NCBI GenBank assembly: GCA_000934665.2
Contig: KZ538027.1
Span: 62,001-126,000 of the forward strand
Direction: 5' to 3'
Source: Catajapyx aquilonaris
Lineage: Eukaryota
DNA: 64,000 nt
A model generated the notes under the pieces. That model saw only the letters and a list, made by a program, of their open reading frames with translations. It did not search any database and had not been told where the DNA came from. This document shows positions 1 through 64,000 of this stretch, piece by piece; positions within the stretch are counted from its first letter, which is position 1, and the number at the start of each line of letters is the position of its first letter. The translations under genes were made by a program, and so were the position numbers.

Positions 1-3000
1 AGAAATTGGGCCATACATTTTTTTTAAAACATGTTTGTTTATTCTGATAACTGCTGTTCGGACTGAATTTCATGACATTTGGTTTGCAATGGTGTAAAGT
101 CCATGTCGGTTTGCTGAGAGTGGATTTGTGTGCTAAGTAGTGAGTCAGGCAAATTGGATGTGCTTCTAATTTATGAAGCGGTAGCGCTTGTTATCACGTT
201 TAGCCCATTTCAAGAAGCATTTTTGTAGGTACCTTGCCTTTAATTAAGCAGAAACTTTATTTGTTTCATGGTTGAGAACTTTGCCTGCATTTTTGGTATG
301 TAACGAATATCTGTTAAGTACGGAAAGAACTGACAAACGTAATGAGCACTACATACTGCATTTAACTGTATTTTGAATTGTGTGGATGCAATGTATCGTA
401 TTAATATCATTTAAATTACGCTAGCTCTATGCTGCATTGTTAGTGTTGCCACCTGCTAGACTGTCACTTGAAACGGAGCCTCGTAATCACGTTCACCTAT
501 GTGGGAAGTGATTATCTTGTCCAACCATATTGCACAAGCAGATAATCCGAGTGCCACATGCTTCATTAGAGCCTTGAGAGTCTTTGAGTAATTAATTGGG
601 TTCCCAGTTGCTGTGTTCACGAGAATTCACCTGTTGTGAGGGAGACAATGGAGAGGAAAGGGACCCACTATTTTTGTTAAAATTATGAGTTCTTGGCCAT
701 GGTTTGCTTAACATTCTTGAGCTGGTGAGATGTGGTTTCAAAGCAGAAAACCCTTTCAGGTCAGTCGGAAGGTTATTTTAGCGCTCAATATTATTTGCAG
801 TTGCTGGAAGGTCTGCGATTGGCAGACAAAATAGATCCTAGTGTTGATGGGTCATCAATTCCAAGGTTATCACCTGACTTGCGCCAGTTGTGCACATTAT
901 GTTTCCACATTGTGAACACCTTTGTTGTGCAAGTTCCAGGTAGTGCACGTGAGATGCATCTATAATATTGCAAAAGTCTGTTGTGCCGCTTGTTGTAGCA
1001 CAAATTCATTATTTAGACTGTAACTTTGCTATTTTTAAGGAAGTTATTTAGCCAATTGACTTTTACAACTATGAGTAATATTATTTACTAGCGGAGTGCT
1101 CACATTATTATTATTGCTGGACAGATGGAGCTCTGCCTATCTTTTTACAACCGTTGTGTCACCCTGAAGGCATTTAGTACACTAGGTTTGTCATGTTTAT
1201 ATCATAATTTAAGTATGATGACATATTTAACACTGGCCATTAATTTTTTTAGAAGCGGCAGAGTAATAAAATATATCACATCGTAATAATTATGTGGTGG
1301 TGACATAATTGTTTTGTGTCCCTGCAACGGACGTGATTTCTGCAGATGACCTTACCGACTGTGCCCCTGAACGCCTGAAAATAAAAGCAGTGCTGTAACA
1401 ATGGTGGTTGAGTCTTAAAAAAGCACTGTTGTGTACACACACTCGAGATCAATGAGTAATGAATGACAGGGTGGTAAAAAAGGAGAAGGTATTCTTAGCT
1501 TCCCTTTGTTGAACGTGTGTCCAACAGTGAGTGGTACTTGCTACGCAAATACATTTCACTTACCTGGGTTCCAGTTGATGCAAAATGTTGTGGGGAGGAG
1601 GGTTGGGTGGGTGGGGGATGAATGACAGATTGAAAAGTTGTTATGAAGTTTCAAGATTGGCCTATTGCCTATTTGGACACACACCAATAACTCCCACAAG
1701 AAAAGCCAATTTCGTCAGTTTTGTTTCCTCCTCCTCCTTTTACGTAAAAATGATGGAATGCCGTGTAGATAAAGGGCCTCTGGCAGGATTTGTTGCGTCG
1801 TTGAGAAATTTTTGGGTGACGACAATGTTGGGATAGCATCACCAGTGTGGTCTCCGCATTCCCCGCACACACCCATACAGTGCGGTGCAAAATGCTTTCG
1901 GGGCATAGCTGAAAATTGACTCGACACTTTTAGCAGGCCCGAAGCTTTTAATGAGGCAGAAAATGTGGGTCACATGGCATAAGTACAGTTGACAGTTGTC
2001 CAAGGCTGTTACTCCCCTAGCCTCTTAAATAATGACCTTTAAGGATTGCTGGGGCCAGGTGAGTTGGCAGCCTGGCCGCAGGTAATCATCTCCCTCCAGG
2101 GACGAACGGTCTTCCATTCCAAAAGGTTGTTTTCAATTCAAACAAACCCGCCCCTCCGGGTGATTGATTATCTTTCCGGGTATAGTGGAAAGAAGTGGAA
2201 ATTGCTCCCATAGTGCGAGGATCTTAGGTGCTAACAGTTGCACGCCCACGTAGACGCTGGAATGGTATTTACCATAACACCAATTGAAATTCTTGGCACC
2301 TGCTCCTGAAACCGACTTTCACACTGCTACATACAGATTTGATATTGGTCGCGGACCTGGGCCGCTGAATTGACATAATTTGGGCTGGAAATTTATCGTT
2401 TTTTTTAACAATCCTGTCAGAATGCAGCCAGATTTATTTCCCACCAGATGAATAAGTCATGTTTTTCTGGAGGAATATTCCAGCTTTCTTGTAGTTTAAA
2501 AAAAATGACAATTTAGTTTCAGCGTTTTTTTCATATTTTGCAGAAAATGTGTTTACGCCTTCGTTGCATAATTTTTAAAAGTGTTCGTCTGTGTACTATT
2601 ACCGTAAAGGGGGCCTGGAGAGTGTCTTGCATTGCACATTCCATCTCCGTTGTATAACTCCAAGAGCAGATATCGCATTTGATGGCGGTAATTGAACATT
2701 GGCTGAAAGTACTTTGGTGCTTTCAAATATGATTTTGTTTCAATAAGTGACTCGCACCTTCAGTATTTATCGTCTTGGTAAACATGTTGCGGAAACCAAA
2801 TGACACCTGTCCGTAAATTGATTCTCTGGTTGCCAGGAGTTGGCTCAAGACGTTTGCCCGGATCATGAAACATCCTGTGCTTTTCGGGGTACTGCTTGTT
2901 AGGTTGGGACACCCGGTGTCGGTATGTAAGTGGGTGCCGTGTGGTGTTTTTGAGAGGCAGATAGAGGCAGAGGGGCGTGTGTTGTGGTGGGGGGCATGGT

Positions 3001-4586
3001 GCCAATCCCCCCTCCCATTTGAAAGGACCCTGGCGCTCCGGGAAGGAGGCTTCCGGAGGTCCTTGTTTGTTTTGGGACGGATCGGATAGGCATTTCGGCA
3101 GCTGCCTGGCACCTCAGGCAGACTACTTGGGACAATACTGCTCACTGATGATGGCCTCTCAACACAACCGATCCACCGCCACTCCTCCAGAGTACACCTT
3201 AGTGGTGGGATGAGCATATGGAAAGAAGAAGAAGAAAAAAAAAGAAAAGATATGAGGGAGAGCTATTTATAAATAGTTTGCAGGCCGGATAGTGATAGGG
3301 GTTCCAAATCATTTCACCCCCACGTTTTGCTCGATTCAGCGTTTGCGCGGTTTTTTTCCCGTTCAAAATAGGACCCCGGGGGCAGGATGGAGCCAAGAAT
3401 GTTGAACTTTGTAAATCGGATGGCAGGAGTCCAAAATATCGCTGAACTGCTTATTGGGAGTAGGCGGGAATATCATTATGGACTTGTTTCTGGCAGGTAC
3501 TCAGCTGGTAGATAAACACTTATTTTAAGAGAGCACCCAAGATGGAAAGCGAAGTACCAAAGTTGATCTAACTTGTAAGTGTAACCGAACGTGGGAGGCA
3601 TGCATGATTTGTTAAAATTTTTTTTTGTCTTAAATTTATCTTACAAGTTAGTGCAGTATTTTTACATACTACAGTACAATCTACATGAAGCGTCATGAAA
3701 TGTGATGGAATCTGCCTCGGACATTTCTTTCAAATGCAATTGGCATTGCTGTAATATGCAGGCGCAACACACGCAAAAGCAGGTGTTGATTTGTGAGGTG
3801 AATTTTGCAATATTTTTTCTCACGAGCATTTCATGTTTCAACAAGTTGTATAATTATTTTTTTTCCGTTAATCAAGGATTAATTTTTTGCTTGTGTTTTC
3901 AAGGGCATGAACTGAAAAAAAAGGCTAGCCGCATACAGTATGAGCGAATAGGCATGTTTATTGACTAGCACATTGCATACTTCCAGGCCCTTTAAGGCTC
4001 AAGTCACTCAAGAGTGTTTTTATAATTTTTTATTGCCACTTGTCGTGGAAGTGAAGTGTCTTCATTGCGGTGCCAAATGTTTCCTCATTCCTCAAAGTTG
4101 GGACAGTTCAGCTGTTTGTAAAAGCGTATGTCAGGACCTGTTGGGAGGCAAGATGACAGAAATGGTGGTTGGAGTCAGCAGAGAGAAAGCAGGTGGGTGG
4201 GTTAGGAGCTGTTAGAAAGAGAAAAAAAAGAGCTTAGGAGGTTTTCTTTTTTGCCGTGGTTTGAGCCAAGAGATTGCGCATCCCTCTTTGCAAGTATGCA
4301 GCCAGGGACCGTCCCATTTGACGCACTTTTTGGTTCTTATGCAGGACAGTACACCTGCCCTCGCAATATTAATGACTGCGACATCCACTTTGGAAACTCT
4401 GCCAGTAGGACACATTTTTGTGCATCACTTTTTTTTCCCCCTTCCCCCTGTTGGTTCAGCCTGAATGGAGATTTATGATGTGGAAACATGGAAAGAGTTT
4501 TGGAAACAAATTACAGGATGTGCATCTCTCTCTCTTTGCAGTGATGGAGGAATCCCTGGCGCTCTTGGTCGGCGGGATGGGTCATT

Positions 4587-7500
4587 ATGGCTGATCAAAC
4601 TCATGTGTCGACAATGCAACTATTCTATGAATTGAAGCAGAAATTCCCTGCCGTTCCCGATTTCATTGTCAGCGAATGCATCAAGAAAGTGAGCAAATTT
4701 CATATAATACGTTCGACAGGGACAACGGAAAGATATTTGAAAATTTCATGAATGTCTTGACTTATTTGGACTGACAATTGCATGTTTTTACATATTTTGG
4801 AAAGCTTGTTCTAAGTGACAGCAATGAGCTCTATAGTAACCGCATTTGCACCGTTTTCAAAGTGAATCGATGAGATTACGAGCCACCTGATAATTGACTG
4901 GAAGGCACATGTGCACTTGAAGTGGGTTTTTTTTTTCCAGCCTGGCAGAATTTGTTTGGCTCTCATTAGAAGGCATGTGAAGGAATTGCTGCCACATACT
5001 GATTGATGCCAAGGGCAAAATATATTTTGAGATATTGCTGCTGTGTAGCAGGTGATATTAGCCTGTCTAGGTCGGTTTATGAACCATGCAATGTTTTCCC
5101 AGGTTAATTATATTTGAGAGCAAAACGGCATTGACCGATATGCACCATTTTTTTTTCTCTTCCAGAATCAGAACGACAAGGGAAGATGTGAAGAGCAGCT
5201 TGTGAGGGCCAACGAGCACTACACTCACATCCAAGGTGCTGGGCAGGCCGCCAAGATGTATGCCAGCAGTGGGGGTGGGGGAGGAGTAAGTGGTGCTGCG
5301 GGTGCAGGAGGAGGAGGAGGAGGAGGGGGAGACACCCACCTCGCACATGACATACACAACCTGAGCCTTGGTCGGCTGCCTGCACCTCCGCCATTGCAGT
5401 TTCCAACAAGTTCACATCAAGCGGGTTCAAGTTTGCAGTATCCGACCACTTTGCAACCAGCACCCTTCCAGCATTTCCTAGGAGGCCCAGGTTTGCTGCC
5501 ACTTCCGCCGAGTTCCCAAGCTGGTGCGCAGCAGTTTTCGGCTGGTTCTCAGTTTCCGCTGGGTCCTCCCCACCCTCACTACCTCCCTGTGCAGTGGCCC
5601 AGACCTGCAACAGTGTCCAGTGTGGATGAAGCGCATCACCACCACCAACAAAGCTCAGTGTCCATGTATGTGAGCAGTGGCTACCATGCAACCCAGTCAG
5701 CCCCAACCACCCCACAGGTTCACCCACAGCCAATACCTCACCCGGAAGAGACCCGGTTCGACCCGGTTCGAAACATGCACTACAATGTACACAATTACGA
5801 GCTTAATGTCAACTACAGGCTTCGGAGTTCGCTTCCAGTGTTGCCTCCCCCTCCGCCACCGCCGCCGCCTCCTTCGCCTCCTCCCCCCAAAAGCAAGCGG
5901 CGCACAACTGAACTCAAAGTGGACCAGCAAGGTTTCTGGGGCATTGATCCCCCGCCACAGGCACCGAACCGACCGTACACCTCGGTCAACTTGACCTTGC
6001 GACCCCCGTCAACTGAACGGCAACCACCAATTGACATAAAGTCAGCAAGTTCTAGTTCAAGCCTGACTTACTCAACGTCCAGTTGCAATCCAGATCAAGG
6101 CTACCAGTCAAGGTTTCAGATTGAAATTGGTCCATCGGGAGGATGCATATCGGCAGTTAGAACCAGGATGCCTGGATTCCCACCCCCAAGTCCAGTGGCT
6201 CCCAGTGCGTCCCTAGTGCGGAAGATGCAGAGGCCAAGGTCTCACTACCAAGGGGATGAACCTGTGAGGAGTGAGAGGAAGTCATCACTTCCGGACGTTA
6301 GGGGAACTCATTTTGAGGCAGAGGATCCCGCTGCTTCTCGAGTGCCCCAGATGCCTGTCCTTCCCCATTCAACTCCAACAACTCCAACCCGGGCGAGGTC
6401 AAAGGGCAGCACGGAGCAAGGAGAACTAGCCTACACACAAGGTAGATATGCCTTTTCCACGCATTAATTTTACATTAACAATGTGTTGACACCAATTGTG
6501 TCCAGAAGTAAAGATAACCACTGTATTTACGATCGGAAGAAATAGCCAAGTAATTCCAGTGAGCTATGTCTGTAACCGTTACATGGCTTTTAGTGCAAAA
6601 CCAGCCGAGGGCACGGTTTGTAAATACCTCAGGACAATGTTGCAAAAGTGCCTCCTCATGGACGCCATTGTCATTAAAGCCAGTGGCAATATTGCTTTTG
6701 GCGCACCTAAGTTAGGCTCGACGAATGTCAAAATGGTGGTGTCATTATCTGTGGCATTGACATTAAAGTAGGTGATGATATTGTTCTTGGCGAACTGAAG
6801 GTACACTTGTCGAGCGCACTTGAACACCTGCTTCGTGGCATTGAGGACATTCTGGTGCAGAATTCCAGTCGTAAGAATTGTTCAGTACATTCAATTGAGT
6901 TTTTAAAAGAAGGTTATGACTGTGGCACTATAAATTCTTATCACTGTTATAGCAGGATGGCAGTGTAGATTATCTTTTTCGACTACATTGTTGTTGGAAA
7001 GTCGCAGTTTTTTCATTCTTTTGTACTGCGGGTCTTACTATTCAGTATTTTTCATTTGATGTGTCTTTCAATTACATTTTCTTGGCAATAAAACAGGCAC
7101 ACTGACTGAAAGTGACGGCTTCGAATAATAAGCAGGTTCGTGCCAAAAAATTCACTGCCTGAAATGGACGCTCTGTTGGACAGATATGCAACCTGTGGTC
7201 GCTATATTGTTTCTCGCAATGGTACCGTTTCCTGTTTCTATTGCGCCTAGATTATGACAACTTTGTATGCAACATGCAGGTTGTAGTGGCGGTCTTTTAA
7301 ATAATTATGACTTGCATCTGATTGTAGAACTTGCTAGAAATTTTTCTCATAGTTAATAAAAATGGAATCTTATTCATATTATTATGCCAAAATCTCACTA
7401 GGAGACTACTGTGTAACTCAAAGAGATGGAGACAATTTTGCATTGAAACCAAATGCATATCTTCCTGAGGATATAGTAGCCTACCTATCTAATTGGAATT

Positions 7501-10500
7501 GAAGGATTTGAATGAAACCCACAGTGGGTAAATTTATTGCACGCAAATCATTAAATGTGCGTTTACATGTGAGCGATTTGCCAAACAAAATCTTTGCCGA
7601 GGCTGAAATTAACAATCGACTTTCGCCTCAAACAATATTGGTTACTTGGGTTACTCAGCCTCGGCGAAGATTTCGCTCCAGTTCGCTCGTCAAATCACTC
7701 ACATGTAAACGCAGCTTTACCGTTGTGATAGTATAGGCTAAGTTACAAGCAAATGATGATTTAGCCATGCAAGGACTCAGAATTTCCATCGCATTCATGC
7801 AGGATCCAACAGGAAGGCCTATAGTGCTTGTTCATCACAATGAGAACATTTTAAATCCAGGCCTTCAGTTGCTGGTAACTCAAAAAAATGGCCACGTAAT
7901 TCATGCTTATGCTTTTACCTGAAATAATTCTGGGTGCTCGATTTACGCACTGCGCAAGTGACATTCAACTCCTTCATATCCAACTAGGTAAATACTCGTT
8001 GAAGGTGAGAGGTACTTGTCACAATTTATGGCACATTTTGGATTCCAGCAACAGTATCCTGATGTCTGTTTGCACATAACGTACTAGAGCAGTGCTTCCC
8101 AAACTGTGGGTCGTGACACCGTTAAATGTTTAGGGTTGCTAGGGATTATTTTTATAAAATTATTCTGTCTCTCTAGAAAAATATGCATCATGTTAAAGAG
8201 AAGATGTGTTAATAATGTAGTTGTTATTGTCGTCAACTACCACAGTAGGAGGGTACGTTAGAATTGGAAGTGGCTGTTGCGAATTTGACGAGACGATTTT
8301 CAGGGTTCACCAACTGAAAATTGATTGGGAAGCACTGTACTAGAGGAACAAAAGTCAGCTCATGTCTGCGTTAGTTAGCATTAGTTTCATAGTTAACATT
8401 TGGTCCTGTTCATATTATTTTTAAGTGCATTTGGTGACATTTGTTAATATTCTCAAGCTGTTGATAACTGGAGGGGGCTCATTCGTAAATTGTTCTCAAT
8501 TTTTGTACTTTTTAAATCACCTGTTCATAAACTTATGAATTGGTTTTTCTCATGCTAGGATGATGGCAAGAGAACGGTACAGTTAGAATTATGCTATGCA
8601 GTAAGTTTTACCTTACTCCCGGTTTTATTATAACAGGTATGATGATGTAATTGCATGGCACAAAGGGGCCAGTCAGTGCCACGATCCCATAGAAGCCAAT
8701 AGCCGACCAAAAAAAAAAAAAAAAGGTCGACTGTTCCCACCTCCTCATTCTCTCCTATAGATTTTTCTCACTAGCTGCGAGTTTCTTGGCCTGCAAAAGT
8801 CAAGGTCAGAGCATTACATCTGTGCTTCAGAAATAGTGCTAGGACAAATGATGCAGTGTATGAATCAATATTTATTGATTGACACATGAATATTTAGGTG
8901 TCAGCAACAAAACATTTAGCTTTCACTCACCTTTGTTGATTACATCACAATTTTTTTTGACGTGCATAAATATTTGGCGGGACGCGAGAGTGTCATGACA
9001 GTGGGCAGGATTCCAACTCGGTGGACAATTTTTGAAGCTTCAAGCCCCTATTTACGGACCTGTGAATGTCCCAATGTTGCTAATTACAGATTTTCTATTT
9101 ACACTCCTTCTGGACTAAACAAACTGCCGAGGCATTATATCATCCTCCGAGTTATTTTCCTTTCTCTTTCTGTAGAGGTTAAAGGCTACCAACTGATAGC
9201 AGCATGTCCTCTCATCCGTCATAGATATTTGCAGTTTTATCGAAAGCCTTGAGGGTTGGCGGGATGTTTTGATAGTCATTTAGCTCTGGGGTTTTGTGAG
9301 AAAATGGAGTTGTCATGTTCGTCTCTTGTGTACTTCGAAGCGCTGCTGTTGCACCAGCTGGACAGGAAGCGGAAACTGGAGGAGGAACTGGACCAGGAGA
9401 GGGACAAGCTGAGGCGACTGGAGACTGAGGTTCGGACCATGGAGCTGGAGCTGTACCTGAAGAGGCACAGGCTCCACAACCAGAACATGCTGCCTTGGGT
9501 CAGTTTCACGTTTTAAAATGTTTTTTATCGAACCTTCTTGCAACACCCCGTCATGCTAATGCTCAATATGCAACCTATACAGCATTACTGCGAGAAAATA
9601 TTTGTGCCCAAAAACAACAAGCAACAGGAAGTTAAGAGTGTTTACAGGCCTCGCTGGCGATATATTGGATATTAAGTAGGTTATGTAAAGTTGGGCTAGT
9701 TAGTAAGAAAAATGCGTAGGGGGGGAAACTGTGCCAAATGGACTTGTAACTACATCCATCTATTAAGTTGAGACCAGCTATTCTGTCTGAGAGTAGATAG
9801 CAAGGGATTCCCATAGGCAAAGTTGGGTCGTAATGTTTATTGCAGTTGATTTCACTTACTCCCAAATGATCGTAAAACCCGATTGTTAATGACTTACTGC
9901 GCGGTCTAAATTGGCATTGATTTAGACCATTTTATGACGCAACAGTGAATGCCATCTGCCGTTATGAATACTCGCAAGAGTTAAGAGTACTGCTTTGGCT
10001 ACGTTTATGCAAGTTGATGAGTTCATGCATCGGTTCAAGTCCAATTCTGGTTTTTCCTGCCATTGTGCAACAGCTGCCAGCACTTCTAACAATCACTGCC
10101 AGCGGATGAGCAGGAATAGCAGCTGTAAAATATTAATATTTTGCTTACCAGGCCTCATACCAGACCTGCGGACGCATTACAGACGTAATTTACTCTCCGC
10201 CCTCTTCGGATAACTCTTCGTCTCATTCCAAGTGGGGGGCCCACAAGTCTTAGGTTATGATTAGTTGGAATGCTGTCCTGACGTGTGGAAATATGAAAGG
10301 GAAGCTTCATAAAGGTATTCTTCAGGTGGGGTGTCTGGCAGTTTTGATGGAAATTGCCACACCCCAGCTATAATTAGATGGGTAGTGAGAAGAACCCCTT
10401 GCTTCTCTCCCCCTTCCCTTCATCCTACTCTCTCGCTCGAGTGTGTGTGTGTGCCATGCTGCAAGTGATCAAGAATAAACACATGAGGGGAAGAGACCTA

Positions 10501-13500
10501 AAGCGGAATTATCATGGCCAGCTCAAGATAACATGCAAATCGTGACGTGAAGAACGTCAAGGAAGATGCTCACCCCCGCCCCCCTCCGTCATCCGCGCAC
10601 ACCCTAAAAACCTACCCCACCTCTCTGGAATTTCACCTGCCAGATCCTCTTAAATTATCACTCGCGGAGGACTTGAGACAAGTTATTCACCCTGGGTGCA
10701 GGAGGAAATGTCACGTTGGGAGAGAAGTGGGCCACACGACTGCTGAAATTTGATTTGTATCGCCAAGTGGGTTATGTAAAGCCCAAGCGATGAGTGGCAA
10801 ATTGGTGCTTTTTTATGGGACAAGGTTTTTCATTTCTGCTTGACGGCAATTTGTACCGATTTTATGAAGATGGTAGGACCAAGGATATTGGACTGCCTTG
10901 TACGTAGGACGAGAATGTTTAAGAAAACCGCAGCTGGAATTTTCTGGGCATAAGCTATGTAGTTAGACATGATTCAACCAGTAGTGAAAACGCAGCTTTC
11001 TTGCAAATAGTAACAAAATAATTTGTCATAATTTACAGGAACAAGTACCTGTATTGTACCTGACAGTAACAATATTTTGCATTTTTGCAGCGCTCGCTAC
11101 CTGTTTGCTTCTGTTGTGGTCATTTTTTGAGAATTTCGCAGCCCCGTTCACGCCACGAGCATCAACCGCTGGATAAACTCGCCTGTTCAAGTGCACCGTG
11201 GTGATGTACGGGGACATCAGTCGCCATTAATAGACCACTTTCCAGTGGATATATCCCTTTCATGTGTATTGCATCAGTAGCTGACAGGTAGCTGAGCTAC
11301 GAATACAAATGATCATTTTGACATTCAGAACCGGTGGGGGGACCTATGAGGAAGGAGAGGGGGGGTAAAGTTAGAGCCAGGTATGTGTTGTGTGTAGGGT
11401 GTGCGGTGGGAGGATGAGGAGCAGTAGGCCAAATTGTGTCCCTGGATCCGGCCCAAGATGTTTTCAGCAGGCGCCAGACAGACAAAAGCGCTTTATTAAG
11501 CCCTCATCGGCGCCTCGGAGCAATTCCGTCACGATATGGGGCTACTGACACGACCGAGAGAGAGAGAGAGAGAGAGAGAGACCCAAGAACTCTGCGTCTA
11601 TTCACCTGTCAGCATCATATGAACATGACGTGACACCGCTGTTTATTTCCTGCAGTGAACTTGGTCGACCTTGTACCCCTAACCGGATATCACTATACAT
11701 TTACATGTCCCAAGAGAAATGCAGCTGTTGCTAGTAAACTAAGGATTTTTTGGGCTGGGCCCATGCCAGAGAGACTATCTTGACAAACACCCCCTCCCCC
11801 CCCCGGCATCCACCTCCCCCGGCGCTAAAGAAAGCTCAATTGGAACGCTGTTGCACATTTCTGTGCGTCTGGTCCGTCTCCTGGACACATGAATGGATAA
11901 GGGTCTGGCCATTTTTAGAAACCCTCTTACGAGACTAGCCGGTACATTACACCGAGGAAGGAATGCTCAAAAGGGGCGGACTGCACATATGAATCTCAAG
12001 GTCATTGCATATACAGCCTTTTCTGTAGCATCTCGGCTGATCTTTACTACACGACGAGGTGGCAGGAGTTGCGGTGGAGGAGCAAAGGACAGTTCAGAGA
12101 TCGTGTCCGAATGGGTGGATGTTTCTGTACAGCTTTTGCAGACTTCCCCGGCACTGTCGCTCTTTGTGATATTATGCGTTATGTAACCGCAAAAATTACT
12201 GTACATTCTGCAGGCCAATGAACGTTATTGTGGCTTTTCCACGGCGAGATGCATTCAGATGCACTCTCTGCGCCTTCACTCGGACTCCCGCCACTCCGTG
12301 GAGTAGTAAAAATCATCCGTTACAGCATGCAGTTGATTAATGACGATGTCACACTTGTCGCGGCGAGAAGCCTCACGCCCCATTATGATACACCACCGTA
12401 ACGTGTTGCGGTACGCCGCTCGTTACGTACTACAGACCGCGGAAAGCGTCCGTAGCTACAGCAATTTGTAAAACTCTATGAAAAATCACTGTACCAGAGA
12501 CTGGCGCTTGGCAAAGCCACAATAATGTTTTTGGCCTGCGGCGCACAGTGAGGACCGCATTGTTGGCAGATTCAAAACCCACAATAAGCACCTAGCTTGC
12601 TTTCGCTTGCATTGGTTTAAAAGAAATCATGAAAGGCGACGAACCGTGCCTGGCAGGGCCACAACGGCAATTTGTAAAACTTGATGAAAAACGAGGGGTG
12701 CCAGTCTCCAGGTAGATTAAGGTTGCTACTCTTTCCGCAAATGACGTGTGCAATCGAAAGACGTTAGACGCAACGTCACGTTAGACCGTGACGAGGAAGA
12801 AGGTTGTGTATGCTAGAGCATGGCATAGAGCAGGGATCTATTTCTATCCACGTCCTCGACCCACGCATCCGCTGCCTCATCAAATCTGGCCCCTACCTAC
12901 CGGAAGACCAAATACGTAACTTGTCGTAACTTTATGAGGAGCTGGTAGCAAATAAGATTTGCATGGCACTTAGGTAAATGCACTAAAGATAATGATGCCA
13001 ATTTTTTTGTGCATGAAATTGTTGTTGACATTCTGCGGATTATCCTGCATTATTGGAAGGACTTTTATGTCGACAGTTTCTGGCAGCAATATGACGCAGT
13101 AATGTCGCGACAGACGCTGTAGTGTTTGTTTTGGACACGAGAATGGTTCAAAAATGCTGCCAGGAGAAAAAACATGTTGGCACCTTGAATAGCGCTGTTT
13201 TTTTTTTTTTCAAATTTGGCATATTTTCTGCAAATTTTTCCTCACCTGCTTATGCTGAGTGGAGGGGGTTTACTAACGTCACAGGAACTTATTCGAGTGG
13301 TGAATGGAGATGCTTGCTATGTGATGTGGAAACATGCATTTACGTAGGGGCCAACCTTTTTGCGTCATTCATTTGGCAAGCCAAAAAAAAAAAAAATCGA
13401 GGCGGGCCCACCTCTAATAAGACTAATTTTTTCAGGCTTACACATTAGATATTTTAAGGATGCGAAAAGTCTGGGTCAAGGGCAGGCTTTTCCAGACTTT

Positions 13501-16474
13501 TTGCTCCTCCGTTTCCTCACTTTTTTTGTGTGTGTGGGACTTCCAGTTCAGTGCCAATATTTGCAGCTCTGGATTTTTTTTTTTTTTTTGCAATTGTGCA
13601 TTGCCAGAAATTTGGGATTTGTTTTATTTGCGAGGTGCAGGTGGGTGCAGTTGCGGCAGGTGAAGTGGTCGGAGTTGAAAGGATCCTCGTTGATTTACAC
13701 GTGATGGTTTGGCCGTGTTGGCAGGCGGCTCACTTGCGCACTTCACCTTGACCTCGTTACTCATTGGCTAGACGTGGGGGTTTTTACACTCCGCACTTTT
13801 TGCCAACTTTCTCACATCGCTTGCCATTTATTTTCTGCGGGTACAGGGATAGAATTTGGTAATTTAATGTGCGGATGAAGCTTGGTGACGGCTTCCAGGT
13901 GGCCACTCCAATGGCACGACATCATACGCATTGGTACATACTTGGTACATGCAATAAGGAGTCAATCGGCACATACGGAAAGTATTCCTAGTCCATTCGT
14001 ACCGCATTCATTTGTATCGAGTTGAGAGCGAAATGGCCTGCATAATATCTTTTTTCCCCCAACGTATGACCTCTCCGCTCTTTGTTATTGGAATGTATTT
14101 TTACTGGTGACTTTGGAGTCTTTCTTCATCACCTATTAGCAGAGATGGTGCCAGTTAAGTGGGTGTTGTTGTTTCAAGGTTTCACCACAGGTTATGTACA
14201 CACATGCTTCTATCATAGGTTCACACCTTTTTTTTTTTCGGTACGTCCTCTCCGTTCTATGTAAGGTTAGGTCAGTCTTGGGGGGGATCATGTCGAGAAC
14301 GGACATTGCCCGTCCTTCTGAGGTATGTGGGTCGATGCAGTGGATATGCTGCATGCCATGCGTTGCAGGATTGGCAGGAAGTGTAATGGCATCATCAGGC
14401 CTTCGTAGCCAGACAGCTAAATGGGGAGCAGCGCGTAGGAGGGGAATTTTCGGCACAAAAATCTCCTTGGAACTAGCTAGTTTTGTGCTCGTAATGCGAA
14501 GTCGCAAGACAGGTGACAGGCTGCTTATATCTTTAATGCAGCAATGTTACGCATCAGATGATGTTATTAAAAGTTCTTTGCTAAATTAGTGTCACCGGGG
14601 AAGCCTGATTTTTTTTTTTCGCAATTCGCAATTGACATGTCTCTTGGCATGAGGAGATGAGTTGCTGAAAGGTGCTCATCAGTCATCCACTGTCAGGTTG
14701 ACAGGGCATTATTACATGGCACATTCTCCAAGTCGACTTCCTTGTTCGCATATTTTCAGTGACACTAAAACAAAACCGTTCCCTTTCAGGTGAAGGAACT
14801 GCAGAAACTTCGTGAAGACAACCGCAAGCTGCGAGTCCAGTGTGAGTGCATGGCTCATGAAGTTGACCTCCATGACAACGGCCGAGGTAAGACTTCGCAT
14901 TCTAATTCGACAACGAAGAGGCTTATTCCGTCTCGGATGTTTCAGTGCCACTATGTGAAACCAGTGAGGAGTTCTACAAGAACATCAACACTGGCCAGGA
15001 AGGCCCTGTGCTTTTATCTCAACCATCGGCCGAAACACCTCACAGTAAGTTCATGCTGAGTAGCTACGATTCGGTGCTGTCTCGATTCGCTTTCTAATAA
15101 TATTTTGTGATGGTTTTCCAGCTCCAGCATCCAACTTTGTGGACCCCGGTGGAGGAGTAGGAGGCAAGACGGGGGACGAGGAGGAGGAGGGCATCAGTGA
15201 AGAGGGCCCTCAGTGGACCTGCTCCATGTGCACATTCCACAACCACCCAGCACTGGACAAGTGCGAGCAGTGTGACATGCCTCGCATCATGCTAGGTACG
15301 CCCTCACAACCACAGGTCATCTCCAAACCCTGCTACTGTCACAGGCAGCATTACGGGACCGTCTGCTGAGCGTAGGGCCATCATCCATCTTGTGTTGCAT
15401 TGTTCGGTTTGTCACCCATACTCATTGTCGAGTTGTTGTGTCATCCCTGACGGATATGTTAACAGTTACTTTATATGCACTTGAAGCCGTGTAGGTCACT
15501 GTTATCCCACCAGCTTCATTTGCAAGGATAGGTTTACTGTTTAGTACCTAGTCGTACAGATTGTACGTTGTAGATATTACAGTCAGTAGTGTTGTGACAT
15601 TCACTGCAGTGAAAACAATTAATCGAGGTGTCTTGCAGGGCAGGCGTTGTTGACGAGCAGTGCAATAAGTGGATTTGCTTTAATCTGTGCCACGTAAGAC
15701 TGCCTTACAATAAATAAATACGCCTCATGGCCTTCATCTTCTCCTGGCTGCTACAGAGTTTGCAATGTTTAAGGTTGGTTGTGAAAGCAACGTACGCACA
15801 TGTTGCACTTGTTGTGTAAAGTTATCCACACGAAGCGCACACGGTTGTGCAGTCTCATATCAGTATTACCTTGCAACGCTAAGAGCTGTCCGTAATTTAT
15901 GTAATAATCCTGTAGCAGTTACAACTTACAAGTAGGACAATAGCTACTGATGTTTTCACAAACCATCTTCAAAGTTACGCTAAACAAATTTACTTTTCCG
16001 ACCACATTATTTTCATACGCACACCAGTTGTGTAAATTGTACGGACATCGCAAAGGCATACTAAAAACATTGAAAGCAACGGTGTGTTTTTTCCTCCTTT
16101 ACTAAACATTCCTCCCAAAAATGCTTTCACGATGCCAATATTTTGGTGAGTCTTAACAATAAGTTGCGACCACATATCAACAAGGCATGCACATGACTTG
16201 CTCTCTAATTTGCATTTGGTTGCCCTTCAGCTGGCGGAGAAACAAGAGATATCCATATTCACGTGACTCATCATCACAACTTCCCACTCAGAAGTAAGGC
16301 TCGGCAAGTTGAATTTGGCAAAAAAGAAAAAAGAAAACATAAATTTGCTAACAGTGTGGATTCAATTTTTCTAATTAATATTACTTAACAAAATGTTTTG
16401 AGTGATTTTAATGCCGTGTAAACATTATTTGTGGCTCTTCCCTTCTAGGAGTGGTTCACAGTTGGGTCGTGTGA
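4587..16474 (+). CDS. TAB2: TAK1-binding protein 2/3 (CUE domain, Pro-rich region, coiled coil, NZF zinc finger). Exons 4587-4688, 5166-6441, 9341-9498, 14790-14886, 14946-15044, 15122-15295, 16231-16293, 16449-16474 (664 aa). Alternative end by read-through of exon 6 to the stop at 15369.
   Basis: The N-terminus [29 protein letters not shown] is CUE-like. YTQALLLHQ...LEEEL and [25 protein letters not shown] resemble the TAK1-binding coiled coil. [24 protein letters not shown] is an NZF finger. All junctions are GT-AG and phase-consistent (1995 nt total). An in-frame TGA at 4542 precedes ATG 4587. The last two exons are less certain. Confidence 0.92.
7552..7719. mobile_element. Hairpin-forming MITE, PIF/Harbinger-like
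   Basis: Outer arms TGCGTTTACATGTGAGCGATTTG / CAAATCACTCACATGTAAACGCA and inner arms AAATCTTTGCCGAGGCTGA / TCAGCCTCGGCGAAGATTT, with TAA/TTA at the edges. The superfamily is inferred. Confidence 0.7.
8090..8337. mobile_element. Non-autonomous hAT (Buster/Charlie-type) MITE, 248 bp, in TAB2 intron 2
   Basis: Perfect 13-bp terminal inverted repeats CAGTGCTTCCCAA / TTGGGAAGCACTG. A perfect 8-bp target-site duplication TACTAGAG flanks them (8082-8089, 8338-8345) and fits the Buster nnnTAnnn preference. Confidence 0.9.
11556..11581. repeat. (GA)n microsatellite
   Basis: Read directly from the sequence. Confidence 0.9.
12208..12541. mobile_element. Degenerate inverted-repeat element (MITE-like) in TAB2 intron 3, with a related fragment at 34991-35065
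   Basis: Imperfect arms of about 33 bp: CTGCAGGCCAATGAACGTTATTGTGGCTTTTCCA / TGGCAAAGCCACAATAATGTTTTTGGCCTGCGG. A near-identical CAGGCCAATGAACGTTACTGTGGCTTTGCCACTGCGAGATGCA occurs at about 35022-35064. No clear target-site duplication. Confidence 0.5.
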
Positions 16475-18156
16475 ATTTCACTTTTTACAAAAAAACGATT
16501 TAAAAAAAAAAAAAAGAAGGGCAGGCCAGTTTTGTTGCAGGTATTCATGTTTCCATGCATGGCACGATTCCTGAATGCCGCATGAAAAAGTCATGTGCAT
16601 GCAATTATAGCAATTAGCGTGTAGTGTGCAATTATTTCTCTCGTTGGTGTGACTTAACTAGCAGTTTGTATTAAGCATTGTTTCAGGAGGCTTAATTAGA
16701 AAGCTACTCACGTGACGAAGGAACTTAACGACTATTTTGATTTCATACGGTGATTAACTTGAATACGCAAGCATGAAAATGTGCTGTAATTGCAAAATAG
16801 TAGCTGAAATAATATAAAATACTGTTCACGTCGTATTTTGACCACAATTGAAAGGTATTTTTATTACGTCGCAGTGCATATATTTTTCAGTCTAAATTGC
16901 GTAGTAGTTACTGATTTTAACGTAGGTACTGCTAACTTGATGCTTTAAGAATCTTGTGACTTTTTGTCGTTTGATTTGTCGTCAGAATGATCGTCGCATC
17001 TATTGAAATATTTTTTTTTCTTACAAATGATGTTGAAGAATCTTGGTTTAAATGCGTACCTGAAAGTATTGTGTTGATGCTCATCATTAACCTTTTTTTT
17101 GTTACACGTTTTTTTGATCAGCATAAATGATCGTTTCTGCTTTGCTTCCGTTTCAGATCGCAACCTGTGACAAAAAGTTGCCGTCATTTATTCATAATTC
17201 ATCTCTGGCGACTAGTCCTGGACATTTTTGCACACGATTGATCAAGAAGCTGGGGGGGGGAAATTTTACTGATTTTTTAAAATGAAATATTATTTTTTCG
17301 CTCAGGAAGTTTTTAGTTAATTTTATCCCCCCGCCTGCCCTAATGATGGGTAACATCGTTAACATGAAATCACTACAAGTGTCGAATGCTGTGATACAAA
17401 CACTGTATTAGTTCTGGTTTCATAATATTGCAGCAAAGGTGTTTTAAAACAAAAACGAAAGAGTGACTGACTTTTGGGTTGTAATTTTTTTAAACGACTG
17501 CATCGACACTTGAGATTCGGGTTTTTATTTTTTAACCCTTCAAGTCTCTTTACAGCAAGTGCATTTAACTGTAAATAGTGTATGTTTCTTTTTTCTGGTC
17601 AATTGTTTTATTTTTTCCCCCCTCCCCCCACCCCTCCTTTCCCCCAAGTGATGTACTGTTAATTACTGCACACATTTCGCTCATTCCAGATTGTTTTAAA
17701 ATATATGTATAAATTTATGCAGCATTTTATAGTCTAATTTAAGACTGATACAACAACTCCGTTTTATATCCTTCCCGCAGCTATCAAAATATCGTAATGG
17801 AATAATTGGCGCAATTTGAACGCAGCTGCAAAGTAACAACTCGCAGGCTTTATTAACATTCCCCATGAACTGATTTTTTATTTTTTTTCCAATTAAAAAA
17901 AAAAAATGACATAAGCACAAATGTACTACACACACGTACACGCAACACATTACACGTGACTTCCATGCTGGTCGTGGACGTCACTTTTTTTTTTTAAAGA
18001 AAATCAAGCTCAACCATAAGTTGTGAATGTTATTTTGCTGCGTAACATTTTTCAAAAGTAGCCACCTTTTCTTGTTATTGCAATGTATGTATATTTTTTT
18101 GAAACGGTTCTAACTGCAACACACATGCATTTAGAATAGCATATTTTACAAACGAG

Positions 18157-18290
18157 AATAAATTGAAAATGAACTTGAGTGTCTAGGCAATGTTTTAAAA
18201 AATTACAACCCGCTCTCTTACATTTCAAATCCGAATTATGCCAAAAGAAATAAAAAATGGAAGTCGTTACACTTTGACAAGACGTTTATT
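18157..18290. terminator. Candidate poly(A) signals for convergent TAB2 (+; 18157, 18249) and SYF2 (-; 18285-18290)
   Basis: AATAAA hexamers on opposite strands between the two stop codons. Confidence 0.5.
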
Positions 18291-18363
18291 TTGCATGGTA
18301 TTATAATTAAGGGTTTTAAAACAAAAAAAAAAGGGTTACATGGAAATGCACACTCGTATAAAA

Positions 18364-19858
18364 TCACACCGCTGTTCCACGTTCCAGGTTCTGTTTGATC
18401 TCCGACGTGTACTGTCCATAGAATCGCTCCAGCTTCTTGTTGAACTTCATATTCCTCTCGTTGATGTAGTCGATATCGGCATCATCGTTGTGCATGCGAC
18501 GCCGACTGTACTTGGCCCGCTTTTCAATCCTGCAAAAAAAATTAAGGCTTCATTACATGTCCCAACCCTTTCAAAGTGTGATACTCACTGTCGCTCGACA
18601 TCCTCTGCCATTTTGTTAATGGCATCCTTACTGTCCTTCTGCTGCCCTTGGAGGATGGTGTTCCTGGAGGCGTAAAAGGCGGGCCCCAGACGCTCCTTCT
18701 CCCTCTCGTACTCATCCATGTCCGGTTTGATATTGCGCACCAGGTGGTTGTACTGCCTGTGAATTGCAAGCATTGAAGTGAAGGCAACGGCGATTCCCCA
18801 AGCTCTCGCAACAATTGGCCGTAGCGAAATCCCCATTCATCCGGTGCTTTTGTTAAACCTTTCATCCGGTGTGTCGGCTATTTTTCCGCACATTACTATC
18901 TCAATATGAAATTCTGGGAGGAGCAAAGTAATTTTGTGAAATTATTTTAAAATTTGTCATTTTCTGCAATTTCTTTTCTCAATATGCATTCACAACAATC
19001 ACGACTGTCAATAACCTACCGCATGTTACATAATTACGAACTTAAAGCTTATCAAAAGACCTTTAAAACGAGACATTTTTCCCAGGTTTGTATCTCACCT
19101 AGTGGGCGAGACAATTGTATTCAACTATTTCAAGATGCAGCTTTTTTTTTTTTGTAACAAACTTGAATAATTAATAATTTAATAGCTTCTGAAAGACATT
19201 TCGTGGTTTCAAATTATTGTTAACTGTGTAAAAGGACACTAGATAAACCGAGTTTCATCAAAATCTGAAAGTGTCAAGCAGAATGAGTGTGTTGATTAAA
19301 GTTGACATGTTGTGCTGCCAGGTTCCTCACCGAACGGTGGCGGCCTCGAAGTTGGAGAAGCCAGGGTCCGGGTTCTTCTTCTTCCTCTTCCGGTCCCACC
19401 TCTCTGCCTCGTCCGCCTGCATGTCGAGGAGCCTGGTCCTGGAGTAGTCCTCCCCCTGGGCCTCTGCTTCCCTCCTGCGGTCGTCCTCCTCCAGGAACCA
19501 CTCGGCCCTCCTCTTCTTGGCGTCCCAGTTGGTGGGAAGCTTTGCGCGCCTGTCCTCCTCCACCACCTCCTTGTTGTTCAGCACGCTCGCCTCATTCTAT
19601 AAGTACGCGCATGTCATTCATAATGCAACTATAATGCGGTGAATTAATTATTCCAACATTGAGCCCGCAACAACAACAACAAACCCTTCTGATGTGCAAG
19701 TCCCTGAGCCTCTTCATCCTGTCCGCATACTTCTGGGCGCTGCCGCTGCCGCTGCTGGAAGACGACGAAGAAGAAGAAGAAGAAGACTCTCCGCCGGATC
19801 CGCCCTCCTGAACCGGATCCGAATCGGGCTCGGCCACAGCTGCAGGCGAAGAAGACAT
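18364..19858 (-). CDS. SYF2: Pre-mRNA splicing factor SYF2. Exons 19858-19685, 19596-19331, 18756-18589, 18529-18364 (257 aa).
   Basis: Motifs [35 protein letters not shown] and [48 protein letters not shown] are characteristic of SYF2. GT-AG junctions are phase-consistent (774 nt). Confidence 0.96.
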
Positions 19859-20746
19859 CCCGGAAGATTTTTAACAACGAACGAACGAAATTCGCAGCAA
19901 CAAACTAAAAGTATCAACAAAAAAATATATAAAAAAAGATGGCGGACTACGTGACGTCATTTGCATTTACAACTTCACATACATTGAAAATAAGTTGTGA
20001 TAATACGCATGCGCTTCAGCATCGGAGACACTGTGATGTTGAAAATTTGGTCATTTGGTACGCATGCGTACAATAACTCTGAAGTATGTGAAGATGAAAA
20101 TGTGTGATATTCTTGCGCATGCGCCTAGGATTTGCACACACACTGTGAGGTTGAAAATGGGCATATTTATTACGCATGCGCACAAGCCTGTGAACAATGT
20201 GACGTTGGAATTTATTGTAATTTTTGCGCATGCGTGTAATCACTCTGAGTACGGTGAAGCTGAAAATTGGTCGATGTTGTTTTGCGCATGCGTTCCAGAC
20301 ATGCAAAGACTGTGAGGTTCACGTGAGGTTGAAAATGGGTTATTGCCACGCATGCGTACAAGTCCTGTCAGCAATGTGACGTTGGAATTTATTGTAATTT
20401 GTTGCGCAGGCGTACAATTACTCTGACTACTGTGAAGTTGAAAATAGTTGTTTCCATGCGCATGCGTTCAGGATATGCAAAAGTGTGAAGTTGAAAATTA
20501 ATCAGAAATTAATTGTTACTTGCTACGCATGCGTACAGGCACGGTAGACAATGTGAAGTTGAAAATCAGTAGTATTTGCTACGCATGCGTTCCAGCATAG
20601 TGGACATTGTGAAGTTGAAATTTTGTTGTGCCTTTCTACGCATGCGCTCCAGCATTTTAAACACTGTGGGCTTGAAAATCAGTTGTGGAGAGCATAGCAG
20701 CTATTTGTTTCATAAAAGTAGCAGTTGTCGACATTAGTTTGAAAAA
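19859..20746. promoter_or_regulatory. Bidirectional promoter region of SYF2 and HIBADH
   Basis: 888 bp lie between the divergent ATGs. It contains a YY1-like AAGATGGCGG (19936-19945), CRE TGACGTCA (19952-19959), octamer ATTTGCAT (19959-19966) and the NRF1-like array. Confidence 0.75.
19985..20680. repeat. Tandem array of 12 diverged units (about 56 bp) carrying RCGCATGCGY palindromes, in the SYF2/HIBADH intergenic region
   Basis: Palindrome copies near 20005, 20060, 20115, 20172, 20226, 20284, 20348, 20404 (variant), 20458, 20525, 20581 and 20638. They alternate with a TGTGA(A/G/C)GTTG(A/G)AA(A/T)T motif. Confidence 0.92.
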
Positions 20747-22024
20747 ATGGCAGCACAGACCAAAATGATGTTTTCTATTTCTACACGTGTTTTCGCCACG
20801 TGTGTTTTCTCCAGGAGCTTTTCAGGTACCGATTCGGGACCTTCAGATCTGGGAATCCAGTGTTAGCAACGATGAGTTGTTGATGTGAGTTTAAATGGAA
20901 TGTTATGTAACATGTGTCTTACCTTCCAGGAAGTGCTGCGGCCTGCAGGTCAAGTCAGGTCGGATTCGTTGGACTTGGGAACATGGGAGGTCCCATGGCC
21001 CTCAACCTCATCAAAAAGGTTAGGACAATTATTAGAGGTTGCACAGCACCAGTCATACACACTGTACTCATTATTCGCAGGGACATGAACTCGTTTCCTT
21101 CGATCTTGAACCAACCGCCGTGTCTGCACTGAAGGCTGCTGGAGCCACAATTGCACCCAGTCCTAAAGAAGTTGCGGCAACAACTAAGCAGATTGTGACG
21201 ATGCTGCCAAACAACGCGGCGGTCAGACAAGTGTACACTGGTCGAGGCGGACTATTAGAGTAATTAACACAGCTGGCTGTGACAGAGCAATTAATATGAT
21301 AACAATGAGTAATTTCAGGAGTGTGCGGACAGGAACGGTCTTGATTGACAGCAGCACCGTTTCCCCCGACGTGTCGAAAGAAATGTCGAAAATGGCTGCG
21401 GACAAAGGGGCCATTTTCTTGGACGCACCTGTGTCCGGCGGTTAGTTGCCAACGATTAGCTCATAAACATGTAATCAACAGTTGCTTCCTGCAGGTGTGA
21501 ATGCAGCAAGTGCAGCCACCCTAACATTCATGGTAGGTGGCGACAAGTCGCAGTACGAGTCAATCCGTCCATTGTTGCTGGCCATGGGAAAAAATGTGGT
21601 CCATTGCGGACCTGTCGGGTCAGGGCAGGCAGCCAAAATATGCAACAACATGCTCCTGGCCGTGTCGATGGTCGGAACGGCAGAGACAATGAACCTTGGG
21701 ATCAAGCTTGGGTTGGATCCGAAGCTGCTGGCCACCGTGCTCAACAATAGCTCCGGCCGATGCTGGTCCAGCGAGGTGTACAACCCGGTTCCAGGCGTGA
21801 TGGATGGCGTCCCATCATCCAATGAGTACAAGGGAGGGTTCGGGGTTGGGCTGATGGCCAAGGACTTGGGACTGGCTCAGGACGCTGCAACTGGGACGTC
21901 CTGTCCCATCCCTTTAGGAGCCTTGGCGCACCAGGTCTACAGGATGATGCTGGCTGCAGGCTACAGGCAGAAAGACTTTTCCTCAGTCTTCCAGTACTTG
22001 CAGGAGACGGACAAATCCTTATGA
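20747..22024 (+). CDS. HIBADH: Mitochondrial 3-hydroxyisobutyrate dehydrogenase. Exons 20747-20825, 20930-21018, 21081-21259, 21319-21440, 21495-22024 (332 aa).
   Basis: Rossmann motif VGFVGLGNMGGPMA, plus LIDSSTVSP, FLDAPVSGG, catalytic GSGQAAKICNNML and SSGRCWSSEVYNPVPG. The N-terminus lacks acidic residues and resembles a mitochondrial presequence. Junctions are phase-consistent (999 nt). Confidence 0.96.
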
Positions 22025-22169
22025 TTTCATGTTACTTGACAATGGTTACGGGAACAACTCTCTGCAGGCCTGTGTGACGTGAAAGTATTGTGCAATTTAA
22101 AATAATTATTTTTGTACCAAATCATCCAACAGTGCAGGATGTTTATTGACGACCAATGTTTTCAGTGGA

Positions 22170-22183
22170 AATAAAAATTTATT
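22170..22183. terminator. Back-to-back poly(A) signals for convergent HIBADH (+) and MFSD9 (-)
   Basis: AATAAA (22170-22175) on the + strand and TTTATT (22178-22183), which is AATAAA on the - strand. Confidence 0.55.
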
Positions 22184-22380
22184 GCTCATGAACTTGGTCA
22201 TTGGAATATTTTTATTACAATAATTATTAGCAGCATATTCTCTTAATCTCTAATAATCTCTTAATCACAAACTTATCACATTCTGTACGGATGGCTCTAC
22301 ACCAACGTAATACTATAGAGGGTGTAATCTAATCTGAAACAAGGGCAATGTAATCATAAAAAATTACACAACATATTGCA

Positions 22381-22524
22381 TAGGCTGTGTTTACATGTGA
22401 GCTATTTGATCAGCGATATGATGCGATGATATCAATGGTTTTGGAGCGAAATGCGATTGTTATTTTCACTCCAAACAATTGGTTTCATCGCTGAGCGAAT
22501 TTCTCACGTGTAAATGTGGCTTTA
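22381..22524. mobile_element. Degenerate relative of the 7552-7719 MITE, downstream of the MFSD9 stop codon
   Basis: The left end GGCTGTGTTTACATGTGAGCTATTTG resembles 7555-7580. The right end TTCTCACGTGTAAATGTGGCTTTA is an imperfect inverse of it. Confidence 0.5.
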
Positions 22525-22558
22525 AAGCTGATATGACAGCCCTTGTTGTTCACACCTG

Positions 22559-24193
22559 TCAGCTCCTTTTACTTGCATTAAAACCCCTTCTCGATACAAT
22601 GTTAGCGAGAGTAAATGCGGTTAGAGAGCTGACCACGCCGACTAATCCAGGTCCTCTTAAGCTGACCTCCTGGGCCAGTCCAGCAAAGGTCGGGCTGACC
22701 ATCCTGGCCAGAGAGGTCACGCTCTGTCCTGCTCCAACCACTCCACCGATGCCTCTAACACCCTCATTGTCCGCAACGGCCTCTAAAGTCACCTCAGTAC
22801 AAGCCACTCGCAGCACCGCATTCGCAACACTAAACGGCACCAAGCAAATGCACAGCATGGTCATTGATGGAGCGACGGCCAGGCCGACTAGTGCAACCGC
22901 CTGCAATGCCGTGAAGTGAATTAGCTGCCTTTTGCTGTCTCCAGCGTACAGGTTGGCTAACGATCCGATTCCCAGCCCAGATATGGAGCTGGCTGCTCCC
23001 TGAAGCGACGTGAGGTATCCAATTTGTACAGGCGTAGCTTCAAACAGCGTCGAGAGCACCAGCGAGAAGTTGCTGCGATACACAATAGCCGCGAAGCTCA
23101 GTAGGAAGCGAAGGGTCAGGATATCCCAGCAGAGTGACCAGTCAATTGCAGTCAGGAACGAGTAAGAAGTGTTGGAACTGGGCGCTGTCGATTGCGACTC
23201 ATCGCACAGCAGCACAAGACCTGGAAGTAAATGTTATTAGTTGAGTTTGTTTTTTGTGCGCTCACTATTCGTACTGATTCGTACACACAAACTTACACCA
23301 ATTGAGCATGAACACTCCAGCTGCAGTGCAGCATATGAGATAAATTCCGCTGTCCATTCCGGCCAGATGTCCCCCGATTGTGGGTCCCACAATGAACCCC
23401 ATGCTTCCCAATGCGTTGAAGTTCCCCATGACCTTCGCCCTCTGCTCCGACCCTCCTCCAGCTTCCCAAGTGACCAGATCCAACACCATGGCTCGTGAGA
23501 GGTTCTGCGTGTGCTTGAAAAGACCAGACATCACTCTCGACAGCAGCACGACCGGCAAACTGGTGGCCAATCCAAGCAGAAGGTATCCGGCAGCCGATAA
23601 GACAAGGCATAAGGAGAGAACCCGCTTCCGTCCCTGGTTGTCGCTCAAGCTTCCCTATACGGAGAGTGCGCTATTAATAAGGTTGCGATGACATGCAATT
23701 GCGTACGTACCACTTGCGGACTGGATATGAGCTGGACGGCTCCGAACACAGATCCCAACACGCCGTTGAAGAACGGCGATGCTCCGAGGCTCTGGATGTG
23801 CGGCATCAGAACCGGTACCATCAGACTCACCGCCAGCAAATCCTGCGCACAGAGCGTACTCACTACTGATTGCACAAGTACACAAGTGCTAATTTCTAAT
23901 TACACAAGTACACAAGTGCTAATTTCTAATTACACAAGCACACAAGTACTAATTACACACTGTGCCCATTTGTTGCATTTTCGCGCCACAGTTTGAATAA
24001 TTAGATTGGCACCCCTGCAAGGTCACGTGACCGCACCCTATTGGCGCTATTGGCTATGAATCGACAGGGGTGCCAACCGCGTTTTCAAGTATGTGGGCCG
24101 GCAACTATAGTTAATGTGAAAAATGTAATTACCGGGTGTACTTACCATGAATGCAACGAGGTACAGTACGTATATCTGATGCTGCTTTCTCAT
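22559..24193 (-). CDS. MFSD9: Major facilitator superfamily transporter, MFSD9-like. Exons 24193-24146, 23842-23711, 23654-23297, 23220-22559 (399 aa).
   Basis: MFS motif A GSLSDNQGRK, plus FMDLLAVSLMVP, SRVMSGLFKHTQNLSRA, GFIVGPTIGG, YRSNF and GAGQSVTSLARMVSP, with many hydrophobic helices. Junctions are phase-consistent (1200 nt). Confidence 0.88.
23870..23960. repeat. 30-bp minisatellite (about 3 copies) in MFSD9 intron 1
   Basis: Unit TTACACAAGTACACAAGTGCTAATTTCTAA repeated in tandem. Confidence 0.85.
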
Positions 24194-24822
24194 CGTTCGA
24201 ATTTGTGTTTCGAACTGTTTTTCGAACACGAAAACAAACGATACCGAATAGCTACATGTCGATACTGACAACTGTTACAAAAATAGCGGCTATAACAGTT
24301 ATATTGTAATAAGCTGTTTGAATTTAAAATTGTAAGCACAAAATTGTTTAATATCATACAACGACAATAAGCTTCATGTCATTAATTCGTTGCTAAATTT
24401 TTATTAATATTTATAATAGCGTGATTGCAATCAGTTTCAGTGATGGGCGATTTCAATGTGGCGATGGTCGATAGCAGCTTTTGTTCCAAGATGGCGTCTC
24501 TTTTATTTATTTTTCCGCCTTTTCGAACGTTCTTTTTATTCCAGTGAAAGATGACGGATAGATTCCATTTTCCAGTCTAAAATCCAGCAGGTTCGGGTTC
24601 TAAAATTTTTAACATTATTTTTGGCATAATTTTTTTTGATGTGGTGACGTGCATTTGAGACGTTCAGTCAAGAAATCGTGTGAAATTAATAATTTCCCTT
24701 TTATATTCAGGTATGTGAGTGACGCTTGAAGGATCTTAAGCTTCCTAAGCACATTCTGAAGGGTTTGAAGCTTCATAAGCACAATCTGAAGGGTTTGAAG
24801 CTTCATAAGCGCAATCTGAAGG
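24194..24822. promoter_or_regulatory. Bidirectional promoter/5' UTR region of MFSD9-like and NPAT
   Basis: 629 bp lie between the divergent ATGs. There is a YY1-like CAAGATGGCG at 24487-24496 and a probable NPAT 5' UTR intron ending at AG 24709-24710. Confidence 0.65.
24727..24822 (+). repeat. 30-bp tandem repeat (3.2 copies) abutting the NPAT start codon
   Basis: Unit TGAAGGGTTTGAAGCTTCATAAGCACAATC at 24727, 24757 and 24787, then a partial TGAAGG directly before ATG 24823. Confidence 0.88.
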
Positions 24823-27800
24823 ATGAATTCGACCCTGCTTCCATCAGAGGTGGCCAGGCTTGTGCTTGGTAAGTGTAACGCACTAAAGGGACCTAACAAA
24901 AGTAACGCTAGGACATGACAATTTGAATGCAATTAGGGTACTTGGAGCAAGTGAGCGACGTGTGTTCCGGCGCATTCCTGAACCACTCTCCGCACCTGCA
25001 AGAGTACCACGCCCTGTTGCAGCAGGGAAGGAAGCCCAAGACTAAGATAGACGGGCTGTGTCTCACGGAGATACTGGACGAGTGGTGTCAAGTCAAGGCT
25101 CTTGGTAAGTTAATTAATATGCCGTTAGTTGCAGAAGGATATAACGAGCGGGAATTTCCAGTTGAGTCGCTGATTCAGTGCTTGTCTGAACGAGAGCGTA
25201 AGAAGGTGACATCGCCACGACTGGTGAGACAACTTGAGGAGTACATCCGGCTTATCAAGTCGGAGTTGCCTGCACGTCCAAGGCCTCTTCCGTTCAGAAG
25301 AGTATGTCATCGTGAATTCACTTGGATTTAACAAGACTAATGGGTTGATTTTCAGCTGGCGATTGCAGGACGAAGCGCTGCTCATGCTCAGGGTGCGGCA
25401 ACCCGGCAAGTCTTGCCAAAGGAGATTTCTGTGATTTACGTGCCCCAGCAGCAGGCGGTCCATACGGTGCCTCCTCCAAGGTTGGATCATGCGACGGCAA
25501 AGACGGAAGTTGGCCAGCAGGTGTCTTTGCCTGTGAGCATTGCTGTTAGAGGGAAGAAAATTGGAGGCAAGACAATCGCAACTGGAGGTATGACTTCTGC
25601 ATTTCTGTTGTCTCTTAATGCTGAAATTTCAGGTTTGAGGCAATTCCAAGTTTCTTTACGATGTAAATTGGATCTGTTCATTCCAGGTACAGAAGCAAAC
25701 ATATCTGCAGTTAGAGAAGAACCAGACTCAACAAGCCAGAAACCGTAAGTTACATTATAATGTTGCTGTACATTGTTGTTGACTGTATTGCACCGATTCA
25801 ACAGTGGGACAGCGCCACTGCAGACAGAAGTGTCGCCAGTTGCAGAAGCAGCGAGCGAGGATCCTTCTGCGGTTGACACCGAAGAAGTATGTATTTCGGT
25901 TTACAGCGCAAAATAATTGTGTCTTTAATCCTGATTCTTTGTGTCTAACTTTTAAAATAGGCGATGCAGGTGATCAAGGATACGTTCCTCCAGTCCCGTG
26001 ACCTTCAGGCTTTGTTGGCTGAAAACATCAACCGTGCACTGGCAGAGCAGCAGTGTAGCGGACCATCAGGGGCAGGAGATGACAGTGCCAACAGAGAGAG
26101 TGAGAGACTGCTGGACCATCAGAAGCTGCAGGACATAATCCATCAGACGGAGTCCAATCCGGTCTTTGAAGATTTTTTAGCGGAAGTGTTTGATGGTTTG
26201 TTAGCATACCGTCTGATCAAGATTTCCATGCTGATTGTGGGAAGTAATTTATAAAATACGTTGCAGATGTCGGATTGTTCGGAGGGGAAAATCAGCCGGA
26301 CGTCACAGCATCTTCTCCTCCATCACCCGATTTGCCTGCTACACTGCCACGGGTCTCACCTCCTCCAACTTCTCCATCACATGATCCTGCATCTTCCCCT
26401 CGCCCGTCATCACCCAGTGTGCTTTCCGAACCTCCTGCCCTCGCTTTACCGCCCAGCTTAGCCCCGTCACCTCCTCCTTGTCCGTCTCCTTCTCCGCATA
26501 CTCCTCTTCCCAATTCATCACCTCAGCGTGCTTCCACTCCTCCACCTGTTTCCCTTCCACGTACATCCCCTCCTTCCTCTGTACCACAGTGTGTTCATAA
26601 GTCGAGGAGAAGAAAGTGAGTCACTTACTTATAATTCCAGTGAGGTGTGTGAACAATAATGGTTTCTTCCAGACAAACCGAGAACAGGAGAAAGGGACGG
26701 GGAAAGAAGCGAGTCGAGCAGAAAGAAGAGGAGGAATTGCAGACGTCGCTTGACAGCCAGAATCAAGAAGCTATCATGCGGATAGTGCAAGTGTGCGGAG
26801 AGAAGGACGATGCGGCTGGTGGGCCTTCCACGCCTGCCAGATCGGTTCTGGTCACCCCAACCAGGTCGTTCTTCGGCTTACCCAGACCTCACTCGACCCC
26901 GTTTGGCAGTTCTGTCGGGATGTCTACGCCCTCAATCAGTGATATCTCGGGTCCGTCTGGCAGTAACACTCTTCTGACGCCATCTGATGGAACAGTGGAC
27001 CCTTGTGCTGTCAGCACACCGCTAATGTCATCCGGTGCGGGAACATTATCGGGAGCAGCGTCTGGCGGAAGCACACTGACTCTTGTGCCAACTAGTGGAA
27101 GTTTGGTGGCAGAGAGCAGCTCCCCAGCACAGGTGTCGTCGAGTGTCATCATGTCAAATGTGGTACCATTTCCCGGAAGTTCCCCTGTGGTGGTTCTGTC
27201 AAACAGCATGCCAATCATGTCCATGGTTGGGAAGACAATGACTCAGACATCACCGACTCACAGGACTCCAATAGTGTCATCCTGCGTTGGAGGGACCCAG
27301 AACTCAGCCGTGACAGTGTCACCCGTGGGCGAAGTCCTTCAGTTGTCTCCACGACTCGGTAACAGTGTCGGGAGTGAAAACCATGCCGCGTTGATTCCCA
27401 TCGGGGATGATACTGCAACTCCTGTATCTGACAGATACATCATACCAGACGTGAACCCCCCGTCGGACTTGAACACGCCAGCTGATGGGCTGAACATTCC
27501 TGAGCAGTACGGTATCAACAGAGTGCAGGTTCAAGCCGACCTCCGTCTTCCTACCTACACTGTTAGCAACACGGGAGTACCTCCAGGTCTGCTTGGCTCT
27601 CCCACTGTGATGGTCCTCCAGCCGTATTCGGAGCATGACAAGAGATTACCCATTCTCCCAGAGGGTCTACAGAGTGTCGCAGAAGGCCTTTTACAACTGG
27701 GGGAAACAAATAAACTTAAGAAGCAGCGCCCGAAGCGAACGTTGAGGCCGAGACCTATTAAACCAGGTGATTATTTTATTTCATTTGTAGTTGCTTCCTT

Positions 27801-30800
27801 ACTTACTTATTTCACTTTTCCAGCCCTTAGTACATCGTCAACATCAGATGCGAGTAACGCACCAGTGACTGCTTCAATCACATTGACGGCACCTGAACAA
27901 CACACGTCAGGAGATGCTGCCTCTCAACAAAGCAATGTTGCATCAACCGATTCTCAACCAAGCACGTCAGGATTGCTGGCCGCTCAACAAAGCAATTCCA
28001 GTTAGTTCGCTTGCATTAATTTGAAGGATTATTTCAGTTCCGGTCTGAATATCGCATTGCTTGTAAATTGCTGAATATATTTTTCAGGTGCTTCGGATCC
28101 GGTGCCAATAGAAGACATCTTCTCCAACAATTCGCATTTCTCAGAGACTAGTGAGCCGCAACTCCAAGTGGACACGGACATCTCCGCAACCGACACTTCA
28201 GTTCCTGAGGATAAAAATGCTTCGCACGCATCTCAACCGTCAACAGGAGGCAAGAATCTGCGAGGCTTCTCTTCAGTTCTTCGCATGACCCTCGATACTT
28301 ACGCCTGTATCAACAAACCAGGGAGTGATGAAAAAAATACTTCTGTACCGCCCCCACCTGTGATGGAGACCCCGGATGCGTTTAGTTTTGCGCCTCCTCA
28401 GCGCCTGACCCAGTCGACTCCAAGGCAAAAGATGAGCCACGTTCGCTGCCTCGACTTCAGCACTCCGCCCAGAGATGACCTCCCGGCAAGACCCGTTCCA
28501 AGATCAGTCGGACAAAAGCCTTTTCCTCTCACGAAATGGTGCATCTCTAACGCACGTGTCGGACTTTTCAAGTCACCGGCAGAACCATCAGCCGGCCAGA
28601 TTAAAGTTCGGTTGCCAAAATCTGTGAACACTCCGGAAGCAACTTCGGAAGTCTGGGATCAAGTTGGAGCCGGAATGATATTTGAAACGGGAAGAAAAAA
28701 CAAAAGCGGGGCTAGCAGAAGTTTGTTCTCGCCTGAAGACAATGAGAAGACTGGCCCCAAAAGTACTGGGAGGCAACGTGGCAAAGAATCCCAGGGCAAT
28801 CCTGATGGTCCAGCCAATAAGTCGCTTTTAGCATCCTCATCAGCTGCTGTCAGAAAGTCTCGTGCGATGCAGTGGGATGCGAGTCTCCGCTCAGTTCTTC
28901 CTTCTATTCCGGAGGCCTCCAAGTCGACCCGAAAACGTGTGAGGAGTAAAAAGAGCAAGACGGCCAAGATGGAAGCGTTTAAGAAGAAGGCGGAGGCAGT
29001 CAAAGCGAGAAAACGCAGGAAGAGTGCAAAGAGTAACAACGATTCAGATGGTTCAGACGCAGAGGTTCCAGCAAAGCCGGCAGCTGCTCCAAAAAGGACG
29101 AAGCCTCAAGCGAAGACGAGAGCACAAGTCAGCGAGTCAGACACATCTGGAAACTCCGAAAACAAGTCAGCTGAAGACAAAGAACTGGAGGATATGGCCC
29201 AACAGGTGGACAGCCTGCTCACGGACAGTAACCCCACAACGCCTGGTAATCCCATGCCGCCGACCACTCCAGCTCATCCAACGACACCCGGCAACTCAAT
29301 GCCTTCCCTTCCTGCTACACCTGCCGTTAAGACTTCACCGCCTTGCTTACCTGGTAAACCAAACACTCCTGAATCCTCCCCTGCTAACGTTGCGACCGAA
29401 CCTAACCGTGATGTTACATTTGACGTGCCGCCAACCCCTGGCGACCCCAATGTGCCGGTGTGCCACATTCCAGATGATCCTGGAGGAAGTCCCGCCATGG
29501 ACCTGACCACTCCGCGCAAGGAACTTTATGACTTTCTATGCCCGCTAGGCACCATGTCTGTCCTGAAGACGCCACAGACACCAGACATATCCGTATTCAA
29601 CCTCCTGGAGAGTCCTGCCTACCGTTCCAATAATCCGTACACCCCCAAAAACTGTAGTCCTAAAGGTCCGCCTCCAACTCCTGGTTGCAATATTTCACCA
29701 TCAAACTTCAGGCCGTCCAGCAGCGTGAACACCATAAGCCCTACGCAGTTGGTGGTGTCGTCTCTGCGGAAGTCTGGAGGCGCTTTGGATCTCACCACTA
29801 ATTCTCCAAAGAAGACTGACAATCCGACTGTCTCCGAGCGATTGGAAGAAGTGAACGACGATAGTGATAGGGAAAGTGGCGAATCTGAAACTAGTGATCT
29901 GGTCGATGTTGAGGAAGTGCGAGAAGCCTGCGAATCGCCAACTGAGAGCCTTCGACTCAGATACAGTCCAGACCACACATCGTCAGAGGCATCGCTAATG
30001 CACATTGCACCTTCAAAAGATGCGCAGTTGGTTCCCAAGTCATTTAAAAAACTCTCTTCATTGTTCTCGCCTGTACCTGGACGCTCAGAATCACTGGTGA
30101 ATTCACCAATTAATTCAGCATTTTCACCTCCTTCACCACCAATGCACTCGCCAAATGTATCGCCACATTCTAAAACCGCACCGAAAACATCGACTGTAAA
30201 GCCATTGCCAAAAAATAAGAGTACAAAGGGAGCCAAAGCAAACACAAGCAAAGCCGTAAAGAAGCCACCCAAAAAGAAGAGAACAAAAGAAAGTATTTCT
30301 TCCCACGAGATTGGTTACAAGACTTACAACACGAGGTCAAAGTCGTATGCATCGCAAGATGAGGTCACGACAGTGGAAATTGAGCTGGAGTACCAGGAGG
30401 TACCAGCCTGTGACACTCTGAAGCGTAAAAGGACAGAATCGGCATCCAGTGATTCGCCGGTAGTCAGGACGAAACGGAGAAGGAGTCAGGTGTTAGCCGA
30501 AAGCCCACAGCCTCCGACACCGGAGCAGGCAGCAGATACGATCAGTAGCGCTGACCTGCCTGTGGACGCACCAGAACCAGAGCCGGAACCAGCGGAAGGG
30601 ATCGACGTTTCTGATCAGATGGAAAGCACTTCAGTCGCCTGCACCAGTCTAACACCTGTCCCTAATGTCACCAGCGTCACTGTGTCAGAGACACCGACGC
30701 AGAGCTTGGAAAGCCAAACCTCTTGTAGGGTCACACAATTGTCGACAACGCAGTGGTCAGATAAAAGCAAGAGAGCTGTCAAACAGCCACCTTCAAAGTT

Positions 30801-31618
30801 CGCTATTGGAGGTGACGATAATTGTCGGTGCCGTCTAAGCATAACACCATTTAAATTACTTCTGTCACTTGGTGACGTCACTGTCGGGACGCCCGGGGAT
30901 GATCCACGATTAAGCAAAGGTGGTCCAAAATCGAAGCAACTGGAGCCGCATCATCAGAAGTCGGCTTCTGTCATTACGAAGACCCATTTGGATACCGGGC
31001 TTTCGATGCCACCCCCAGTGATTAGTCTGGTAACGTCGCCATTGGAAAGATCCGTCACTCCATCGCCATTGGAAAGATCCGTCACTCCATCGCCATTGGA
31101 AAGATCCGTCACGCCATCACCATTGGAAAGATCCGTCACCCCAGCGCCATTGGAAAGATCCGCCACTCCAGCGCCATTGGAAAGATCTGTTACGCCATCG
31201 CCATCAGCCAATTCGTCAATGACTCCGGTCCACTTAGACGATGGGCTGATGAACTATGCAATCATTGGGAGCGAACGAGTCGAGTTGGAGGAGCCAAGCG
31301 ATCAGATACTAAGGTTGTGCCTTACCAATGGCATAAGCGTGAAGACAACAGCACCGCAAGTGTATCCTGATTCTGAGAAGGGAGGCACACACGTTAGCAA
31401 AGCGTCTGAGAAGGAAGTCACCAAGTTGCCACCAAAGAAACGGAAATCAGTGGAGGAAGTGGCACAATCCGTAAGTTTATGCTCGTTTAGGCGGGAGTGC
31501 CATTTTTGCTTTCATGATACGTTCTGTGTTTCAGGAGCAGCGACAAGGCGACCAACAGAGGCTTCTTCAGCATGTGAACGTGGAGGAATTTCTTTCCCGA
31601 ATCCATGGAAAGGAATAG
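24823..31618 (+). CDS. NPAT: NPAT / multi sex combs (histone locus body scaffold). Exons 24823-24868, 24937-25104, 25162-25301, 25356-25587, 25687-25744, 25805-25886, 25961-26195, 26267-26615, 26673-27766, 27824-28000, 28088-31470, 31535-31618 (about 2015 aa).
   Basis: The N-terminal LisH-type LLPSEVARLVLGYL resembles human NPAT MLLPSDVARLVLGYL. Also present: LAENINR, IIHQTESNPVFEDFLAEVFD (like the NPAT TESDPAF..LFD region), a long S/T-P-rich disordered body, and C-terminal VNVEEFLSRIH (like NPAT DVDKFLLSLH). Junctions are phase-consistent (6048 nt). A few internal boundaries are ambiguous. Confidence 0.88.
31036..31203 (+). repeat. Coding 27-bp minisatellite (about 6 copies) encoding (S/A)PLERS(V/A)TP in NPAT
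   Basis: Unit TCGCCATTGGAAAGATCCGTCACTCCA repeated in frame. Confidence 0.92.
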
Positions 31619-33704
31619 TGCGCCTGTGCCTTAAATACTCTTTAGCATTGTTAGTGGAATATTATTTTAAAATATTGTAATCGGAGTGCTGGAGACAAAT
31701 GTTTGTAGAAGTGGCTGTGATGTCCAGTGTTCCGTGACTCGTCTAATCAGCCTTTTTATCATTTCATGCATCAAGCAAAGCCTGTAGAATTTCACTAGTT
31801 TGCAGTACTTACGATGCACAACTACAGAAGCGTATGAAGTATGAAGGATACAAGGCTAATTAGACCAAGGATATTTGGCGGAACACAACCAGTCGTATCA
31901 TGTTATATTATCCGACTTTAATTTTTATCACGAGTATTTGGAATAATTGTTCGTAATAGTAATACGATGTAGCCGAAGAAACTTGTCATTAGCGACCTCA
32001 GAGACCTCGTACAATGTGTACCTAAGATGGTGATTGCACTGTCATTATGCTATGGTATTTAGATGTAAGTCTTACCAGAACTATCATGTTTCTAAATAAT
32101 AATAAAAAATAGTTTTCCTTATTCCACATGCGTATTCAGCCCACATTTCTTTTGTCCATTACTATTCCTGGCTTGCATAAGAAATGTACCAAAAATAAAA
32201 AAAAGTGGTCATGTTAATTACGGATGCACTAGAATAATACATGCGAGATATTATTTTAATTTGCAAGCTAGCCTCTGCGTCCATTTACTTTTGGACCATA
32301 ATTTTATTCCATGCTAACCGTCAATTGTGCGCAATTGTCCCACCCACCAGTTTATCCCAAATTACATAGCATTGCAGAAAAATCAGGTCCCAATTTTCAA
32401 TTTGCGTACTTTGTTTCGTTTAGATCCACGGACCAGATTATTGCGGCAGTACTGGTGGCCCCGGCTCTTTTAAAAAAAATAGGTAATGAGGATCCGCAGC
32501 AATTAAGGGTAAAGTATTTTGTATGTCGTGAGCATTTGGTTTTTGTACTTCCTGATTATTTTTGTGTCCATTGCAGCAGGAGGCCGTTGGACTTTTTGGG
32601 GGCACGGGCTGGGTCCTTGCTCTCTTCAAGCCTCGGAGGCGAAATGTGAAGATCAGCTCCCCACCCCTTCATTTGCAAGCATGGCTCAACAGGTATGTGA
32701 TAAACACATCCAAGGCACGTGCCCCCAATTGCTTCAGTTTTGCTGGGGACGAACAATAATCCAGAGTGAAAAGAGGCAAGCTAATTAGGGCCTTCCCTTT
32801 TGTTTCAAGATGTGAAAGGGGAAAAACTGCCCCCATTTAGCAAACGCGGGGTAATAAATATGCAAAATAGGCTGACGGTGGTGGTGGTGGTGTGGTGCGG
32901 AGGACTCTCTCCAACTTCATCTCGCCTGGACCGAGAGAAAGGCTGGCAGTCAGATGAAGCCTGGAGGTTGCCGCTTCAATTGAAGAAAAATTACACCTGA
33001 GGCTATGATGTATACAGGGTGGTGCATTGCACATGTAATTTTCTGATGCAATTACACTTTCGCTTAAATTTTTTCAAGATTTGTATCTGACCGATTAACG
33101 CATTAGCGTCTCGTTACATTACAGAGAGAGCAGCAGATATGTAGCGGAGTATATGAATTTTTTTTTCTTTTTCTAAAAGATGAGTTATGCGTTTTACTTT
33201 CAGGGTCAGCAAAATACATTACTGATAATATTATGCCAAATAGAAAGTTAGGTTTCCTGGACCATCACACTTTTTAGAGCTTGAAACATTAGGAAGTGAC
33301 CCTGTCAGAGGTCAAGGGTTGAACTTTTTCTAGGACATTATTTCTGCATTGGTCAACACGTGATATTTTCTATTCAACCTGGAAATTGTTCCTAACAATA
33401 ATAAATAACTTGTTAAGTGTGAATCCGGAAATATTTACAACGCCTTCCTCATGTAAATTTTTTTAATTATTGTTTCCCCCTTTCTCCGCTTTTTGAAGAA
33501 AAAAAAATATTCCCCCACCTTTTTTTTTGTGGGTGTGAAGATGATGCTCGTGTAATTGCCACTCCCACACACTGTCAGGCATACATTAGTGATATATCAT
33601 ATTGACATCCAGACACTAGAGGGATGGTCCGTTTTCCCTCAAAAAAATATGACGGAAAATAATATATAAACATGTAAATTAAGCTAACAATGTACGCAAC
33701 TGTA

Positions 33705-33977
33705 CAGGGTGGTACATTACCCAAGTAGTCAGAGACAAGTAGTTTAATTTATTTTAAACGTTGCTGGTGTTTATCTTGTGACATTGTGGAATTAATTATT
33801 AATGACCCAAATAATTGTCTTTTGACATTGTGGACACAATTAATTAATTAATGATCGAAATAATCTTCACTGATATCAACAACCAGGATGGTGGAAAGAA
33901 TTAATTGCTTTAATTAATTAGTTATTTTTTCCCAGCCTGTGCTACTGGATTTGATGCTTGGAGAGTGTACCACCCTG
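33705..33977. mobile_element. Tc1/mariner-type MITE, 273 bp
   Basis: Terminal inverted repeats CAGGGTGGTACATT / AGTGTACCACCCTG (13 of 14 match), flanked by TA on both sides (33703-33704, 33978-33979). The same terminus recurs at 33015 and 61755. Confidence 0.75.
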
Positions 33978-34668
33978 TATGTGTACTTTTTTCGTCTTTT
34001 TTTGATCACTACAGGGCTCCGTTGGTATTCTCTCTTTCTTTTTTTTTTACCCTCCATATTATTCAAAAGGGGTCGGGGGCGTTGGCGCCAGGAGATCCTT
34101 CGGCGTGACCGGCTCACAAGACCCTGTGAATGATGGGGAAGGTAGGCTGAACTGCTGCTTGGATGCAAAGGGAAGGAGGAAAAAAAAGGAGAGTTCGCCA
34201 TGGACATGGAGAGAGAAAGGAACAGAAGAATCATCATCATCGCCATTGGTTTTCTTGGGTTGGAGACGAGAGAGAGACCCACGTGGCCCCCTCAACGCAC
34301 ACGTGTTGGATATCCTCGACCTCTGATCCGGACACACTTATTTCGATGTGCCCTGATTGAGGCGATGACTAGGTGATTGAGTCACAAAAGTCACACTTAA
34401 AACGGACTGTCACTTTTTTTTTATTTCGGCAAAAAAACAGTATATCTATACGATTCAACCCCGTGTCTCTACAGAATAATACAGGCTGAGCAGCCCGATT
34501 CTAGCAGCCTAATTTTTGTGAGATCCTGTACTGCAAATACATTTTTTTTTTTTTTTGCGAAAGTACAAAAAATGGGCCCTTTGTACAATATGGACAAGTT
34601 TGCTCTCTCCTCTTTGATATTAGGAACTGTCTCTTGGAAAAAGGTGCTGGTTTTGACATGGGTCAAAA

Positions 34669-37600
34669 TCAGATGGAGAGTGATGGTCGCTTCTTACGCA
34701 GCGCCTTGCTGTTCTTCCCGAAGATGGTTCCAAGGACCTTTGAGACGCTGTTCACTCCCAGCTTCCTTCGAATCGGCAAGGTTCGAAGGAGCTGCAGGGA
34801 ACGTGCTTCCCTCAGGAGAGACTGGAAGGCCAGGGCAACTCCAGTCGCATTTTCGGCAGCGCTCACCTCGTAGAACTGGCAGCCAAACTGTAGAGACAGC
34901 TCCTGACCATCGTCCACTGCTATTTCCCTGAAACAAATCAAGAAAAAAGTCACACTTTGAGACAAATAACCTACTGTTCGTTTTGTGGCTCCGCAGGCAA
35001 ATGAACGTTATTGTGGCGCCTCAGGCCAATGAACGTTACTGTGGCTTTGCCACTGCGAGATGCACTTTTGCGCCCTCTGAAGAGCCAACGATTGCGTCCA
35101 TAATTTTTTTGTCAATTTTTGGACGTTTGAAGATCCATCAGGTGGTGGCTTGGCCCCATTTTAACAACAGGAGCTCTCCATGGGTGCTCAGGGCAGATAC
35201 AAGCCCCCCTGGGGATGATGCTGGGATGGTTATCCCTTGCATTTCACACACACGCCAACTTTCGCCGTCAAGCAGCAAAATAAGAGGGGGTCCCTCGCAT
35301 GATCGCATGTATCACGCCCGCAATTGCTTTGGACATGTGTATGATCGAGCCTTTTACGCGCACTGCATGCCGGATAACAACACAAGAGAAGCGAAAACCT
35401 GCTACTTGTCGCCTGGAAGTGTTTTTCTGCTGTGGGGGGGCGCGCGATAACGGATCTGGGGAGGAGTTGTCATGAAAATCATGATGCACTTTCAATATGC
35501 ATGTGACAGACATTTGCCTCGGGTTCCATGTAGTACACCCCATGTCGAGCCCCGGAAGTTTACAGGTCAATGCCACTCAAGTTTATACCCAAAATATGTT
35601 CTCATTTCTAATGGCGGTCGCCCACGATCAATCTTTAGTTGTTCCTAATAATATACATATCAGATTTAAATGTTCGTTTTAAGAATAATCACTTCCGTAT
35701 CATCCAACAGGAGACACTCCCACAACACCCTGAGGGAATTCCCTATATAATCCCCAGGATAATTCCCCCAAAACACACCCTCCTGCTGGGGTCCTGTACG
35801 TCACTGTCCCTCTCGGCATTGTAACTGCAAATGAAGTAGAATCAGCAGATGGTCTGCCCCGGGGCCAAACATGTTACGAGGGGCCAAAGGTCATCTCCAG
35901 CCCAAAAAATCATAATCCGCGGTCAAGTTATCCGGATAATAAACACTCCCAATTTTTTCCATGGTTAAGCAGCTTCCCCTGTCATCACGGAGCGGAAGAG
36001 CACTTGACATTGTCATGCTGACTAATTCGACACAGGTCTAAGCGAAAACTGGTAGGGACCATCATCCTTCCTCTTCTTCTTTTTTTATATATCTTGCATG
36101 GCATGTGTGAGTATAGGCTTTGCCCTTTTTTTTTCTTCTTCTTCTTTCTTACCGTGGTGTAGGAGGGTCAGTGCCCTTGCCTTCCTTTGCAAATTGGATT
36201 TTTATCCTATCCTTCAGTTGACCATGAGGCTACCCCCTTGGTGCATATGGTGACTCACACTGCTGGGGGCCATATGCAAACAAAAAAAAATGGCGATTTC
36301 ATCCAATATAAAAAAAATTGTCTAATTAAAATGGGTTTTGGTGGTGGGCCACGTGCGGCGGGCGTGGTCAGAGACATATGGGTTTCGTGAGAGGAAACTA
36401 AAATGTAAATGAGGTGTGAAGTGCAGCAGGATCTTACAACACATTCATACACGCCGCCAGAGAAAGCCTCTTGATTGACGCTGAAAGTGTTGGTCACGTG
36501 GCTGCCAAATTAACGTCTAATTAGCAAACGGAAAGGGTATGACTCCGCCTGATTTTGCCGCCATTGTTACAATATGGTCGGATCAAAATAATTGAGGAAT
36601 GTTCAGTTTGTTGAAAATGTATAGCCTGAGGCATAGAAAGTAGTTGTGATTGAGAGGTAGTCATGTCTTGATGAAGCTGCAACTCCATCTATGTCAATTT
36701 GATTCTTTTTTTTTTCTAAAAGCATTGCTGAAGTGCATCAGTAGAACGGGGCCGACATTTTGTCATTTTCAAGCATTTATTTTGCCAGAGGTATTGAGGT
36801 TCAGTGCACTTGGTCAGCCTGACCTCTTCAAGGTCCTCCTCCTACACCTTCGCACTAAATTGCAGACAAGTTTGAAGCCATTTCCAAGAGGTGGAGAGAG
36901 AGAGAGAGCCAGGACATTTTCTTGTGGGGCTCATTACGATTCAGCTATTTCGGGTGCACGCCCGTCGTAATTTCATTTCACAAGTTTCTGACCCCCCCTC
37001 ATCTTTGTGGGCGGATGCTGCTGGGTTGCATCTTTATTCGAGCCAACGAAGATCGAGCTTCGACGTCACACGGTTGACACAATGACAACTATCACTTCCT
37101 GTCATGCTGCAGGGCCTGCACCTTTTTTTTATATCATACATCGTATATGCTGTTGCATGGAGTGAAAGGACTGCATCTAGCGGCCATCACCTACGACAAG
37201 GAGCAGGGTTGGGGGGCAACCATATCAATAACACTTAAGAGTGTTACATGGGCTTGTTTTTATACGCATTTATCCCGGGTAGGATGTAGGCTACGTACGT
37301 GTAGGCTTGGGGCTGCTGTAAACTCACCTGGAGTGGTCGAGGTCGCGCTTGTTTCCCAAAAGCAATGCCGTGAAGTAGGAAGGCAGCTTGTGCTTGCTGA
37401 GCTGTGCCAATAGGTCGTGGGCGTCGTTGAAGCTGTGCCGGTCACACACGCTGTACACTATCACAAATGCGTCGCCCCATCGTAGGTGGTCGTACAAGCA
37501 CCCGGCCGTCTGAAAATAACCAACAAGAAAAACCATTTATACAAACAGTAAAGTGAAAAGTCTAGGAAAAGACCTTCCGATTGTCTCCACAGAGAAGTGG

Positions 37601-40600
37601 GAGGAGATTGCCAGTCATGCAGCCAATCACAGGGCTCAGGACGTGACCCAAGAATATCGATATATCGTCCTCAACACCGCGATTGGAGAATATCGATACA
37701 CAAGGAACATATCAAGAATATTGATGCATCAGAACATCAATAATATCGATATATCAGAACATATCAAGAACATAGATATATCAAAATATCGATACGCAAG
37801 CCCACATCAAGAAAACGATTTATCTGGATACGAGGGAGGAGCTTACCAGCCATGCAGCCAATCACAGGGCTCAGGACGTGACCCAAGAATATCTCGATAT
37901 ATCGTCCACAACCACGCAATTGAAGGATATAAATCACCAAGAACATATCAAAAATATCGATATATCAGTACATGTCAAGAACATCGATATATCAAAATAT
38001 TAATACACCGATCATATCAAAAATATCGATATATCAAAACATTGATACACCCTTGGATACACCGATCATATCAAAAATATCGATATATCAAAACATGCAA
38101 GAACATCGATACATCAGAATATGTCTAGTACAACGACATATCAGAACTTGCAAGAACATCGATATATCAATATTAATAAACAAGACCATATCAATAATAT
38201 CGATATATGAAACCATATCAAGAACATCGATATACCAACCTATATAAAAATTATTCATCAGAATATATCAAAATATCGATACATCAAGAACATATCATCG
38301 ATAAATTAAGAATATATCGAGAGTGTCGATGTATCGATATTTTTGGGTGCCTCCTGATACATCTGTTGCTAGTTTTTACTGATTTGTTCACCCTGTAGGC
38401 TCCTGCATGAAGGAATGCGTTCGTTTGGAGTGTCTCTGTACAGCAGGTCCCAGTCAGTGGTGGGAAGAAGACCACGCGCCTGGTGATTTCCATCTCTCCG
38501 GGACATGTCATTTTTATTCGGGCCACATTTCATTTTTACGGTTGGTTCCAGTCCACCTTTACTGCGCATCAGAAGCTATCTGGCCCTCTCCACCCCCCTC
38601 CACCTTTTCCTCCTTCCTCTCAAAGGCCCAGAGAGGGACAGCTTTATTGCTCCAAGAATCCAGCTTTTTCCGAGTGCTACTTTTTACTTGTGACAAGTGA
38701 AAAGTGTGAAACTACTCGCTTTTTGAGGAGGAATTGAGGTGGACAAGAGGTCAAATCTAAAAACCGATTCTTTCCCTTTTTGTGCCAAGCCGCGTGTGTT
38801 GTGTGTGTTGTGTGTGTGCACATACACAATGGGATTACATGGGTGCAGCGTTGGTAACCGGACACATGTGACATAAAGGACTTCCCTACTGGGGGTTGTT
38901 TGAAGCGAATTATTATGCCCCCTTGCTTTCTAAGGAGCCGGACTTTCTCCAGCAGGGGTTGGAATTTCACAACTGGAGACATTTAGCAACCTTCAATTCA
39001 TCATCTGGTTTGCGGCGATTGTCCCTTTGATTTTAAATTATGGGATGGGCTGCTGGAAGGTAAGGGGGGGGGGGTGTATAGAGGAACCACCGTTACCACC
39101 TGAGGTGTGATGTTTTTTTTTCCAGGAGAAGGTTACCGGTGGAACAAAAGGCACGAGCATCTTCCGAAGCCATTTTCATTGGGGATCAATTTGGTGGCCC
39201 GAAAGAAAAAAAAAAATGGGGGCCAACTTTCCACACCGCAATTAATCCGCATCTGCATGTGGATGAATTCAAAGGCAAAAAGGGGAAGGAGAAAACGGAC
39301 GTGACCCAGTGCTCCTTTGAGATGCTGGACAAAACGCTGCCCTTTAGGGTAAAACATGTTGACAAATACGGAGCAAAAAAAAGGAGAAATATTCCCCTCC
39401 CTTGGAATGCGACGTTAATTTGTCAAAAAAAAGCCAAGCAATATCACTTAACAATTAATTGACCATGTTCACACCCGGATGGTGAGGATGTTTTATGTGT
39501 CGAGTAGTCCCGGACATGTCAAAGGTGGACAACGGACATCAAGTGGGCCAATCGCCCACTTGGGTCTGCTGCAAAATTCCCCACAAAATAGTTCATTGCC
39601 ATATGACCAGTCGGGGTCTTTTCCACATTAGAGTTAAAGAGCATGCAAAACATGCATCGCACTTGCATGGTCACGTTACTATCACGGCTGGTTTGTGCAA
39701 AAAAATATTGCAAAAAAAGTGCATGTACAGATCGCTTAAATAAAACGGGCCAAGTTCAAACGGACCAGACGTCCTCCAAGGTTATGCACTTTTTTTTCTT
39801 TCCTTCTGTCCCATCACAAGCAGAACCAGTCCCAACCATTGTTCTGTTTAGTTACTGTCTGTGCAAGTAACATTTCGAAATGTTTACAAGTACCGTTGGA
39901 CGGGTGACCCAATAGATAATGCCTTTTTTCGGACAAGGACTGTAGACTTGAATCCTGGAATCTCAACCTGCGGATCCATGCAAAAAAAAAAGAAAAGAAA
40001 GATTGGCTATAATTTATCGCTCATTACATAACAGCTGCCGCTTGCCAGGGCTCGTTGCGATTGCAATTTACGAAACTCTGCATCAAAATAATGAGCAATA
40101 TAATGGGAGTAAGTACCGTATTACCAGGCGTCGGAATGTCGTAATCGGTGCAACTTTCTTTGGGGAATGTTTCTGCATGGTATAACATTCCAGTCAAAAA
40201 AATATTTTCACTTGGGAGAAACGTTCCGCCATTTTCTTTTGAAGACGTCTCCATAATAATCCAAACACGGTGGCATATCTTGCCGGAACTGACATGTTCA
40301 GTGGGCGTGTCGCAATAATAATTTTCTCCCACAACATCATGAACAAGCTTTCTAGCAATGCAAAAAAAAAAAAAAAGTCGAGACTTGTAAAGCCTCCCAG
40401 TGTGCGACGGACATGTTGGCAAAACCCCCCCTCCGAAAATTAAAGCCCATCATCACCAAGGCTCATCAAATAACCTGACAACTGCAGCATAAGGCCTCGA
40501 AGGTTTGACGATGGCCCCAAAGCCTGATTCTTCAAGATCCACCCACGTGTTTCTTCACTGCAAAAAAAAAATAAAATGGCGGCCCCTCAAAAAAATTTAA

Positions 40601-43600
40601 ATAAAATAAAAAAAGATCCGCGTGGGAGCCACGCGTTTTCCACACATCACGCAGGTGATAAATATTTATTACGCCCAGAAACTACTCGATTAAATCGTGG
40701 GTATTGCCGTGCAGTTACAGAGGGTTAAAAGTGAGGTCGCTAAGAGGATTCGTGTACCAATAAACACCTATCAGTCCCTCAGTAATAAAATGAGCCACTG
40801 GGTGGTCCAAAATTGCCCCCCCAAAAAAGAGATGTCGTTGAGTTGAAAAGCCGTCACGGATCACTGTAAAAAAAATTAACTGCGATCTAGCTCATTTTCT
40901 GTGGCCATTTACGACAAAAATCTTGGCCAACTTTGCACGTTGTTTTCAAGGTTCAAAAACGGCTGAAAATTGCAGGGTTATCGTACAGTATCCGCAAAAA
41001 CTGCCCAATATTGGCTTTAATCCAATTAATCGTTGGATCACGATTAATTACACCGCCTATATAACTTCCTGGTTTTCCTTTAATACCAAAACCGTGCACA
41101 GTCTAAAACCGCCTCATCGGAAAAATGACTCTGCGGTTTTCCAGTTCGTGACAAGGCTCTTCTCATATGTGTGGTCACCTCCACACGTGACACATGTAAC
41201 CTTGACTAATGGGAGGTTAAACTGATCACCTGTCGCTTTCATACCCAACCGATAAATTTTTACATGAAAAGTAAACGGGACAATGTCGTGATTTTTAGCC
41301 ACAGGTTCCGTGATGAGTCTAAGATATACATACACAGGGGGCAACTTAATTAAGTAGTAGTTTGACCAACATTTCCTGGACGGATTGTGATCGTTTTCTT
41401 CCTTCCCAACCTTTCAAGTAGGTCTTGAATCAATCTGATTCTGAACAGCGATAATAAGGAAGACCTGTATTTTTTTTTTTTCAATCTTGTCGACACAGGG
41501 CTTCTCCTAAGGAGGAATATTAATGACAAGGTGTAGGGTTAGGAGGAAGGTAATACATAAAAATGAGAGCGGCTTGATCCTTTCAATCGAAAGGTAATTA
41601 ATCATTAAAGGGGGCTTGTTAGCATGGCGTCCATATAGAGGAACGATATCGCTCCAGATTTTTAGTTGCATATTCGGATAGTGATAGTCGGACTCTTCTT
41701 TAAAAGGTTGTTAGGCAAGTTTCCAGAAGCTGAAAAGAGCTCAATCTCTGCCACTCTGCACCTTCAGAAAAACCTTTTATATAGAGGGGGGAGACTCACA
41801 CAAAAACCAGCCGTTTTTCCTCCCAAACACACACCTTTTAAAAGTAGCCAGTCAGGTGAAGGAAATTTCCGAAGGCAGCTGCTTCCTCTTTCTATTTTTT
41901 GAAAAAGAGAGAACAGGAACTGATGGTAATCTCTTGGGGAGCCCCCACCTGGACAAATGATAAGTGGCCTGAGATTTTTAACCCCTGAATTGAGTTAGCT
42001 CCTACAGTGTGTGTCGGAAGAGCAGGTGGTGCTAAAAAATTATCCGATCTTAAGTTTTGATAACAAAGTAGATTAAAATGCTCTACCATTTTATGCACGT
42101 CTGTATAAATCGGATTTAATGATTTTCTAGACCCGACTTTTATGGGTTGAACCCCCCTGCATATTTGCGCCGACTTGGATAAAACCGGATTGTACATTTG
42201 GTGCAATTGATTACTTACAGAGGGTTTTACGGCCCTGGCCGTATAATTGCCAGGAGACTAGTTGACACATACCAAAAGACAGATAGCGAAATATTTAGCA
42301 ACTAAGTTGCAACCTGTCATTGTTGCAAGGGGGGGTAGTTTTCTCCACTAAATTTATATATAAAAAAAAATCCTGCCGAATAAAAGCATGTTTCTGACCT
42401 TATGTGACACAGGGTATGAAACAGGCCCCCGCCTGAATCTTTTTTCACGAATCAGCAGGGAACTCAGGAAGGAAAGAGAAAACTCATCATGTTTAAACCC
42501 CCCTCCTGCGGAGTGTGACCTGCACATGAGTAACTAGCTAACCACACCCAACAAAATGGCGAAGTAAGTCAGAGACTCCAAGCAGAAATTTTTAAAGAAA
42601 CAAAAAAAATTTAAAAAATAGTGTGGGAGTGGCCTTTCTTGGGAGCCGACTAATAGTTTTATTTCGGCAGAAATTAATTTACATATTTTTTCAGCTTTTT
42701 AAATATATACGTGGAGATCAATTTACATATGTTTTTTTTGTGGGTTAAAACCAGATTAAGTGACACCATTCTGATTATATCGTACGCGTGGAATTTCCGC
42801 GTGCAATTAAATCCAAGAGAATAATTATGCTAATCAAGCCAGCACCTACAGGGTCAAAAGTACACGCCCCGTGATGTTTATTCTCCGAGCCTACAAAGTG
42901 TGTTTTTTTTTGTGCATTCAAATTTTTCCGAACCTCATTAACGCGTCTGACTTGATTACCACGCAGCTGAATCTGGGATGGAATTATGCCGAAATCAGTC
43001 TGTTTCTTAGGAATTAATAGGGCCATCGGTATACATGACCTGCAACCGAAATAAAGTTCTTAGAATTGACGTGCAATTAATTACACATCACCTTGCAGTT
43101 CAGGTGAGGCCATCTGCACACTACATATTAATTAGTAAATATTATAATAATTAGTGCATAAAATGTGATTGTCAGCTTTAACATTTTTCAGGCATTTCCT
43201 TTTAAATTAAAATAAATTCATTTTTTAAATAATTTTTTCACGAATTTTCCGCACACTTTCACTCCTGCTTTTCAATGCGGGTCAGTATACACATTGTTTG
43301 TGCCCTTCAACAACTTAGCTCGAAATGACAGGGTTTGGCCCTCTTGTGTTTGCCCAGATGCTTAATCATTTCCAAACACTGACCATCCAGCGACCCGGTT
43401 TTCACGTCGAGGAAAATTTATGTTATTATTATAATTATCGCACCGTGTATTTTTTTTTTCCTTTCTTCAAGCCTCTTCCCCTATACTATATACTCTTTCA
43501 CCTTTCGGTCGAAAGTTGTTTTCCCCTCGTTAGTAATTGGGGAGGATGAAAAGCTCGAGCCAATAGAGAGATGCAAGAGATGGGTTGGGTTGTGGGATGA

Positions 43601-46600
43601 GTTTTGCTGGTGTTTTTCGATCGCCAATGGGGAGAGTTAGTTTGCTGTTTTGGACTCAAAGAAGGTGGAGTTCTGGTTGGTGTTTTTTTTTAATGTGTAA
43701 AAATCCTAAAGAAGTCCTCCACGTGTTTGACCAAAACACCGGATTTTTTTTTTTTTTAGAAAACAAAAGAAAAAACAAAGGCAAAACTGCAGGCTATGAC
43801 TTTCTTCAGGACACGCGGTAGCTGTTTGCCTAAATAAGCGTCTGCCTTTTTACGTCTCTTTGGAACTGGTTTGTCTTCCTTTTTATACCTGCGTGATGTC
43901 CATATCAACTATAAGCCTCTTATGTTTTAATATACAGTATCACACAGAGATGTGCCTGCACACCCTAGAGATACCGTATGGAGTGTGACACACTGAATTG
44001 TTGCGCATGATTAAAAATTTGGGCGTTCTCTTATGGTTTTGTCAGATTTTTTTAAAGTTGTTGTAAATAATTATCCCTTGTACAAAGCCAGTACACCCAC
44101 AGATATTATAACAGAATCAAATTGATATTAAGGGTGGTCCAGTCTGGAGTTGCAGGTGCAGCCTCGATTCCAAAGTGTGGCTGCACAGCTTTTAATCCGC
44201 TTCTTCATATATGGAGCTAGAACCGAAGGTCAGGTCGTAATGATATCAGATGATGGGTGGGAATGACAAGCAAGCCAAACTCGGAAACGAGATATACCTT
44301 TCTCTACCTCTCCTGATTTTTATTTTTTTTAAAAGTTCCTGTTCTTTCTTTGAACATGCCAGGAGGTCAGTAGAATGCTGCTGTAGGTAAGACCCCCAAC
44401 GAAAAACTACAGAAGGAATCTTCCAAGCCGGCGCGGCATGCCACCCTCGAGAATAGGCCTATTATTCTTTTCTGGAAGACAAAAGCCCCTGCTGGTAGGA
44501 TGTTCCTGTTAGCTCCTAATGGAAGAGGCCGCACTCGAATTATTGCGAGGACCAAATGGGTCCTTTTGTTAGGCCGAAACATGCGAAGGAGGCAGGTTGT
44601 AATGTCGAGTGTCTCTCTCAGGATATGTCTTTGTTGGTACATTTTGGCTGCTTGAACAATTATCACAATAATAGGTGTGTATGCAGGTGTCTTATCCCAC
44701 TTTTTTTTAGTGTGACAGCAACCAATAGCAGGGTCCCACATTTTATTTTTCCAGCAGCCCCTCCTATTTCCTTGGTGACAAATGAGAGCGGGGCACAACC
44801 CAACCTGTCTCGTCACACCCTCTTTATTTCTATTATAAGTGAGCTAGAGGTTGGAATAGTTAAAAAAAAAACAACATGGAGCAACCACTTTCTTTTTAAC
44901 AGGTCGCGAAGAAAACGACCCTTTGTTGTGTCGTGTTCGCAGCGTCACAAATTTTTGTGTGTATTTTTGGAGCCCGGAATTTCCATTTCAATGGCCGTTT
45001 CAGGATATAACCTAAGCCTACTTCTCTAGAACGAGTCCGGTCATTTAGAGCGTCGTTAAAGCTGAAAAAAATGGCCGGAAAGATGCAGCATCCTGATATG
45101 ACCCTTTTTTTTCTTCTTTCAACTGGCACGAGACTCGGGTCTGAAACCTTTGGAGACTCGTCTGTGATGTGCCATGAGGAGAAACTTCTTTGGCCCCACC
45201 TTGTAAGGTGGTGTCTTCATAGCCCAAATTGGTCCGCACGAAATCACCGTCCTTTATCTCTGTCACCAATGAGTCACTCGTTGCAAAAATGGCGTTGAAG
45301 GACAAGTTACAAGTAAAGCACTGAAGCATCAGCATCCTCAGGTTGGGTGTGGCACAAGCAGCAGGATTCAGGATATTATAACGGATCAGGCCAACTCTTT
45401 CCGATGACCAGTGGACAACCATTTTTTTTTTTTGGGGGGGGGGGGGGGGNGGGGGGGGGGTGCCTACTAACTTTTAATATATGGACTCGGCACAATCGAA
45501 GTGACCCCACTCTCACCTGCCCTGAGATAAATCACCCCGTGAAAGTGACCCATTGCATTTTGTCACCCCATATCCGGATGCTTGGTTGGCCATTGAGAAA
45601 CAAGAGAGATGAAAAGGGTGTTGCTACCGAATATTGCCAATTAAGTTGTCACAAATTTTGACACTAATGTCATGTTGCACCACCACCCATCAAAATGTGA
45701 TAATTAGCCTGGAATTCATTGTTGAGAATATTGTTCACAACAATGAGAGGGGCAGGGAGTGAAGAAAAGTTTGTTTGTTTGTCCATGGGAACGGGTTGCA
45801 CGTACATGGCATCAAAAAACAACGATTGTTGTTGATTACATTGCCAATGGAAACAAGCAGTGCGAAGAACGGGCTCCGCTGCTATAGTTGCGAATATTTT
45901 CAGAAAATCATTGTGCACTCGGACAACTGAGCCCACATTATCTTAAAACATGTGGTCTAATAATCATAAATCCATCGGTATAGTAATTGTTCAGCACCTG
46001 ACAGACAACAATGGCCTGTGAATTCATGATCCTGTAAGTTGCAAGCGAAAAAAAAAGCAATTAGCGAAATCCCACGCCATTAATTTATTATTGAGCCGCA
46101 GAGAAGCAAGTCTTTGAGGGCGTGTAAACGAGGCGTTGAAAACAGCGGGGGTTGAAAACAATGGGGCAAAAATCGAGTGGTCATTTGGAGCAAACAGGTC
46201 TCGGCGGAGACCAACTTTCGGGTCCAGGCATTATGGAGAGGATTATAAAGGAAGTTTGGCGAAAAGCAAGGCAATCATTGAGATGTACAAGTCGACACTT
46301 GGCACTTTCATCTTTGTGAGCTGGAGCTTTCCAAAATGCCCGAAAACTTCTGCAACCAATCGCGCAAAACTTTTCCTTGGCAATATTAGCAAAGGTGTTA
46401 AAGGTGTAACCGCGAACTTTTCACCTCTAATTAAGCGATTTTCCTTTTGCCTCTCAATTGCATGATTTATGCTGTCGGGTAAAAGTTTATCGGGCCTACT
46501 TTTTCTTATATACGCTTCCCAAAAAGTAGTAGTGTTAAGGAAGTATATAGAAAAAAAAGCGGATTGGGACCCTGTCACGTGCATGGCCGCCCTCGTTTAG

Positions 46601-49600
46601 AGCAGGCAACAATGGGCAAAAAGACTAATTACGCTCACTTAGACACATTTCCTCGCTGAATAATTCAGCCATATTTCATTTTGCTGGTTCTGCAGGTGCA
46701 CACACAGCACGAGAGAGTTCCAGTTTCGACTTACCGCGCAGTTGGAGGCGTCCAGTATCTCAACTTCCGTCGTCACGTTGTCAAAAGTCACCTGATGGCG
46801 GTAGAGGTAGTCTGAAACGACAAAATAATAATCATAAATCATAAAATTATGACCATTGTATAACGTACGCAGCTACGTTTATGTACGAAAGAAGTTGGAA
46901 AGGACATCAACAACTTAAAGTCTGTTATATCCGGAGTCAACTGCATTACAATGTGATTGTGTTAATGAAAATTTTGGCAACTTCTTCAGACGAAAAAAGG
47001 GACAGCTTCGTTACCACATCATTATCAAGAGTATCCGAGGCTGTGTGTCACTGTCACGTAGATAAGAAACGTAACTAAGTTGTTGTCATCGGCGGTGGTC
47101 TCCCGATCTGCCGCCATCTTGATTACTCTGTCCAGAAAGTAATTGCGTTCCTAGGTGCTTTGAAATACAACAATAAATAGAATAATCATCGCAATAACCT
47201 TGCAGGGACGATCGTTTGTCAACCTTGTAAGTGGATTGCCCGTGTACTTGCTTTTCATTCGCTCTCGAGGAAGACCGGATTGGATGGGAAGTTCATTAAT
47301 TGCTTTGCGAAGATGAACTCGAGTCAAATGCTCGCAAGTTCTCTCGATGACACGGAAAGATAATCCTCTCCATCAATAAGTAGCGGATTACTTTAGCGGG
47401 AGTTTTGTTACGTGGTGCTGGTTCCATAAACCCTAAACACTTGATGGGGGTCTGGCTGTCGACAACCGGTGGCGCGATGTTTACGAGCTCATTTGACAGC
47501 TACTGGCTCTTTTCCCCATCTTCAAGATTGCCCGAAGATTTGGGTCCCCCCCCCCCCCCTCCAAAAAGACCCAACGACAACGCCGTGTAGACAAACTTCT
47601 GGCGCAAAAAGGAACGACTCGAGGCGGAATATTAAGAATTTCATGCACCAAGCACACGTAACCATTTTATGCGATTATTCACACATGATGAGGTCGGTCC
47701 ATCCCAAAAGGAAACCCACGTCAATTTCCAAAATGTCCGAGGAAACAGTTGGTGTAATTCATCCGCTCCGACCGGACCTGATCACAACGTATGGAAACCG
47801 GAGCTGCCACATTTTTTAGTCGAGTTTGCACAATTCGACATGTCCAATCAGTACAGCGTGTAATCGACCAAAATTTTTTGGGGCTGATTGGGGGGTTAAC
47901 ACTGTCAATATTTTAGACAGGAAATGGATGGACCTCAGGATAAAGGCAAAATGCGATCGGTTCAGATAGGTCCGTGACTTCTGGGGGGCTGTTTCGACAC
48001 CCAGATTCAGATCGGTCTTCAGCAGGGGCGCCTTCGTCCAGCCGAGACCGTACATCACCAGAAGAAGAAGAATAATAAAAAAAGGTAAAGGCGCGGAAAG
48101 GTGCATCCCCCCAGAGGGCGAATAACCAACACACGTGTGAGTTATGATCCGGCGGAGCCTGTTTTCGGAGCCAAAAATGATGCCCTCTAGGAACTACCGA
48201 AAAGAATGGGGCTCACGACTTAATTGCAGAAGCGTTGCGGGGACTCCAAACTTCCGATAAGCTCCTGCACAAAAGAGAGGTGTGCGCAATCAAGCCGAAC
48301 TTTCAGAGAGAGAGAAAAAAAATCAAAAGTCTCCAAAGAAAATGTGTCAGACAATACGAGCCATCAGAATTGTAGATTCAAAAAAGTGCGGTTTTCGGAC
48401 GTTTTTTCCTGACTCAGCGGCACACACTATCAGTAGTCCGGAAGTGGGTTACACAGCCCGTGGACATACAAACATGTGAAACTTTCAGCTGTATTGTTGT
48501 TAAGAAATTTGATTCTCTCCTTGCACCTGTCAGTCCATTTGCCCTAAGAGGTCCTGACAGAAGGATCTCCTCTCGATTCCTCCAGATTATGGTAATCTAA
48601 CGATTCACCCTTTTAAATTTCCTCGCCCACAGCTTCAGGCCCACCTTTTTTTTGACTAAAAAATTGGGGAAAAAAGAGGCGAAGAAGGAAGCGCGCTCCC
48701 ATGTAATTGGATGTTCCGAGACGCCGGCGACTGGACAGGTACCATATCATCAGACTGATTACTGAGATATATTCCAAGAGGCTGTGCATGCGATTGTTGG
48801 TGAAAAAGCCACGTGGGAAAGAAATTTTTTTTTGGGGGGGGGGGGGGGNNNNNNNNNNNNNNNNNNNNNNNNNNNNNTATGTAGGTCGGGTTCACATGAT
48901 AACCTGTAGCATATCCCGCTGGTGAAATTAATGTGGTGACCTATGCAATTTGCATGATGAAGGTGACTATCAAGGGCGGTCCTTGCACCAACCAGGTATG
49001 TTGCTACAGGGTGTAGTATACCTAACGAGCAAACATTGACACACCCTGCAGGTTTTGCACTATCGATGGCCACGAACAAACAACTGCCCGTCACGCGTTA
49101 AAGTAGCTTTCATTTCACGTGTTACCGTTCTAGGCACGAATATTCGGCGTGGTAAATTTTTGCACGGCAGGAATAATGTTGGCAAAAAAAAAGTACGTTA
49201 TCAACAGTATGACCCGCGCACCGGGTATAACCGCACAAGTCGATGCACGATTCAGATACGGTACCCTAGAAAACGGCGTTGGCCGCTCAAGATTTTTCCT
49301 TCCCTTCACCCAAATCTCCAAAACCTGTTTTTGGAGTTGTTTTTTTTCTTCCCCCAAATTTTTTCAGGTGTGGGTCTATTGTAAGTATACCCAGGGCAAG
49401 GAACGATCCATTTGGGTAGGTAATGTCTCACAATGGCTTCCTCGCATCAGTGACAAGTGGCCCATCATGACAGAGACTGAGTGGTCTGGTGGATTCATCA
49501 GCATATGGCATTGCCGGCAGGGAACACTCTCATTACAGTGACAATGAACCTGAGGATTGGTTATCTGGAACCCTTGAATAGTTAAGATAGTAACGGGGAC

Positions 49601-52600
49601 CTCCCGTGCAGGAGACTTCAATGTTGGAATGAGCCAATATCTCAGTACGTGCAAAGAGCTAATGGATGACGAGGGTAATTCATTGTGATGCCGGGTATTG
49701 TTCCAGGTTGCGTGAATAATTGTTGAGAAGGTCGTGGTTTTATTTTAAAGAGCAATGAGCTTGCAAATTAACATCAATAATTAATACCGCTGTTGGCCAT
49801 GTTCAACCGACTTGTTCACGTAACTACATACAATCCGCGAATCACGTAATGCAATTAAGATTTTAATCCTTTCGACACGCGAATTTTTAATTAATATGTC
49901 GCGATATCAAAGAAGTGACCAATGCTTGGACTTTTGTCCTGCTTTCGCCTTTACCCCCACAATCTCATGAATAATTGATTGTTGAGCCCGCCCTAATTAC
50001 AATCACTTCCTTTCGGCTTTACATCTTAGAAATTGCAGGGCGTAACCTGAGACGCTCGCAAAAAAATTTGCAAAAAAATATTTATGGATCCCTTTTTTGC
50101 AAGGCCGACTAAATGCTGGGTCATATTCACCACTGTTTTCTCTGCTGGATGCTTGTATTACAGGGCCGGTTTTTTTTGGTTCATGTATAATACGAGTGTT
50201 TTAATGAAGATGAGAAGTGTGCACGCACTTGTGGGCATCTCCTGTGGAGCTAACCGCATGTACAGGGTGTTAGTAATGGTTCCAAGTTTTTTAAAAAAAA
50301 AATTCTTTAAAAAAAATCTCAGCATGAGACGGATTATTGAAACAAGAGCTGACGTCACTCATACCTAAATGCAAAGGACGGACTTATATCGCCCAATCAC
50401 GCCTCCCCATTTTTTTTTGGGCAAACACTATACTCACGAGCAGAGGGCATTGTACTTTTTAGTTCCGCGTGGGTAATTCAACCCAAGACGATTGAGTCGC
50501 AAATTTTTATTGAACATCCCCCCCCCCCCCCCNGTTCAATTAGCTGTGATTGATTGATTCATAATTGGCCATTTTATCATGGGCAAGTGGGGTGTTTTGT
50601 GTTGTCGGGGGGGGGGGGGGTGTTGGGGTGTTTTATATAAGCCGACAGGTGAAACCAGTGGTAATTAGATCGTCCGCGCCATTATTAATCAACGGTGTTC
50701 GCCAATTTTTCTTATAGGATCTGACCCAGCAGTGTGTATACAGACAGGTCATGAGCAATCAGCAAGGTAGAGACAATGAGATATGCTAATACTGACAAAT
50801 AGAAAGGTTGCTTTTTTTTATTACAATTCGTGATAACGGACCTTAAGATATGCAGTGATAAAAATGCAGTAGAGAGTGGGAGAGACAGACGCATCAAGCT
50901 CCCTGCAGCTGGGATCAGGTTTCAAGGGTGAATGAACGCGAAAAAATGTAAAAATCATTCGCATTTGGATATTTATTCCCATTTTGCCTTGGAGGCATAC
51001 ATCACGTTACCATACCGCATGTTTCATAAGTAAGGCTCATCACAAATCAACTTCAATTTTCACACCTGCTCAACCATGTGACTTCTTTTCAATGATTGCA
51101 ACCTCTTGTTTGTATATGTCCGGGCCACCTAACCCACTTCCGGAGTCCTAAGAGTCCTGAAACTGCTTGGCACACAGACTCCGGTAAAAGTCCGAAAATT
51201 GCAATTTTTTTTAAAAAAGTCTAATGTATCCAATTTGCGTTCAGTTTGAAAATATTGTAATAATTTATAGTATGTCAAGAATTATTCATTGCTTCCTCAT
51301 CGTTGATTCCGATTCTTGTTTGTCTGCTTGGTCATTGTCACGAACACGATGCACTGCTGAGTATGACATGCAAATCCTGCATCCTGAAGCAGCCTAACAA
51401 GATACTCGGCATGTGCAGTATGCTGCCTAATAATGAGTAAAGTGTGCTGGGTAAGGAAGTGAGGGGTTGGTGGTGGTGGGGGGTGCAATAAAGGGGCCTG
51501 CAATGCTGCCTATTAGTGAGAGAACCGCAAGAGAGGCCTTCCGGCCCAATTCCTTTTGCTGCTTCAAGTGGTGATGGCCCCCTCGAAAGGTGTTTTGGTG
51601 CAGGGGAATGCGGTTGGCCATGTCATTCAACTAGTTACGTGCGTGACCACTTTTGCAAAAGGAAGGCCCCGTTTTTCTTCCAACAGCTGTGGCCGGCTCC
51701 AGACTTATGCAAAACTCTTTTGCGGAAATCCTAATTGCATAATACACGTCCTTGGAGAAGAAGGTATATACACCACCCTCTCCAACCTTTATTATTCAAT
51801 GTCACACTCTGTGACGTCGGCATGTCAGTTACAGGCTGTATTACCAACGGAGATCCCAAGACTCGATTACATAACTGGATGGGAAGAAAGTGAATTGGAG
51901 GGGGTCCCTCCAAGCGATAAAGCAGGAGCATTGCTTCACGAAGCTTTTGATTATGCGGATGATAAACCCCGGGCCAGCTAGGGTGATTAATAAAGAATAA
52001 AAAGGGTAGGCACCCCCTTTGTTGTTTACATCTCAAGAGGAAGTAAGCCGAACACCGTTCAATATCCATCAAGAAACTGACCTTGCCCCTGCTCGATCAG
52101 ACATCAATTCTGACCCAAATTGCTTCAAATAATTCACTAATTACGTACACAGTATAGCCCAGTGGTGTTAACACCAAGGGCTCCTATAGAGGGGGAAAAA
52201 AGATTAACAGCTCCGTTAAGATAACCGGCGATGTCCTGACAGCGTAACTAAATAAGTGGAACTTGTTTGCAAGTACTGGCTTTTATAAGCCTATTGTTCG
52301 CTTCATGAGTTGTGATTGATGGTGGTTCGTCACCTCTTCTCATTCCTTATTTTGGATTCCAGCTGGGGTCAGAATTTATTCGGATTTGGTGAGACCCTCC
52401 GGGAGATCACTTTTGGGGGTCCTTCCCACATATATATATTTTTAAATATATGAAGAGGTATCGTGACGACTAGCAGCTAATCAAGCCACGTGGACAGTAT
52501 TTTTTTTCAGATATAGGACGCGTAACACTTTTTGAACTTATCTTGAAAAATCGAGAGAAATGTTTGCATGCAACTTGCCAGCATTCCTCTGTGTGTGTGT

Positions 52601-53461
52601 GGACATGTCTCGCAGTCAGGGTTCATTGTTCTGTTTGCGCATGTCCCAGGCTTGAAACAAATCGCAGGGTAAATCAGCACTTCCTCCTGCTTGATTTATG
52701 GACCCTTTGCAAAGCTCGCAGGCAACCGCAAAAAAAAATGTGTGTGCAAATATACCCCCGCGACTTTTCAGAAGCCCTGGGTAGCTTCTACAGAAAAATC
52801 GTGGTTATCATATTAGCAGCTAATATCTTTCTCCTAATAAGATTATTCTCTCCGTCGGATGTTTGTCCGACTTGAGTATCGCTATTTCTCGCCAGACCTG
52901 AGATTGGCAGAAGTGTGCAGACAGGGTGAGCCATCTGTGCGCGAAGAATAGTATTAAGTGGTAAATCGGTGGGCCATTTCATTAAAGTTAATTGTCATTG
53001 ATTGCCCAATTTTGGCAACCGGTTTACTAGTATTTTATATAATCCCTAACCAACATGCACACTTCTGTATAATGTTAGAAAACAGGCAGCGACAAATTGT
53101 CACGACCTTTTGTGCAAATTGGCAGGTTTTTTAAATATGCAAAACAGCCTATCCTTGTTGTTTATTCAGAGGAGAATATTGTGACCTCGGGGGCCACATG
53201 CTGATTCCCACTGGTTTCAGTGAATATCTCCAAGAGGTTTTCACTGCCCATTTGTCCCGAGTGGAGTTGCCAAATGATCGCTGAGCTGGACACCGGATCA
53301 CTTCAAAACCTAAGGGCTGTCCTCGTATACTTCAAAACCATTGGGTCAGGTTAATGGTGTTGAAGGAATCCGGCGAGGAAAAGAAGTAGGTAAGTCGCAC
53401 TCACCACTGTTGGAACTGTATTCGCCGATGTACCTCTTCGTCAAGTAGCGCACTGTCACAG
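34669..53461 (-). CDS. RERGL: RERG/RERGL-like Ras-family small GTPase, 5'-partial. Exons 53461-53405, 46811-46735, 37509-37328, 34927-34669. The first coding exon with the P-loop was not found in the window.
   Basis: AVTVRYLTKRYIGEY, EVEILD, RWGDAFVIVYSVCD, G4 LLGNKRDL and G5 FYEVSAA. The C-terminus is basic (RKKRPSLSI*) with no CAAX. All four exons have GT-AG boundaries and matching phases. Exact subfamily (RERG/RERGL/RASL11-12) is uncertain. Confidence 0.82.
37610..38340. repeat. Intronic TATCGATA-rich degenerate repeat with a direct duplication at about 236 bp spacing
   Basis: About 10 TATCGATA and about 5 CATCGATA copies. CATGCAGCCAATCACAGGGCTCAGGACGTGACCCAAGAATATC occurs at about 37616 and about 37851. 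Confidence 0.85.
48849..48877. other. Assembly gap (N run) next to a poly-G tract
   Basis: Run of n characters. Single n positions also occur at about 45450 and about 50533, at homopolymer runs. Confidence 0.95.
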
Positions 53462-55731
53462 CTGAAATTGGAAGAATAAATAACATTAAAATTACTTTCA
53501 CTGCACAAAAAATATGACCCTCCATTTCATAATTGCGGTTGATCGTGACTGTTATAGCCATTTCGAGTCATGTCTTTTGACCTGTATAATAACCGGAGGA
53601 CCGGAAGATGCTGCATCCGGATTGCAACACCGACAGAAGAAAAAGTTTCTTCTCCATTTTTCTATATGGACAAAGAAATACGAGAGAATGTCTCGTTGAT
53701 CACGACTCGATTGCAATTGACCGATTGATCTGAGTAACGTAAAAATTGCGTCACATTTGGAGTCACCACCGTTCACTCTCTCTTTGCTGTTAGGGTCGTG
53801 CCGAGTCAACCGTGAATAAATACAGGATCATGATCTCCCCTATAAAGAATTTTTTTATATAAAAAAACGGGTGACACAATCGGCACAATCGGCACTTTGT
53901 TACCAGGTGCCGCATGTTTCAATCCGTAATCCGAAGTTGCTTTTTTTTGTCAGGGTCATTTACTTTCATGTCGTCCAACCAGCAGGTAATAAAAATTCTT
54001 CTAAAAATTATGTAACTTGCTTACTCCGAGAAGCAATACCTTATAAACGTGTGCGCTTCTCCAAAAAAAATAATATTCGCGGCAACAATGTTTTTTGCAA
54101 ATTTTTGACTGAAGTGCTAACCAGCCTATTATAGCAAATTAATTAATTGGTTAATAATAAAAATTTGAAAGCCACTGATTAGTGGTATAGCCAATTCGAG
54201 TCAACAATTCTTTCTGACAATCTGGGTGCGGTTTTTACAATCCAGCAGCAGCACCCCCCAATTCTGCATTGCCAACAATATTTCAATCCCGGACAGTTTG
54301 TCAGGCGCCCCATTAAATTACGAGACATATTCGGCACATTGCAAATTGGCTAATTTATGAGACGGGTTATATAAAATACCGTAAGCGGAGATCCGAGCAT
54401 ACATTCGCATCCTTGATCATGATCCCATTCGGATCCGGCCTTGGAAGGGCGTAGCACAGAACCAATACTGGCTCTTTGGAAGAGGACAACAATGACAACC
54501 AAATTGGCCTATACAATCGGGGCTGTTGTGGAGATAACCCACTCTCTGCAATTATTTATTTCAATGAGAGGCGCGCCCTCATTGCGACTTAGCTTGTCTT
54601 GCCCACAAGATAATGTCCTTTTTTTACACATATAAATATGTCCGTACGGGCGTGTACATAAGCCATGTGAAGATGACTTGTGACAACACAAGTGTGGTTT
54701 CCCTGAGTTACTACTGAGGAAGGATGGGTGCGGTGGGAAATGTCAAGGATTATGAGTTGAGCAAATAGAAGCCGGCTGAGACACTGTGGCAGTACACTAG
54801 AGATGGAAGTTAAGTCAACAGGAAACCCCCAACTACCAGTCAATTTTGCAGAGTATTTCTCCGTAAGCATCAACAATATGAAAATGAAGCTGTGACCAGT
54901 TGGCGCACAAAAAAGTAGACTATAAAAAGCCGTGTTAACAAGCGATTACGTCAAATGACAGTATTGTAAAAGAAGCCGGAGATTCGCTGTTGGGATTACG
55001 GGTGATGCTTGTTGTTAGTGGTTGGGCAGGTTTCATAGAGGCTGAGAGCCCCTGGAGAAAAATAAGGGCGGAAAAGTGGGTGTGGATGTCTGTACAATTG
55101 CGTTTCGAGGGAGACAGTAACATGCGACCTGGCGCCATGTATACGAGTCCCATGGAAAAAACCAGCAAACCCCAACAGACTTCCAGAGCCGGAATAAAAA
55201 TTCCGCTCGTGTCCCCCACAGTCTCGTGTGGCTTCTTTTGGGACACACGTGTTGAAGACCGCCAGAGGTAATCGACTTCTCTGGTTTCCCCAAAACCCCT
55301 TGCAAATGGGATTTACCGCCCTGAAACCACGTGCTGGAATCCCCATGGACCTTGGCAATGACCTTCTCCTTTGGATTGCCAGCGACAAGGGCAGTGACTG
55401 GCCGTAATTAGAACTCGGTCAAAAAAAAACCATCTAGCAGCATCCAAGGAGAATTCAACGCTCGAATCAGCTTAGTATTTCTTCGTAATCGTAAGATATC
55501 ACAGAGAGACTTCAACTCTCGAATCAGCTCATGCTTGTTGAATTCCCTGTGGATATTTGCATATGATTGCAACCGGAAATCCTGAGCAAATTGAGACCTG
55601 TCTTTGGCGACATTCCTTCATGCGTCTCTCTATCTATCTTTGAAGTCCTCTCGGAGGGCCCCACTTTCCTCCTTTAGGCGACATCGGCGCCGAGTTGACC
55701 CTGGACGTGGCCAATTCGTGACAACCAACCC

Positions 55732-55773
55732 CTTCTTCTTCTTCTTCTTCTTCTTCTTCTTCTTCTTCTTCTT
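55732..55773. repeat. (CTT)14 microsatellite
   Basis: Read directly from the sequence. Confidence 0.95.
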
Positions 55774-58700
55774 TTCCCCCTCCCTATTCGACTATCTCCA
55801 TTCCCTCAACATCCCACCGGCCATCTGCTACAACCTCCAGCGTTCCTTCTTCTTTTTTTTTAACCATGTCGTCTCAAGGCAGGAACCGCCTCGTGCGGTG
55901 ATTAAGACTTCATGTGGACACTCCGCTCTCAAACTTGTCCTTTTTTCTCCAGCTGAAGACATGTGAGTTCATCCACACATGAGTATATCGAGCCAACTGG
56001 CTGTCGTAAATCAGGCAGTGTGACGCCTCCCAATAAGTAATTTATGATTAATTTCCAAATTATACAAGACGCCATGCAGGTACCAATATATTTTTATATC
56101 CCCCCAACCCTTGCGGACCCCCCCTTCTTTTACCTTCGGGTATTGCCAGGCAAATCAGACTAATTGGAGGGGGATGCCACAACCCCCACTGGCTTTTGTT
56201 AATTGGTTCGTTATTGAGCTGTGGAGTTCAGTCCAACAACTATCTCTACCATCTCAGAAGGAAAAGGGTGGAACCCGGATCGCTCTAAATATATATAAAA
56301 AAAAGGACGAGCCCGAAGCCAGCTCATATCCTTTATAACTACATGGTTTTCCTCCTTTTTTTGTACGACTGTGGTGTGTATGTCTTTTAAGGAGAAAAAA
56401 AAAGGTGAGATCCAATCAGTAGACGTGAGCACGTGCCCGGGCGTCTTCAACGCTGCTAATTCAGTTCGAGATTGACATGAAGACACTTGGACAGTGACAG
56501 GGTACGGACACTGTTGTTTTGTGACTCGAGTTCTGGTCAGGAAGTCTGGTGACAGCTCTTTTTTTTTTTTGATAACTAATGGAAGAAGTTGCCAAGGTCA
56601 AGATCCGGACCGTCGATATGAAAGAGTGTGTGGGACGGTTGTTGATGTTTTTCGTCTTTCCAATTTTGGTTGCAATGAAGGCGTGAGAAAACTCGTGAGT
56701 TTTTAACTCCTAATGGCTGGGTTCCATTAAGGCTGAGCACGGAAATTAATTCTTGGGTGTAATGAAGTTCCAAATGGATTTTTTGGTGCTGAAGAAATAT
56801 GAGGTGCCTCTCATAATGTTGTGAGAAACCGATTTATTCTCGCAAAAGGTTTCAAGGTTAACACATGATCATTGATATCAACATGAACATGTCATCATCC
56901 TTTCAACAAGTTTCCTCATACACGACCTGAAGTCAATGAAGTTCTCGCATTTTTCGACACCCAAATTGCTGGGGTCCCCATCACTCTAGTAATTGGTAGA
57001 GGCCCTTGTTTCATTTTTTTTTCTGGAACATCTTGGGGCAGACACCCGCCACTTTGCAAAAAAGAGGCTCTCTCGTCTCCTATCGGAAGTTTGCCAACTC
57101 GTCTCCTAACAATGTTTTTTTTCCTTAATTTCTCCGACCTTTTTAACCTTCCTCAGCCAACAAAAGCTAGGACTATAAAATCGTAGTTTTATCATCTCAT
57201 CAGTGACGATTACTGCAAACAAAATCTCTTCCTTGTTCAGTTGAATCACCCAATGGTAATGGTGGGTAAATAATGAGCAACTTCATTTGTGCTCAGGAAT
57301 TTTTTGAGCAGGTATATACCGCCCCCTTTTCAAAAACGCATCGATTTTAATTAGCGCAATGTTTTTCATGTACTTACCCAGGAGGCAAGACCCACAAAAT
57401 TATGCGTTACTTATCCTCAAATTGCAGGCCTGTCGTACTCAAAACATGGCACTTGGAATGCCTCGAGTGACTTATACGCCAACATTACCATTCCGCACCG
57501 AAAAAAAATTATCATAAGTACATGCTGCAGAGCGCGCAAAAATATTTCACCAGCCACAAAAAAAAACCGGATTTTCTCATTTCCGCGTTTGTGTGCATTG
57601 TGTCGTTTTTTTTAACGATCGGTGCCAGAAATATATACGGTTGATTACACAATAAATTCGGAGGGGGGGTTGTTCAGGCCCATAAATCCGGTCCCACAGG
57701 AGGGGGCGTGCTTAATGAGGCCACCTCATTTGAAGTGCTTCACTATTCATCATCTCCTAAGACGTCTTAAAATATTCGACGATTATACACAAGGCTTTTA
57801 CGACTAGATAGGTAACCAGTACTAGGGTTTTTTGAAGTAAAGGTATGCCCAGTTTGCATAAAGTCGTCTGTTGGGTTTTTGAGGTAGGAAGTATGTTGCT
57901 GCTTGCATTTTTTCCGCATTCTTGTGGCCCGTACAAGCTCGAACTAAGTACAAATAGTGTTGCTGATATAAACGCCAGACAGATTTATAACCGCATTTGC
58001 ATTGTATGGAACAATGCAATTGAGTATTCATATCACGTCCCAGTAGCCGGATGATTATGGTTGTGTGTACTACTGCACTGCAAACACATAGCTAAAAATG
58101 TAAATCAGGCAAAAGTCTATGCTTTCTCCTTCAACTTCCAAGAGATCCATCATCTCTCTAATGGATTCAAGACGTTAGAGGTCAGGGTTGATATCGCGGC
58201 AGACACACACAACCAATGTCAACTTGTTTCCAGCATGGCCAAGCAAGGTCAATCGGCACATTTAATGCTGCAAGCTGTGGTCTTCTTCTTTTTTGGATGG
58301 AGGTTAGACGAAGAAAAAAAAAATGTTGGCCACAAAACTTTCCCATATTCAATTGGGGCAACAAGGACACGATCTGCACTGGTAAAAGGAAGTAAAACAT
58401 GATGGGAACAACTACTGTCACTTTCTGGTAGCAAATAATGAGTCAATGAACAGCATTTCCTTAATATTGCATTATTATGACGGTTTAAAATTTTTTTGAA
58501 CAGATATGTCGTTCAATCTAAGTTTCATGAAACATTTGAAAAAATTAAACATCAGGGCGTGTTTGTGCCTGTCCTTTATCATGATACAATGTAGACACCT
58601 ATTTTTTTCCATATATCTTTTTGGGGCGTAGGGCATCTCATTAATTCGCTTCGTCGAAAGTCGGTTCCTGATAGACCCATTAATATTCTATTAGGTCTCC

Positions 58701-61700
58701 TCACCCGTTTGTAAATCAGCAGGAAGCTACGCCGCTGACAACATTAACGGACGGGTTATTAAACAATTATGAGCGTTTTCGCCTCATCCCCTTACACGAC
58801 CTTTGGCCAAATATTTACGACCATAAAGGAGCCAATCCATCCAACTTTTCCCTTTTTTTTCCGGTCTGGTGACAAGATCTTACTGCATATGAGATTGGTC
58901 GAAAAAAAAAATTAATGAGAAGTGCCTCACAGAAATAAAGAGACACAAGAAACGAAAGTATAGAAAGTCAACCTGTGGGTATGACCCGAGGTTATTGACT
59001 CCAGGTCAAGCTTCCGAAAATTCGCAAAAAGGTAACCTCCAAATGTCATGTCTTAATCTTCCAGGTTTTGGTCAATGATGGAAAGGAGCGTACGTATACC
59101 TGAGGCTGTGGGGCATAATTTGCATGCAATTTGACGTCTGATCCATCGGTTGGTCCACGCCCTTTTAGATTTTTACAAGGAAGGAATGGGAGGGTGGGCC
59201 ATCAGAAAATTAGGCGCCGTAGTTTCTATTAACCTTGGCCCCAAGTGTCGGCCTTGGCCTAAACGGGGGTGCTTTCTTTGAAAATTAATAAGGAAATATT
59301 AACACTGCCCTGACTAACCTAAAGCGCTCTGTAATTTTAGGCCTGAATCTAGACACCCACGTTTAACATTTGTTTTTTTTTTAAAATATTCCCACCCCCC
59401 ATCAGTACAGTGCTGTCCAATTATATACTCCCATTGAGCGACATTGTTGGATCCAAGTGAAAGGCTGTAATTATCAGGTGACAATCCAGCCGTGTCCAGA
59501 ATATTTCGAACTGTTCAATGCCCAGTTATTAGCATTAAATCATAATTCCGATTTGTTTTCTCTCCCCCCCCCCCCCCAAAAAAAAAATAAAATAAAAATA
59601 AAACGGAAATGGGAGTGTCTTGTAAGCACGTGAGCCTTTCGGGGGTACCATCGAAACACTTTACGAATAGCATAACCCTAGAAGGAAATATCTCTTCCAT
59701 TATACTGTCACCTTAAAGGAACTTCCAACCCCCTAGAGGAAGCCATGTTTGGGGTACTGCCCATCCTTCATAAGTAGGCCCCCTTTTAACCACTTTTCCT
59801 TTTTTCTCTCTCTCTCTCTACTAGTTTCATTTTCAGGGCTGGAAGGTGATTTTCAACGTCGCTTCCTCGCTTCTTTTTTTTGCCTCTGATAAATGGTCGC
59901 CGCCTATAGGGTCAGATGAGGCCCTTTTTGTTAAGGTGTGTATGTGTTTGGAGTTGCCTCCCAAAAAAAAAAAGGATGAAGGAGGATACCCCCCTCTAAA
60001 AAAAGACCGTGGGTTAGTAAAGAAGCGGCTGGATTTGATACGGTTCGTTTCGGATTTGTATGCACCCTTCAGAATTTTGGGGGCAAGGAATTTTCTTTTT
60101 AGGCTTGAAAAAAACGGGCCAATATATCACTTAAGGTATACAAGAAGAAGGCATGATTATGATCTGGCTAGACAGCACGTTGACTAAAAATAGACCAAAT
60201 CATTGATGAGATTCTCACTGAATATATAGGGCAAGTAGTAGTGTACCACCCTCGTGTTGTATGTCCCCATGTTTGACACGCTGCATAACATAGTGTACGA
60301 GACGGAATGCGTCACGCCCATAATCTTCCCTTCGTGGAGTATCACACATCATGGCGTTATCAGCAAGTGCATCTTGAAAAGCTGAAACTAAAACGTCCAT
60401 TATGGCAGGCGGCGCAGTAAATAAATGCTGAGGAGTCCGGGACATCTGACCTCCACTTCCATAGCACAGAATAGTGTTTTTTTTTGTATGTGTGTCTGTT
60501 GCCTAAAATGACGACGACGACAGACGAAGAGGACCCTCGAGGGGGTAGTGTCGGCATTAGTAACATTTCTCATTTGGTAAAAATGTTTTATCAGTTGAAA
60601 CACGCAATATAGGCATTAATTTCTGTTCAAGCTCTATTTTTTTTGTGTGTACACCGAATATTTTTCTCCCAGCCGTCTATGCCATCTCGACCCCAATTTT
60701 ACACCCACTGCGCCTATAAATCTACCTGCACGACTTGAATCTGATTAGACAGAATTAGTGGAAGTACATTTTTGTTACATTATAATAATAATTCTATAGT
60801 AACGAGCATAATCCAGCAATAAGATGGGAAGGACATCAATGATGCTTCCTTTCGAAATTTTCTATAGCGGCACGACATGACGGAGGTGTTTAACGTTAAT
60901 TATTGAAGATTTGTATCAATTTTGGCTGACGTAGTACTCTCAGTACTCTGAAAGTGGGTTAGGTAGCCGTTAACGTAAATACCAACAAACTTTCTGCCTT
61001 ATACTATACAATATGTATAAGATAGTAATATTTGTTACATTTTTTAGCGGATCTCATCCTGCTTTTTTTCCGAATTTCGCAGCCGGACCTTTAGCGGCTG
61101 ATAAATCACGCACTTGCCGCCACAACCAATCACGATTCGCTTATCTGGCCCTAATGATGACCCCGGACAGCCACGAAAGACCCCCCACGGTTAATTTACG
61201 CCTGGAGTGTCAGAAAAACAGCGCTTCCAGGCAACAATCATCGTGGCTGAGAGAGAAAATCTCGATGAACAAAATTATATTGTATAAGCCTCGAGGCTGT
61301 AATTTTCATCTGATTACATACAACACACGTGCAAATAGCGACGCTCCCGATTGGGTCCCGTTTTGTGCAGGTTGTGATCCATTGTTCTGTGCTAAAAATG
61401 GGAGTAATTATTGAAGTGAGAGCTCTGGCACACACTGTGATTGACCAAAAAAAAGAAGAAGAAAGAGTACAATCACTTCATATTATTATTATTGGGAAGA
61501 GAGGAGGGGGAATCCCCGGGACGTGCAATTGAATTAGCACATGTCCGGATAGTTTGAAGGTATGCTCGGGTTGAGACAATAGGAGCCTGATGAGCCTGTC
61601 AGAACAGCCTGACGAGGAGGGACCGTAATCAGAGGCAGAAGAATGGGTCAGAGGTCAGCTGTTGACCAACTTGCGCACTGTCACTTTTATTGTGTGCAGG

Positions 61701-61754
61701 GTACCGGTACTCTCTTATAAACTGACTGATCGGGGTCCAGCTGTCTCTTATATA

Positions 61755-61850
61755 CAGGGTGGTACACTTTCTAAATCATCTTGAGAATCACTCTATTATT
61801 ATTTTTATACAAATCACATAATATGATTAACTAATTAAAGCAAATAATTA
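61755..61850. mobile_element. Terminus/fragment of the same Tc1/mariner-type family as 33705-33977
   Basis: TA|CAGGGTGGTACACT followed by CTAATTAAAGCAAATAATT, which resembles the reverse complement of 33900-33977. No partner terminus was identified. Confidence 0.5.
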
Positions 61851-64000
61851 ATAAGTTGTTACCAAATTTCTAATTTATTTGCTCATAGTAATTATTGAAG
61901 AGTTGTGTCCCAATTTTGGGTGAAGTATGTAGCCTACGTGAATATGCCGGGCAGGCATTTATCGTTCCAGAAAACGATAGATCGAGGAAAACGATAGATC
62001 GGGAAAAACGATACATTCGGACGGATTTATATATTATTTTACATTACATTATATCCACCTTGCGTTTCGTCCCCTTGATTGCGATTCAGGTGAAACATTT
62101 TCGTCCAATTTTGATTCATCGCCTAAAATGAACAGTTTAATTTATATCTTTAATAATGACATATTTACTTTAACATCATTTCTTAATAGTGTTACGTATC
62201 CGGTTTCCGTTTGAAAATGAATTCATTTGACATGATTAAACCTGGCCGCAAAGTCAGCCAGTTGGAAGGAATTGGTATATATAAGTGTCCCTAATCCACA
62301 CTTGAACTTGGGCAATGAACCAGCCTGTATTTTTCACCGCATGGCACACGGTACAATGGCCGTAACCGTGCAGAAAGCAGAGGGGCAGTGACTCATCTGT
62401 AGCCTGCAGTTAATAATAATAATAAAAACCAACATGCATATGCACAAAAATATCCACATGATGATGGAGTGCACCATTTTGCAATAATTTTTGCAAGGAA
62501 AAGAGCCCTTTTCCGGCTTCGCTAATTACGAGAAAAGTGGGACTTCGTGACTCGTAATCTCCGCTGGTGCTCGCTGACTTTTAAATGATCAAGAAATGAG
62601 TCGTAAACGTCTCTGGGCAGTGATTTGTGGTAAAAATTAAAAGTAGGCACCCAGGCGTGCCTATACTTGCTGGACTCTTAACACTATTAAAACCTAGGTG
62701 CCAAGACCTATAGGTGGGATTACAAGAGATTGCATGAAAAAATCCCTTTAGGAGTGATGAATTATGCTGAGCCCTCCCAATGGGAGTCACGCCTCCTTTC
62801 TCAAGATGACACTATCTGAAAAAGGAAGCGTGAGAAGACCCCGGAAACCCTCCGAAAGCTTCCTTGATGCTCGGCACTCTCGTGCTCTCTTCAAAAGAAG
62901 AAGAAGTATGGAGCGAACACCTTTTGGGCATGTATATGTATATTATCCTCTCCCTCATCCCGATGCAGCGAAGGTTAAGGTCCTCGGCGCGAATTCCAAA
63001 GGAGAAGGTCACCTCAAGAGGGCAACAGTATTATATAGGAGGTTTTGTCCTTCTTCACCGCACATTTTTGCACCTTGAGGCTAGCAATTGCACATTCACG
63101 TGTGGGCAGGACATTCCAAACAAGCAATTATATTCATGCCACTTGGTCACTTAATATTGAAGCAATAGCCACCTTTACTGCAGTAGGCCCTAGTGTAAAA
63201 AGTATTTGAGCCAATTCGGAGGAGGGTCTTACCATTGACAATTCCTGTTTACTGTCACGTTTGCCTGACTGAATTTGCACAGTTGACAAAACAGGTGCCC
63301 TGAGGGAGTCTATTCAGGTGCAGTTCGGCGGGGATATATTCCCTCTTTTTATTGCTTCCTCCCAGGTAGGGCTTTCTCCACCAACTTTTACTGTTCCTAT
63401 ATTTATAATAGGGGGGTAATGAAAACTCGCAGAGAGGAAGAGACCTGCTTTTACACCTGGATGAGAAGGTATATAGTCATGAAGAGAGTTTTTTTCCTTG
63501 CATGTGAGTTTGTACAGAGCAAATAAAAATTCCGCCTTGGAGGTGTCCGTGATTCAAAGCAACCGATGGTCACTTATCACGCCATAGCTTCCTGAAAATT
63601 GGCAGGTTCAGAGAGAGAGAGAAAAAACGGCACCTTCATTTGAATATACTGCAATTACAGCGGATTATTTTGCAGCACGACCCGAGTTAATGTTCGTAAT
63701 TTTGTGGACTAAAACCGTCGAACTTTCACCCTGTAGCTTCTTGGGAGGCGCGATTAATCCAGTAATTATCCTTACAGGGTCATATAAAAAGCACATAAAA
63801 GTGGCGGGTGTTGCACAAGTCTTTCTTTTTAATAGGCGGAAAATTTTTCCCACACTTAGCAACAGGCCGGTTTATTAGCTTGGAATACATTTTAGCACTG
63901 CTTATAAAAGCTGCTAAAAGTGATTGACATTTTGTCAACAATTTATTTCGAATTTTTAAGCAATTATTTTTGACACGTGCCGATTTAAAGCCGCACTCAC

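What the first reader, a model, noticed from the sequence alone, without database searches (positions are those of the whole stretch)
19985..20680. Bidirectional promoter built from a 12-unit tandem array of NRF1/EWG-type palindromes
Seen: most of the 888 bp between the divergent SYF2 and HIBADH start codons is an array with a period of about 56 bp. Two blocks are conserved in each unit, RCGCATGCGY and TGTGAAGTTGAAAAT, while the sequence between them has diverged. Established: (T)GCGCATGCGC(A) is the NRF1/Erect wing consensus. NRF1 sites are enriched at bidirectional promoters and at nuclear genes for mitochondrial proteins, and HIBADH is mitochondrial. Inference: retention of the motifs against diverged spacers suggests a functional homotypic array, i.e. 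a minisatellite co-opted as a promoter whose copy number may tune both genes. The second motif may bind an unidentified partner factor.
Basis: partly seen in the sequence, partly recalled or inferred. Interest (0 to 1): 0.8.

Follow-up and report, generated by a model that had tools for sequence, protein, structure and literature searches.

The report
Amplified NRF1-site array in shared promoter
Between two back-to-back housekeeping genes of an arthropod, a short promoter module carrying an NRF1-type binding site and a second, unidentified motif was copied twelve times long ago and has kept both motifs while the DNA between them drifted, which points to a working control element, although binding and function are untested.

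Summary
The array is real: 12 units of 54-67 bp fill most of the 888 bp between the SYF2 and HIBADH start codons. It is single-copy in the genome. Spliced contigs show both genes expressed, with starts at most 801 bp apart. Both motifs are better kept than neutral divergence predicts (simulation P<=0.007). Motif A matches the NRF1 consensus RCGCANGCGY in 12 of 12 units, is about 5-fold enriched genome-wide, and the genome's NRF1/EWG keeps the three base-reading residues. Only 1 of 12 sites is the optimal 10-mer; 4 are a form human NRF1 binds weakly. New here: motif B is not enriched alone, but recurs 13-26 bp from NRF1 sites at 11 other loci (8 unseen beforehand, about 1 expected), several upstream of housekeeping genes. 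Best reading: an existing two-motif promoter module amplified by tandem duplication and kept by selection. This is not a naive minisatellite co-opted as a promoter, and copy-number tuning is unsupported because the units are old and diverged. No binding or reporter data. The scan holds no look-alike of this DNA; it noted unrelated promoter minisatellites in algae.

The parts
19984..20684 (.). Tandem array: 12 units of 54-67 bp, each motif A + 16-19 bp spacer + motif B + 10-15 bp spacer (unit 6 has an 11-bp and unit 9 a 12-bp insertion); preceded by a truncated B remnant at 19984-19991; units 2-10 show a three-unit higher-order period of 166-180 bp
20005..20647 (.). Twelve motif A sites (RCGCANGCGY, NRF1/EWG type) starting at 20005, 20060, 20115, 20172, 20226, 20284, 20348, 20404, 20458, 20525, 20581, 20638. 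One optimal GCGCATGCGC (unit 3), seven with one outer base changed, four ACGCATGCGT (units 2, 7, 10, 11)
   Evidence: consensus in PMC1702496 Table 1; affinities in PMC10810270
20032..20679 (+). Twelve motif B sites (GTGAnGnTGrAAwT) starting at 20032, 20087, 20144, 20198, 20253, 20322, 20375, 20431, 20484, 20552, 20608, 20665; 25-26 bp after the core start in 10 of 12 units; all point to HIBADH; binding factor unidentified
   Evidence: recurrence beside NRF1 sites elsewhere
19965..19979 (-). Thirteenth motif B, inverted, pointing to SYF2
   Evidence: (I6, I8, I9)
19936..19959 (.). SYF2-side core elements: YY1-like AAGATGGCGG (19936-19945) and CRE TGACGTCA (19952-19959)
   Evidence: labels from the motif table in PMC1702496 and recall
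18407..19926 (-). SYF2 gene: exons 19926-19685, 19596-19330, 18755-18588, 18528-18407; ATG at 19858
   Evidence: Pfam PF08231; spliced contig of run X5
20727..22154 (+). HIBADH gene: exons 20727-20822, 20927-21016, 21079-21259, 21319-21439, 21494-22154; ATG at 20747; 20727 is computed from the contig's length and joints
20679..20684 (+). Initiator-like TCAGTT at the end of the last motif B, a candidate HIBADH start site
   Evidence: sequence; consensus recalled, not tested

Best explanation
The array is the upstream activating part of the bidirectional SYF2/HIBADH promoter. An ancestral module of about 56 bp, holding one NRF1/EWG site and one site for a second, unidentified DNA-binding factor (motif B), was duplicated in tandem (monomer, then a trimer copied again) and has since been kept by purifying selection on the two motifs. 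NRF1/EWG dimers, binding mostly medium- to low-affinity sites, and the B factor would occupy several units, keep the region open and feed both core promoters. Shown: anatomy, single copy, motif conservation, expression and divergence of both genes, presence of NRF1/EWG, recurrence of A+B elsewhere. Inferred: binding, selection, effect on either gene, existence of a B factor.
For: Position: spliced contigs reach 19926 (SYF2) and 20727 (HIBADH), so the two starts are at most 801 bp apart and flank or enter the array. Conservation: in 9 sister-unit pairs the core differs at 1 of 72 positions, B at 19 of 135, spacers at 90 of 258; a run of 8 near-invariant columns arose in at most 0.7% of uniform-rate simulations in all 8 settings. 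Motif A: 2354 genome sites against 188 for the reversed word and 376-489 from Markov models; pairs 35-65 bp apart 93 against 1. NRF1/EWG gene present, with residues matching human R206, N242, R244 (residue roles from PMC10810270). Non-repeat motif A loci carry GC boxes (10 of 25 single, 10 of 22 clustered, against 4 of 40 controls), YY1-like (7 of 25 against 2 of 40) or CRE (7 of 22 against 2 of 40) motifs more often. A+B outside the array: 14 matches at 11 distinct loci, 8 loci unseen when the pattern was set, against 0.7-1.0 expected; 4 of the 11 lie upstream of outward-facing Pfam-confirmed genes (6PGL; RFT1/FGGY pair; THAP gene; sirtuin/MIF4G pair) against 0 of 24 controls treated alike, p=0.006; a fifth heads CCT6.
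Against: No binding, chromatin, start-site or reporter data. Human NRF1 binds ACGCATGCGC about 4-fold more weakly and ACGCATGCGT only weakly (PMC10810270 Table 2); the latter word is barely enriched here (202 against 110-144 expected). Part of the genome-wide excess of motif A comes from dispersed repeats (15 of 40 sampled sites, 10 in one cassette). Motif A alone is only weakly tied to gene starts (7 of 70 against 0 of 40, p=0.04; at least 4 loci lie inside or behind genes), and a codon-bias profile gave no clear signal. Motif B alone is not enriched (321 against 301; 8 against 6) and 37 sampled B-only loci show no excess of promoter motifs. A-B spacing elsewhere varies (13-26 bp) and most outside copies read TG[C/T]AA where the array has TGAAA or TGGAA. 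The count of invariant columns alone is weaker (P 0.000-0.125). Among the 8 unseen A+B loci only 1-2 have Pfam-confirmed outward genes (p=0.06-0.25). The neighbouring divergent promoter at 24.0-24.5 kb has neither motif. No related genome was available to test conservation between species.
Confidence: 0.66

Rival explanations
1. Mostly neutral amplification. Duplications arise preferentially at NRF1-bound sites; only the units next to each start site matter. Inner units look conserved because they are bound, unmethylated or converted among themselves, not because they are needed.
For: In human germline, short insertions at NRF1 sites often duplicate the motif (PMC8559717 passages; these are 5-20 bp). 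Many unrelated tandem duplications around motif A occur in this genome with different unit sequences. Other A+B promoters manage with 1-6 sites. Most sites here are sub-optimal.
Against: All 12 units, inner ones included, keep both motifs with no CpG decay in 24 core CpGs, while spacers approach saturation (spacer CpG o/e 0.40). A-B spacing is held at 25-26 bp in 10 of 12 units.
Confidence: 0.17
2. The array is a functional promoter element, but motif A is read by another factor (for example a zinc-finger or THAP protein that prefers ACGCATGCGT), not NRF1/EWG.
For: 11 of 12 sites depart from the optimal 10-mer; 4 of 12 are weak for human NRF1.
Against: 12 of 12 fit RCGCANGCGY, the conserved mammalian NRF-1 motif. 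Genome-wide the G-containing forms carry the enrichment (2152 of 2354). The local NRF1/EWG is intact.
Confidence: 0.09
3. The array acts mainly as a chromatin structure (boundary, nucleosome-spacing element or replication origin) between the two genes and not as an activator.
For: The three-unit period is 166-180 bp, close to a nucleosome repeat (comparison recalled). The two insertions (11 and 12 bp) are about one helical turn, on two cases only.
Against: Both motifs occur singly at other promoters. A trimer period follows from duplication history alone.
Confidence: 0.05
4. The array is a small-RNA cluster or a transposon remnant.
For: Regular period and self-complementary cores.
Against: No Rfam match at E<=1, no tRNA, folding no better than shuffles (z -0.62), single copy in the genome.
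Confidence: 0.03

Closest known systems
NRF1 (alpha-PAL, Drosophila EWG, sea urchin P3A2) sites in housekeeping and bidirectional promoters (PMC10810270, PMC3082894)
   Same: RCGCANGCGY palindrome, head-to-head genes less than 1 kb apart, company of YY1, CRE and GC-box motifs
   Different: Twelve regularly spaced, mostly sub-optimal sites, each paired with a second motif; an arthropod, AT-rich (41% GC) and not a CpG island
Binding-site clusters formed by local duplication (Drosophila modules, PMC3188502; human NRF1 clusters, PMC8559717)
   Same: Neighbouring sites share ancestry through tandem duplication
   Different: Here the duplicated unit is a two-motif module of about 56 bp, copied 12 times with higher-order structure; the human insertions are 5-20 bp
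Mouse Dhfr/Msh3 bidirectional promoter with four 48-bp GC-box repeats; SV40 21-bp repeats (recalled; searches did not confirm it)
   Same: Bidirectional promoter built from tandem units, each with one activator site
   Different: Different factor (Sp1), fewer copies, one motif per unit
Promoter VNTRs that tune expression (listings)
   Same: Tandem repeat with factor sites in a promoter
   Different: VNTR units are near-identical and vary in number; these units are strongly diverged and variation is unshown
M4 motif ACTAYRNNNCCCR bound by THAP11/HCF-1 beside ZNF143 (PMC5006282, PMC3082894)
   Same: A bipartite motif found with NRF1 and YY1 sites at bidirectional promoters; some B copies read TACAAC..C(A/C)CA on the reverse strand
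   Different: Motif B has one more base between the halves and the array copies lack both ACTA and CCC; not a match

Membership tests
NRF1/EWG-regulated promoter | Sites match RCGCANGCGY | tested here: met
   12 of 12 (consensus)
NRF1/EWG-regulated promoter | High-affinity GCGCATGCGC sites | tested here: inconclusive
   1 optimal, 7 single-change, 4 double-change; affinities known for the human protein only
NRF1/EWG-regulated promoter | Genome encodes NRF1/EWG with intact base-reading residues | tested here: met
   PF10491 E 1.6e-82; R206, N242, R244 equivalents kept; 88-93% to insect Ewg/P3A2
NRF1/EWG-regulated promoter | Motif enriched and promoter-associated in this genome | tested here: inconclusive
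   About 5-6-fold over Markov expectation, partly repeats; gene-start association 7 of 70 against 0 of 40
NRF1/EWG-regulated promoter | Factor binds in vivo and is needed for transcription | not testable with these tools
   Needs EMSA, CUT&RUN, knock-down
Bidirectional promoter | Head-to-head transcribed genes with starts less than 1 kb apart | tested here: met
   Spliced contigs of one run reach 19926 and 20727; definition in PMC3082894
Bidirectional promoter | Shared elements drive both genes | not testable with these tools
   Needs dual reporter
Tandem-duplication-derived site cluster | Units homologous outside the motifs | tested here: met
   Spacer identity 0.47 against 0.39 +/- 0.008 shuffled; units 4 and 7 0.87; lag-3 peak; tree groups 2/5/8 and 4/7/10
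Promoter VNTR | Near-identical units | tested here: not met
   In-phase trimers 63-75% identical
Promoter VNTR | Copy number varies among individuals | not testable with these tools
   DNA runs listed are one sample, possibly the source
Dispersed satellite or transposon | Copies of the unit elsewhere in the genome | tested here: not met
   One DNA match, itself; strict composite pattern 5 of 5 in the array; the search may skip common words
M4 / THAP11 element (for motif B) | ACTAYRNNNCCCR | tested here: not met
   Compared with B columns and outside copies
Antioxidant response element (for motif B) | TGAYnnnGC (consensus recalled) | tested here: not met
   Array copies have GA or GG where GC is required; some outside copies (C230, C322, C388, C1198) do fit

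The most novel reading that the evidence does not exclude
Motif B (about KTGAnGTTGHAAW) is the site of an undescribed factor that works with NRF1/EWG at a set of housekeeping promoters in this arthropod lineage, and the SYF2/HIBADH array is a selected, twelve-fold, low-affinity multimer of that two-factor module with held spacing: a natural synthetic-style promoter inside a vertebrate-like (NRF1, YY1, CRE, GC box) promoter grammar.
Probability: 0.4. Interest if true: 0.65.

Novelty: new variant of a known kind. Interest (0 to 1): 0.47.

Why it matters
Promoter site clusters made by duplication are known, so the class is not new. This case is unusually large and old, with clear motif-against-spacer contrast, which makes it a ready natural test of whether many weak sites are selected in place of few strong ones. 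It also exposes a candidate partner motif of NRF1/EWG that I could not match to a known factor, and it suggests that NRF1/EWG serves as a housekeeping promoter factor in this arthropod, alongside YY1-, CRE- and GC-box-like motifs.

Tried and rejected
Motif B as a common stand-alone promoter motif: not enriched in two of three patterns; the third (645 against 210) falls to 1.5-2-fold against Markov expectation, and 37 sampled loci of the 100 listed included repeats and long open frames, with no excess of promoter motifs. Rigid A-B spacing genome-wide: rejected, 13-26 bp. Codon-bias profile around motif A loci: uninformative. RNA gene, tRNA or structured RNA: nothing. Run X5 has no contig over the array bins, and DNA runs X1, X2, X4 laid no long piece over it; neither is evidence. 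No RNA holder is on record; X5 is taken as RNA from its spliced joints. Copy-number variation and cross-species conservation could not be tested: no relatives held. The Fisher tests on motif against spacer are post hoc and anchored on the motifs, so I rely on the simulation. A short first exon at C1165 could not be identified. Literature searches for such an array or for motif B words gave nothing relevant in the listings; the library lacks most subscription papers. The Dhfr parallel stays recalled. Context of the B-only sites was not examined. The Ser-to-Met change beside R244 is shared by 119 of 120 insect homologues, so it is not special to this genome.

Full report
Observation. The window is G000:C96:62001-126000 of a 285.6 Mb assembly; its NRF1/EWG is 88-93% identical to insect Ewg/P3A2, so the organism is an arthropod, probably a hexapod. 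Twelve cores spaced 54-67 bp lie at 20006-20646, inside the 888 bp between the SYF2 and HIBADH start codons. Every RCGCANGCGY of the window (12 of 12) is in the array. The array DNA matches only itself in the genome, and the strict composite pattern gives 5 matches, all in the array.

Anatomy. Each unit is motif A, a spacer, motif B and a second spacer. Seven of 8 core columns and 8 of 15 B columns are invariant over 12 units; B starts 25-26 bp after the core in 10 of 12. Spacers are homologous but nearly saturated (0.47 against 0.39 shuffled), with a peak at lag 3; in-phase trimers are 63-75% identical and the unit tree groups 2/5/8 and 4/7/10. The array therefore grew by repeated tandem duplication and is old. 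A 13th B copy, inverted, sits at 19965-19979 next to CRE- and YY1-like elements on the SYF2 side.

More than neutral drift. In 9 hand-picked sister pairs the core differs at 1 of 72 sites, B at 19 of 135 and spacers at 90 of 258 (post hoc). In simulations with one rate for all columns on the unit tree, a run of 8 near-invariant columns occurred with P<=0.007 in all 8 settings; the count of 11 invariant columns of 55 gave P 0.006-0.014 at matched divergence and up to 0.125 at lower divergence. This shows constraint or protection on the motifs, not its cause.

Promoter position. Run X5, from a second study and not labelled RNA but spliced at GT-AG joints, holds contigs for both genes; they reach 19926 (SYF2) and 20727 (HIBADH, computed from length, joints and depth). 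True starts lie at or inside these points, at most 801 bp apart, which meets the under-1-kb definition of a bidirectional promoter (PMC3082894, passages).

Motif A. RCGCANGCGY is listed as the NRF-1 motif of Xie et al. in PMC1702496 (one passage). The genome encodes NRF1/EWG and keeps the equivalents of R206, N242 and R244, the base-reading residues in PMC10810270 (abstract and passages; its supplementary binding curves were not seen). RCGCATGCGY occurs 2354 times against 188 for the reversed word and 376-489 by Markov models; close pairs occur 93 times against 1. Against this: 15 of 40 sampled single sites (40 of the first 50 listed) belong to repeat families; human NRF1 binds one-change sites 4-fold more weakly and ACGCATGCGT weakly, and the array has 1 optimal, 7 one-change and 4 two-change sites; ACGCATGCGT is only 1.4-1.8-fold over expectation. 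Non-repeat motif A loci are richer than 40 random loci in GC boxes, YY1-like or CRE motifs, but not CCAAT (a slightly higher GC content, may contribute). By my reading of Pfam scans of 283 selected frames, 7 of 70 motif A loci and 0 of 40 controls have an outward gene start within 1 kb (p=0.04). Among 30 other clusters fetched (all distinct loci among the first 50 of 93 matches) the largest held 8 sites in 700 bp, against 12 here; several are tandem arrays pairing motif A with other motifs.

Motif B. Alone it is not convincingly enriched. Next to motif A it is. After noticing B-like words near cores at C230, C388 and C6324 I searched CGCATGCG N12-26 TGANGYTGNAA: 22 matches, 8 in the array and 14 outside, at 11 distinct loci (C2369 and C12850 are one duplicated sequence). 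Leaving out the 3 loci seen beforehand, 8 remain against 0.7-1.0 expected (the background rate rests on 6 hits and an assumed 2354-3300 cores). At gaps of 30-59 bp there are 6 outside matches, 2 of them the same B sites, against 1.4-2.0 expected; near against far gives p=0.02-0.03. The flanks are otherwise unrelated. With 132 of 144 frames scanned (the duplicate locus left out), 4 of 11 loci face Pfam-confirmed outward genes, two of them divergent pairs, plus one weak zinc-finger hit, against 0 of 24 controls treated alike (p=0.006); one more heads CCT6. Five loci gave no such support. B does not match M4/THAP11 (PMC5006282, abstract) and the array copies do not fit the recalled ARE consensus.

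How it most likely works. A promoter module with one NRF1/EWG site and one B site, of a kind used singly at other housekeeping promoters, was amplified between SYF2 and HIBADH. Many moderate sites would give steady occupancy and open chromatin; NRF1 is classed as a chromatin-opening promoter factor in mouse cells, though its degradation had limited effect in that study (bioRxiv 10.64898/2026.05.04.722487, passages). Binding, selection and effect on either gene are inferred. Confidence 0.66; neutral amplification with only end units needed 0.17; another reader of motif A 0.09; structural role 0.05; RNA or transposon 0.03.

Comparison and verdict. Site clusters formed by duplication are described in flies (PMC3188502, abstract) and at human NRF1 sites (PMC8559717, passages); bidirectional housekeeping promoters are common in invertebrates such as amphioxus (PMC6292497, passages). 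It works like those; it fails the near-identity test for a VNTR. Searches (listings only) showed no report of such an array or of motif B, and the scan's own notes hold no look-alike. Verdict: real, probably functional, a new variant of a known kind; interest 0.47, carried mainly by the unidentified partner motif.

Noticed in passing
G000 loci L081, L084, L094-L097, L099, L101, L103, L104: A dispersed cassette of about 100 bp with two CCAAT boxes, a GTTACC word, an NRF1-type site and a CTCF-like word (label recalled) makes up 10 of 40 sampled motif A sites; possibly a mobile element carrying a ready-made promoter or insulator.
   Followed up: partly
L067 (G000:C1694), L038 (C51), L051 (C471), L040 (C149), L102 (C20): Other unrelated tandem arrays built on the NRF1-type site, paired with GC boxes (8 units), CCAAT boxes or other words; L067 lies between exons of an EGF-repeat gene.
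   Followed up: partly
L043, L045, L055, L063, L088: A second repeat family with NRF1-type sites flanking a GGATCTAC word.
   Followed up: no
L200 (G000:C388:77089-77418): Six motif A and three motif B sites directly upstream of a THAP-domain gene; a candidate for the B factor only by proximity.
   Followed up: no
L009 (G000:C1233:36699-36935): A degenerate second NRF1-domain match with one stop inside.
   Followed up: no
window 22380-22520: High-copy short dispersed repeat (summed depth about 900-1500) between the 3' ends of HIBADH and the MFS gene; a smaller one at 19232-19268 in a SYF2 intron.
   Followed up: no
window 24000-24500: A second divergent promoter, between an MFS transporter gene and a long gene at 24.9-31.7 kb that looks like NPAT/Mxc (recalled; no Pfam or PDB match). 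It has CCAAT, E-box and YY1-like words but no motif A or B.
   Followed up: partly
window 37687-38318: Degenerate 17-42 bp repeat array rich in ATCGATA, resembling DRE/BEAF words (recalled).
   Followed up: no
window 23869-23954, 24727-24822, 31036-31204: Young tandem repeats: two of 30 bp (about 3 copies) and a 27-bp coding repeat of 6.3 copies.
   Followed up: no
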